Assembly: GCA_947627345.1 (NCBI GenBank)
Contig: CANQVS010000004.1
Coordinates: 37,609-101,608 of the forward strand
Direction: 5' to 3'
Source of the DNA: an uncultured Clostridia bacterium
GTDB lineage: Bacteria > Bacillota > Clostridia > Oscillospirales > Acutalibacteraceae
Length of the DNA stretch: 64,000 nt
Below the pieces are notes generated by a model. That model was not told the DNA's origin and made no database searches. It saw only the letters and a list, made by a program, of their open reading frames with translations. The position numbers were made by a program, and so were the translations under genes. This document shows positions 1 through 64,000 of the stretch, piece by piece. The stretch's first letter is position 1, and every line of letters starts with the position of its first letter.

Positions 1-9664: not shown

Positions 9665-10099
9665 ATGAGAAAGAAAATTAAAAAAATTACTGTGATTTTT
9701 GCCGTTGTATTTTTCTCTTTGGTCGCTGTTTTAACATATTTTTCGGATACAATTGACCGAATGCTTCTACCGCAGGTTAAAACCTGCGAGGCTGTTTTAA
9801 GCGATTTAAAAGGCAACACCAGAATATATAACAAATACCTTATTCCGAAATCGGTAATCACGGTTGACGGAGATGTGGGAACCGTTTACTATGCACAAAG
9901 AATTACAGACTTCAGCGATGAGGCGTATGTCTATGAATTACAGGTTTCAATAACGGGAAGCGACGAGCTTTACTACGAGGTTTCCAATTCAAACGGCGAT
10001 ATGTTTACCACAAGCTTACAGCTTATATATTCGTCCTCCAAAAATATTTCCGATGGCGACAGGGTTTATATCGTTGAGGAGGAATCCGATGAAGAATAA
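9665..10099 (+). CDS. Short membrane-fusion-protein-like adaptor
   Basis: N-terminal TM plus LPQV, then IPKSVI..GSDELYYEV..ISDGDRV resembling the MFP/YknX C-terminal domain; no central hairpin. Confidence 0.5.
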   Translation: MRKKIKKITVIFAVVFFSLVAVLTYFSDTIDRMLLPQVKTCEAVLSDLKGNTRIYNKYLIPKSVITVDGDVGTVYYAQRITDFSDEAYVYELQVSITGSDELYYEVSNSNGDMFTTSLQLIYSSSKNISDGDRVYIVEEESDEE

Positions 10100-11189
10100 A
10101 ATTGTTTCGGTTATTCTGAGCGTTTTGACCTTTGTATCTCTTTTCTTATTGCTTTTAACCGCCTCAAACGCCCTGAACAGTATCCCCTCTGTCACTCAAA
10201 TCAATTACAACAAATCTTCCGGCATAAAACCTTTTACCGTTTCAAAAGCGGTTGAAACAGACAAAAGAATAAACGAAATTTATGTAGGCGAACCGACGCT
10301 TTCATTTTGCGCTGAAGCAAAAGAAACTGAGGTGCGTGAAAATTCCGTTACTCCAGTGCTTGTCAATGAAAGATTTTTTAATAACTATAAAATTGACGCG
10401 GGAAATTTTGAAAAGAACAGCGCTGTAATAAGTAAAGATTTAGCGCTAAAGCTGTACCTTAACACTAACGCCGTGGGAAAACCGCTTGAACTTTTCGGTA
10501 AAACCTATAAGGTATCCGCGGTTTATGACAAGTTAGACGGACTTTGTTATGACGGAAAAGAGCGCGTGTATATACCGTATAACAGCGTCAAGAATTATGA
10601 AAGCTTTGAGGTTTCGGAATTCGCCTGCAAAAACGGCTCGCAGTCGGCTGTTGCTTTCACCCAGATGAAGCTTGAAAACTACTATTATACAAATTTAGCG
10701 GAGAAGAAAAAAGTAATAAATGATTTTATAAAGCTATCTATGCTTATTCTTTATTTTGTGTTTTTGGCTTTCGCTTTAAGGCTGAGAAAGTATCTATGCA
10801 AAAAATTCAAGGCGAACATCAACGACTCTTTAGAAACGAACTACGCGCTCAAAAGTATTAAAAAGTCATTAAAAAGCTATGTTGTGTATTACCTTTCCTT
10901 TTTCGGAATACCCGCTCTTTTAATCGCGCTGTTCATATTCGGAAATTTCGGAATTTATATTATCCCAAGCTACATACCGTACAATAATATTTTTGATATT
11001 CCGTATTATCTTGAACAGCTTACAAAATCCGTAAACGAATTTAACAGAACCGCCCTTGTCGGAAATCTGTTTTACATAAGGCTCTACCACGAAACATTCA
11101 ATTCGCTTGTTCACCAGACTTTAATTTTTCTTGCCCTTTCATTTTCGGCAACGGTCAGCTGGTTTATATCGTTTAGAAACGTTGACTAA
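10089..11189 (+). CDS. MacB-like ABC permease-family membrane protein
   Basis: TM, then an extracellular domain with AVISKDLALKLY..AVGKPLELFGKTYKVSAVY, then more TM helices. Confidence 0.6.
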   Translation: MKNKIVSVILSVLTFVSLFLLLLTASNALNSIPSVTQINYNKSSGIKPFTVSKAVETDKRINEIYVGEPTLSFCAEAKETEVRENSVTPVLVNERFFNNYKIDAGNFEKNSAVISKDLALKLYLNTNAVGKPLELFGKTYKVSAVYDKLDGLCYDGKERVYIPYNSVKNYESFEVSEFACKNGSQSAVAFTQMKLENYYYTNLAEKKKVINDFIKLSMLILYFVFLAFALRLRKYLCKKFKANINDSLETNYALKSIKKSLKSYVVYYLSFFGIPALLIALFIFGNFGIYIIPSYIPYNNIFDIPYYLEQLTKSVNEFNRTALVGNLFYIRLYHETFNSLVHQTLIFLALSFSATVSWFISFRNVD

Positions 11190-11246
11190 AAATTTCAATC
11201 GTGGTATCATAATAAATCGGTAAAACAGATTACGGAGTGAGCAGAT

Positions 11247-12023
11247 ATGAGAATTGTAATAAAGCTCGGAACATCAACTTTAGCGCATAAAACGGGACTT
11301 TTAAATATCAAAAGAGTTGAGAAATTGTGCAAGGTTATTTCCGATTTAAAAAACGCGGGAAACGAAATTATCCTTGTTTCTTCAGGCGCAATCGGAATGG
11401 GGCTCGGTAAAATTGGAATTAAAAAACGCCCCGATGATATTCCCACTAAACAGGCCGCCGCCGCTATCGGCCAATGCGAACTGATGTATACCTACGATAA
11501 GCTCTTCTCCGAATACAATCATACCGTAGCGCAGATACTTATGACAGGCGCGTATGTCGCTTTGGAGGATTACGGCAAAAACTTAAATAATACTCTGTTC
11601 AGACTTTTAGAACTCGGCGTTATTCCGATTATAAATGAAAACGATACGGTCACTACCGATGAAATTATTATCGGCGACAACGATACTTTAGGCGCTACAA
11701 TCGCGAATACTGTAAATGCAGATTTGCTGATTATCCTCTCAGATATTGACGGCCTCTATACGGGCGACCCCAATAATGACCCGAGCGCAAAGCGCATTGA
11801 CGCTGTAGATACTATTACAAAGGACATTGAAAATCTTGCAAGCAGCCGCGGTTCCGTACTCGGAACGGGCGGTATGGTTACAAAAATCAACGCCGCAAAA
11901 ATGGTAAATGAAAACGGAATTGATATGGTTGTCGCAAACGGCAGCAATCCCGAAATACTTTATGATATTTTAAACGGCGGCGGAATTTGTACACGCTTTA
12001 AAGGGAGAAAAAATGACAACTAA
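11247..12023 (+). CDS. proB: Glutamate 5-kinase (short form, no PUA domain)
   Basis: VIKLGTS, VSSGAI, PIINEND, GTGGMVTK. Confidence 0.97.
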   Translation: MRIVIKLGTSTLAHKTGLLNIKRVEKLCKVISDLKNAGNEIILVSSGAIGMGLGKIGIKKRPDDIPTKQAAAAIGQCELMYTYDKLFSEYNHTVAQILMTGAYVALEDYGKNLNNTLFRLLELGVIPIINENDTVTTDEIIIGDNDTLGATIANTVNADLLIILSDIDGLYTGDPNNDPSAKRIDAVDTITKDIENLASSRGSVLGTGGMVTKINAAKMVNENGIDMVVANGSNPEILYDILNGGGICTRFKGRKNDN

Positions 12024-13260
12024 AGAATTGCTTATAAAAGCGAAAAACGCAAAATCAAAATTAAACTCTGTTTCCGTTGAGCAAATAAACAGCGCTCTCA
12101 ATTCTATGGCGGACGCGCTGGTTAAAAACACGGATAAAATACTTACGGAAAACGCAAAGGATATTGAGAACGCAAGAGGTACCATCAGCGACGTTATGAT
12201 TGACCGCCTTGCGCTTTCCGAAAAAAGAATTAAGGATATGGCTGACGGAGTAAAAAATGTTGCTCTTCTCCCCTCTCCAATCGGCAGGGTTATTAAGAGA
12301 ACAGAACGTGACGACGGACTTGTCATCGAGAAAACCTCGGTTGCTCTCGGAGTTGTCGCTATAATATATGAAAGCAGGCCGAACGTCACCTCCGACGCAG
12401 CCGCGCTTGCGATAAAAAGCGGTAACGTCTGCGTTCTCCGCTGCGGAAAGGAAGCCCACAAAAGCGCGCAGGCTATTGTAAATGCCCTGCAAAACGGACT
12501 TGAAAACGCAGGTTTAAGCAGAGATTTCGTCCTCCTTGTCGAGGACACAACGCGCGGGAGCGCAAATGAACTTATGACCGCAGACGGATATGTTGACCTT
12601 CTTATTCCGAGGGGCGGAAAGGGCTTAATTACAGCCTGTGTAAACAACGCGACCGTCCCCTGTATTCAGACGGGAACGGGAATCTGCCACATTTATGTTG
12701 ACGAAAGCGCGGATATTGATATGGCTCTAAACATTGTAGAAAACGCCAAAACGAGCCGTCCGTCCGTCTGCAACGCGGAGGAAGTTTTAGTTGTAAACGA
12801 AAAAATAGCGAAGGAATTTCTTCCCAAATTAAAGGAAAGACTGGTTGACAAACGGAGTGAAAATCCCGTTGAACTTAGGCTTGATGACAGAGCGCAAAAA
12901 ATTATAGACGGCACTCCTGCCAAATCAGACGACTTCGATACGGAATTTTTAGACTATATTCTCGCTGTTAAAATCGTTGACAGCGTTGAAGATGCGATTG
13001 AGCATATAAATACCCACTCAACGGGACACAGCGAGGCAATAATAACAGAGGACAGCGTGTCTGCCGACAAATTCACGAGAGGGATTGACAGTTCGGCCGT
13101 TTATGTCAACGCAAGCACACGTTTTACGGACGGCGGAGAGTTTGGTCTGGGGTGCGAAATGGGAATTTCAACTCAAAAACTCCACGCAAGAGGTCCTATG
13201 GGACTTGAGGAGCTTAATACTTATAAATACATCATAAAAGGAACAGGTCAGGTGAGATAA
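12013..13260 (+). CDS. proA: Gamma-glutamyl phosphate reductase
   Basis: IIYESRPNVT, PSVCNAEE, VNASTRFTDG, STQKLHARGPMG. Confidence 0.97.
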   Translation: MTTKELLIKAKNAKSKLNSVSVEQINSALNSMADALVKNTDKILTENAKDIENARGTISDVMIDRLALSEKRIKDMADGVKNVALLPSPIGRVIKRTERDDGLVIEKTSVALGVVAIIYESRPNVTSDAAALAIKSGNVCVLRCGKEAHKSAQAIVNALQNGLENAGLSRDFVLLVEDTTRGSANELMTADGYVDLLIPRGGKGLITACVNNATVPCIQTGTGICHIYVDESADIDMALNIVENAKTSRPSVCNAEEVLVVNEKIAKEFLPKLKERLVDKRSENPVELRLDDRAQKIIDGTPAKSDDFDTEFLDYILAVKIVDSVEDAIEHINTHSTGHSEAIITEDSVSADKFTRGIDSSAVYVNASTRFTDGGEFGLGCEMGISTQKLHARGPMGLEELNTYKYIIKGTGQVR

Positions 13261-14061
13261 ATGCACACATTCGGATTTATCGGCGCGGGAAATATGGGCG
13301 GAGCGCTTGCTAAGGCAGTTTCAAAAAGCACGAAAAATATTTTAATTTCCGACCATTTCTCTGACAAGGCCGAACATCTTGCGGATAAAACAGGCGGTAA
13401 AGCCGTAGATAATATTCAAATCGCAGAAAGATGTCAATATATTTTTCTCGGTGTTAAACCGCAAATGATGTCTGATATGCTTGTAGAAATTAAAGATAAT
13501 TTAAAAAACAGAACCGATGATTTTGTACTTGTTACAATGGCGGCAGGACTTACTATTGAAACAATCCGTGCTATGTCGGGCAGTAATTATAAGGTTATAA
13601 GAATTATGCCTAACACACCCGTAGAAGTCGGCGAGGGGCAAATTCTTTACTGCAAAAGCGATAACGTAACTGATGATGAGCTTGACGCATTTCTTGAAAA
13701 TATGAAATATGCGGGCAGATTGACCGAAATTTCCGAAAGCCTTATGGACGCGGGATGCTCACTGTCGGGCTGCGGACCCGCGTTTGTTTATATGTTCATA
13801 CGCGCGCTTGCACAAGGCGGAATTGAATGCGGAATCGACGAAAAAACCGCTTTGACACTGGCTGCGCAGACTGTACTCGGAAGCTCTAAGCTTTTGATTG
13901 AGAGCGGCGAGGAGCCGTCCGCACTCATTGAAAAGGTCTGCTCCCCGGGAGGCAGTACGATTGAGGGCGTTAAATCTCTCGATAACGACAACCTTGAAGA
14001 TGTAATTATAAACGCTGTTCTTGCCTCTTATGAGAGGAACATTGAACTCGGAAAATCATAA
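13261..14061 (+). CDS. proC: Pyrroline-5-carboxylate reductase
   Basis: GFIGAGNMG, RIMPNTP, SGCGPAF, VCSPGGSTI. Confidence 0.97.
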   Translation: MHTFGFIGAGNMGGALAKAVSKSTKNILISDHFSDKAEHLADKTGGKAVDNIQIAERCQYIFLGVKPQMMSDMLVEIKDNLKNRTDDFVLVTMAAGLTIETIRAMSGSNYKVIRIMPNTPVEVGEGQILYCKSDNVTDDELDAFLENMKYAGRLTEISESLMDAGCSLSGCGPAFVYMFIRALAQGGIECGIDEKTALTLAAQTVLGSSKLLIESGEEPSALIEKVCSPGGSTIEGVKSLDNDNLEDVIINAVLASYERNIELGKS

Positions 14062-14081
14062 AACAAAACAATGGTCAAGCT

Positions 14082-14112
14082 AAAGAATTGCGCCTTTTGG
14101 CGCTTTTCTTTT
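14082..14112 (+). terminator. Probable terminator of proBAC
   Basis: AAAGAA..GCGCC-tttt-GGCGC..TTTTCTTTT. Confidence 0.55.
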
Positions 14113-14253
14113 GCATGATTTCGTCATAATATTATATATTTAAAAACAAATATTAATTTTTCGTCATAAAGGTTGCTATAACCCCTTCTTATATGATATA
14201 ATATTATATAATTATATATCTTTACATTTCGTTTGAAGTGTACGGAGGAGAAT

Positions 14254-15276
14254 ATGGAAAAAATTATTACGTTCGCGGTACCTTGTTATAATTCCGCTGA
14301 ATATATGGACCATTGTATAAACACGCTCCTGTCGGTCGGAGAGGATGCTGAGATAATTCTTGTTGACGATGGTTCCGCAAAGGACAATACTCCCGAAATC
14401 TGTGACAGCTATGCGGAAAAATATCCCAACATTATTAAGGTCATACACCAGGAAAACGGCGGTCACGGCGAGGGTGTTAATCAGGGCTTAAAAAACGCGA
14501 CGGGAACTTATTATAAAGTCGTAGACAGTGACGACTGGCTCGATACCGAGGCTTTACAGAAGGTTATCATCAAGCTAAAAGAACTTGAAAATAAAAATCT
14601 TGATATGATGATTTGCAATTACGTTTATGAGCATGTCGAGGACAATACAACCCACACTATGCACTACAAAAACGTTTTTCCGCAAAATACAGTTTTCTCG
14701 TGGGACGATATAAGCGGTTTCAGCATTTCACAATGCCTGCTTATGCACTCGGTAATCTACAGGACGCAACTCCTTAAAGATTGTAAGGTAGACCTTCCTA
14801 AGCATACATTTTATGTTGACAATATTTTCGTTTACCAGCCGTTACCGTTTGTCAAAAACATTTATTATATGGACCTTGATTTGTACCGTTATTTTATCGG
14901 CAGAGAGGACCAGAGCGTTAACGAAAAGGTTATGGCGTCAAGAATTGACCAACAGCTCCGTGTTACAAAAATTATGATTGACTCTCATAAAATTGACGAT
15001 GTATATAAGGTAAGCAAAAAGCTCGGAAAATATATGAGAAAATACATAACTATGATGATGACAATTTCCAACATTTTCTGCGAGCTTTGCGAATATCCCG
15101 ACAAGGACGAAAAACGCAAAGACCTTTGGAAGTATCTGAAAGACAAAGATAAAAAGCTTTACAACCACGTCAGATTTCATACAATATGGAGCTTTGCAAA
15201 TATTCAGAACACCCCCGGCAGAAAGCTTGCAATATTCCTCTATAGAATTGCAAGAAAAATTTATAAATTTAACTAA
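14254..15276 (+). CDS. Glycosyltransferase family 2
   Basis: VPCYN, ILVDDGS, NGGHGEGVNQG, VVDSDDW; GGAGGAG RBS. Confidence 0.93.
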   Translation: MEKIITFAVPCYNSAEYMDHCINTLLSVGEDAEIILVDDGSAKDNTPEICDSYAEKYPNIIKVIHQENGGHGEGVNQGLKNATGTYYKVVDSDDWLDTEALQKVIIKLKELENKNLDMMICNYVYEHVEDNTTHTMHYKNVFPQNTVFSWDDISGFSISQCLLMHSVIYRTQLLKDCKVDLPKHTFYVDNIFVYQPLPFVKNIYYMDLDLYRYFIGREDQSVNEKVMASRIDQQLRVTKIMIDSHKIDDVYKVSKKLGKYMRKYITMMMTISNIFCELCEYPDKDEKRKDLWKYLKDKDKKLYNHVRFHTIWSFANIQNTPGRKLAIFLYRIARKIYKFN

Positions 15277-15280
15277 GCTT

Positions 15281-15312
15281 AACCCCCTCCGCATTAACGG
15301 CGGGGGTTCTTT
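15281..15312 (+). terminator. Terminator after the GT2 gene
   Basis: AACCCCC..GGGGGTT stem followed by CTTT. Confidence 0.65.
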
Positions 15313-15332
15313 ATATACCTTTTAACTTTATG

Positions 15333-15361
15333 TTGAATATTACAATTTACCGTGCTATAAT
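15333..15361 (+). promoter_or_regulatory. Sigma-A promoter with extended -10
   Basis: TTGAAT-17-TGcTATAAT. Confidence 0.8.
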
Positions 15362-15367
15362 GATAGT

Positions 15368-15565
15368 GTCAAATAATAATACAATTTAATAATCAATTAA
15401 TAGTTATGATATGTATAATGTCATTATAAGCGGGTATTTTATTTTTAAAAATACTGGCTCTATTTATCATTCCGCTTTAGTGGCATTAATTGATATTGTA
15501 TAATTGTTTGGCGACAATCGGAGCTATGTGTTTTTGGCGTACGACTTCGGTTGTGCGCTTTTTTA
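15368..15565 (+). ncRNA. Structured 5' leader, copy 1 (candidate attenuator or riboswitch)
   Basis: Nested stems by eye; about 60 nt of near-identity with 17369-17430; ends in GCGTACGAC-TTCG-GTTGTGCGC-TTTTTT before the RBS. Confidence 0.7.
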
Positions 15566-15588
15566 TTTTTATTAAAGGAGAAAACAGT

Positions 15589-17154
15589 ATGAAGTTTCAA
15601 GCAAAAAAATCAGTCGGCTTGCTGTTGTCATTTTTAATGATTATCAGCTTATTTACTGCTATGCCATTTACCGCGGGAGCTGTAACATCTGCAATAAGCG
15701 GTGATTTTGGGTACGACATTCTTGACGACGGTACGGCGGAAATTACGTTTTATTACGGAAATGCAACAACCCTCGAACTTCCCAGCACGCTTGACGGATA
15801 TACTGTTACAAGTATAGGAAGTTCTGCATTTTCTTATGAAACACTTACAAGCGTAACAATACCTGACAGCGTTACAAGTATAGGTGATTATGCATTTTAT
15901 GAATGCGCAAGCTTGAAAGATGTAACAATCCCCAACAGTGTTACAAGTATAGGTGTAAGTGCATTTGGATATTGTTCAAACCTTACAAATGTAAAAATAG
16001 GAAATAGAGTTACAAGTATAGGTGATTATGCATTTTGGGTTTGTGAAAGTCTTACAAGTATAACAATCCCCGACAATGTTACAAGTATAGGTGATAGCGC
16101 GTTTAAAGATTGCACAAACCTTACAAACGTAACAATAGGCAACAGTGTTACAAGTATAGGTGATTATGCATTTTATGAATGCACAAGCTTGAAAGATGTA
16201 ACAATCCCCAACAGTGTTACAAGTATAGGTGTAAGTGCATTTGGAAAATGCACAAGTCTTACAAGTGTAAAAATGGGCAATAGTGTTACAAGTATAGGTG
16301 ATTATACATTTTATAATTGTACTAACCTTACAAGCATAACAATTCCCGACAGCGTTACAAATATAGGTGATTATGCATTTTATGAATGCATAAGTCTTAC
16401 AAGTGTAAAAATAGGCAACAGTGTTACAAGTATAGGTTTTGTCGCGTTTAAAGATTGCGCAAGCCTTACAAGTGTAATAATAGGCAACAGTGTTACAAGT
16501 ATAGGAGATTGGGCATTTGAAAATTGCACAAGTCTTAAAAGCGTAACAATTCCGAGTAGCGTTACGAAAATAGATTTTGAGGCGTTTGGATATTATAATG
16601 ATGAAAATGATAAATACTATAAAGTAAAAAACTTTACTATTACAGGCTGCAGCGGTACAGAGGCTGAAAAATACGCAAAGGAAAACGAATTTAAATTTAT
16701 AAATATAGGAACAGACGTCAAACTCAAAAAATCCTCCGCTACTGTTTATGTAAAAGGAACGGCGCAAATCAAAGCGACAGTTAAGAACGGCAAAGGAAAA
16801 ACAACCTATAAAACAAGCAATAAAAAGGTCGCAAAGGTTACTTCAAGCGGAAAGGTGACGGGTATTAAGAAGGGCACGGCAACAATTACCGTAACCAACA
16901 ACGGCGTGTCAAAGAAGTTTAAAGTTACAGTTAAAAACCCGAAGCTGAACAAGAGCAAACTAACTCTGAAAAAAGGAAAATCCTTTAAATTAAGTATTAA
17001 AGGAAAGGTAGGAAATACCAAGTTTACCTCAAGCGACAAAAAGGTTGCGACCGTCAGCAAAAAGGGTAACATTAAAGCCAAGAAGAAAGGCAAAGCTAAA
17101 ATTACCGTAAAGACAAACGGTATGAAACTAAAATGCAAAATTACGGTTAAATAA
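15589..17154 (+). CDS. BspA-type (TpLRR/LRR_5) leucine-rich repeat surface protein with C-terminal tandem Big_2-type modules
   Basis: Signal peptide; about 12 repeats of 23 aa VTSIGxxAFxxCxxLTSVTIPxS; AAAGGAG RBS before ATG 15589. Confidence 0.92.
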   Translation: MKFQAKKSVGLLLSFLMIISLFTAMPFTAGAVTSAISGDFGYDILDDGTAEITFYYGNATTLELPSTLDGYTVTSIGSSAFSYETLTSVTIPDSVTSIGDYAFYECASLKDVTIPNSVTSIGVSAFGYCSNLTNVKIGNRVTSIGDYAFWVCESLTSITIPDNVTSIGDSAFKDCTNLTNVTIGNSVTSIGDYAFYECTSLKDVTIPNSVTSIGVSAFGKCTSLTSVKMGNSVTSIGDYTFYNCTNLTSITIPDSVTNIGDYAFYECISLTSVKIGNSVTSIGFVAFKDCASLTSVIIGNSVTSIGDWAFENCTSLKSVTIPSSVTKIDFEAFGYYNDENDKYYKVKNFTITGCSGTEAEKYAKENEFKFINIGTDVKLKKSSATVYVKGTAQIKATVKNGKGKTTYKTSNKKVAKVTSSGKVTGIKKGTATITVTNNGVSKKFKVTVKNPKLNKSKLTLKKGKSFKLSIKGKVGNTKFTSSDKKVATVSKKGNIKAKKKGKAKITVKTNGMKLKCKITVK

Positions 17155-17164
17155 ATTATGAAAG

Positions 17165-17204
17165 AAAGCACCCTGAATGTCTATGACATTCAGGGTGCTT
17201 TTTT
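17165..17204 (+). terminator. Intrinsic terminator after the LRR gene
   Basis: AAAGCACCCTGAATGTC / GACATTCAGGGTGCTTT plus T-tract. Confidence 0.9.
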
Positions 17205-17225
17205 AGTTATAGTGAAATATTTTTC

Positions 17226-17254
17226 TTGATTCGCATATTAATATATGATATACT
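17226..17254 (+). promoter_or_regulatory. Sigma-A promoter with extended -10
   Basis: TTGATT-17-TGaTATACT. Confidence 0.8.
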
Positions 17255-17260
17255 ATTTTT

Positions 17261-17430
17261 GCCAAACAAATCTGAATAATTTTACTGTTTTTACATAACG
17301 TAAGTTTGTATTTTATGATAAAAATACAGGCTCTTTATTTGCATACTTGCGTTATGTTAATTACAGATTTGTTTGGCGACAATCGGAGCTATGTGTTTTT
17401 GGCGTACGACTTCGGTTGTACGCTTTTTTA
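17261..17430 (+). ncRNA. Structured 5' leader, copy 2
   Basis: GCCAAACAAATCTG (17261-74) is the exact reverse complement of 17364-77; inner stems; same 3' motif and UUCG terminator as copy 1. Confidence 0.7.
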
Positions 17431-17450
17431 TTTTTTATGGGAGGAAGAAA

Positions 17451-18167
17451 ATGAACCGCAAACAAAAAATTATCGTACTTACATACAACGTTCCGCATAG
17501 AAAAACCTATGACGTATTGTGCCTGCTGAAATCAAGAGGATATGAAAATGTTCATATTTACGCAAAACCTATGCACTATAAAAAGAAAAAATACCCTTTA
17601 ATTTGCCACCGCCCCGATATGCCGTATAACATACCGCCAAAGCAAATTTGCACCGCGTTTGATTATGAATATCAGGAAATATCTGAATATGATGATAAAA
17701 GTCTTGATAAAAACGGAATATATCTTATATGCGGAGCAGGTATTCTTCCTGACGATTTTATAAGCAACAGAACAATAATTAATGCTCACCCCGGATATAT
17801 TCCCAATTGCCGTGGGTTAGACGCTTTAAAGTGGGCAATTTGGGACGGCGAACCTATAGGCGTAACCGCCCATTTAATCGGGGATGAGGTTGACGCGGGA
17901 ATTGTTTTAATTAGAAAGACTATAAATGTATCTGCATATGATACCTTTCACTCGGTTGCAACCAAGGTTTACGAAAGTGAAATATCCGCCCTTGTTGACG
18001 CGGTTGAAGAGGTTTGCGAGGGAAGAACTCTCGGAGTTTTTCACGGTAATAATTTTGAGGTACATAAAAGAATGCCTGAATATTTAGAGAAAGATTTGTT
18101 CAAAAAATTTGAACAGTATAAAAAAAGAAATACCGATACAAAAATACTGAAAGGAGATAAAAAATGA
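17451..18167 (+). CDS. Formyltransferase-family protein (PurN/Fmt fold)
   Basis: IINAHPGYIPNCRG..GVTAHLIGDEVDAG; GGGAGG RBS before ATG 17451. Confidence 0.8.
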   Translation: MNRKQKIIVLTYNVPHRKTYDVLCLLKSRGYENVHIYAKPMHYKKKKYPLICHRPDMPYNIPPKQICTAFDYEYQEISEYDDKSLDKNGIYLICGAGILPDDFISNRTIINAHPGYIPNCRGLDALKWAIWDGEPIGVTAHLIGDEVDAGIVLIRKTINVSAYDTFHSVATKVYESEISALVDAVEEVCEGRTLGVFHGNNFEVHKRMPEYLEKDLFKKFEQYKKRNTDTKILKGDKK

Positions 18168-18442
18168 GCTATAATATGAAAGACGTCTACCCTAACTGGG
18201 ACTTTGAATTGCACGGAACTTCTACAATTGAAAATCCGATTGATAACACTTTAATAAAAGTAGAAAAAAACGATAAGAATCTTTTAAATAATTTGACGGG
18301 CCATAAATATTGCGTAATAGTTACAGATAAAGACGAATTGCCCGAAAATAAAAACATAATGACTTACAACTTCTTTTTATATCCTGATGATATTAATCGC
18401 GAATATAAAAGAATTAAAAGTAAAATAAAAGAAAATTCTTAA
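18164..18442 (+). CDS. 92 aa AT-rich hypothetical protein, possibly a truncated acyltransferase N-terminal domain
   Basis: Coupled to the formyltransferase stop; faint LpxD N-terminal-like pattern by eye only. Confidence 0.35.
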   Translation: MSYNMKDVYPNWDFELHGTSTIENPIDNTLIKVEKNDKNLLNNLTGHKYCVIVTDKDELPENKNIMTYNFFLYPDDINREYKRIKSKIKENS

Positions 18443-18488
18443 TTTTAAAACCTTAAATTTATATTAAATAAGGCGTATGGGTATCCTT

Positions 18489-18937
18489 GGGGGATATGAA
18501 TTGTCAGAAAGAATACGTTGTTTGACGTGGAGATAAAAAGCTGAACCTATTTCCTATATTCAAAAAAAGATAGAGAAACAATCACTCGGGGGATATGAAC
18601 TGTCAGAAAAAACGCGTTGTTTGATGTGGAGATAAAAAGCTGAACCTATTTCCTATATTCAAAACAAGATAGAGAAACAATCACTCGGGGGATATGAATT
18701 GTCAGAAAAAACGCGTTGTTTGACGTGGAGATAAAAAAATGACCATATTTCCTATATTCAAAACAAGATAGAGAAACAATCACTCGGGGGATATGAACTG
18801 TCAGAAAGAATACGTTGTTTGACGTGGAGATAAAAAGCTGGACCTATTTCCTATATTCAAAACAAGATAGAGAAACAATAACTCGGGAGTATGAATTGCC
18901 GAAGAATAACCGCATTGTTTTATGTAGAGATAAAAAA
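18489..18937. repeat. Tandem array of 99 bp units (4 full plus 1 partial)
   Basis: Unit starts at 18489, 18588, 18687, 18786 and 18885; near-identical over the whole unit; stop codons in all six frames of the unit. Confidence 0.95.
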
Positions 18938-18966
18938 GGACCGAAAGCAATGCTTTCGGCCTTTTT
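18932..18966 (-). terminator. tuf terminator (bidirectional appearance)
   Basis: AAAAAAGG-a-CCGAAAGCA-a-TGCTTTCGG-CCTTTTT. Confidence 0.85.
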
Positions 18967-18978
18967 ATGTGATTTTAA

Positions 18979-20187
18979 TTATTCGTTGATAGCGATAACT
19001 GCGCCTGAACCTACTGTTCTACCGCCTTCACGGATAGCGAAACGAAGACCAACTTCGATAGCGATAGGAGTGATAAGCTCAACGTCCATTTCTACGTTAT
19101 CACCGGGCATACACATCTCTGTTCCCTCGGGAAGAGTGATTGTACCAGTAACGTCAGTTGTTCTGAAATAGAACTGAGGACGATAGTTGTTAAAGAACGG
19201 TGTATGACGGCCACCCTCGTCCTTAGTAAGAACGTAAACCTGACCGCGGAACTTTGTGTGAGGATTGATAGAACCGGGCTTAGCAAGAACCTGTCCTCTT
19301 TCAATCTCTGTTCTCTGAACACCACGGAGAAGTGCGCCAACGTTGTCGCCTGCCTCAGCATAGTCAAGAGTCTTTCTGAACATCTCAAGACCTGTAACAA
19401 CAACCTTACGTCTTTCCTCTGTAAGACCAACGATTTCAACCTCGTCGTTAGTGTTAATCTTTCCTCTTTCAACTCTACCTGTAGCAACAGTACCACGACC
19501 TGTGATAGTGAATACGTCCTCGACAGGCATAATGAACGGAAGGTCAGACTTTCTCTCAGGAGTAGGAATATACTCGTCTACAGCGTCCATAAGCTTGTGG
19601 ATGCACTCATACTCAGGAGCGTTAGGATCAGTAGATGTACACTGAAGTGCAACATATGCAGAACCGGGGATGATAGGTGTATCGTCGCCGGGGAACTCAT
19701 ACTCGTTAAGAATATCTCTGATTTCCATCTCTACGAGCTCAAGAAGCTCGGGGTCATCAACCTGGTCAGTCTTGTTCATAAATACAACAATGTAAGGAAC
19801 GCCAACCTGACGTGAAAGAAGAATATGCTCTCTTGTCTGAGGCATAGGACCGTCAGCAGCAGAAACAACGAGGATAGCGCCGTCCATCTGAGCAGCACCT
19901 GTAATCATATTCTTAACGTAGTCGGCATGTCCGGGGCAGTCAACGTGAGCATAGTGACGCTTTTCTGTTTGATACTCAACGTGAGCTGTGTTGATTGTGA
20001 TACCACGCTCTCTCTCTTCGGGAGCCTTATCAATGTTAGCATAATCAACAAAGTCGGCAGCAGACGAATCAGTAAGGCTAAGTACCTTTGTGATAGCAGC
20101 CGTGAGGGTTGTCTTACCATGGTCAACGTGACCGATGGTACCAATGTTTACATGCGGTTTATTTCTTTCAAATTTCTCTCTTGCCAT
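18979..20187 (-). CDS. tuf: Elongation factor Tu
   Basis: [25 protein letters not shown]. Confidence 0.99.
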
Positions 20188-20269
20188 TTGAAAAAATCCT
20201 CCTTTAAATTAAATTTTACATAGCTATTTTAGCAATTAATTGGAAAAATTGCAATAGTTTTTTTAATGT

Positions 20270-22363
20270 TTAGTCTTTCTTTGCCTTTTCAGACATAATT
20301 TTCTCAGCAATACTTCTCGGAACTTCCGCATATGTGTCGGGTTCCATTACATATTGGCCTCTGCCCTGTGTGATAGAACGCATATCAGTAGCGTAGCCGA
20401 ACATCTCCGAAAGCGGAACCTGCGCGGTAATTCTGTCAGTGCCGTTTTCTGATTCCGTACCCTGTACCATACCGCGACGGCTGTTAAGGTCGCCGATAAC
20501 TCCTCCCATATACTCATCGGGAACAGTAACAGAAACCTTCATAAGGGGTTCCAAAAGAACAGGGTCAGCTTTCTTCATAGCGTCCTTAAACGCCATAGAA
20601 CCCGCAATCTTAAACGCCATTTCGGATGAATCGACCTCGTGATAAGAACCGTCGTAAAGCTCTACTCTACAGTCAACTACATTGTATCCTGCAACAACAC
20701 CGCTCTGCATAGCGCCCTGAATACCCTGGTCAACAGCAGGAATGTATTCCTTGGGAATTGCACCGCCGACAACCTTGTTCTCAAACACATAGCCCTCTCC
20801 GGGGTTCGGAAATACATTAATCTTAACGTGACCGTACTGACCCTTACCGCCTGACTGACGGGCATACTTGCAATCTACAGAAGCCTCTTTGCGGATAGTT
20901 TCCTTATAAGCAACCTGAGGTTTACCGATGTTAGCTTCAACCTTGAACTCACGAAGAAGTCTGTCTACGATAATCTCAAGATGTAACTCGCCCATACCTG
21001 CAATGATAGTCTGACCTGTCTCTTCGTCTGTATAAGCCTTAAATGTCGGGTCTTCTTCGGCGAGTTTCGCAAGCGCGATACCCATTTTTTCCTGACCCGC
21101 CTTTGTTTTAGGCTCAATGGCTACACGGATAACGGGATCGGGGAACTCCATAGACTCAAGAATTACAGGATGGTCTTCATCGCAGAGTGTATCTCCTGTT
21201 GTAGTGTTTTTAAGACCAACGGCAGCGGCAATATCACCTGAATATACAATATCAAGGTCTTTTCTGTCGTTTGCGTGCATCTGAAGAATACGTCCGACTC
21301 TTTCACGATTTCCTTTTACGGAGTTGTAAACTGCGGAACCCTTAGCAAGAGTACCGGAATAAACTCTGAAGAAACAAAGCTTACCTACAAACGGGTCGGT
21401 AGCAATCTTAAATGCTAAAGCAGAGAACGGCTCGCTGTCAGATGAAGGTCTTTCAACCTCCTCGTTGGTTTCGGGATCGATACCCTTAATTGCGGGAACG
21501 TCTACGGGAGACGGCATATAATCTACAATTGCGTCGAGAAGTTTCTGAACTCCCTTGTTACGGTAGGAAGTACCGCAGGTTACGGGAACCATTGTATTCT
21601 CGATTGTGCATTTACGGATTGTAGCCTTAATTTCTTCCTCTGTAAGCTCCTCGCCCGAAAAATATTTTTCCATAAGAGCCTCGTCCTGCTCCGCAACAGC
21701 CTCGATAAGCTCATCATGGTATTTCTGCGCTAATTCTTTCATATCCTCGGGAATTTCTTCCTCTCTCATATCCTTGCCGAGGTCGTCATAATAAACCTCA
21801 GCCTTCATAGATACGAGGTCGATAATTCCCTTGAAAGTATCTTCTACACCGATAGGAAGCTGAATAGGAACAGCGTTACACTTTAATCTGTCCTTCATCA
21901 TCTGAACAACTCTGTAGAAGTCAGCGCCCATAATGTCCATTTTATTTACATAGACCATTCTCGGAACTCCGTAGTTATCAGCCTGACGCCATACAGTTTC
22001 CGACTGAGGCTCAACGCCCCCCTTAGCGCAGAGAACTGTTACAGAGCCGTCAAGCACACGAAGTGAACGCTCAACCTCAACTGTGAAGTCAACGTGTCCC
22101 GGTGTATCAATGATGTTAATTCTTACATCGTTTTTCTTACTGTCTTTCCAGAAACAAGTTGTAGCAGCGGAGGTAATTGTAATACCTCTCTCCTGCTCCT
22201 GTACCATCCAGTCCATCGTAGCGCCACCGTCATGGGTTTCGCCAATTTTATGGTTGATACCTGTGTAGAACAGGATTCTTTCTGTCGTTGTCGTTTTACC
22301 GGCGTCTATGTGAGCCATAATGCCGATGTTTCTGGTCTGTTCGAGTGATACTTGTCTTGACAT
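20270..22363 (-). CDS. fusA: Elongation factor G
   Basis: [17 protein letters not shown]; RBS places the start at MSRQV. Confidence 0.99.
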
Positions 22364-22396
22364 AAAATATCCTCCTCTCAAATTACCTTTTTTACA

Positions 22397-22867
22397 TTAC
22401 CATCTGTAATGTGCGAAAGCCTTGTTAGCCTCAGCCATCTTGTGAGTGTCCTCACGCTTTTTGAACGCTGAACCCGTGCTATTAATAGCGTCTAAAATCT
22501 CGCCTGCAAGTCTTTCTTTCATAGTTTTCTCGCTGCGGGTTCTCGAATAGGTTGTAATCCAGCGCAGACCGAGCGTCTGACGTCTTGCGGGACGAACCTC
22601 AATCGGAACCTGATAAGTAGCACCGCCGACACGGCGGGCCTTTACCTCGAGTACAGGCATTACGTTTTCCATAGCCTGCTCAAAAACCTCTAACGGGTCT
22701 TTGCCTGTCTTTTCAGCAACAATATCAAATGCTCCGTAAACAATTTTCTGAGCAACACCCTTTTTACCGTCGAGCATAATGTTGTTGATAAGACGAGTTA
22801 CTAATTTTGAGTTATAAAGCGGATCAGGTAATACATCTCGCTTTGCAATAGAACCTCTTCTTGGCAC
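22397..22867 (-). CDS. rpsG: 30S ribosomal protein S7
   Basis: GTG start at PRRG; [11 protein letters not shown]; 156 aa. Confidence 0.98.
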
Positions 22868-23014
22868 TTTGCTTCCCTCCTTCACAATAATTGAGATATC
22901 ATAGGTACTCGAAAGCGACAAACTCCCGTATGCCAACAAGACGTTCTTAGAATATATGAACATCTTGTATAGCTATACAAGTTTAATTTCACTTAAACGG
23001 CAGTTGTCATTTCC

Positions 23015-23437
23015 TTACTTTTTACCTGCTTTTGGGCGCTTTGCGCCATACTTGGAACGAGCCTGCATACGTCCTGAAACACCCTGAGCATCAAGTGTGC
23101 CTCTGATAATATGATAACGTACACCAGGTAAGTCCTTAACACGTCCGCCTCTGATAAGAACAACGGAGTGCTCCTGAAGATTGTGACCTACGCCGGGGAT
23201 ATAGGAACTGACTTCGATACCGTTTGAAAGTCTTACTCTGGCAATTTTTCTAAGCGCAGAGTTAGGCTTTTTAGGGGTAGCTGTCTTAACGGCAGTACAA
23301 ACGCCTCTCTTCTGTGGTGAGCTCTGGTCGATTGCTCGACGCTTCTGTGAGTTCCAACCCTTTAAAAGAGCAGGTGCCTTTGCCTTTTTTTCAGTTACCT
23401 GTCTGCCCTTGCGAACAAGCTGGTTAAATGTAGGCAT
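23015..23437 (-). CDS. rpsL: 30S ribosomal protein S12
   Basis: [20 protein letters not shown]. Confidence 0.99.
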
Positions 23438-23605
23438 ATTTCTCCTCCTTCTTTAAAAATTTTTATTTTATCGGTTATTTTATAAAACTAAAACCGAAAA
23501 ATAAACAATGTTAAAATGCACAATAAAACGTAGATTTCATCGGGCATTTCGGATGTTTTAGATAGTTTTTTTAACGCACTACCACACAATATCCGACAAT
23601 AAATT

Positions 23606-23634
23606 ATTTTATCAAAACAGGGTGAATTTGTCAA
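23606..23634 (-). promoter_or_regulatory. str operon promoter
   Basis: TTGACA-17-TGaTAAAAT. Confidence 0.8.
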
Positions 23635-23808
23635 GAGTTTTATTTAAGTGATTTTTGATAAATAATATGTATTAATAAACAATAAAATAAAATGATAAAA
23701 TACTTTCTCCCGACAGAATTTTACCGATCTCAAAAAGAGCGTTAAAATCTATCGGGATTAAAACAAATTTATACTGTTTTCCGACCGAGCTTATTAGTTA
23801 ATAACAGA

Positions 23809-24237
23809 TTATAAGAACGATTTCATTTCCTCAATGTTTGCCTGCTGGGTACTCATAAGCTTATCCGCTAAACTGCTTACAATCTGATTTTTCTTGTCGT
23901 AATGACGTATATGCTGAGCAATCTTTTTAACTCCCATTGTGTTGCCCTCAATCATCATTTCGGCAATATGGGAAGTGGAGTTGTCGTTTTTCATCTCGCG
24001 TTTTGTTTTTGCTCTTGCGAGAGCGGAGACCGCTTTGCTAACCCTTACAGGTGAATAACCGCGGTTTCGCAATATGTTGTACGCATTATGATAAATGTGA
24101 CTGTACTCAATATTTTGAGAACGCAGAGCGTTGCTGATGTCAGCGTTTTTTGCATAAGGTTTAAGGTCGTTTATTCCGTGGCAACCCATTTCCGCATTTT
24201 TCATAATAAACTGTAGCATTTCTTCATCGTTAATCAT
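23809..24237 (-). CDS. Conserved Clostridial helical (ferritin-like) hypothetical protein
   Basis: Good RBS; HIAEMMIEGNTMG motif; family call by eye. Confidence 0.55.
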   Translation of the reverse strand: MINDEEMLQFIMKNAEMGCHGINDLKPYAKNADISNALRSQNIEYSHIYHNAYNILRNRGYSPVRVSKAVSALARAKTKREMKNDNSTSHIAEMMIEGNTMGVKKIAQHIRHYDKKNQIVSSLADKLMSTQQANIEEMKSFL

Positions 24238-24423
24238 AATATCACCTCATTTTTAGTATAACCGAGGCGTAAAAGAATATAATAAATATTGCCTATTTTT
24301 TTAGATATAGTCTTATATAATTTAGAAAATATAATTTTATTTCCAATAAAATATCAAATTAAAAATTTTGAAATACAAAAAAGCAGACTAAATGTCTGCT
24401 TTTTAATTACATATAAGATTTTG

Positions 24424-24993
24424 TTATTTAATAATCTCTCCGTAAACCTCTCCAGAAAGTCCTGCGGCATTTGCCTCGTCTGTGTCTATGTGCATAGCTT
24501 TGGCGTAGTTTTTGCTCACGCGAACTACAACGTCTCCGAAAATTGTTTCACGTGCGCCCGAATTTCCTACCTTAACAGAAACAATCTGCTTGTCCTCGAG
24601 TCCCATTTCCTCCGCATCGGCGGGAGTAAGGTGAATATGTCTTTTAGCCGCGATTACACCACATTCAATTTCAATTTCCCCGTTAGGTCCTATAAGCTTA
24701 CATCCCGGTGTTCCCTTGATGTCGCCCGACTCTCGAACTGGAGGAGTTATACCGAGCTTGCGGGCGTCTGTAAGCGAAACTTCAACCTGAGTTTCAGCCC
24801 GCTCGGGTCCGAGAATAGACAAAGCCATCTCTCCTCTCGGTCCGACTACCGTTACCTTTTCAACACATGCGAACTGTCCCGGCTGTGATAAATCTTTTTT
24901 ATTAGTAAGCTGCGCGTCTTTTCCGTAAAGAACTTCAAAATCCTCTCTCGAAACGTGAATGTGACGAGCGGAGGTTTCGACTAAAACTTTCAT
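24424..24993 (-). CDS. pduL: Phosphate propanoyl/acetyltransferase, PduL family
   Basis: SARHIHV, DLSQPGQFA, RHIHL, MHIDTDEANA. Confidence 0.95.
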   Translation of the reverse strand: MKVLVETSARHIHVSREDFEVLYGKDAQLTNKKDLSQPGQFACVEKVTVVGPRGEMALSILGPERAETQVEVSLTDARKLGITPPVRESGDIKGTPGCKLIGPNGEIEIECGVIAAKRHIHLTPADAEEMGLEDKQIVSVKVGNSGARETIFGDVVVRVSKNYAKAMHIDTDEANAAGLSGEVYGEIIK

Positions 24994-25119
24994 TTTACTA
25001 ACCACCAATCAAAAAATTTCTGCAAAAGCAGTTTATAGTTATTTTAACTCATTATAGATTAAAATTCAAGGGTTATAATAGGGTATATTATATTTTTAAA
25101 AGTTTTGCGGAGGTTAAAA

Positions 25120-25701
25120 ATGTATAACAGTTTCAGCGAACTTAGGGAAAATTGTGTTGAGTGCAGAAAATGCGGACTGTGCGAAACAAGGCACAATGTC
25201 GTTGTCGGAGTTGGAAACGAAAACGCTGACGTGCTCTTTATCGGAGAAGGTCCGGGCGAAAACGAGGATTTGCAGGGCGAACCGTTCGTAGGCAGAGGCG
25301 GTAAACTGCTTGATAAAATGATGAATGCCGTGGACTTAGACAGACATAAAAATATCTACATTGCTAATATTGTAAAATGCAGACCACCCCATAACCGCGA
25401 CCCGAAACCTGAGGAACAGGATATGTGCATTGACTGGCTGAGAAATCAAGTCAGATTGATTAATCCTAAAATCATTGTGTGTTTGGGACGAATTTCCGCG
25501 CAGAAATTAATAAAACCCGATTTAAGAATAACAAAAGAACACGGACTTTTCTTTCAAAAAGGGGAATTTCTTATGATGCCTATGTTTCACCCTGCCGCAA
25601 TTTTGAGAAATCCTAATCAAAAACCCGACGCTTTTGACGATTTTTTAAAACTCAGGGAGAAGATTAAAGAAGTCTGCCCGAGTACATATGAGGAAATTTA
25701 A
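25120..25701 (+). CDS. Uracil-DNA glycosylase family 4
   Basis: CRKCGLC, GEGPG, PFVGRGG, NIVKCRPP, FHPAA. Confidence 0.93.
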   Translation: MYNSFSELRENCVECRKCGLCETRHNVVVGVGNENADVLFIGEGPGENEDLQGEPFVGRGGKLLDKMMNAVDLDRHKNIYIANIVKCRPPHNRDPKPEEQDMCIDWLRNQVRLINPKIIVCLGRISAQKLIKPDLRITKEHGLFFQKGEFLMMPMFHPAAILRNPNQKPDAFDDFLKLREKIKEVCPSTYEEI

Positions 25702-25860
25702 TTTTTATATTTAAAACTTTTGTATAAATCCTTTTGGATATGTTCCTTAAAAAAGGTAATGCAACGTTTAGCGAGATAAAAATTATGAATTAAGAATTAA
25801 AACGCTAACATTTAACTTTTATGTTGTATTTTAAAGAAAACGTCGTGAAAAAATATAGAG

Positions 25861-25961
25861 CAGAACCTTTCCTGACTATCCAAAGTAAATAGAATCTCAA
25901 ACGTCTGGGGGATATGAAGTATCAGATAGGAGCTTTAATGTCTGACGCAGATATATAAAAA
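25861..25961. repeat. Terminator-adjacent repeat, copy C
   Basis: CAGAACC..CTATCCAAAGTAA..GGGGGATATGAA..TCAGA..TGACGCAGATATATAAAAA abutting the hairpin TCCGAGC..GCTTGGA. Confidence 0.85.
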
Positions 25962-26023
25962 TCCGAGCCATACCGTACGGTACAGCTTGGATTTTGTCTT
26001 AATTTGGAAATGGAGTAGAATTT

Positions 26024-27082
26024 TTATTCTTTCTTTTTATGAAATGCAAGTAAAGTTATTATAGACAGAGCCATAATAAGAGCCGAGATTATAAGAATTG
26101 TATCCTCCTGACCGTCTGCCCCGGAACCTGAATTATTGACGGACGAATTAGTGTTTTGTGCTTTTATGCTACTGTTTTTTTGGTTGTTCGCGCTTGGAGT
26201 ATAGCCTTCTTTTGCACGCTTTTTGGCTTTATCTTTATTAATTTTTTCTTTCGTTGAGTAAGCCTTGGAATATGCGTTTTCAAGCATTTTTTGTATTGTG
26301 TTATACTCTGATTCAGGCAGTCCGAGATTTTTGGATAGTATGTAAGTGTAAACCTCCTGAATATCTTTTACCTCAAACTTTTTAAGCGCGTCAACAAGAG
26401 TGTTTTCGGCGTTAACAAATTTGCTGTTGTAATAGGTTGGAAGCCAATCGCCGATAACCTGTATACCGTTTTCATTTGGGCAAAGCTTTGAACCGACAAT
26501 GTTTCCAATTGAGGTGATAGCCAAATGAGGACCATAAATAGAACTGTTTTTGCTCCATACCGCCTCATAAGCGTCCTTATTTGAATCCATAACATTCTCG
26601 ATTTTTTTACCCGTCATTTTAGCGGTATCGCCAACGCAATCCAATCCAAAGGTTAAATCGTAGGTTTGAACTCCCGTATCTGCGCTGAAGATAACGCAAT
26701 AGTCCGTGCCGGATTTCATTCCTCCTGAAACCAGGGTGGAGTCCGCAAGTCTTGAAAGGTCGTAAGAGTATTTTGAGCCATTCTTTTTGCAAACCTCCTT
26801 TTTGGACTGCCAGTTAAAGAATTTTTCACCGCCTCTTACCCAAATGTGACAGTAAATATTTGCAAAATTTTTCCATCCGCTTGCATCAAAATAGATTATC
26901 TTTCCTGTCCCTGTTGTCATACTTGAACTATCAGCGCCGACGCTATTGCTTCCCTCTGCTCCGACCGAGCTGTTGCTGTCAGCTCCCGCTGCAGCGTTAT
27001 CAATATCGACCGCATTAACCGAAGCAGTTGCTAAAATTATCATAAGCGCTGATAAAACAGTACAAATGATTTTTTTCAACAT
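26024..27082 (-). CDS. Secreted, C-terminally anchored protein with a CBM26-like (starch-binding-type) domain, paralog 1
   Basis: Signal peptide, Ser/Ala linker, IYFDASGW..IYCHIW..FFNWQSK; ends GSGADG + TM + KKKE. Confidence 0.6.
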   Translation of the reverse strand: MLKKIICTVLSALMIILATASVNAVDIDNAAAGADSNSSVGAEGSNSVGADSSSMTTGTGKIIYFDASGWKNFANIYCHIWVRGGEKFFNWQSKKEVCKKNGSKYSYDLSRLADSTLVSGGMKSGTDYCVIFSADTGVQTYDLTFGLDCVGDTAKMTGKKIENVMDSNKDAYEAVWSKNSSIYGPHLAITSIGNIVGSKLCPNENGIQVIGDWLPTYYNSKFVNAENTLVDALKKFEVKDIQEVYTYILSKNLGLPESEYNTIQKMLENAYSKAYSTKEKINKDKAKKRAKEGYTPSANNQKNSSIKAQNTNSSVNNSGSGADGQEDTILIISALIMALSIITLLAFHKKKE

Positions 27083-27368
27083 TAAAATCTCCTCCTAAAA
27101 ATCTTGAAAATTGTTTCAAGAATGAATAGCAGCGAAATAAGCATTATCGCTGTCCCCTGAGCAAAATTCTTATTTCGTTACTGTAAATTCATAATATCAC
27201 TGAGGTCTGTTTTTTTAATGGAGTTAATCTGTTTTTTATATGTATTTTTGGAAAAAATTGTTTTTTATAAATCACTTTTAATATATAATTAGAAATATAA
27301 AGTATAAGAGGAACAGTAAGTAAAACGAGTAAAATATTTGTGAATATCAATCCGGATAAGAACTTAAT

Positions 27369-27470
27369 TATCTGACATATATAAAATCAGAACCTTTCCT
27401 TTCTATACAAAACAGAAAATATGTCTGAAAACGGACTTGCGAGGAGGGCTGCAATATTATTTAACGCAAA
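27369..27470. repeat. Degenerate member of the dispersed repeat family, copy D
   Basis: CAGAACCTTTCC..CTATACAAAAC..TGTCTGAAAACGGA..CTGCAATAT; shares blocks with 7-20, 51-155 and 29948-30027. Confidence 0.6.
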
Positions 27471-27557
27471 CAAAGGCTCTATAATAAAAGCTATATAATA
27501 AGGCTTATAATAAAAAGGCTTTAAAATAAAAGTTGGGGTAACAAACAGAGACTAAAT

Positions 27558-27588
27558 AAAAAGGTCTGTGCCGAAACACAGACCTTTT
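27558..27588 (-). terminator. Intrinsic terminator
   Basis: AAAAAGGTCTGTG-ccgaaa-CACAGACCTTTT. Confidence 0.85.
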
Positions 27589-27621
27589 GTTTATGTCTTA
27601 ATTAAATATTTTCTTATTTAA

Positions 27622-28689
27622 TTATTCAGTTCTTCTTCTGCGTGTAACAAACATTACACCTGCTGCAGCAAGCATAACACCTGCAAGTACAAAGAAGATT
27701 GTATCTTCTTCACCGTCAGCTCCTGAACCTGAGCTGTTAGTTGAACTGCTTCCTGTTGAGCTTGAAGACGAACTGCTTGAGCCTGAGGAAATAGCGCTTG
27801 TGCTACCGCCGCCATTCTTGATAGCCTCTGACTGATTCTTAGCCTTTTTATCGTCAATCTTAGCAGCTTTCTGTGAAGGATAAGCCTTCTTGAACGCATC
27901 TTCAAGTATCTTCTTCATAGCAGCTTCGTCCTCGCCTGTCTTCTTGGAAAGGATATAAGCATATGCAACCTGAATATCATCAGCAGACTTAATACCAAAC
28001 TTAGGATAAGCCTTTACGAGAGTGCTTTCAGCATTTACGTTCTTGCTCTTGTAATAATTCGGGAGCCAGTCGCCGATAACTTCTGTACCCTTTTCGTTCG
28101 GGCAAAGCTTAGATCCAACAATGTTACCGATTGAGGTAATTGCTAAGTGAGGACCATATGATGAGCTGTTGTTTGACCATACAGCCTCAAAAGCCTGTTT
28201 CTCGGAGTCCATAGGATTTTCAATCTTTTTTCCTCCTGAAAGCTTAACTGTATCACCGATGCAAGGCTTACCGAATGTCAAGTCGTAAGTCTGAACACCC
28301 GTGTCAGCACTAAAGATTACACAATAATCTTTTCCGGACTGAAGTCCGCCCGAAACTGTTGCTTTCGGATCATCAAGCTTGGAAAGGTCGTAAGCATACT
28401 TAGAACCCTGCTTTGTGCAAGCTTCTTTCTTAGACTGCCAAGAGAAGAATGAGTCTCCGCCTCTCTGCCAAATATGGCAGAAAATTGTTGTAAAGTTCTT
28501 CCAACCGCTTGCGTCAAAGTAAATCATATTACCCGCGCCCGAAACAGCACTGGAAGTATCTGCGCCGGCAGAGTTGTTGCTGTCCGCGCCTACGTTAGAG
28601 TCTGTAACTTCTGCTGCGGAAACTGCTACAACAGCCATAGCAAAAATCATAACTACTGCTAACGCGATAGAAATAATTCTTTTAATCAT
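27622..28689 (-). CDS. CBM26-like anchored protein, paralog 2
   Basis: Clearly paralogous to 26024-27082; Ser-rich stalk; ends GSGADG + TM + RRRR; TTGCGA-17-TATAAT promoter at 28747-28775. Confidence 0.6.
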   Translation of the reverse strand: MIKRIISIALAVVMIFAMAVVAVSAAEVTDSNVGADSNNSAGADTSSAVSGAGNMIYFDASGWKNFTTIFCHIWQRGGDSFFSWQSKKEACTKQGSKYAYDLSKLDDPKATVSGGLQSGKDYCVIFSADTGVQTYDLTFGKPCIGDTVKLSGGKKIENPMDSEKQAFEAVWSNNSSSYGPHLAITSIGNIVGSKLCPNEKGTEVIGDWLPNYYKSKNVNAESTLVKAYPKFGIKSADDIQVAYAYILSKKTGEDEAAMKKILEDAFKKAYPSQKAAKIDDKKAKNQSEAIKNGGGSTSAISSGSSSSSSSSTGSSSTNSSGSGADGEEDTIFFVLAGVMLAAAGVMFVTRRRRTE

Positions 28690-28911
28690 TAAAATCTCCT
28701 CCAAAATAATATTAAGACATATTTAAGACATAGTCCCATTAATGATATTATACAATATTAGTTACAATTTCGCAATAAAAAGTTTCTGAAAATGCAATGT
28801 CGTTTTACACAAAGATTATGGTAAATATTTGAACAATATGCACAATTATTTGATATAAAGGTAAAATAAAACAGCTCTGCTTGTTTATATTGAACAGAGC
28901 CGTTATGATAA

Positions 28912-29778
28912 TTATTCTTCAGTTTTAACAGTATCTTCTTCCCTGCCATCCTCTGAAGTTTCATCGGTTTTTCCATTCTCGAGTGTTTCGGTATCATCAG
29001 CTTTCTTTACAAAATGGTTACGGAGAATAACTACAATAATAATCGCAACAATTACTAAAATAATTCCAAGAATCATAACAATAGTTGCAACAGGAGTTTG
29101 CTCGTCCTTAGTCACATCCGTTACACTATCGGAAGCAGATTTTGAGGGAAGCGTTGTAACGCCCGTTACGGCTATATGATTTTTGCCAGAGCCGTTTTTC
29201 TCCCCTTTACCGTCAGCGTAGTTCACCAGCGAGCCCTGATATTTATTGTTAAGCTCACTGTCCTCACTTAAAATAGGGGGTTCTCCTTTTACAATATTCT
29301 TACCGTTCACGCTAATGTCATTTGTAAATGTATAGTCCTTAAAGTAGGTCATATCGTTTCCGTACATTTCGGTAACAAAATATGTAATATTAACCTTGCC
29401 CGCCTTTTTTACCTTAAAATCAACGGTCATAAGAGTCTTTGTTTCTTTGAAACTTACGAGGTCGGTTACGCTGGTCCAGTTAAAAGCAATTCCGTCAGAA
29501 AAATTCGAGTTTGAAACAGCACCGCTTAACTCCGGAAAGATTAAAGATTGGGAGTCAATCTCTAAATAATCCTTATCGTAAAAAACATACATCTGTATTC
29601 CTTCAAGCTTGTCACTGCAATCTCCGAGTTTAAGTGTATATGTTACTGTATCGCCCTTAGACGCCTTAACCTTTTTGTTAACTGTTAAATCCGACTCCGC
29701 AAACACGGATATACAGGATAATAAAACCATAAGAGAAGCTATAATAATTGCTAAAGAAATTTTTAAACCTTTTTTCAT
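28912..29778 (-). CDS. Single-cohesin membrane-anchored protein (scaffoldin-like)
   Basis: Signal peptide; GDTVTYTL..QMYVFYDKDYLE..VDFKVKKAG cohesin-like pattern; C-terminal TM and acidic tail. Confidence 0.7.
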   Translation of the reverse strand: MKKGLKISLAIIIASLMVLLSCISVFAESDLTVNKKVKASKGDTVTYTLKLGDCSDKLEGIQMYVFYDKDYLEIDSQSLIFPELSGAVSNSNFSDGIAFNWTSVTDLVSFKETKTLMTVDFKVKKAGKVNITYFVTEMYGNDMTYFKDYTFTNDISVNGKNIVKGEPPILSEDSELNNKYQGSLVNYADGKGEKNGSGKNHIAVTGVTTLPSKSASDSVTDVTKDEQTPVATIVMILGIILVIVAIIIVVILRNHFVKKADDTETLENGKTDETSEDGREEDTVKTEE

Positions 29779-29947
29779 AACAAATCTCAACTTTCATAAG
29801 TTATAGAATACTTTAATAATTATATAACATAATTAAAAAAAATTCAACGATATTTTCGGTTATTTAAAATAAAGTATGTCTAAAGCATATGTTCATTATA
29901 AATAATATAAAACAAAGCGTAAAATATTACATTACATAGTTATATTT

Positions 29948-30027
29948 AAAGTAAGATAGATGAAGATACGTTTTGAAAATATGATTTTCCGAGAGGAACT
30001 GCAATATTTGACGTGGATATATAAAAA
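29948..30027. repeat. Terminator-adjacent repeat, copy E
   Basis: AAAGTAAGATAGA..GAGAGGAACTGCAATATTTGACGTGGATATATAAAAA abutting the hairpin GATTCCAAA..TTTGGAATC (30028-30057). Confidence 0.8.
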
Positions 30028-30106
30028 GATTCCAAAGCCGAATAGGGTTTTGGAATCTTTTAACTTATAACTTATTTAATGAATATTTTAATGAATATTA
30101 AAAATA

Positions 30107-30523
30107 TTAAACTTTCTCACAAACAGCATTGAGGTCGTTTGGAATTTCATCTTCTGCCGCAGAGATGAGAAGAATGATATTAGCGTTTGAGCTTTCGCTT
30201 AAATCCTGAAGCTTTTTAGTAAAAATATCAAGTCCCGCTACACCGTCGGGGCAGATTTTGAATGTTGAGTCAATAAGAATATCGGTTACGTCGTAGTTAC
30301 CCGCGCAGATACCGCTTAAAAATCCGAAAAGCATATCATAGCCGGAGATTGAATACTGGTCTGTATCAATAAGGCGAGCTTTAGATGTAATATCATAGGT
30401 GAGTTTAGCTCCTTTTTCGATAACAACAACGTTTCCCTGAGAAGCCGCAACAGCCTCGTTAGCAAGCTGAATGAGCTTTTTAGTTTTTCCTGAACCTTTT
30501 TTTCCGATAAGTAAAGTAACCAT
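30107..30523 (-). CDS. Conserved small Clostridial P-loop-like protein
   Basis: LLIGKKGSGKTKKLI at the N-terminus; function unknown. Confidence 0.7.
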   Translation of the reverse strand: MVTLLIGKKGSGKTKKLIQLANEAVAASQGNVVVIEKGAKLTYDITSKARLIDTDQYSISGYDMLFGFLSGICAGNYDVTDILIDSTFKICPDGVAGLDIFTKKLQDLSESSNANIILLISAAEDEIPNDLNAVCEKV

Positions 30524-30558
30524 ACTTTTACTCCTCCTTATGTTTTTAACTTTAGAAA

Positions 30559-31896
30559 TTACTTCAATCTCGCCTCAAGCTCAGCTTTAGCGTCCTCATA
30601 GCCCGGTTTACCGAGAAGCGCAAACATATTCTTCTTGTAGCTTTCAACACCCGGCTGATTGAATGGATTTACTCCGAGAATATAACCCGAAATCGCGCAG
30701 GCTTTTTCCAAAAAGTAGATAAGATAACCGAGGTTTTCCTCGTCCATTTTCTCAACGTTTAACACAATATTCGGAACACCGCCGTCGTTATGCGCCAAAA
30801 CAGTACCCTCGAATGCCTTTTGATTGACAAATCCCATAGTCTTACCAGAAAGGAAATTAAGTCCGTCAACATTCGTAGGGTCTTCGCCGAGAGTAATTTC
30901 TTTTTTACATTTATCAAAGAGAACAACAGTCTCAAAAAGATTGCGTCTGCCGTCCTGAATGTACTGACCAAGTGAGTGAAGGTCTGTTGAAAAGATAACG
31001 CTAGCGGGGAAAATTCCCTTTTTATCCTTACCTTCAGACTCACCGTAGAGTTGTTTAAACCACTCGTTCATAAGTGTATAAGCAGGCTCATAGCTTACCA
31101 TAATTTCGGTTGAATAGCCTTTGTTATAAAGAATATTTCTTATAGCCGCATATTTGTAGCAGTCGTTAGAGTATAAATCGTCATTGTTAAACTCGTCCTG
31201 CGCTTTTTTAGCGCCCGCCATAAGAGCGTCAATGTCCGCACCGGCCACAGCGATAGGAAGAAGTCCTACGGCAGTGAGCACGGAGTAACGTCCGCCGACA
31301 TCGTCGGGAACAACGAAAGTTTCATAGCCTTCCTTGTCAGCAAGCTGTTTTAAGGTTCCCTTAGCTTTATCGGTTGTGCAGTAAATGCGCTCTTTAGCAC
31401 CCTGTTTGCCGTATTTTTTCTCAAGCATATCGCGGAATACTCGAAAGGCAATTGCGGGTTCGGTAGTAGTACCCGATTTTGAAATCATATTAATAGAAAC
31501 GTCCTTGCCCTCGCAAAGCTCAATAATATCGGACAGTGCTGAGGAGCTGATTGAATTACCCGTAAAATAAATCTGCGGAGTATCCTTTGCGAGCGCGTTA
31601 TAATTGGGAGAGGTTAAAAATTCGATAGCCGCTCTTGCGCCAAGATACGAACCGCCGATACCGATTACAACAAAAACATCGGTATCCTTTTTAATTTTTT
31701 CAGCCGCCTTTTTAATGCGGGCAAATTCTTCCTTATCATAATTTGTAGGCAAGTCTACCCAGCCTATAAAATCGTTTCCGAGTCCTGTTCCGTCGTGAAG
31801 AGCCTTGTGAGCATTTTTTACCTGCGCTTCAATACCCTTATACTCATCCTCGCCTACAAAACCGTTAAGATACTTTTCTATAATTTTTGTTGACAT
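30559..31896 (-). CDS. pgi: Glucose-6-phosphate isomerase
   Basis: [34 protein letters not shown]. Confidence 0.98.
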
Positions 31897-32003
31897 TTGA
31901 TTACCCCCAAATGATATAGTTATGCCATACTGCATAATTATAGAACCATTTTACCACAAAAAGGCAGGGTATGCAATATTTAATACAAAATTTTTTCAAA
32001 TAC

Positions 32004-33143
32004 CTATAAAGCAATCAGCGCCTTATATACAGCCGACACCACGGACGAAAACGTCATTTTTTCTATTGTATTTTTCGCCGTGATTTTACAGCTTTTTAAA
32101 AGTTCCTTGCCCGAATAGTAGTTAACTTCACCTATAGTATCCCCCGCTTTTATCGGAGCTTGCAATTCTTTTTTTACTTTGCACTCGGTCACGAGCTTTT
32201 CGTCGGCAGTACGGCTTACTATCATTGTGCCGGGCTTTTCGCAGCGAAGAAACAGAGTGTCGCTCATTCCGCCCTTTACCTTGACGTTTTCGGTCGCCTT
32301 TTTAGGCAAAGTCAGTTTCTTTACCGTATAATTTGCAAATCCGTAGTCGAGTAAAGCGGCGCTGTCGGCAAATCTCGAGGTTCCGCTGTCACAACCGAGA
32401 ACGACGGAGATAAGTGAAAGTCCGTCACGCTCCGCAGTCGCGCTCATACAGCAACCTGCGTCATCGGTCGTGCCGGTTTTAAGTCCCGTTATTCCCTTAT
32501 ATGTTTTTAAAAGTTTATTTGTATTGACAATCTGTGTTTTTCCTCCGCGTAAATTGTCAAGCCATATTGAAGTATAATCGAAAATTTTCTTGTGAGTGAT
32601 AAGCTCCGCCGACATAAGCGCCACATCGTAAGCGGACGTCAGGTGGCCCTCCTCGTCAAGTCCGTTGCAGTTCTTAAAGGTCGTATCTTTCATTCCGAGT
32701 TTTTTCGCCTTTTTATTCATTTGAGCGACAAATGCCGTCTCGCTTCCGCTTATTGCTTCAGCCAAAACGACGGCCGCGTCGTTTGCCGACGCTACGGCAG
32801 TCGCTTTAATAAGGTCGTCAACAGACATCGTTTCGCCTTCCTCAAGCCATATGTCCGAGCCTCCCATAGACGCCGCGTGAGCAGAGGCGGACAAAGTATC
32901 GGAAAGCTTTAATTTTCCGCTGTCTACAGCCTCCATAGCAAGGAGTAAAGTCATAACCTTTGTAACGGACGCACAGGCGCGTTTTTCGTGGCTGTTTTTA
33001 TCGGATAGTACCTTTCGGCTGTTCGCCTCAATTAAAACCGCGGACGGTGCGCTTACCTCGACGTTGCTTTTTGCAGATGCAACGATTGGAACCGACGCGA
33101 TTATCATAATACATATAAATATTGACACCAATTTTTTAAACAT
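32004..33143 (-). CDS. dacF: D-alanyl-D-alanine carboxypeptidase (DacF-like)
   Basis: SxxK (SVTK), SAN, KTG motifs; HAASMGGS. Confidence 0.85.
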   Translation of the reverse strand: MFKKLVSIFICIMIIASVPIVASAKSNVEVSAPSAVLIEANSRKVLSDKNSHEKRACASVTKVMTLLLAMEAVDSGKLKLSDTLSASAHAASMGGSDIWLEEGETMSVDDLIKATAVASANDAAVVLAEAISGSETAFVAQMNKKAKKLGMKDTTFKNCNGLDEEGHLTSAYDVALMSAELITHKKIFDYTSIWLDNLRGGKTQIVNTNKLLKTYKGITGLKTGTTDDAGCCMSATAERDGLSLISVVLGCDSGTSRFADSAALLDYGFANYTVKKLTLPKKATENVKVKGGMSDTLFLRCEKPGTMIVSRTADEKLVTECKVKKELQAPIKAGDTIGEVNYYSGKELLKSCKITAKNTIEKMTFSSVVSAVYKALIAL

Positions 33144-33191
33144 AAAAAACACCTCGTTCAAATATACGAACAAGGTGTTTATTTTATACAT

Positions 33192-33668
33192 TTATAAAAT
33201 ATTATTTATAAGGCAGACCGCGTGAGCCGAAATTCCCTCTCCCGAACCTGTAAAGCCGAGCTTTTCCTCTGTTGTCGCCTTTACGCTGATATTTGATATG
33301 TCAATTTTACAGGCGTCCGCAATATTCTTACGCATTGAAACTATGTAATCTTTAAGCTTCGGTCTTTGAGCAATTACAGTTGAGTCTATGTTCTCAATAT
33401 AATAGCCGTTCTTTTCAAGCACAGCGCACACCTCTTTTAAGAGCAAAATGCTGTCGGCACCCTTAAAGCGTTCATCGGTATCGGGAAACAGTTTTCCTAT
33501 GTCGCCGAGAGCCGCCGCTCCGAGCAGCGCGTCCATAACGGCGTGCAAAAGCACGTCGGCGTCGCTGTGTCCGAGCAGACCTTTCTCATACGGAATTTCA
33601 ACCCCTCCCAAAATCAACTTCCTGTTTTCTGTTAATTTATGTACGTCATAGCCGTGTCCTATTCTCAT
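33192..33668 (-). CDS. ispF: 2-C-methyl-D-erythritol 2,4-cyclodiphosphate synthase
   Basis: GHGYDVH, GHSDADV, KATTEE. Confidence 0.98.
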
Positions 33669-33670
33669 TT

Positions 33671-34369
33671 TTACAGCCTTTCCTCTTTTAAAATACTTTC
33701 CGCAAGCTTAATATCGTTTTTAGTCGTCAGCTTAATGTTCGTTTCACTTCCGATAACTATTTTTATCTTTCCACCGATATTTTCAACAAGCTTGCAGTCG
33801 TCTGTTACGAGTTCGTTGTTTTCCTTTGCGTATTCAAGGGCTTTGAGATAAATATTTTTTTCAAACACCTGCGGTGTCTGAACCGCCCGCAGAGTACTTC
33901 TTACGGGAGTTGAAACAATCTCATCGTTTTCGTCTACAACCTTAATAGTGTCAGTTACAAAAGTTGCCAAAACTGCAGAGCCGTTTTCAACCGCGCAGGA
34001 AACTACCTTTTTAATATCATTCAGGCTTATTAGCGGACGTGCGCCGTCGTGAATGGCAAAATGCGTAGTCCTTTCATCACATTTAAAGATACCGTTGCGA
34101 ACACTTTCATCGCGCGTTAAACCGCCCAAGGCGATAGACTTTACCTTTTTTAAATCATTTTGCAAAACAATATCTTCAATCTGCTTTTTGTCACTGTCAC
34201 GGCAAACCACAACAACGCTGTCAATCACGCTTGACTTTTCAAAGGCGTTGAGCGTACGGGCTATAACGGGTTCACCGTTAAGGTCGATAAACTGCTTGCT
34301 TATTTCAAGTCCCATTCGGGTGGAATTTCCTGCGGCAACTACAACCGCGCTGACAAAACAATTTTTCAT
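33671..34369 (-). CDS. ispD: MEP cytidylyltransferase
   Basis: [24 protein letters not shown]. Confidence 0.96.
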
Positions 34370-34371
34370 AC

Positions 34372-34878
34372 TCAACCAAACAGAGATTTTATAAACGCTG
34401 TTATAAAATCAGTTCCGTAAATTACTAATGCCAAAACGATGATAAAAAGCAAGGCGGTTAAAATCCTTACAAATGTACGTTTTGTGCGTGACATATCCTC
34501 AAATTCTTCCTCTGATAGGCGTTCGGGAGCTTCATCAACAATTTCCGCGCCTTCAATTTCAATCGCACCGATTCCTACGGCGACGTCATATGCCTTTTCA
34601 TAGAGCTCATATGGTACTAAAATATCAAAACTGTCAAAATCCATTCCCGTTACGACCTGCGAATTTGCGCTGACCATATGGCGTGTATAAACGCTCGGTA
34701 TACCGCTGTCGGACAATGCCGCCTGAACACGGTCGCGCTCCAAAACATCACCGCTGCAAAGATAAACGGATGTTGTTTTGTCCTCAACAGCTTTAAGAAC
34801 TTTATTTTTACATCCCGTGCAGGTGCAGTTTGTATCCCCGTCATTATAAAGTTTTTTACATTTCGGACAGTACTTCAC
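34372..34878 (-). CDS. Hypothetical membrane protein with an N-terminal Zn-ribbon and a DUF2007-like domain
   Basis: CPKC..CTGC; LSDSGIP; C-terminal TM helix. Confidence 0.6.
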   Translation of the reverse strand: MKYCPKCKKLYNDGDTNCTCTGCKNKVLKAVEDKTTSVYLCSGDVLERDRVQAALSDSGIPSVYTRHMVSANSQVVTGMDFDSFDILVPYELYEKAYDVAVGIGAIEIEGAEIVDEAPERLSEEEFEDMSRTKRTFVRILTALLFIIVLALVIYGTDFITAFIKSLFG

Positions 34879-35127
34879 AAAATAAGCCCCCTTTGCGTAA
34901 TGCTTAAATTAATGAAATTATACCAAAGTGAGCGATTTTTTTCAAGAGGATAACAAAAGACATAAACCAATGCCGGAAAGACAGCTTTTAACAAAAACTA
35001 TCTTCCCGGCATAATCCATATTAAATCGTATATCATTTTTTTACTAAACATCGGTCAAATCAAATCATTATTTCCGTACGAAATTTTTGCAGGCGTACTG
35101 CTTATCCATCTAAAATTAAGATTTTGC

Positions 35128-35700
35128 CTACATAAAAATCGGCTGATACTGTTCTCTTTTAAGCGTTTTCTCAACACATTCGGGTATCAATTCAAAATGA
35201 CCGACAAGGGACTTAGGCTTGTTCACATAATCGTCCTGACTCATAGGAACAAAATAAATATTTTTGGTATTTAAAAGCCTTCCGATATTTTGGGCTGAGG
35301 CTCCCAGTCCGTCGTTTGTTGCAACGCAGAGCAATACGGGACGGTTTATGCGAAGATGTGATTTTACAGCCATTGACACGGCGCTGTCGGTAAGACCTAA
35401 AGAAAGCTTGGCAATAGTATTTCCCGTACAGGGAGCCACAACGATTAAATCGCACATTTTCTTGGGGCCTATAGGCTCCGCGTCGCAGATTGAGCTTATT
35501 ACTTTATTTCCCGTTATGTTTTCAATTTTATCTATAAAATCCCGGGCAAGTCCAAAACGCGTGTCTGTTGACGCGGCTGTTTCGGACATTATGGGAATAA
35601 CATTATAACCGTCTGTTTTTAGCCTTTCAATTTGAGAAATTGTTTTTGAAAAGGTACAAAACGAACCGCAAACAGCATATCCTATATCCGCTTTCGCCAA
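35128..35700 (-). CDS. spoVFB: Dipicolinate synthase subunit B
   Basis: GSFCTF, APCTGNT, TNDGL; TTG start after AAGGAGG. Confidence 0.95.
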   Translation of the reverse strand: MAKADIGYAVCGSFCTFSKTISQIERLKTDGYNVIPIMSETAASTDTRFGLARDFIDKIENITGNKVISSICDAEPIGPKKMCDLIVVAPCTGNTIAKLSLGLTDSAVSMAVKSHLRINRPVLLCVATNDGLGASAQNIGRLLNTKNIYFVPMSQDDYVNKPKSLVGHFELIPECVEKTLKREQYQPIFM

Positions 35701-36539
35701 CTGTATTCCTCCTTAATGATTGTTAAGACGGTGTCTGCTATGATTTTACCCGCCGACAAAGGAGAGTATTTTCCCGGAAGCGCGGAGGCCAAAAACGCTG
35801 TGTAGCCGAGCTTGTCGGCAACTTCAAAATCCACTCCTCCCGGATAAGAGGATAAATCTATTATAAGAGTATCAAAATCGCTGTTTTCGAGAATATTTTT
35901 GTCAATAACAAGTGCGTCAGCGGTATTAAAAACTATATCGTAATCGGAAATTGATTTTATTTCGGAGGTATTTACCGCTTTGTTTCCGTCAGATTTTATA
36001 TAGGCGGAATTAACCGAGCTTCGTGTTGCGACGGTTACGTCCGCGTTAAGAGCTTTAAGCATTTTAGAGAGGATTTTTCCAATTCTTCCATATCCTATTA
36101 CAAGAATTTTTGCACCGAAAATTGTTCCCTCGTAACTTTTAACAGCCACTCCTACCGCACCTTCGGCAGTAGGAAGCGCGTTTTGTACGGCGAAGTCCTC
36201 ACGTTTTAGTAAATCAACCGCATTTACTCCTTTAAGAGAACTTGCTTTACCCATAAAAACAGGCTTTTCAGAAAGCTTTTTTATAAGTTTATCATCTATT
36301 TTTATTTCTTTCTCAGAAAAATTACAGGGGATGATATCGCCTTTAACTCCCGTAACGGGAAGAATGTAAATATCGCCAGCATTTAACGCTGTATCCAAAT
36401 CCACAAGTTCGAGCGCGCCGTAGCTTTCAAGCGAATCAAATCCCGAGAGCAAAACACGAAAGCCGTAATCGGAAAACGCCTTCGCGCAGAAAAGCTGGCG
36501 TTTATCTCCGCCTATTAAAGCTATAGTATCAAGTTTCAT
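35682..36539 (-). CDS. spoVFA: Dipicolinate synthase subunit A
   Basis: IGGDKRQ, NALPTAEGA, GYGRIG, LPGK; adjacent to dpaB. Confidence 0.93.
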   Translation of the reverse strand: MKLDTIALIGGDKRQLFCAKAFSDYGFRVLLSGFDSLESYGALELVDLDTALNAGDIYILPVTGVKGDIIPCNFSEKEIKIDDKLIKKLSEKPVFMGKASSLKGVNAVDLLKREDFAVQNALPTAEGAVGVAVKSYEGTIFGAKILVIGYGRIGKILSKMLKALNADVTVATRSSVNSAYIKSDGNKAVNTSEIKSISDYDIVFNTADALVIDKNILENSDFDTLIIDLSSYPGGVDFEVADKLGYTAFLASALPGKYSPLSAGKIIADTVLTIIKEEYSWRKRI

Positions 36540-36566
36540 ATCAAACACCTTTTTGGGATATATGAC

Positions 36567-36592
36567 ATAATATGAAATTCAACAAAAGTTGT
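36567..36592 (-). promoter_or_regulatory. Sigma-K-like promoter of dpaAB
   Basis: AC-16-CATATTAT on the minus strand; spoVFAB is sigma-K dependent in B. subtilis. Confidence 0.65.
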
Positions 36593-36651
36593 GAAAGCAA
36601 ATCAAACGTAAAAATAATTATGAAACTTCCCCGCCTGAAAAAATATAAGGA

Positions 36652-36742
36652 TAAAACCTTTAATATATACAAAACATAGGAAGATATGTTTGAAAAACAG
36701 ATTTTAAAAAGCTCTGTATTGTCTGACGCGGATATATAAAAA
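36652..36742. repeat. Terminator-adjacent repeat, copy F
   Basis: AACCTT..ATACAAAAC..TGTCTGACGCGGATATATAAAAA abutting GAGGTTGC-aaac-GCAACCTC. Confidence 0.7.
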
Positions 36743-36768
36743 GAGGTTGCAAACGCAACCTCCTTTTT
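36738..36768 (-). terminator. rny terminator
   Basis: AAAAAGAGGTTGC-aaac-GCAACCTC-CTTTTT. Confidence 0.85.
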
Positions 36769-36825
36769 AACTATTTAACTTTTATTTAGCTTTTTATTCT
36801 TTTTATTATTTTTTTGCAAATTTTA

Positions 36826-38379
36826 TTATTTTGCAAAATCAACCGCTCTCGCCTCGCGGATAATATTTACTTTAATCTGTCCGGGATATTCGAGGTCCTC
36901 CTCAATTTTCTTACAGATTTCTCTTGCAAGCGGGACCATACGCTCATCGTCGACAACCTCGGGTTTAACCATAATGCGTATTTCTCTGCCGGCTTGAATA
37001 GCATATGAACTTTCAACTCCGTCAAACGAGGACGCAACCTCCTCAAGCTTTTGAAGCCGTTTAATGTAATTTTCAAGATTTTCACGTCTTGCACCGGGAC
37101 GTGCCGCTGAAATAGCGTCAGCCGCCTGAACAATGCAGGCAACTACCGTCTTAGCCTCAACATCGCCGTGGTGAGCCTGGATTGCGTGAATAACCGCGTC
37201 GCTCTCCTTATATTTGCGGGCAACCTCAACGCCGAGCTCGACGTGGCTTCCCTCCATCTCGTGGTCGAGCGCCTTACCGATGTCGTGTAAAAGTCCGGCG
37301 CGCTTTGCGACAGTCGGGTCAAGTCCCAGTTCGGACGCAATCATACCCGAAATGTAGGCAACCTCTAAGCTGTGGTCTAAAACATTCTGACCGTAGCTTG
37401 TACGGTATCTTAATTTACCGAGAAGTTTAACAAGTTCGGGATGTATTCCGCGGATACCAATATCCAGAACAGCTCTCTCGCCTGCCTGTTTAATTTTTGA
37501 ATTAACCTCACGGCGGGCTTTGTCTATAGTTTCCTCAATTCTTGCGGGGTGAATACGTCCGTCGGAAATGAGTTTTTCCAAAGCGACCCTTGCGATTTCA
37601 CGTCTTACGGGCTCAAAGCTCGAAAGCGTAATTGCCTCGGGAGTATCGTCAATAATAAGGTCAACGCCTGTAGCGTTTTCAATAGCGCGGATATTTCTGC
37701 CCTCTCGTCCGATAATTCTTCCCTTCATTTCATCGTTGGGAAGCGCTACAACAGAAACCGTAGCCTCCGAAACCTGGTCGGCCGCCAAACGCTGGATTGA
37801 CAGAGATATAATCTTGCGCGCGAGCTTTTCGCTGTCGTCCTTTAACTGCTCCTCGTACTCAAGAATTTTTACGCTCTTTTCGTGAGAAAGCTCTTGGTCA
37901 AGCTGTTCAAGCAAGTACGCCTTAGCCTGGTCAGCAGTATAGCCCGAAATCCTCTCAAGCATCTCAAACTGGCTCTTTTTAACCTGCTCAATCTCAGCTA
38001 CCTTAGCCTCTGCCTCTTTTAATTTTTTACTTACTTTTTCTTCCTTTCGCTCAAGATTATTCATCTTTCGGTCAAGGTTTTCTTCTTTTTGCTGAATACG
38101 TCTTTCCTGACGCTGTACTTCTCTTCTGCGGTCTGAAAGCTCTTTTTCGCTCTCGTTGCGCAGGCGGTGGACTTCATCCTTACCCTCAAGAATAGCTTCC
38201 TTTTTCTTAGCTTCAGCGGTCTTCATCGCCTCGGAAACTATCTTGTTAGCCTCTTTTTCAGCACTGCCGATTTGCTTTTCCGCAACATTTTTACGGTATG
38301 CTATACCAATAAATACGCCCAAAAAACCGCAGACTACCGCGGCGGCAACAATACTAATAACTGCAATCAATATCGGCAT
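36826..38379 (-). CDS. rny: Ribonuclease Y
   Basis: N-terminal TM, coiled coil, KH domain [10 protein letters not shown] motif LLHDIGK. Confidence 0.98.
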
Positions 38380-38399
38380 TTTGACACCTCCTTGATTTA

Positions 38400-38590
38400 A
38401 TGATTCCAAAACTTTCATTCTAACATAAAATCAAACTCGGTGCCGTTAGAAAGATATTAAATTGTAACAATATTTTGAACACAAATGTGGTAGAGTATAA
38501 GCTAATTACAAAATATCTATAAATAACGGCTCTTTCGAGTCTGATTAAAAAAATTGAACCTTAAAGGCTCCCGGTATGTCGTCATACATA
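38400..38590 (-). ncRNA. Long rod-like RNA upstream of rny (6S RNA candidate or structured leader)
   Basis: TTGACA-17-TATTAT at 38598-38626; nested pairings 38429-39/38536-46, 38442-48/38524-30 and 38452-58/38512-18. Confidence 0.4.
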
Positions 38591-38792
38591 CACATATATA
38601 ATAACTTATTCCCGTCAAAATGTCAAGAAAATAATCTAAACGCAGTAGAAAGTTTGTCATCTTTTTATCACAAATGTTGTGAGATTTGTTTAATTGGTAA
38701 AATTTTCAGATAAATTCCGTTTTGGACTTGCATTTGTTATAAAAATACAATATAATGGGTATGATAAAAAAATAACAGGAGGATTTTTTATT

Positions 38793-39830
38793 ATGTCAGT
38801 AAAAGTTGCTATTAATGGTTTCGGCCGTATCGGCCGTCTTGCATTCAGACAAATGTTTGGTGCAGAGGGTTATGACGTTGTTGCTATCAACGACCTCACA
38901 AAGCCTTCAATGCTCGCTCATCTTCTTAAATACGATACAGCTCAGAGAGGTTACTGCGGTACTATCGGTCAGAACCTTCACACTGTAGAGGCTGATGACG
39001 AGGCTAACACAATTACAGTAGACGGTAAAACTCTTAAAATTTATGCAGAGTCTGACGCTTCCAAGCTTCCTTGGGGCGAAATCGGTGTAGACGTTGTGCT
39101 CGAATGCACAGGTTTCTACTGCTCAAAGGCTAAGAGCCAGGCTCATATTGACGCAGGCGCTAAAAAAGTTGTTATTTCCGCTCCCGCAGGTAACGACCTT
39201 AAAACTGTTGTATTCTCCGTTAACGAGGATATACTGACAGCTGATGATAAGATTATCTCCGCTGCTTCCTGCACAACAAACTGCCTCGCTCCTATGGCTG
39301 ATACTCTTAATAAGTATGCGGAAATCCAGAGCGGTATTATGAGCACAATCCACGCTTACACAGGAGATCAGATGATTCTTGACGGTCCTCACAGAAAGGG
39401 CGACCTCAGAAGAGCGCGCGCAGGCGCTTCCAACATCGTTCCTAACTCAACAGGCGCAGCTAAGGCTATCGGTCTTGTAATTCCCGAGTTAAACGGAAAG
39501 CTCATCGGTTCCGCACAGCGTGTTCCTGTTCCCACAGGTTCAACAACAATTCTTACGGCAGTTGTTAAGGGCAAGGACGTAACAGTTGAGGGCATTAACG
39601 CCGCTATGAAAGCTGCCGCTTCAGACAGCTACGGCTACAACGAGGATCCTATCGTTTCTTCCGACATTATCGGTATGACATACGGTTCACTCTTTGACGC
39701 TACACAGACAATGGTAGCTCCTATCGGCGATGACCTCTATGAGGTACAGGTTGTTTCCTGGTACGACAACGAAAACAGCTACACAAGCCAGATGGTTCGT
39801 ACAATCAAATACTTCGCTGAATTAGGCTAA
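38793..39830 (+). CDS. gap: Glyceraldehyde-3-phosphate dehydrogenase type I
   Basis: [24 protein letters not shown]. Confidence 0.99.
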
Positions 39831-39852
39831 AATATAACTGAATAAAATATTT

Positions 39853-39902
39853 CCCATCGCAGAAAGTGCAATTATTTTTGCTCTCCTGCGGTGGGTTTTT
39901 TA
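39853..39902 (+). terminator. gap terminator
   Basis: CCCATCGCAG..CTGCGGTGGG followed by a T-tract. Confidence 0.75.
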
Positions 39903-40075
39903 TATCATTTTTACAGTATATATTTTTATAATCACTTATTTAAGGTACACAAAAAGCTAACCGCCTTTTCGTGTTATTTTAAAAATAATATTTGGAATTT
40001 TTATGAAGTTTTTTTATTGATATTTAATTTCACGATGATATAATTATGGTAATAATTCACTTTTAATACAATGAG

Positions 40076-40493
40076 GTGAAGATTGTGAAAAAACTTATTT
40101 TTTTAATCTTGTCAATAGCTGTTTTCATTGTTTTGCTTGGTGGCTGCCAAATTTCATATCTGCCCGAGGGAGAGTATATTAAGTCGGTTTCTTCCCCCAA
40201 TAATGCATATATTGTTAAGGCATATTTATGTATGAATGGCGCAACGGATCCTGATTCTGTCAGATGTGAAGTTATTGAAACATCAACCCGTAGATGCAGA
40301 AATATATTTTGGCAAAATCGAAGAAATGATGTAGAAAAAATGGATAAATAACACCGTTGTAAGTATAGATGATGTTAAGCTTGATATGGAGAATAATGAG
40401 TATTATGATTGGAGAGAACACTATTCAATTGATGACGATGATGAATACTGGGAAAAGTATTTTGAGCTTGATGATGAAGATTTATTAGAATAA
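40076..40493 (+). pseudogene. Frameshifted DUF5412-like lipoprotein gene
   Basis: Lipobox LGGC, LPEGE..SSPN..GAT; frame stops at 40351, but a +1 frame from the A6 run (40335-40340) continues WINNTVVSID..YYDWR to TAA 40491-93. Confidence 0.7.
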
Positions 40494-41146
40494 ATTAAAT
40501 ATTTATATTTGATAAAACATACATTGCCTGCAAATTATTAAAAAACGTATAAAGCTGTTACTTTTATAACTGACAAAACGAAAGAGTATATTCTGCCGTC
40601 TGAAAACTATTGCAGAGTTGAATACTGCAATTTGCAGGGTAGAACATTTATTTTTAACGCAGGAAATTTTAAAGAGAAGTTTACATTTTAAAAAATATCC
40701 TCCATTTTGCAGTTATCATCTGAATTTCAATGAGATTAGACGGCATATGACAACGCTTTATTTAAAAATATACATTTTATATAATATAATTTTTACAAGC
40801 AACAACTCCCGTGATTAAAAATCGCGGGAGTTGTTGTGTTCCTATATATGCAAAGTAAAACTTGAAATCTTATTAAGAATAAATCAGGCGGTTGTGAAAA
40901 TCATAAATTTGATTTAGATTAAAACTGCTTTCACTATAGTAGTGTCAAAAAAACTGAAAAAAGTTTCAAAATTTATTAAAAAATATATTTTTCTCACTCA
41001 GTACATATATTTTATATATTTTTAATAAAAATTTAAATAAAAAATGTTCTTTATTTTATATTTTTACTTGAATTTGCTAATAATATTTGATATTATATAT
41101 TGTGTATATATGTTATTTTTTGGAAATCCATTAAAGGAGGCGGACT

Positions 41147-43162
41147 ATGAACTATAACTTTAACGACGAACGCACAGCGCTTGAACGGTATCACGACGGC
41201 GACGCTGTAAGAGCGCAGGATATTATGGGCGCACACCTTGTCAATTGGGACGGTCGCGAGGGTGTAGTTTTCCGCGTTTGGGCGCCGAATGCTCTGACGG
41301 TGTCCGTTATCGGTCCGTTCAACGACTGGAACAATATGAGCAACTATATGTATAAAGTCGGCGACAAGGGCGTCTGGGAGCTTTTTATTGAGGGGTTGGG
41401 CGAATTTACACGCTATAAATTCTGCATTGAAACTCCTTGGTTTGAAAAAAATATAAAATCCGACCCGTTCGCTTTTCATACAGAAACAAGACCCGATAAT
41501 ACGTCTATCGTCTATAATCTTGAAAAGTATCAGTGGCAGGATGAAGAATGGTTTCAATACAAAAAGGAACATCCGCACAAGGAACAGCCTATGAATATAT
41601 ACGAAATTCACGCAGGCTCCTGGCGGAGATTTGCCGATGGAAATTTCTTCAGCTATAGAAAATTAGCGGAAGAACTTATCCCCTATGTTAAGGAAATGGG
41701 ATATACTCACATTGAGTTTATGCCGATAACGGAGTATCCGTTTGACGACAGCTGGGGGTATCAGGTTACGGGATTTTTTGCTCCTACCTCTCGCTACGGA
41801 GAGCCGGATGATTTAAAGTATTTTATAGATTTGTGTCATCAAAATAACATCGGCGTAATTTTGGATTGGGTTCCTGCGCATTTTCCCAAAGATGCCCACG
41901 GTCTTGCCCGCTTTGACGGAACCTGCTGTTATGAATATGAGGGCGAGCGCCGAGGCGAACACAAGGAATGGGGTACTTATGTATTTAATTACGCGAGATA
42001 CGAGGTAATAAGCTTTCTTGTTTCAAGCGCGATGTTCTGGATTGAGAAGTATCACTTTGACGGAATACGCGTTGACGCCGTGGCTTCGATGCTGTATCTC
42101 GATTATAACCGCCGAAAGGGCGAATGGGACCCCAATGAATTTGGAGGAAAAGAAAATCTTGAGGCGGTTGAGTTCATTAAGAGAATGAACACCGCAATTC
42201 ATATGTACCACCCCGACGCGATGATGATTGCCGAGGAGAGTACCTCGTGGCCGAATGTTTCTACTCCCGTGGAAAAAGGCGGACTGGGATTTGACTACAA
42301 ATGGAATATGGGCTGGATGAACGATATGCTCCACTATATGTCGCTTGACCCGCTCTGGAGACCCTTTAATCACGACAGTCTGACGTTCAGTTTCTTCTAC
42401 GCATTTTCGGAAAGCTTTATTCTCCCGGTATCGCACGATGAAGTTGTTTACGGAAAACATTCTCTTATTGATAAAATGCCGGGCGATCCTGTTCAGAAGC
42501 TTGCTTCCGTACGCGTATTTATTGCGTATATGATAGCCCACCCCGGCAAAAAACTCCTGTTTATGGGAAGTGAAATTGGCCAGGAAAAAGAATGGGATTC
42601 AAATTCCGAGCTTGACTGGGCAGTTTTAGCGGACGAAAACCACCGTATGCTCCATAACTTCTACCGCGATATAAACCATTTTTATATTGAAAACAAGGCT
42701 TTATATGAGGTTGACTTTAACTGGGCAGGGTTTAATTGGATTCATCACGACGACTACACAAAAAGCATTATAGCTTTCAGAAGAATTGCTAAAGACGGAG
42801 AGGAACTTATTGTTCTCTGCAATTTTCAGCCAACTGCGCACAAGGATTATTATATCGGCGTTCCCGAATACGGAATTTATGATGAAGTTTTCAACTCCGA
42901 CGACCCGCGTTACGGCGGAAGCGGAGTAAGCAACGGAAAGGATATTAAAACGGTTGACATAGCTATTCACGGTTATAATCAGGCAATCAAAATTAAAATT
43001 CCTCCGCTGTCGGTAAGCTTTATAAAGCTTAGAGAAAAGCTCGAACGTCCTGTTAAGGCGAAGTCCGAGAAGAAAAAGCCTGTTAAAAAGAAACCCGCAA
43101 AGAAAAAAGTAAAAATGACATTAAACACAACTGCTGATACTGAAAAAAGCGAGCGCACATAA
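41147..43162 (+). CDS. glgB: 1,4-alpha-glucan branching enzyme
   Basis: FRVWAPNA, SWGYQ, DWVPAHF, RVDAVASM, IAEEST, SHDE. Confidence 0.98.
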   Translation: MNYNFNDERTALERYHDGDAVRAQDIMGAHLVNWDGREGVVFRVWAPNALTVSVIGPFNDWNNMSNYMYKVGDKGVWELFIEGLGEFTRYKFCIETPWFEKNIKSDPFAFHTETRPDNTSIVYNLEKYQWQDEEWFQYKKEHPHKEQPMNIYEIHAGSWRRFADGNFFSYRKLAEELIPYVKEMGYTHIEFMPITEYPFDDSWGYQVTGFFAPTSRYGEPDDLKYFIDLCHQNNIGVILDWVPAHFPKDAHGLARFDGTCCYEYEGERRGEHKEWGTYVFNYARYEVISFLVSSAMFWIEKYHFDGIRVDAVASMLYLDYNRRKGEWDPNEFGGKENLEAVEFIKRMNTAIHMYHPDAMMIAEESTSWPNVSTPVEKGGLGFDYKWNMGWMNDMLHYMSLDPLWRPFNHDSLTFSFFYAFSESFILPVSHDEVVYGKHSLIDKMPGDPVQKLASVRVFIAYMIAHPGKKLLFMGSEIGQEKEWDSNSELDWAVLADENHRMLHNFYRDINHFYIENKALYEVDFNWAGFNWIHHDDYTKSIIAFRRIAKDGEELIVLCNFQPTAHKDYYIGVPEYGIYDEVFNSDDPRYGGSGVSNGKDIKTVDIAIHGYNQAIKIKIPPLSVSFIKLREKLERPVKAKSEKKKPVKKKPAKKKVKMTLNTTADTEKSERT

Positions 43163-43347
43163 CGCGCGTTCGCTTTCGTCTGCCCGCAAAACAGTACGTT
43201 CAGCAAGTTAAAATGCAGAAAAATTTTTATAAAATTTAGATTTCCTTTGTTTTCCTTTTTGCTAAAAAATTGCTTGTAAAATAAAAAACATAAATTATTA
43301 TAATTTTAAATATAAATTATACAATATAGATACACGGAGGTTGTAAT

Positions 43348-44544
43348 ATGATACCCAAACAAAAGGTTGTTGCTATGGTTCTCGCAGGAGGACAAGGTTC
43401 ACGGCTGGGCGTTCTCACAAAAAAGCTCGCTAAACCTGCTGTTCCTTTCGGAGGAAAATACAGAATTATTGATTTTCCCCTGTCTAACTGCGTAAACTCC
43501 GGAATAGAGGCCGTTGGTATCCTCACTCAGTACCAGCCATTGGTACTCAACGAATATATCGGAAACGGTCAGCCGTGGGATCTTGACGGTATGCATTCCG
43601 GCGCAAATTGTTTAAGTCCATACGAGGCTTTGGGCAGAGCGGACTGGTACTCGGGAACAGCTAACGCAATTTATCAGAACATAAGCTATATCGACAGATA
43701 TAATCCCGATTATGTTCTGATTCTTTCAGGCGACCATATTTATAAAATGGATTACAACGAAATGCTTGAATTTCACAAGGAAAATGACGCGTCATGCACT
43801 ATTGCGTCAATTGACGTTCCCAAGGAAGAAGCCTCGCGCTTTGGCATTTTAAATACCAATGAGGACGGCTCGATTTACGAATTTGACGAAAAACCGAAGC
43901 ACCCAAAAAGCACAAACGCGTCTATGGGAATTTATATTTTCAGTTGGGATAAGCTTAGAAAATATCTTATTGATGACGCTAACGACCCTGACTCTTCAAA
44001 CGACTTCGGCAAAAACGTTCTCCCCGCTATGCTTAACGCGGGCGAAAAAATGTTTGCTTATCAGTTTGAGGGATATTGGAAAGACGTTGGAACGATAGAC
44101 AGTCTTTGGGAAGCTAATATGGACCTTCTTGACCCAAACGTTGCTCTGGACCTTAACAATATTTATTCACGCAACCCGATGATGCCTCCGCACTACATAG
44201 CTGACGGAGTTTCAATTCAAAACTCTTTAATTGCAGACGGTTGTAACGTAAACGGCGACCTTGAATTTTCTATCCTTTTCGCAGGGGTTACGATAGGAAA
44301 AGGCGCGACAATCAACTCGTCGATTATTATGCCCGGAGCAGTTATTGAGGACGGCGCAAAGGTTGAGTTCGCCATTGTTGCGGAAAATTCGATTATCGGA
44401 AAGAACGCTGTTGTCGGAGCTAATCCGAGTGACGTTGAGAATCGCGATGACTGGGGAGTAACCGTTATAGGAGATAACATTAAAATCGGAGATAACGTTG
44501 TTGTACCTCCTAAGGCTATGATAGATAAGGATATGGAGGTTTAA
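43348..44544 (+). CDS. glgC: ADP-glucose pyrophosphorylase
   Basis: [29 protein letters not shown]. Confidence 0.98.
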
Positions 44545-44548
44545 TCTG

Positions 44549-45655
44549 ATGAAAAGTAACGACGTGTTAGGACTGATTTTTTCAAATTCCTGTGAAACAA
44601 CATTAACGGAGCTGACTGCTCACCGAACGACTGCCTCCGTCCCTATCGGCGGAAAATACAGAATGATTGATTTCGTTTTATCAAATCTTGCAAACTCAAA
44701 CGTAAATAACGTGGGAATTGTCGCAAAAAGCGGATTTATGTCGCTTATGGACCATATCGGTTCGGGTTCTGCGTGGGATTTATCTAAAAAGAGAAGCGGA
44801 GTTACTATTCTCCCTCCGTACGCAGGGGTCAGCTTTTCAAATAAAATTGAAACGCTTTATCAGCTCAGAGGCTATTTTGAGGACGCTGATGAAAACTATG
44901 TACTCCTCACTGAAAGCAATGTAATTTCTAATGTAGATTTTTCCGAGCTTTTCTACCTCCACTCCGTTAACGACGCCGACATCACCCTGCTTTACAAGCA
45001 TATGGCAGTGCCCGAAAAATCAATCCCGATAGTTATTAAACATAACAATGTCGGAAAGATTGAAAAGGTTCTTATTCAGCCGAACATTAAAGGCAAAGAG
45101 AATATTTACCTTGGAACGCTGATTATGAAAAAGGAGCTTTTCCTAAATCTTATCAATAAGGCAATAAGCGAAAACGAGCTTAATTTTAACCGTCTTATTC
45201 AGAAATGGGCCGCCGAATATAACGTATTCGCGTACGAATGCCCAAGCACCTGCACGGTAATCAGCTCGATGAATGAATACTATAAATTTAATATGAGACT
45301 TATGAACGGTGAACTCAGAAAGGAGCTTTTCAAGACCGACAGACCTATTCTCACTAAAGTCAGAGATGACGCTCCGTGCAAATACGGACTTACAAGCTCA
45401 GTTAAAAACTCGCTTGTATCTCAGGGTTGCTTTATTGAGGGTGAAGTTGAAAACTGTGTAATTTCAAAGGGCGTTCATATTGCTAAAGGCGCAAAGGTAA
45501 GCAACTGCATTATTATGCAGGATACTGAAATAGGAGAAGATTGCAACCTTAACTACCTTATTATTGACAAAGATGTTGAAATCGCGCCCGGAAAAGCAAT
45601 GGCAGGCGCCGACTCTTATCCTATTCACATTGAAAAGAAATCTGTAATTAATTAA
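44549..45655 (+). CDS. glgD: ADP-glucose pyrophosphorylase subunit GlgD
   Basis: Degenerate GlgC paralog; GGKYRMIDF..GSAWDL. Confidence 0.93.
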   Translation: MKSNDVLGLIFSNSCETTLTELTAHRTTASVPIGGKYRMIDFVLSNLANSNVNNVGIVAKSGFMSLMDHIGSGSAWDLSKKRSGVTILPPYAGVSFSNKIETLYQLRGYFEDADENYVLLTESNVISNVDFSELFYLHSVNDADITLLYKHMAVPEKSIPIVIKHNNVGKIEKVLIQPNIKGKENIYLGTLIMKKELFLNLINKAISENELNFNRLIQKWAAEYNVFAYECPSTCTVISSMNEYYKFNMRLMNGELRKELFKTDRPILTKVRDDAPCKYGLTSSVKNSLVSQGCFIEGEVENCVISKGVHIAKGAKVSNCIIMQDTEIGEDCNLNYLIIDKDVEIAPGKAMAGADSYPIHIEKKSVIN

Positions 45656-45667
45656 GGAGGACATAAA

Positions 45668-47095
45668 ATGAGAATTCTTTACTGTACATCTGAAGCCAAT
45701 CCCTTTGCAGGCTCGGGCGGACTTGCCGACGTAGCAGGCTCTCTGCCTCACGCTCTGTGTCGTAAAGGGCAGGACTGCCGAATTGTTATGCCGCTTTATG
45801 GTACAATTCCGCAGGATTTGAAAAATCAAATGAATTTTATTGCGAATTTCACCGTTCCCGTAGCCTGGAGACATCAATACTGCGGACTTTTCTGGGCGAA
45901 ATGGAACGAATGCGTTTACTATTTCATTGATAACGAGTATTACTTTAAGCGAGGAACGCTTTACGGTTCTTATGACGATGCGGAGAGATTTTCATTCTTC
46001 TCAAGAGCTATTCTTGAAATGCTTCCGTATATAGACTTCCACCCCGACATTATTCATACAAACGACTGGCAAACCGCCTTGGTTCCGACCTATTATTATC
46101 TTTTCTACTCAAAGAATCCGTGGTACGCAAATATTAAAAACATATTTACTATCCACAACATTCAGTATCAGGGAATGTACGGCTGGGAGGTCAACACAGA
46201 GTGTGTAGGTATCCCTCCCGAAGAGGCAAATATCCTTGAAATGGACGGAAAGCTGAATATGGTTAAGGGAGCTATTGAAACTGCGGTCCGAGTTACGACC
46301 GTATCTCCCACCTATGCGCTTGAAATCCGTGACCCGTGGTACAGCTTTGGTCTTTATCACGAGCTTAATCTCCGCCACTATAAGCTTTGCGGAGTTAAAA
46401 ACGGCATTGACCTTGAAAGCTATAACCCCGAAACCGACTATCAGCTTTATTGTAACTACTCAAAGGATGATATGAGCGGTAAGGGCGTATGTAAACAAAA
46501 GCTTCAGGAGCGCCTCTGCCTTGAGCAAAGATGGGACGTTCCGATTGTCGCGATGGTTACTCGTCTTGTGGAGCATAAGGGCTTGGACCTTGTTCGTATG
46601 GGACTTGAAGAGCTTATGAACACTGAGAATATGCAGTTTGTAATTCTCGGTTCAGGAGATGAGGAGTACGAGCAGTTTTTCCGTGATATGCAGTGGAAAT
46701 ATCCGGGCCGTCTTTGCTTCTGCCATGGATTTGTTCCCGAACTTGCGCGTAAAATTTACTCGGGCGCTGATATTTTCCTTATGCCGTCTAAAATGGAGCC
46801 TTGCGGACTTTCGCAGATGATTGCTCTGCGTTACGGTACAATCCCCGTAGTCCGTGAAACGGGAGGACTCAAGGACTCCGTATTCGACAGCGCGGACGGC
46901 TACGGAAACGGTTTTACTTTTGCAAATTACTACACCGCCGATTTACAGGGCGCCGTAAGGAGAGCGTTGTGGGGTATTCAGGATAACGAAGGCTGGCACA
47001 AACTGATGTGGCGTGCGATGATGAGTGACAACAGCTGGGAGCGTTCTGCTCAGGATTATCTGAATATATATAACGATACCTTGAACTGGGCATAA
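45668..47095 (+). CDS. glgA: Glycogen synthase
   Basis: SGGLADV (S where KxGG usually has K), HTNDW, FTIHN, EPCGLSQ. Confidence 0.96.
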   Translation: MRILYCTSEANPFAGSGGLADVAGSLPHALCRKGQDCRIVMPLYGTIPQDLKNQMNFIANFTVPVAWRHQYCGLFWAKWNECVYYFIDNEYYFKRGTLYGSYDDAERFSFFSRAILEMLPYIDFHPDIIHTNDWQTALVPTYYYLFYSKNPWYANIKNIFTIHNIQYQGMYGWEVNTECVGIPPEEANILEMDGKLNMVKGAIETAVRVTTVSPTYALEIRDPWYSFGLYHELNLRHYKLCGVKNGIDLESYNPETDYQLYCNYSKDDMSGKGVCKQKLQERLCLEQRWDVPIVAMVTRLVEHKGLDLVRMGLEELMNTENMQFVILGSGDEEYEQFFRDMQWKYPGRLCFCHGFVPELARKIYSGADIFLMPSKMEPCGLSQMIALRYGTIPVVRETGGLKDSVFDSADGYGNGFTFANYYTADLQGAVRRALWGIQDNEGWHKLMWRAMMSDNSWERSAQDYLNIYNDTLNWA

Positions 47096-47158
47096 AATTT
47101 AGGCTATATAATAAAAGTTGGAATAAGAAATAGAGCCAAAATTTAATAAATAACAAAT

Positions 47159-47196
47159 ATCGGGAATATAGACGGCTGAATCTATGTTCCCGATTT
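47159..47196 (+). terminator. Hairpin after glgA
   Basis: ATCGGGAATATAGA..TCTATGTTCCCGAT-TT. Confidence 0.7.
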
Positions 47197-47266
47197 AAAT
47201 TAAAAAAATTTTTTAATTATAATAAAGTATAATTTTAAAAGAGAGGCAACGCCTCTCTTTTTTATT

Positions 47267-47539
47267 TTAAATATACTTTTTTATATCTTCAATCTCACTT
47301 TGAATATTTGAAAGTTTCTTGATTATATCATCATGTGAATATAACGGAATATCTATTCTTCCCACGAGATAATCAATACTTACATTAAAAAAATTTGATA
47401 ACTGAATTAATGAAAAACTGTCAGGATTAGTTTTTCCCGTTTCATAATTTGATAAAGTTTTTTGGTCTATTCCTGTAGCATTTGCTACGTCTATTTGCCT
47501 TAAATCTAAATTTTCTCTAAGAGTCCTTATACGGTTCAT
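47267..47539 (-). CDS. XRE-family HTH transcriptional regulator
   Basis: IRTLRE..LRQIDVA..LSNYETG..FNVSIDYL. Confidence 0.92.
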   Translation of the reverse strand: MNRIRTLRENLDLRQIDVANATGIDQKTLSNYETGKTNPDSFSLIQLSNFFNVSIDYLVGRIDIPLYSHDDIIKKLSNIQSEIEDIKKYI

Positions 47540-47616
47540 ACTTGCATCACCCTCTTTTTTTAATTTTACTATATTTTTTCTAAATATGCTTGACTTACTA
47601 AAAATAATCTGTTAAT

Positions 47617-47650
47617 ATAGATATATACTAATATATTAGTATATATCTAT
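47617..47650. promoter_or_regulatory. Perfect 34 bp palindrome, probable XRE operator
   Basis: ATAGATATATACTAATATATTAGTATATATCTAT; overlaps TTGACT-17-TAATAT (47590-47618). Confidence 0.65.
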
Positions 47651-47733
47651 TTTTTAGTAACTTATTTCATTACATTTTAATATTAAAAATTGGGTAAATT
47701 GTGAATAAACCGTTAAACAACAGGAGGTTAAAA

Positions 47734-48231
47734 ATGAAAACTAAAAAGTATTCTAAAAAATTTTTACTAAAAATCATTGCGGTGTTATCGGTAATGGCGA
47801 CAGTAATATGCTCGACCGCTGTTTTTGCAAATGCATCAACCGGTGGGTCAAACAATACAAGAAAAATTACTGTTAAAACAAAAGCCAATTATTTATTGCC
47901 CGGTTCATCTTCTATAACACTTAAACAAAGCAAAGGAAAGTACACATATAGTTCTTTTAGTTTCTTTAGAGGCTGGAAAACAAAAACAAGTTCCGGTTAC
48001 GGCGTTTACAAAATTACCGCTACCCCCATAAAGGGAAAGGGCGCTAAAAAAACTGCTAAATTAACAGGTAAAAGTAAAAAGATTTCATTAGATAAAAATA
48101 CTACATACTCTGTTACTGTTGCTTATGACAGCAATGCAACGTGGTTACAAAATAAATGTAAGCCTGAAAACTGGACAACGTACCCTTCTTGGAAAGTAAG
48201 CGGCACTTGGAAAGTAAGCTCTTATTATTGA
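47734..48231 (+). CDS. Basic secreted hypothetical protein
   Basis: AGGAGG RBS, signal peptide ending VFANA, Lys/Ser/Thr-rich mature part. Confidence 0.75.
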   Translation: MKTKKYSKKFLLKIIAVLSVMATVICSTAVFANASTGGSNNTRKITVKTKANYLLPGSSSITLKQSKGKYTYSSFSFFRGWKTKTSSGYGVYKITATPIKGKGAKKTAKLTGKSKKISLDKNTTYSVTVAYDSNATWLQNKCKPENWTTYPSWKVSGTWKVSSYY

Positions 48232-48404
48232 TTAAAACTAAATATTAATTCATAATTTATCCATTTTAATATAAAAAGGATACCTTAATAGATTAGCCCG
48301 CAATTAAGCTTACGGTAAATCTGAAAAGGTATCCTCTTTTAATTATAAAATCAGGTTGTGAGCAAAGAAAAAATATGTTATAATTTTTTGAGTTATTATA
48401 AGCG

Positions 48405-49106
48405 GTGACTTTTATGAAAAATGTTATTAAGAAAACATTTAAATATACTCTGCCTGTTTTGTTCGGATACATACCGCTGGGATTTGCTTTCGGAATTTTG
48501 CTGCACTCAGCGGGATACGGACCGATATGGGCTTTTTTTATGAGCGTTTTTATATACGCGGGTACGGGACAGTTTCTCTGCGTTGAACTTCTTGCGGTCG
48601 GCGCGTCGATTCCGCAGGTTATATTAATGACCTTTCTGCTTCATTTCAGACACTTTTTTTACGGACTATCCCTTATAAACAAATACAAAGGTACGGGAAA
48701 ATTTAAGCTGTATATGATTTTCGGACTGACCGATGAAACCTATGCGCTCGTTTCAACCTCTAAGCCTCCAAAAGACGTTAAGCCGTCACACTTTTACACG
48801 GCGATTACGCTTTTAAACCATTGTTATTGGATAACGGGGAGTGTACTCGGGGCTTCATTCGGCTCGCTTTTTACATTCAACTCAAAGGGTATTGACTTTG
48901 TTATGACGGCGCTTTTCGCCGTGCTTGTCGTTGAACAATGGAAGAACAACAAAAATCACATTCCCGCTTTAATCGGATTTGCCGTTCCTGTACTGAGTTT
49001 AATTATATTCGGAGCGGATAACTTCCTTATACCTGCGCTGTTTATTGTATCGGTACTGCTTATGTGTCTGCGCCCTATGCTTGAGGAAAAGGGGGAAAGA
49101 CTATGA
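48405..49106 (+). CDS. azlC: AzlC-family branched-chain amino acid exporter subunit
   Basis: GYIPLGFAFG, YAGTGQF, RHFFYG, LTDETYA. Confidence 0.93.
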   Translation: MTFMKNVIKKTFKYTLPVLFGYIPLGFAFGILLHSAGYGPIWAFFMSVFIYAGTGQFLCVELLAVGASIPQVILMTFLLHFRHFFYGLSLINKYKGTGKFKLYMIFGLTDETYALVSTSKPPKDVKPSHFYTAITLLNHCYWITGSVLGASFGSLFTFNSKGIDFVMTALFAVLVVEQWKNNKNHIPALIGFAVPVLSLIIFGADNFLIPALFIVSVLLMCLRPMLEEKGERL

Positions 49107-49435
49107 GCGATTTTTCAGTTTCGATTTCAATTGTCGCAACTATGGCAATAGTAACCGCCCTCACGCGATTTATCCCGTTTATACTTTTTGACAGAGGAAA
49201 ACAAGCGCCGAACTGGATAAAGTACCTCGGTTATGTTCTCCCGTCGGCAATAATGAGTGTTCTGTTGATTTACTGTCTTAAAGATGTAAATTTTACAGGC
49301 GGAAATTTCGGTATCCCCGAACTTATCTGCATAGCTGTCGCGATAGGTCTTCATATTTGGAAAGGAAACGTGCTTTTAAGTATCGGAGCGAGCACCGTTT
49401 TATATATGATTTTTGTACAGGTTGTGTTCATATAA
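49103..49435 (+). CDS. azlD: AzlD-family subunit
   Basis: TRFIPF..LPSAIMSVLLIY; coupled to azlC. Confidence 0.9.
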   Translation: MSDFSVSISIVATMAIVTALTRFIPFILFDRGKQAPNWIKYLGYVLPSAIMSVLLIYCLKDVNFTGGNFGIPELICIAVAIGLHIWKGNVLLSIGASTVLYMIFVQVVFI

Positions 49436-49466
49436 AAAGCCTTCTCATTTAAGAGAAGGCTTTTTG
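49435..49466. terminator. Bidirectional terminator between azlD and the DMT gene
   Basis: AAAAGCCTTCTC..GAGAAGGCTTTTT. Confidence 0.8.
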
Positions 49467-50314
49467 TTACTGTATAAAAACATCACAAATGCCATAGAAA
49501 CAATAATTACATAACCGATTACCGAATAAACATCGGGAATATCTGCAAATACTAAAAATCCGAGCGCGGAGGCAAAGATAATCTGGCTATAGTCGTAAAT
49601 GGAAATTTCCCTTGCGGGGGCGTAGGTATAAGCCGCAGTAATGGAGAACTGACCGCCCGCGGCGCTAAGTCCGGCGAGGAGGAGAAAAATAAGCTGTTGC
49701 AGTGTGAACATTTTAAAATCGAATATCATAAACGGTATCATACTAAGACAGCTCACACCCGAAAAGAACAGAACGATAAAGCTCCCCTTCTCTCCCCTTT
49801 TTCCGAGAGCGCGAACCATAGAATATGCGGCTCCCGCGCCTACTCCGCCTAAAAGTCCGCACAAAGACGGTACTAAATCGGCATTGACAAAACTCGGCTT
49901 TACAACGAACATCGCTCCGATGAACGCTCCGATTAAAATTAAAACCTGCGGGAATTTTAGTCTTTCTTTAAGAAAAATAAGAGAAAATATTATCGCAAAA
50001 AAAGGCGACATTTTATTGAGAATTGACGCATCGCCTAAGGCAAGGTGGTCAACAGCATAAAAGTTTCCGAGGATTCCCAAGGTTCCCGCAAGCGAGCGTC
50101 CAAGAAGAAGAGGAAGATTACTTTTTTGAAAATGAAAACTCTGTTTATCCTTAATCATAATAGCCAAAGCGAATATAAACGCGACAAAATTTCTAAAAAA
50201 GCTTTTTTCAGGCGTTGGCAAATCTCCCGAAAGCCGAACAAACATATTCATCAGCGCAAAACAAAACGCCGATATAATTATCATAATTATGCCCATATAT
50301 TTTTTATTCCGCAT
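49445..50314 (-). CDS. DMT/EamA-family transporter
   Basis: About 10 TM helices; SPFFAIIFSLIFLKERL. Confidence 0.9.
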   Translation of the reverse strand: MRNKKYMGIIMIIISAFCFALMNMFVRLSGDLPTPEKSFFRNFVAFIFALAIMIKDKQSFHFQKSNLPLLLGRSLAGTLGILGNFYAVDHLALGDASILNKMSPFFAIIFSLIFLKERLKFPQVLILIGAFIGAMFVVKPSFVNADLVPSLCGLLGGVGAGAAYSMVRALGKRGEKGSFIVLFFSGVSCLSMIPFMIFDFKMFTLQQLIFLLLAGLSAAGGQFSITAAYTYAPAREISIYDYSQIIFASALGFLVFADIPDVYSVIGYVIIVSMAFVMFLYSNKKPSLK

Positions 50315-50370
50315 TATTTAATTCACCTCAACAGTTAATATAATATCACAGTTTTAAAGTTTCAGCAAGA

Positions 50371-50402
50371 AAAAGCGCTATCGAATAAACGATAGCGCTT
50401 TC
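50371..50402 (-). terminator. Terminator of the r-protein operon
   Basis: AAAAGCGCTATCG..CGATAGCGCTTTT. Confidence 0.85.
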
Positions 50403-50416
50403 GGTATAGATAAAAA

Positions 50417-50758
50417 TTAAACTAACTCAATGACTGCCATTTCAGCCGCGTCTCCGCGACGCGGACCGATTTTTGTAATACGGGTATAACCGCCGTTTCT
50501 GTCCTTATACTTGGGAGCAATCTCGTCAAAAAGCTTCTTTGTTACGTCCTCCTTAGTAACGAATCTCATAACAAGACGCTTATTCGCGAGAGAGTTGTCC
50601 TTAGCTATAGTAATCATTTTCTCCGCCATTGAGCTGACCTCTTTAGCGCGAGTAACCGTAGTTTCAATTTTGCCCTTTTCTAAAAGGAAAGTAACCATTG
50701 CGCGGAGCATTGCGGTTCTCTGGGCAGTAGTTCTTCCAAGCTTTCTTGTACCTGGCAT
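50417..50758 (-). CDS. rplQ: 50S ribosomal protein L17
   Basis: RKLGRT, GGYTRI, RRGDAA. Confidence 0.98.
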
Positions 50759-50793
50759 ACTAATTCACTCCTTTTTGCTATTTTAAAAGGATT

Positions 50794-51747
50794 TTATTCG
50801 TCTTCCTTTTTCAGGCTGAAGCCGAGGCTGTCAAGCTTAAACTCAACTTCCTCAAGCGACTTACGTCCAAGGTTACGAACTTTCATCATATCCTCTGTTG
50901 TTTTGTTTGTCAGGTCTTCAACTGTATTTATACCTGCACGCTTTAAGCAGTTGAATGAACGAACAGAAAGGTCGAGCTCCTCAATAGTCATTTCAAGAAC
51001 CTTTTCCTTGCCCTTCTCGTCCTTTTCAACCATAATCTCGCTGTTTGTAACGCTGTCGGAAAGGTTTACAAACAGGTTAAGATGCTCTGTGAGTACCTTA
51101 GCGGCGAGAGAAACCGCCTCCTGCGCGTTGATTACGCCGTTTGTCCAAACATCGAGCGTAAGCTTGTCATAGTCGGTAATCTGACCGACACGGGTATTAT
51201 CAACAGTATAATTAACCTTTAAAACAGGTGTATAAATTGAATCAATTGGCAGAACGCCGATTACGTTATTTCCGGCAAGCTGTTTATTGCGTTCGCCCGG
51301 AACGTAACCTCTGCCCCTGTCAAGTGTAATTTCAATATTAAGCTTTGCATCGTCTGCTAATGTTGCGATATGAAGCTCGGGGTTTAAAATCTCAACCTCC
51401 GCGTCGTGCTTTATATCAGCAGCAGTCACCTTGCAAGGACCCTCGGCAGCAATCTCTACTACCTTAGGAGCAGTGTCAAGGAGTTTCGGAACAAGGCTTT
51501 TAATATTTAGCGCAATTTCAGTAACGTCTTCTTTTACTCCCGGAACAGTCGAAAACTCGTGGAGCACGCCGTTAATCTTAATAGAAGTAACTGCGCAACC
51601 CTCAAGTGACGAGAGGAGTACTCTCCTCAAACTGTTACCTAATGTATTACCGAATCCACGCTCAAGAGGTTCTACGACAAATCTGCCGTATTTTCCGTCA
51701 TCTGTGAGTTCTTCTGTTTCTATTCTTGGTTTTTCAATCTCTATCAT
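50794..51747 (-). CDS. rpoA: RNA polymerase alpha subunit
   Basis: [18 protein letters not shown]. Confidence 0.99.
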
Positions 51748-51817
51748 AGTGAATCCTCCTTATTAGGCAGCTAAATAGCTGTCGTTTTGTAATCTGCCTT
51801 TAATAAACTTATGTGGA

Positions 51818-52414
51818 TTACTTGGAGTACAACTCGACAATGAGATGCTCTTCTACCGGGAAGTCAATATCCTCTCTCTCTGGCTCTGCAATCACCTTGC
51901 CGCCGAGATTATTAGAAGCTTTCTCAAGCCACTTGGGAGTAGCTGTGGAATTATTCTCTGCAATAGCCTTAAAACGAGTAGTAGAAGCGCTGCTCTGTTT
52001 AACCTCGATAACATCGCCGACCTTTACAAGATAAGAAGGAATGTTTACCTTCTTGCCGTTTACAGTAAAGTGAGCGTGGCTGACAAGCTGACGAGCCTCA
52101 CGGCGTGTAGACGCAAGACCAAGTCTGAAAACTACGTTGTCAAGTCTATGTTCAATAAGAGTAAGGAGTACAGAACCTGTCTTTCCCTGAGCCTTTTCAG
52201 CTTTCTCATAGTAAGCTCTGAACTGCTTTTCCATTATACCGTAAATAAACTTAACCTTCTGCTTTTCCGTAAGCTGGAGGCTGTATTCACTCTTTTTTCT
52301 TCTTGAGTTACCGTTCGGGTTTCTGAAAGAACTTTTGCCCGAATAACCCATTACTGCAGGAGAAATACCGAGAGCTCTGCAGCGTTTAGCGATAGGCTGT
52401 CTGTTTTTTGCCAT
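51818..52414 (-). CDS. rpsD: 30S ribosomal protein S4
   Basis: RLDNVVFRLG, ARQLVSH, VELYSK. Confidence 0.98.
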   Translation of the reverse strand: MAKNRQPIAKRCRALGISPAVMGYSGKSSFRNPNGNSRRKKSEYSLQLTEKQKVKFIYGIMEKQFRAYYEKAEKAQGKTGSVLLTLIEHRLDNVVFRLGLASTRREARQLVSHAHFTVNGKKVNIPSYLVKVGDVIEVKQSSASTTRFKAIAENNSTATPKWLEKASNNLGGKVIAEPEREDIDFPVEEHLIVELYSK

Positions 52415-52436
52415 CTTAAATTTCCTCCTTTATATA

Positions 52437-52835
52437 CTATACACGTCTTCTCTTGGGAGGACGACATCCGTTATGAGGAATCGGAGTTACGTCCTTAATC
52501 ATAGTAACCTCGAGTCCAGCGGATTGCAATGCTCTGATAGCCGCCTCACGTCCCTGACCGGGGCCCTTAACGTAAACCTCTACACTTTTCATACCGAAGT
52601 CGATAGCGGTCTTTGCGGCAGTTTCAGCAGCAGACTGAGCAGCAAACGGAGTGGACTTTCGTGAGCCACGAAAGCCGAGCTCGCCTGCGCTTGCCCATGA
52701 TACTGCGTTACCGTTTGTATCTGAAATTGTAACAATTGTATTGTTAAATGTAGACTGAATATGAGCGCTGCCTTTTTCAATGTGCTTTTTCTCTCGACGG
52801 CGGCGTACAGTCTTTTTACCCTTAGGTGCTGCCAT
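52437..52835 (-). CDS. rpsK: 30S ribosomal protein S11
   Basis: [15 protein letters not shown]. Confidence 0.99.
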
Positions 52836-52849
52836 ATAAGCGTTCCTCC

Positions 52850-53218
52850 TTACTTCTTCTTGTTGGCCATTGTCTTACGGGGGCCTTTACGGGTACGAGC
52901 GTTAGTCTTAGAACGCTGACCTCTTACGGGGAGTCCCTTTCTGTGGCGCACGCCACGATAACAACCAATTTCAATAAGTCTTTTAATATCAAAAGCGATG
53001 TCACGGCGGAGGTCGCCCTCAACGCGACAGTTCTTTTCAATATAATCTCTTAGCTTTGAAACATCATCTTCTGTTAAATCTCTGACACGAGTGTCAGGGT
53101 TAACACCTGTTGCAGCAATAATGTCTGTTGCAGTTTTACGTCCGATACCGAAAATATAAGTTAATCCGATTTCAACTCTTTTATCTCTCGGTAAGTCAAC
53201 ACCTGCTATACGAGCCAT
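52850..53218 (-). CDS. rpsM: 30S ribosomal protein S13
   Basis: ARIAGV, LPVRGQ. Confidence 0.99.
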
Positions 53219-53274
53219 TTAGTTGCACCTCCATATAAAAATTTAATTTCGGCTTTTGCCTTGTAACTTTCAAA

Positions 53275-53388
53275 TTAACCCTGACGCTGTTTATGCTTCG
53301 GGTTTTCGCAGATTACTAAAATCTTGCCTTTTCTTTTGATTACTTTGCACTTTTCGCACATTTTCTTTACAGAAGGTCTGACTTTCAT
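53275..53388 (-). CDS. rpmJ: 50S ribosomal protein L36 (Zn-binding type; not in the ORF track)
   Basis: Translated by hand: [37 protein letters not shown]. Confidence 0.98.
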
Positions 53389-53430
53389 CAATAATCATTC
53401 CTTTCAAAAATAGTCTTTCGGAATCTTGAA

Positions 53431-53649
53431 TTACTTGGTTCTCCAGGTAATTCTGCCTCTTGTAAGGTCATATGGAGACATCTCCACAGTAACCTTATCG
53501 CCCGGAAGGATACGAATGTAGTTCATTCTGAGTTTTCCGGAAATAACAGCTAATATTACATGGCCGTTCGGGAGCTCTACCTTGAATTGCGTATTCGGCA
53601 GTGCCTCAACGACTTTGCCCTCTACTTCGAGAACGTCCTGTTTTGACAT
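53431..53649 (-). CDS. infA: Translation initiation factor IF-1
   Basis: [13 protein letters not shown]. Confidence 0.99.
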
Positions 53650-53651
53650 AA

Positions 53652-53900
53652 CTAATCCTCCTGATTAACCCGGCTGAAATTATTCAGCAGTTTTCTTAAT
53701 TGCTTATCTGAATTCGGCATTTCAACGACCGCGTCGGTTTTTACGATGTGTTTCAGGTTCTTTTTTTTCGGACTTAAAAGCTTTCTTTCTTTTCCGTCAG
53801 CTAAATAAGCGAAACCGTTTTTAACTTCCAAAACCACGAAAAACCTTCCCTCGTCGTGACCTGCCTTCGACGCTACTATTTGTCCTCTGACTATTTGCAT
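53652..53900 (-). CDS. KOW-domain protein (L14e-like)
   Basis: [20 protein letters not shown]; usual position between map and infA. Confidence 0.88.
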
Positions 53901-53914
53901 AGCTCACCTTAAAA

Positions 53915-54667
53915 TCAACCCGCGACGGTTAAAATCTTCGGACCGTCTTTTGTGATAGCGATTGTGTTTTCATAGTGAGCGGCAAGCTTACCGTCTACGG
54001 TTACAGTCGTCCAGTCATCGTCAAGGACATCCACCTCATAGCTTCCTTCACATACCATCGGTTCGATGGCTATTGTCATACCGGGAAGAAGTCGTATTCC
54101 GTGTCCGGCTTTGCCGAAATTCGGAATACTCGGGTCTTCATGTAACTTCGCACCTACGCCGTGGCCGACAAAATCTCGTACCACCGAGTAACTGCGAGCT
54201 TCGACATACGTCTGAACTGCGTTGCCTATATCGCCTACGCGATTACCTGCAAGCGCCGCCTCGATTCCCTTTTCGAGGCCGATTCTTGTTGCGTCCATAA
54301 GTTTCTGAGCTTTTTCGCTTACCTTTCCGCAAGCAAAAGTATAAGCGTTATCGCCGTGAAAGCCTTCGTAGAACGCACCGACATCTACGCTTACGATGTC
54401 GCCCTCTTTAAGAACCTGTTCTTTGCTTGGTATGCCATGGATAACCACATCATTTACGGAAATACAAGCGCTTGCCGGAAATCCGCCGTAACCGAGAAAC
54501 GAAGGCGTTGCGCCCTGTTTCTCGATATATTCACGGACTTTTTCGTCAATCTCCCAGGTAGTGATACCGGGCTTGACATATTCACCGGCAACACGCAGAG
54601 CGTTTGCGGAAATTCTGCAAGCGTCCATCATTTTTGATATTTCGCGCGCTGTCTTAACAATTACCAT
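53915..54667 (-). CDS. map: Methionine aminopeptidase type I
   Basis: HGIP, GHGVG, IEPM, AHYE. Confidence 0.98.
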   Translation of the reverse strand: MVIVKTAREISKMMDACRISANALRVAGEYVKPGITTWEIDEKVREYIEKQGATPSFLGYGGFPASACISVNDVVIHGIPSKEQVLKEGDIVSVDVGAFYEGFHGDNAYTFACGKVSEKAQKLMDATRIGLEKGIEAALAGNRVGDIGNAVQTYVEARSYSVVRDFVGHGVGAKLHEDPSIPNFGKAGHGIRLLPGMTIAIEPMVCEGSYEVDVLDDDWTTVTVDGKLAAHYENTIAITKDGPKILTVAG

Positions 54668-54668
54668 A

Positions 54669-55301
54669 TTATACCCCGATTGCCTTAAATACCGCTTCGG
54701 TGGTCTCCTTTACGGTATCCTTGCCCTCGACAACTTTGAGTTTTCCCTGGCTCTTGTAGTAATTTACAAGAGGCTCGGTTTCTCTGTGATAGATGTCAAG
54801 GCGGTTTTTAATGGTGTCAATCTGGTCATCCTTGCGCTGAACAAGGGCGCCGTTACAGTCGTCGCATACCCCATCAACCTTTGGCTTTAAGCTTTCAATA
54901 TGATAAGGTCTGCCACAATTTTCACAGACGCGGCGTCCGGACAGTCTGTTTATGATAACATCGTCTTTAACCTCAATGTCGATTACGCAGTCGATGTCAG
55001 CACCCATTTTGTCCAGAGCCTCGGCCTGAGGAATGGTTCTCGGGAATCCGTCAAGAATGTATCCGTTCTTGCAGTCGTCCTCCTGAAGGCGATCCTTTAC
55101 TATGCCGATAACAACCTCGTCAGGAACGAGCTGTCCCGCATCCATATAGGATTTTGCCTGTAGTCCCATTTCAGTGCCGGTTCTCAGCGCCTCACGGATA
55201 ATATTACCCGTTGAGATAGTAGGGATATTTAAGTGCTCGCAAAGTACAGCGGCCTGTGTGCCTTTTCCCGCACCGGGAGCACCCAACATAATAATGTTCA
55301 T
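54669..55301 (-). CDS. adk: Adenylate kinase
   Basis: GAPGAGKGT, DGFPR, Zn-type LID. Confidence 0.98.
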   Translation of the reverse strand: MNIIMLGAPGAGKGTQAAVLCEHLNIPTISTGNIIREALRTGTEMGLQAKSYMDAGQLVPDEVVIGIVKDRLQEDDCKNGYILDGFPRTIPQAEALDKMGADIDCVIDIEVKDDVIINRLSGRRVCENCGRPYHIESLKPKVDGVCDDCNGALVQRKDDQIDTIKNRLDIYHRETEPLVNYYKSQGKLKVVEGKDTVKETTEAVFKAIGV

Positions 55302-55319
55302 AGCTTTCTATCCTTTCAA

Positions 55320-56633
55320 TTAATCAAGGAAGCCCTTGTAATGGCGCATCATCATTTGAGATTCCATCTGCTTCGATGTTTCAAGCGCAACACCTACAAC
55401 GATGATGATTGAGGTACCGCCCATTGACATACCGCCCATACCTGTAAACGCGGCATAGAGAAGCGGAAATTCAGCGATGAAGCCAAGGAACAAACAACCG
55501 ATAAGTGTAATTCTGGAGAGAATCTTCCTTATAAAGTCAGCAGTCGGAGCGCCCGGACGGATACCGGGGATTGTTCCGTTGTTCTGCTTAAGGTTATTAG
55601 CCATCTCAACAGGATTATACTGAATGGTTGTATAGAAATAACCGAACATTATAATCAAAACGAAGTACAAAGTCATATACAGCCAACCCGTTGTGTTGAA
55701 AGCGTCAAAGAAGCTTTTCCAGAAACCTTCGGACGGATTAAAGCCGAATGCCTGAATTGTACTCGGAATTGAAAGAATTGATGAAGCAAAGATGATAGGA
55801 AGTACTCCGCCGAGCGCTACCTTAATAGGAAGGTGGGTTGACTGACCGCCGTACATCTTTCTTCCGACTACGCGTTTAGCGTACTGGATAGGAATTCTTC
55901 TCTCACTATCCTGCATAAAGGTGATAACCCATACAACAACAAGGAATACAATAACCCAGAGAGGTACAAGAATAAAGTACTGACTAAGGCCGTTAACACC
56001 GTACTCCCAATAAGAACCGAGAATGGAGATTGTATAGGGGAAACGGGCTACGATTCCCGCGAAAAGGAGAATTGAGATACCGTTTCCGATACCGTGCTCG
56101 TTAATCTGCTCGCCGAACCACATCATTACTGCTGTACCTGCTGTGAAAGCGAGGATTATTACGATAGCGGAATACCAAAGTCCGAATCCGTCGTTATAAG
56201 TCGTAACACCCGATGCTTTCAGATACCACCAATATGCAAATCCTTGGATAAGACCGAGACCAACAGTTACATATCTCGTAATAGTTGCGATTTTTTTACG
56301 GCCTGCCTCTCCCTCTTTTGCCATTCTCTCGAGAGGAGGAATAGCAACGGTAAGAAGCTGCATAATAATGGAACTGTTGATATAAGGTGTAACACCCATC
56401 GCGAAAAGCGTTGCGTTTGAAAAAGCGCCTCCGGAAAGAGTGTTCAGATAAGCTAACGCCGAGTTACCTGTATTTACACCGTTTTCAGCCATAAGATTAC
56501 TTAACGCATTCATATCAAGAAAAGGTACAGGGATAACCGAACCTATTCTGAAGAAAATTACGATAAGAATTGTAAATAAAATCTTTCTTCTAAGGTCTGG
56601 AATACTCCAGGCATTTCTAATTGTTTTAAACAA
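55320..56633 (-). CDS. secY: Preprotein translocase SecY
   Basis: GVTPYINSSII, GIGNG, IPGIRPG. Confidence 0.99.
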   Translation of the reverse strand: MFKTIRNAWSIPDLRRKILFTILIVIFFRIGSVIPVPFLDMNALSNLMAENGVNTGNSALAYLNTLSGGAFSNATLFAMGVTPYINSSIIMQLLTVAIPPLERMAKEGEAGRKKIATITRYVTVGLGLIQGFAYWWYLKASGVTTYNDGFGLWYSAIVIILAFTAGTAVMMWFGEQINEHGIGNGISILLFAGIVARFPYTISILGSYWEYGVNGLSQYFILVPLWVIVFLVVVWVITFMQDSERRIPIQYAKRVVGRKMYGGQSTHLPIKVALGGVLPIIFASSILSIPSTIQAFGFNPSEGFWKSFFDAFNTTGWLYMTLYFVLIIMFGYFYTTIQYNPVEMANNLKQNNGTIPGIRPGAPTADFIRKILSRITLIGCLFLGFIAEFPLLYAAFTGMGGMSMGGTSIIIVVGVALETSKQMESQMMMRHYKGFLD

Positions 56634-57077
56634 TTAAATCACCTCTGCCTTTCCCCCGGCAGCCTCAATGGCAGCCTTTGCGGATTCTGAAAAAGCAGAA
56701 ACCTTAACATTTAACTTTTTATCGACCTTGCCGTTGCCCAAAATCTTGACAGCATCAAAGGAATTTTTAATAACACCTGCAGAAACGAGAGCGTCAATTG
56801 TAACGTCTGCTCCGTCCTCAAACTTTCTGTTCAAAGTTGAAAGGTTAACAGTAACAACTTTCTTTGCGAAAATGTTATTGAATCCTCTCTTAGGAAGACG
56901 GCGCTGAAGCGGCATCTGACCGCCTTCAAAGCCCGGACGAATGCTTCCGCCTGAACGTGACTTCTGACCTTTCTGACCTTTTCCGGATGTTTTTCCCCAG
57001 CCCGAAGCGTGGCCGCGTCCTACTCTTTTCACAGACTTTTTAGAGCCTGCGGCAGGTGAAAGTTCATGTAACTTCAT
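56634..57077 (-). CDS. rplO: 50S ribosomal protein L15
   Basis: GRG..GKG.KGQ..R, FEGGQMP. Confidence 0.98.
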
Positions 57078-57092
57078 AATTTTCGCACCTCC

Positions 57093-57263
57093 TTATGCTT
57101 CTGTAACCTCTACGAGGTGGTTAATTTTTGCTATCTTGCCCTTGGTCGCAGCGTTATCGGGCTGAGTTGTTTCATCGCCGATTTTCCTAAGACCTAAAGC
57201 GTGGGCGGTTGCAATCTGATCCTTTTTTGAACCGATAAGGCTCTTAACTAACTTAACCTTCAT
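57093..57263 (-). CDS. rpmD: 50S ribosomal protein L30 (not in the ORF track)
   Basis: Translated by hand: [26 protein letters not shown], 56 aa. Confidence 0.95.
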
Positions 57264-57277
57264 TTTGCAAACCTCCC

Positions 57278-57775
57278 TTATAAGATTTCCTTAACGCTCT
57301 TACCGCGGATAGCGGCAACTTCCTCTGCTGTACGAAGTGAAGCAAGTCCCTGAAGGGTTGCGCGAACTACGTTACAAGGATTGTTTGAGCGTAAAGCCTT
57401 TGTACGAATATCTCTGATGCCTACAGCCTCTACAACCGCACGCACAGGACCGCCCGCGATAACTCCGGTACCGGGAGCGGCAGGCTTCATAAGAACTCTG
57501 CCCGCGCCGTAAGCGCCGATAACCTCGTGCGGAATTGTTGTACCTCTGAGCGATACTTTAATAAGGTTCTTTTTAGCGTCCTCGATACCCTTGCGGATAG
57601 CGTCGGGAACTTCGCCTGCTTTACCGATTCCGAAGCCGACTGTTCCTTCGCCGTCGCCTACAACTACCAAAGCCGCAAACTTATAAATACGACCGCCCTT
57701 AACTGTTTTGGAAACTCGGTTGATTGTAACAACTCTCTCCACGAGTTCCTTAGTTGTTTCAACATTTTTAGCCAA
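57278..57775 (-). CDS. rpsE: 30S ribosomal protein S5
   Basis: [18 protein letters not shown]. Confidence 0.99.
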
Positions 57776-57793
57776 AGTGATTCCTCCCCTTCC

Positions 57794-58153
57794 TTAGAAA
57801 TTGAGGCCGCCCTCACGGGCGCCTTCGGCCAATTCCTTAACACGGCCGTGATAGATGTTTCCACCTCTGTCGAAAACGACGTCGGTAATCTTCTTCTCTG
57901 CTGCACGCTCGGCAACAAGCTTGCCTACTGCCTTTGCAGCCTCTTTGTTTCCGCCGTTAGCGGTGATAGTCTTATCAAGGCTTGACGCCTGCACAAGAGT
58001 AACACCCTTTACGTCATCAATAATCTGAGCGTAAATATTATTAGTGGAGCGGAATACACATAAACGCGGACGCTCTGCGGTGCCGCTGATTTTACCGCGA
58101 ACTCTCTTATGTCTTTTCAGACGAGCTTTCTTAGTATCAGGTCTGTTTACCAT
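57794..58153 (-). CDS. rplR: 50S ribosomal protein L18
   Basis: RPRL.VFRS, VFDRGG. Confidence 0.99.
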
Positions 58154-58171
58154 TTGTCATTCACTCCTTAA

Positions 58172-58714
58172 TTATTTACCCTTACCGGCTTTGCCTTCCT
58201 TACGGCGGATATATTCGTCAGCGTACTTAATACCTTTACCTTTATACGGCTCAGGCGGACGCTTTTCTCTAACCTCGGCAGCAAACTGACCGACTTTTTG
58301 CTTATCAATGCCGACGATTACGATTTTGTTCGGATTGGGAACTTCGATTTTGATGTCCTCTGTATCCTCAACTATAACCTTATGAGAAAAACCGAGGTTC
58401 ATAATGCACTGCTTACCTTTCTTTTCAACACGGTAACCAACGCCGTTAACATCAAGTTCCTTTTTATAGCCTTCCGTAACTCCCGTCACCATATTAGCGA
58501 TAAGCGTACGGGTAAGGCCGTGTAAAGAACGATTTGTCTTTTCGTCATTAGGACGCGTAACTATAATCTCTTCGCCCTTTACTTCAACCGTCATAGCGGG
58601 GTTGAATTTGAAGTTCAAGGTTCCCTTAGGTCCCTTTACTTCGATAACACCGTCGTTAACGGAAACATTAACTCCGGCGGGAATATTTATAGGTTTTCTT
58701 CCAATTCGAGACAT
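58172..58714 (-). CDS. rplF: 50S ribosomal protein L6
   Basis: SRIG, PEPYKGKG. Confidence 0.99.
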   Translation of the reverse strand: MSRIGRKPINIPAGVNVSVNDGVIEVKGPKGTLNFKFNPAMTVEVKGEEIIVTRPNDEKTNRSLHGLTRTLIANMVTGVTEGYKKELDVNGVGYRVEKKGKQCIMNLGFSHKVIVEDTEDIKIEVPNPNKIVIVGIDKQKVGQFAAEVREKRPPEPYKGKGIKYADEYIRRKEGKAGKGK

Positions 58715-58728
58715 TTTCGCACCTCCTA

Positions 58729-59127
58729 TTACCAGATATATGCGAGAACTTCGCCGCCAACATTCTCCTTGCGCGCCTGACGGTCAGTCATAACGCCCTT
58801 GGAAGTTGAAATGATAGCAACGCCTAAGCCCTTCATAACCTTAGGCATATCCTCTACATTACTGTATATACGCAAGCCGGGCTTTGATACACGGCGCAGT
58901 CCGGTGATAATCGGGGTTTTGCCCTCACCGTACTTTAGCGTTACCTTAATTACGCCCTGCTTACCATCCTCGATAACTGTGAAGCTTTTGATATAACCCT
59001 CATCAACAAGAATCTGACAGATGTCCTTCTTGAGATTAGACGCAGGTATTTCAACAGTATCATGCTTTGCTGAGTTTGCATTACGGATTCTTGTAAGTAA
59101 ATCAGCTATTGTATCTGTAATTTGCAT
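58729..59127 (-). CDS. rpsH: 30S ribosomal protein S8
   Basis: [14 protein letters not shown]. Confidence 0.99.
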
Positions 59128-59145
59128 ACCTTTTACCTCCCTTGC

Positions 59146-59331
59146 TTACCAGCTTGCTTTCTTTACGCCCGGAATTTCGCCTTTATAAGCGAGTTCACGG
59201 AAGCAAATACGGCAAATACCGAACTTACGGAGGTAGGCGTGTGGTCTACCACAGATTTTACATCTTGAATACTCGCGAGTAGAGAATTTCTGCTTTCTCT
59301 GCTGCTTAATTTTCATAGCAGTCTTAGCCAC
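59146..59331 (-). CDS. rpsZ: 30S ribosomal protein S14, type Z
   Basis: GTG start, 61 aa, CKIC..CRIC. Confidence 0.97.
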
Positions 59332-59344
59332 AACAATCCCTCCT

Positions 59345-59884
59345 TTACCTTGCAAACGGCGCGCCCATAAGCGTTAACAGCTCACGAGCCTCTTCGTCAG
59401 TTTCAGCGGTTGTGATAAATGAAATATCCATACCGCGAACCTTGTCTACCTTATCGTAGTCGATTTCAGGGAAAATGAGCTGTTCTTTCAGGCCCATAGA
59501 ATAGTTTCCGCGTCCGTCAAACGAGTTCGGATTGATTCCTCTGAAGTCACGAACACGAGGAAGAGCAACATTAAAGAGTCTGTCTAAAAACTCGTACATT
59601 CTCTCTCCTCTTAAAGTAACCTTAGCTCCGATAGGCATACCCTCACGGAGTTTAAAGTTAGCCACAGATTTCTTCGCACGGCAAATGAGAGCCTTCTGAC
59701 CTGTGATTAGTCCGAGGTCGTTAACAATATTGTCAATAACCTTTGCGTTATCCTTAGCCTCGCCGGCGCCAACGTTTACGACGATTTTATCAAGCTTGGG
59801 AATTTGCATAACGCTCTTATAGGAGAACTTCTTCATAAGAGCAGGTGCAACTTCGTCAGCATAAAATTTCTTAAGTCTTGCCAT
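59345..59884 (-). CDS. rplE: 50S ribosomal protein L5
   Basis: TLRG, FDGRGN, GMDI. Confidence 0.99.
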
Positions 59885-59898
59885 TTCTTATATCCTCC

Positions 59899-60216
59899 TT
59901 AAAGCGCTTCGCCGCATTTTCTGCAAATTCGGCCCTTTGAGCCGTCTTCGTAGATTTTATGACCGACTCTTGTCGGCTTTTTGCAACGCGGACAAACTAT
60001 CTGAACCTTGTCGGCATACATAGCTGCCTCAGCCTTTATAATACCGCCCGGCTCGCCCATTTTTCTGGGTTTAACGTGCTTTGAAACCATATTAATCTTT
60101 TCAACGATAACCTTTCGTTCGCTGGGTGATACTGCTAAAACAGTACCCTGCTTGCCTTTATCCTTACCGCTGATAACAACTACGGTGTCGCCTGTTTTTA
60201 CATGAACCTTATTCAT
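59899..60216 (-). CDS. rplX: 50S ribosomal protein L24
   Basis: GDTVVVISGKDKG. Confidence 0.98.
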   Translation of the reverse strand: MNKVHVKTGDTVVVISGKDKGKQGTVLAVSPSERKVIVEKINMVSKHVKPRKMGEPGGIIKAEAAMYADKVQIVCPRCKKPTRVGHKIYEDGSKGRICRKCGEAL

Positions 60217-60230
60217 TTGTGACACCTCCA

Positions 60231-60599
60231 TTAAAGTACTTCGGGAGCGAGGGATAAGATTTTGAGATAACCCTTATCACGAAGCTCTCTTGCAACAGGT
60301 CCGAAGATACGTGTTCCGCGGGGGTCCTTATCTTCCTTAATAACTACTGCTGCGTTTTCATCAAAGCGGATGTATGTTCCGTCCTCACGGCGTACGCCCT
60401 TGGCGCTTCGCACTACGACAGCCTTTACAACATCGCCCTTCTTTACTACACCGCCGGGAGCCGCTTTCTTTACGGAAGCAACGATTACATCGCCGATGTT
60501 AGCATATCTTCTTCTTGTACCGCCGAGAACACGAATGCACATAAGTTCCTTTGCGCCTGTGTTGTCAGCGACTTTTAATAAAGTTTGCTGCTGTATCAC
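60231..60599 (-). CDS. rplN: 50S ribosomal protein L14
   Basis: VADNTGA, LAPEVL. Confidence 0.99.
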
Positions 60600-60612
60600 A
60601 GTGTGTTCCTCC

Positions 60613-60870
60613 TTATTTAGCCTTTTCTACAATCTCGACAAGACGGTATCTTTTATCCTTAGAAAGAGGACGTGTCTCCATAACCTTAACGCGGTCGCCT
60701 ACTTTTGCCTCATTCTTTTCATCGTGAGCTTTAAGACGGCGGGAGCGCTTAACGACCTTATTATAAAGCTTATGCTTTACGCTGTCCTCGATAAGAACTA
60801 CGATAGTTTTATCCATTTTGTCGGATACGACCTTACCGATGGCAGTCTTTCTCATATTTCTTTCAGCCAT
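60613..60870 (-). CDS. rpsQ: 30S ribosomal protein S17
   Basis: [13 protein letters not shown]. Confidence 0.99.
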
Positions 60871-60887
60871 TGTTATGTCCTCCTTCC

Positions 60888-61091
60888 TTATTCTTCGCTC
60901 TCAGCAAGCTGGAACTCGCGGATTACGGTTGAAACCCTCGCAATGTCCTTTTTAACTGCCTTGATGCGGGTAGGATTTTCCAGCTGATTAATCGCAAGCT
61001 GGAAACGAAGGTTAAATAACTCTTCTTTCAGGTCCTTGAGCTTAATTTCGAGCTCGTCTATAGAGGACTCTCTAAGTTCTGATGCTTTCAT
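60888..61091 (-). CDS. rpmC: 50S ribosomal protein L29
   Basis: [13 protein letters not shown]. Confidence 0.98.
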
Positions 61092-61519
61092 TACTGCTCA
61101 ACCTCCTGATCTGATTTTCTAACAAATTTACACTTAATCGGGAGCTTTGTTGCCGCAAGACGCATAGCCTCTCTGGCTGTCGCCTCGTCAACACCGCCGC
61201 CGATTTCAAACATAACTCTGTCCGGCTTAACAACTGCAACCCAATACTCGGGAGCACCTTTACCTTTACCCATTCGGGTTTCGGCAGGTCTTGCTGTAAC
61301 AGGCTTGTCGGGGAAAATTTTAATCCAAACCTTACCTACACGCTTGCAGTAACGCGTCATAGCGACACGGGCTGCTTCTATCTGGTTGGAAGTAATCCAG
61401 GCAGGTTCTAATGCCTGAAGACCGAAATCACCGTAAGTAACTTTGTTACCGCGATACGCTCTGCCTGTCATACGACCTCTGTGAACACGTCTGTATTTCA
61501 CACGCTTTGGCATCAGCAT
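61091..61519 (-). CDS. rplP: 50S ribosomal protein L16
   Basis: RMGKGKG, KLP. Confidence 0.99.
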
Positions 61520-62208
61520 TATTTTCTGCCCCCTTCCTTACGAGGCTTTCTCTCTCTTCTCTCTCTTTTGCCTCTGTTCTCGTTTAAGACCTCTCCTTTA
61601 TAGAGCCAAACCTTAATACCTATTTTTCCGTAGGTTGTGTCTGCCTCCGCGAAGCCGTAGTCGATGTCAGCTCTGAGAGTCTGAAGAGGAATTGTACCCT
61701 CGTGATAAGTTTCGCCTCTCGCGATTTCAGCGCCGTTAAGACGGCCTGAACACTGAACTTTGATACCCTTTGCGCCAAGCTTCATTGCGTTTCTGATAGC
61801 CTGCTTCATAGCACGTCGATATGCGATACGCTTTTCAAGCTGTGTTGCAATACTTTCGGAAACGAGCTGTGCGTTTAAGTCGGGATTTTTAATTTCTACA
61901 ATATTGATAGCAACGGGTTTATTAAGAATTTTCTCACACTGAACGCGGAGCTTCTCAATCTCTGAACCGCCCTTACCGATAACCATACCGGGTTTTCCGC
62001 AGTGGATATGAAGTCTTACTCTCTTGCCGTCACGTTCAATCTCGATTTTTGAGATACCTGCGGGGTAAAGCTGTTTTTTAAGAGTTTTACGGAGGTTGTA
62101 ATCCTCTACGAGAATATCTCCGAAATCCTTCTTATTAGCAAACCAACGGGAATCCCAGTTTTTGATGATACCTACACGAAGACCGTGCGGATTAACTTTT
62201 TGTCCCAT
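61519..62208 (-). CDS. rpsC: 30S ribosomal protein S3
   Basis: MGQKVNP, GRLNGAE. Confidence 0.99.
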
Positions 62209-62223
62209 ACTGTTAACCTCCCC

Positions 62224-62559
62224 TTATTCTTTTTCCTTGAGCACAAGGGCAATGTGGGATGTTCTTTTATTAATTCTGAATGCTCTACCCTGTGCTCTGG
62301 GTCTGATTCTTTTAAGGATAGGGCCTGCCGTTGCATTCGCTGACGCAACATAAAGTTTAGATACATCCATATCGTGGTTATTCTCTGCATTTGCCATAGC
62401 GGACTTGAGCACCTTCAAAACAGGAGTGCAAGCGGCTTTCGGGGTATGCTTGAGAACAGCCTGTGCGTAGTTTACATCCTTGCCTCTTATAAGACCGAGT
62501 ACAAGATTAACCTTGCGCGGTGACATACGGACATATTTTGCATATGCCTTTGCTTCCAT
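62224..62559 (-). CDS. rplV: 50S ribosomal protein L22
   Basis: SPRK, PRAQGRA. Confidence 0.99.
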
Positions 62560-62579
62560 TGCAATACTCTCCTTCCGCC

Positions 62580-62849
62580 TTATGATGTCTTGGAACCGGA
62601 ATGTCCCTTAAAGGTTCTGGTCGGAGCAAACTCGCCGAGCTTGTGTCCTACCATATCCTCGGTAACATATACCGGAACGTGCTTGCGTCCGTCATGGACC
62701 GCAAATGTATGGCCTACAAAATCAGGGAAAATTGTTGAACTTCTTGACCATGTTTTAAGAATTCTCTTTTCTCCCTTTTCATTCATTTCTTGAACCCTTT
62801 TTAAAAGCTTAGGCTGGACAAAAGGGCCCTTTTTAGTACTTCTACTCAT
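62580..62849 (-). CDS. rpsS: 30S ribosomal protein S19
   Basis: [12 protein letters not shown]. Confidence 0.99.
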
Positions 62850-62869
62850 AATTAAGCTCCTTTCCTGCC

Positions 62870-63703
62870 TTACTTACCGTTTCTTCTGCGAACGATTAAT
62901 CTGTCGCTCTGCTTATGCTTCTTACGGGTCTTATAACCGAGAGCCGGTTTACCCCAAGGGGTAACAGGTCCGGGACGGCCGACAGGGGATTTACCTTCAC
63001 CACCGCCGTGAGGGTGGTCGTTCGGGTTCATAACAGAACCGCGGACTGTCGGGCGCCAGCCCATATTTCTCTTACGACCGGCTTTACCGATTTTAACGTT
63101 CTCGTGGTCTGTGTTGCCGACCTGGCCGATTGTTGCCATACAGCTTTCGGGAACGTTGCGAAGCTCTGAACTCGGAAGTCTTAAAAGAGCTAAACCGTTT
63201 TCTTTTGCCATAAGCTGTGCCATATTTCCGGCTGAACGGGCAAGCTGTGCTCCTCTGCCCGGATAAAGCTCAACGTTGTGAACAAAAGTACCTACGGGGA
63301 TATTTTTAAGCGGAAGCGCGTTGCCGGGCTTGATGTCAGCGTCAGGACCTGCAACAACCGTATCTCCTACCTTTAATCCCTCCGGGGCAACAATATATGC
63401 TTTCTCGCCGTCTGTGTACTCAATAAGGGCGATAAAAGCCGAGCGGTTCGGGTCATACTCTAAAGTAACGACCTTACCCTCTACGCCGAATTTCTGGCGT
63501 TTAAAATCAATAATACGATACTTTCTGCGGTTACCGCCGCCGCGATGACGAACGGTAATTCTGCCGTAGCTGTTACGGCCCGAATGCTTCTTTAAAGGAG
63601 CAAGCAAGCTCTTTTCGGGAGCAACCTTTGAAAGACCGGAGTAGTCAGTAACCGACTTATTTCTCATCGAGTTTATCGTCGGCTTATATACTTTAATAGC
63701 CAT
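62870..63703 (-). CDS. rplB: 50S ribosomal protein L2
   Basis: [17 protein letters not shown]. Confidence 0.99.
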
Positions 63704-63849
63704 TTAATTCACTCTCCTCATGATGGCTTTGCGGGGAAATGGCGTTCCCCATACATTCTAAATACCGAATTATGTTTTTATTAGGATTAAAATCCCAATC
63801 TTCTTAAACCGAGTCTGCAAAGCTTTCTATATATAGTATAAATAACTTC

Positions 63850-63967
63850 AACGATTAGTTGTCGTCGGTCGCTATTTTAAGGCTCGAAGTCTCGGCTCTT
63901 CTTGATGTCAAGCCTCGTTGAGCTACGCTTCTCCTCTCATAACTCCCACTCGTCTAATCTGTTTCAA
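63850..63967. repeat. Imperfect long inverted repeat (MITE/REP-like) upstream of rplB
   Basis: GATTAG (63853-58) / CTAATC (63954-59) outer arms; inner CTC..CTTGA-tg-TCAAG..GAG. Confidence 0.35.
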
Positions 63968-64000
63968 ATTACTTTGTAATTCTTCACTGCCCAGTCCTCG

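Follow-up and report, generated by a model that had tools for sequence, protein, structure and literature searches.

The occurrence of one and the same leader in front of two unrelated genes within a 64-kb stretch of DNA (the window, meaning the whole stretch that was analysed) raises the question of what this leader is and what it does for the genes behind it. The original prediction described a duplicated structured leader before a gene for an LRR surface protein and one for a formyltransferase, and both the duplication and the gene assignments (LRR_5/Big_2 and Formyl_trans_N, respectively) were confirmed. When the window copies are aligned, 15495-15570 and 17360-17435 show 93% identity over 76 nt, and a near-identical 68-nt block is common to the 3' parts of both leaders; with seven copies in the 1.83-Mb genome and 92 matches elsewhere, the resemblance is far beyond chance. 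Copy 1 (15333-15588) and copy 2 (17226-17450) have the same architecture, consisting of an extended -10 promoter, P1 beginning at the predicted +1, nested P2 and P3, and a UUCG terminator directly before the RBS (Table 1). The two leaders have a much stronger fold than shuffled sequences (z values of -5.4 and -7.8). Behind the Formyl_trans_N gene there is a 92-aa ORF (18164-18442).

Table 1. Features of the two leader copies and the genes that follow them.
Copy	Feature	Coordinates	Strand	Sequence	Basis or remark
1	Promoter, extended -10	15333..15361	+	TTGAAT-17 nt-TGcTATAAT	G15368 lies 7 nt after -10
1	Rod, P1 to P3	15368..15512	+		Folding, family covariation
1	P1	15368-77 / 15503-12	+	GTCAAATAAT / ATTGTTTGGC	10 bp, two G-U
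1	Variable extra helices between P1 and P2	within 15368..15512	+		
1	P2	15430-33 / 15472-75	+	GCGG / CCGC	Encloses P3 and GCTCT bulge
1	P3	15434-40 / 15448-54	+	GTATTTT / AAAATAC	P3 covariation
1	3'-side bulge	15455-71	+	GCTCT at 15457-61	Exposed in rod folds
1	Tail, swapped strand	15513..15535	+	GACAATCGGAGCTATGTGTTTTT	
1	Anti-antiterminator	tail / 15447-61	+		Tail with P3 3' arm and bulge
1	Antiterminator	15517-29 / 15537-51	+		Tail bases with terminator 5' arm and loop
1	Intrinsic terminator	15536..15565	+	GGCGTACGAC-TTCG-GTTGTGCGC + T-run	10-bp stem, hairpin 15536-15559
1	RBS and gene	15575..17154	+		521-aa secreted BspA-type LRR (LRR_5) and Big_2 protein, ATG 15589
2	Promoter, extended -10	17226..17254	+	TTGATT-17 nt-TGaTATACT	G17261 lies 7 nt after -10
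2	Rod, P1 to P3	17261..17377	+		Folding, family covariation
2	P1	17261-74 / 17364-77	+	GCCAAACAAATCTG / CAGATTTGTTTGGC	Perfect 14 bp
2	P2	17293-305 / 17345-57	+		In MFE
2	P3	17306-14 / 17320-28	+	TTGTATTTT / AAAAATACA	
2	Bulge	17329-44	+	GCTCT at 17330-34	
2	Tail	17378..17400	+	GACAATCGGAGCTATGTGTTTTT	
2	Anti-antiterminator	tail / 17320-34	+		
2	Antiterminator	17382-94 / 17402-16	+		Tail bases with 17402-16
2	Intrinsic terminator	17401..17430	+	GGCGTACGAC-TTCG-GTTGTACGC + T-run	10-bp stem, hairpin 17401-17424
2	RBS and gene	17440..18167	+		238-aa Formyl_trans_N-domain protein, ATG 17451

Both window leaders are members of a widespread, uncatalogued folded RNA family of gut and rumen Clostridia. 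At least 116 exact-pattern matches were found in GTDB genomes, all of them in Clostridia MAGs (Oscillospirales-type); the leaders are about 160-230 nt long, and tandem copies exist (L104, L076). Full-length MAFFT alignments misalign the variable P1b/P2 inserts, so the model R1 was limited to the region from P3 through the bulge, the P1 3' arm and the tail to the terminator, and P1 was analysed separately from anchored 12-nt arms. When 49 typical members were aligned with MAFFT and passed to RNAalifold, P1 and the terminator were the only helices recovered. Among the matches listed, R1 gave 92 full-length ones at 55-133 bits, with a clear gap between these (>=55 bits) and the noise (<=28.7 bits). 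For the two copies in the window the scores are 128.0 and 118.4 bits (model positions 1-143); R1 was partly built from them, and the independent part is the other 80+ matches. The sequences were gathered by one exact pattern, so the diversity of the tail is censored, and the rows are phylogenetically related, so that the shuffle and Fisher figures given below overstate independence.

The proposal that the leader represents no known riboswitch class has held so far. With Rfam 15, no match at gathering score was obtained in the 64-kb window or in 18 further loci (~21 copies), and at E up to 10 the leaders remained uncovered except for a 19-bit freshwater-2 match on the terminator. A description of the motif was not found in the literature searched, which does not prove that none exists. 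Position, strand, promoter spacing and compensatory changes point to selection on the RNA and rule against dead repeat or mobile DNA. A mainly phage-borne element was also rejected, there being only one exact-pattern match in IMG/VR and two unannotated virome contigs in INPHARED.

The promoters and P1 helices of both window copies are as originally described, and the arrangement recurs in the family. A -10 is present in 84 of 90 copies and the TG in 79, and exactly 6 nt separate the -10 from the first G of P1 in 79 of the 84. The 5' arms of P1 were chosen by complementarity; the fixed distance from the -10 is an independent check. P1 is 96% paired, with changes on both sides at 9 of 12 pairs and a score that none of 500 shuffles reached, and its sequence itself (GCGACACAA) is conserved beyond pairing. 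Covariation among homologs, one of the checks suggested at the outset, was found for P1, P3, the terminator and the alternative helix (0/500 shuffles). Leader-peptide attenuation was rejected, as the 5' end is paired from +1, and the GGAG-nU-NUG spacing in the tail is 2 nt, with bases that covary as a helix.

What emerges from the folding is not a junction of several helices with conserved loops but a single long, bulged rod in the order P1, hinge (an AAUA-type asymmetric loop), P1b, P2 and P3. The P2 proposed for copy 2 is present in the MFE structure; in copy 1 the MFE draws this region differently from the family-type P2, although the GCGG/CCGC pairing is present in the sequence. Between P3 and P2 a 3'-side bulge of ~15 nt exposes RCUCY, at a predicted cost of at most 1.5 kcal/mol. 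P3 and the terminator together are 95.4% paired, with both-side changes at 17 of 19 pairs (0/500 shuffles), and the terminator, found before the RBS of both window copies with its UUCG loop as foreseen, is 99.6% paired with such changes at 9 of 9 pairs. A kink-turn or loop-E at the hinge was considered and rejected, for the loop has anything from 0 to 4 nt on its 3' side, and conserved G-A pairs are lacking there. A single-bulge rod would be an unusual sensor, and none has been identified.

P1 is followed by a tail with the consensus RRCAAU-YGGAGY-UAUGYGUUUUU, which has two alternative partners. In the anti-antiterminator, the tail segment GGAGY-UAUGYGUUUUU pairs with the P3 3' arm and the bulge RCUCY; this is the first competing helix of the original prediction (AAAAATACnGGCTCT / GGAGCTATGTGTTTTT), and it covaries across the family. 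The helix is 91.7% paired (0/500 shuffles), columns 43/149 being G-C in 49 copies, A-U in 29, G-U in 10 and A-C in none (Fisher 4e-15), and the toehold pair 49/144 gives a Fisher value of 3e-8. The second competing helix had been placed between GCGACAATCG and the terminator 3' arm. A rival of the terminator is well supported, but it is formed mainly by the tail UCGGAGCUAUGUG with the terminator 5' arm and loop. This antiterminator of ~13 bp is 93% paired over 13 columns, compared with 17-50% in slid registers. When the nascent stretch from tail to loop is folded, 82 of 89 copies are predicted to adopt it, pairing all four bases of GGAG. At divergent terminators (the genome's own C10 and C12 copies, L082 and L070_1811) it is kept by compensatory change, and in the divergent C10 copy the tail, the bulge and the terminator top are altered together. 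Its covariation is not statistically significant in the 92-row alignment (9/500; 289/500); the case for it, as read from the sequences alone, rests on conservation together with a few compensatory changes. In the two copies of the window, the alternative hairpin extends into the U-tract and might itself terminate.

The median predicted energies are -7.7 kcal/mol for P3, -14.5 for the tail-to-rod duplex, -14.2 for the antiterminator and -15.3 for the terminator, and the median difference between the last two is 0.9 kcal/mol. The stems covary, and almost all of the 92 listed copies allow a terminator, an antiterminator and an anti-antiterminator to be drawn. As far as sequence and predicted folding go, the leaders meet the definition of a three-state (PyrR-type) helix set, and the suggestion of an attenuator with mutually exclusive helices is upheld.

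An RBS and a same-strand ORF follow ~10-30 nt after the U-tract in 82 of the 92 listed copies, with no room for another promoter, and about 10 copies have no ORF directly behind. Tabulation of the 82 genes, also suggested at the outset, revealed no common pathway that would name a ligand. BspA-type LRR proteins account for 23 of them, ~50 look secreted, and the remainder comprise Flg_new, DUF6273, bPH_1, AMP-binding, radical SAM, ABC, XRE, zinc-ribbon and tiny proteins. The downstream units are mostly single, diverse genes; a long polysaccharide or polyketide operon was not found.

On the observed helices, their covariation, the promoter spacing, the conserved complementarity and the predicted energies, we consider it probable that the leaders are an uncatalogued ~160-230-nt family, fixed to its own promoter, of three-state transcription attenuators. 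There are no transcript data; conditional termination, the default state and the trigger of the balance are inferred only. Transcription would start from a strong sigma-A-type promoter, with the first base of P1 as +1. A tail that is still free when the terminator 5' arm emerges would form the antiterminator, and RNA polymerase would read into the gene. Alternatively, a GGAGY/RCUCY contact of 4-5 bp may serve as a toehold from which the tail displaces the P3 5' arm, giving the anti-antiterminator; once the rod has captured the tail, the terminator hairpin would form and transcription would stop 10-30 nt before the RBS. Because the bulge lies ~30 bp of rod away from the tail, with a linker of only 7 nt, tail capture probably needs bending of the rod at the hinge or opening of P1, and an unknown signal (protein, ligand or transcription speed) is proposed to act at this step. 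Through its place at the very 5' end, P1 would in addition make the read-through mRNA more stable.

The attenuator might be operated by an RNA-binding protein that stabilises one state via the rod, hinge, bulge or tail, with PyrR-like logic; this is possible, but we put it forward only tentatively. The pyr leaders (PyrR, Bacillus subtilis) also have three serial overlapping helices, in which an upstream structure frees or holds the strand that sequesters the terminator 5' arm, and a terminator directly before the coding region. Besides this common layout, the conservation beyond pairing in P1, hinge and linker suits protein recognition, and the heterogeneous regulon is as expected for a global regulator. 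In contrast to the pyr leaders, the new leaders have neither the PyrR motif nor pyr genes downstream, their anti-antiterminator arises when P3, a hairpin already formed, is invaded from a toehold in the bulge, and their RNA starts exactly at P1. The PyrR site model (RF00515) does not match the leaders, giving only a sub-threshold match of 23.8 bits (gathering score 54) outside them, at the end of the LRR gene, and no candidate protein has been identified. A special case is a LoaP/NusG paralog, a lead given by the original prediction. LoaP-dependent leaders, which precede genes for extracellular products, carry a UNCG-type-loop hairpin and a leader terminator, a combination also seen here. However, the UUCG loop of the new leaders belongs to the terminator, where it is explained by pairing with the tail, and single genes take the place of long operons downstream. 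No NusG paralog was found by phmmer with E. coli NusG and the genome's own NusG, which detected one NusG-like ORF, the next best match having E above 1, within the limited sensitivity of a single-sequence search.

A new small-molecule or ion riboswitch, with the rod, bulge and tail pseudoknot as aptamer and a ligand that fixes or blocks tail capture, appears doubtful to us; there are no binding data. Unpaired bases are strongly conserved (AAUA hinge, bulge RCUCY-nUUUU, linker CAAU), no known class matches, and several copies per genome, some in tandem, precede surface and small proteins, as for c-di-GMP riboswitches. Against this, the single rod has no multi-helix junction or obvious pocket, and the downstream genes indicate no metabolite. 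With so mixed a regulon, one would expect a global signal such as a nucleotide messenger or an ion as ligand. The S-box/SAM-I riboswitch platforms and the T-box resemble the new leaders in being promoter-proximal and structured, in having a closing helix P1 with its 3' side next to the switching strand, in terminator/antiterminator competition and in several copies per genome. The new family differs from them in its lack of an Rfam riboswitch or T-box match, its single bulged rod in place of a junction and a regulon that is not a pathway, and its terminator sequence is itself kept across families, since it has to match the tail. The c-di-GMP-I/II regulons of Clostridia likewise have many copies before adhesins and surface and small membrane proteins of unrelated function, but there is no GEMM-I/II sequence or structure match in the new leaders. 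In addition, a motif scan (not a profile search) of the 97.65%-complete genome with the regular expression [GAS]G[DE]EF found no GGDEF-motif protein; only four ORFs carry the pentapeptide, one as 'GAGDEF' and none with an arginine two residues before it. With neither a NusG paralog nor a GGDEF protein found, both LoaP and c-di-GMP are unlikely.

We think it unlikely that the leader is a factor-independent kinetic device (elongation or pausing rate, NTP pools, U-runs, temperature, ions), or that it merely sets a fixed low read-through behind a protective 5' helix. The U-runs in the P3 5' arm, bulge, tail and terminator would fit, although A-run pairing explains them too, as would the nearly equal predicted energies of antiterminator and terminator, the 5' end fixed inside P1 and the failure to find a sensor; for a constant attenuator, however, there would be no need to maintain, by covariation, three partners that constrain one another. 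Very improbable is that the terminated RNA of 160-230 nt is the actual product, a trans-acting small RNA (for example on sister leaders via the shared tail and bulge) with read-through incidental: the strong promoter and terminator would give an abundant stable RNA, seven copies in one genome have near-identical tails and some copies lack an ORF, but most copies are closely followed by an RBS and a same-strand ORF, and the joint changes in the C10 copy are those expected for cis pairing.

Returning to the three-state attenuator, a further possibility, on which we would not yet rely, is that it belongs to a new class of RNA sensors that respond to a global signal and work by intramolecular strand displacement from the bulge toehold, gated at the hinge by ligand, protein or transcription speed, or by abundant terminated leaders titrating each other in trans; either way, it would co-ordinate a regulon of surface-protein and accessory genes in uncultured gut and rumen Clostridia. 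Since promoter, leader and terminator travel as one cassette of ~250 bp, transfer into reporter constructs is simple. For RNA biology, the leader is a naturally occurring case in which three partners exchange strands in toehold style, with covariation in support of two competing helices at the same bases. The Oscillospirales are dominant, poorly studied bacteria of gut and rumen in which the regulation of surface proteins is almost unknown, and one conserved leader, present in more than 100 species before genes for lipoproteins, adhesin-like LRR proteins of the BspA type and many small proteins, points to a shared, undescribed regulatory circuit.

The two leader RNAs of the window, copy 1 and copy 2, precede unrelated genes and share an almost identical 3' block (93% identity over 76 nt), as the original prediction had it; its extended -10 promoters and UUCG-type terminators (TTCG loop, 10-bp stem, T-run) were recovered by consensus scan. 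The first helix, P1, is indeed opened by G15368 and G17261, each 7 nt past the -10, and its length is 10 bp in copy 1, where two of the pairs are G-U, and 14 bp with perfect pairing in copy 2. Shuffled controls fold far less well than either copy (z = -5.4 for copy 1 and -7.8 for copy 2). The target of copy 1 is a 521-aa LRR_5/Big_2 protein with a hydrophobic, signal-peptide-like N-terminus, and that of copy 2 is a Formyl_trans_N protein. A Thr_leader match at 17090-17204, covering the end of the LRR gene and its terminator, is sub-threshold (32.7 bits against a gathering score of 55) and is a false lead, because it is merely a strong terminator hairpin (AGCACCCTGAATG...CATTCAGGGTGCTTTTTT).

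The surroundings of the two cassettes (12013-15276 and 18979-22381) are ordinary chromosome, with an aldehyde dehydrogenase-family gene, a P5C reductase gene (proC-like) and a GT2 glycosyltransferase upstream, and tuf and fusA on the minus strand downstream. Flanked by such housekeeping genes, the two cassettes and their LRR and formyltransferase-like genes look like an inserted accessory patch. Directly 3' of the formyltransferase-like operon lie four tandem units of ~99 nt, each containing GGGGGATATGAAnTGTCAGAnAG...TTGTTTGACGTGGAGATAAAAA; single copies related to the 3' part of the unit occur at four other sites, each just ahead of a terminator-like hairpin at a gene 3' end. The units have no Rfam match in the window, and the repeat may represent either an RNA element of 3' ends or a cassette for a tiny ORF.

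Positions of the leader features and of neighbouring or related elements
Feature	Position	Remark
Copy 1 promoter	15333-15361	TTGAAT-17-TGcTATAAT; consensus scan
Copy 2 promoter	17226-17254	TTGATT-17-TGaTATACT; consensus scan
Copy 1, 6-nt gap and P1 G	15362-15368	-10 to first P1 base
Copy 2, 6-nt gap and P1 G	17255-17261	-10 to first P1 base
Copy 1, 3' block	15495-15570	
Copy 2, 3' block	17360-17435	
Copy 1 terminator	15536-15559	consensus scan
Copy 2 terminator	17401-17424	consensus scan
Tandem ~99-nt units	18486-18980	four units
Single related copies	127-157, 25933-25963, 29999-30029, 36714-36744	3' part of unit
Tandem leaders, L104	1184-1314, 1473-1600	
Tandem leaders, L076	6657-6795, 6454-6586	minus strand
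Lone terminator, contig C12	55574-55611	outside the window

In the source genome (1.83 Mb), the 67-nt 3' block is present in seven copies, five close and two diverged (contigs C4 twice, C32, C27, C22, C12 and C10), all with an extended -10 and with P1 sequences that differ. A pattern search of 200 genomes of the source's taxonomic family turned up about five convincing homologues from other genera, and a single exact-pattern scan of GTDB species genomes yielded at least 116 stretches. R1, a covariance model limited to the part from helix P3 to the terminator, gave 92 full-length matches of 55-133 bits among the matches listed, and no scores between 55 and 28.7 bits. All hosts among the matches listed are Clostridia MAGs from the guts of humans, rodents, rabbits and ruminants, and their labels are Acutalibacteraceae, Oscillospiraceae, Ruminococcaceae, Eubacteriales or similar. 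With the search pattern used, phage-borne copies were rare. The leader had not been matched by eye to a known riboswitch class, and Rfam 15 offered no match for the window as a whole, for the leaders (searched up to E = 10) or for 18 additional loci. The motif was not described in the literature searched. At two loci in other MAGs (L104 and L076), two complete leaders, each with its own promoter, stand in tandem before one gene, reminiscent of tandem riboswitches. On C12, a lone leader terminator (GGCGTACGACTTCGGTTATACGC plus a T-run), with the rest of the leader missing, lies ~200 nt upstream of the diverged leader and is preceded by two direct repeats of ~110 nt.

Among the matches listed, a -10 hexamer stands ahead of P1 in 84 of 90 copies, with a TG extension in 79; in 79 of the 84, the first G of P1 follows after a gap of exactly 6 nt. 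Therefore, the RNA is inferred to start at the first base pair of P1, placing the 5' triphosphate end always in the first base pair of a ~12-bp helix, which is likely a 5' stabiliser. The constant spacing also shows joint evolution of promoter and RNA, as a single cassette. P1 is typically 11-12 bp, of the form GCGACACAAyu/...UUGUGUCGC with variants GCCAAAC/GUUUGGC, GCCACAC/GUGUGGC and GCAGCAC/GUGCUGC, and is followed by a hinge, an asymmetric loop with AAUA as its 5' strand and a 3' strand of 0-4 nt, for which a kink-turn was ruled out. The rod continues through P1b and P2, which vary in sequence and bear extra hairpins in some copies (e.g. window copy 1), to P3 (GYRUUUUU/AAAAAYRC); a bulge of ~15 nt, nn-RCUCY-nUUUU-sgc, separates the 3' arms of P3 and P2. 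Folded alone, the rod has a median energy of -43.9 kcal/mol, and the bulge CUC is wholly unpaired in 44 of 83 MFE structures, its exposure costing at most 1.5 kcal/mol. The 3' arm of P1 is followed by the tail, RRCAAU-YGGAGY-UAUGYGUUUUU, the terminator, commonly GUGCGUAGC-UUCG-GCUGCGCAC, a U-tract and, 10-30 nt further, the RBS.

The covariation claimed for the stems was borne out. P1 is paired in 96% of alignment cells, with 9 of 12 pairs changed on both sides, and P3 plus terminator in 95.4%, with 17 of 19; none of 500 shuffles reached the score in either case. The P1 5' arms were selected by complementarity, and the fixed distance to the -10 is an independent check on them. The competing helix proposed for the GGCTCT region, in which the P3 3' arm and bulge pair with the tail, also held (91.7% paired; 4 of 15 pairs changed on both sides for the helix alone; 0/500 shuffles when run with the terminator). 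In this helix, the R of AAAAAYRC and the Y of GYGUUUUU form G-C in 49 copies, A-U in 29, G-U in 10 and A-C in none (Fisher 4e-15), and the fifth pair of GGAGY/RCUCY alternates between G-C (38) and A-U (15; Fisher 3e-8). The same purine pairs more loosely with the P3 5' arm (U-G 31, U-A 24, C-G 22), suggesting that the invading tail-rod helix is tuned as the stronger one. All these figures come from a pattern-selected sequence set in which related sequences were counted as independent.

Folding of the nascent RNA between the P1 end and a point two bases beyond the terminator loop yields a hairpin of 12-13 bp, formed by UCGGAGYUAUGYG with the loop and 5' arm of the terminator; in 82 of 89 such folds among the matches listed, the four GGAG bases are all paired. 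In the alignment, this antiterminator is paired in 93% of cells versus 17-50% for slid registers, and its covariation is not significant because both sides are conserved. Judged from sequence, the informative cases are the copies with divergent terminators, in all of which matching changes preserve the pairing: the C10 copy (tail UCUGAGG..UUGUGU, bulge CCUCA, terminator GCGCGG-UUCCUCGGA), the C12 copy and L082 (terminator GCACAGCAC-YGA-GUGCUGUGC), and L070_1811 (tail UCGAGGUCGUG, terminator GCGCGGCUUCGG). The original prediction had the rival helix involve the terminator 3' arm, which is not the main partner of the tail. A weaker association (Fisher 0.004), between position 134 in the tail and position 205 in the terminator, would lengthen the antiterminator helix into the 3' arm.

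Median energies are -7.7 kcal/mol for the P3 hairpin, -14.5 for the tail-rod duplex, -14.2 for the antiterminator and -15.3 for the terminator. The most stable end state is thus predicted to be the tail on the rod plus the terminator, so that read-through would have to be won kinetically, by an antiterminator forming once GCUUC emerges and before the tail has been captured. The bulge lies about 30 paired positions from the tail start (median 40 nt along the 3' strand), with a linker of just 7 nt. We infer from this that a straight rod cannot bring the bulge to the tail. Capture of the tail would then require bending at the hinge or opening of P1, a plausible control point, by inference only.

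The trigger may be a protein, a small ligand, or a rate or physical cue, and we give these roughly equal weight. Among specific candidates, the suggested LoaP/NusG-paralog antitermination was not supported: single-sequence phmmer searches of the genome recovered only one NusG-like ORF, and the leader targets are not long operons. For c-di-GMP, a regex scan of the genome found no GGDEF-motif protein, and there is no GEMM match. By the Rfam model, no PyrR site lies in the leaders, and control by a leader peptide is unlikely.

In 82 of 92 copies among the matches listed, the leader is directly followed by an RBS and an ORF on its own strand. Of these products, 23 fall in a single BLAST cluster that includes the window's LRR_5 protein (the other members had no Pfam search), and ~50 have signal-peptide or lipoprotein-like N-termini. 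Further products include Flg_new repeat proteins, DUF6273, bPH_1, an AMP-binding enzyme, a radical-SAM protein, an ABC transporter, an XRE-like regulator (by eye), zinc-ribbon proteins and many proteins of <100 aa. Two of the seven targets in the source genome are LRR proteins; the remaining five comprise the formyltransferase-like gene, an NPCBM/fn3 protein, a further secreted protein, a small membrane protein and a YpsA/SLOG-like protein, the last a weak, sub-threshold assignment. No shared pathway emerges among the 82 ORFs and seven genome targets. Taken together, the leaders form a genuine cis-regulatory family, widespread and so far uncatalogued, for which sequence and predicted folding point to known attenuation logic with an unusual strand-exchange design; the targets look like a global or envelope-related regulon.
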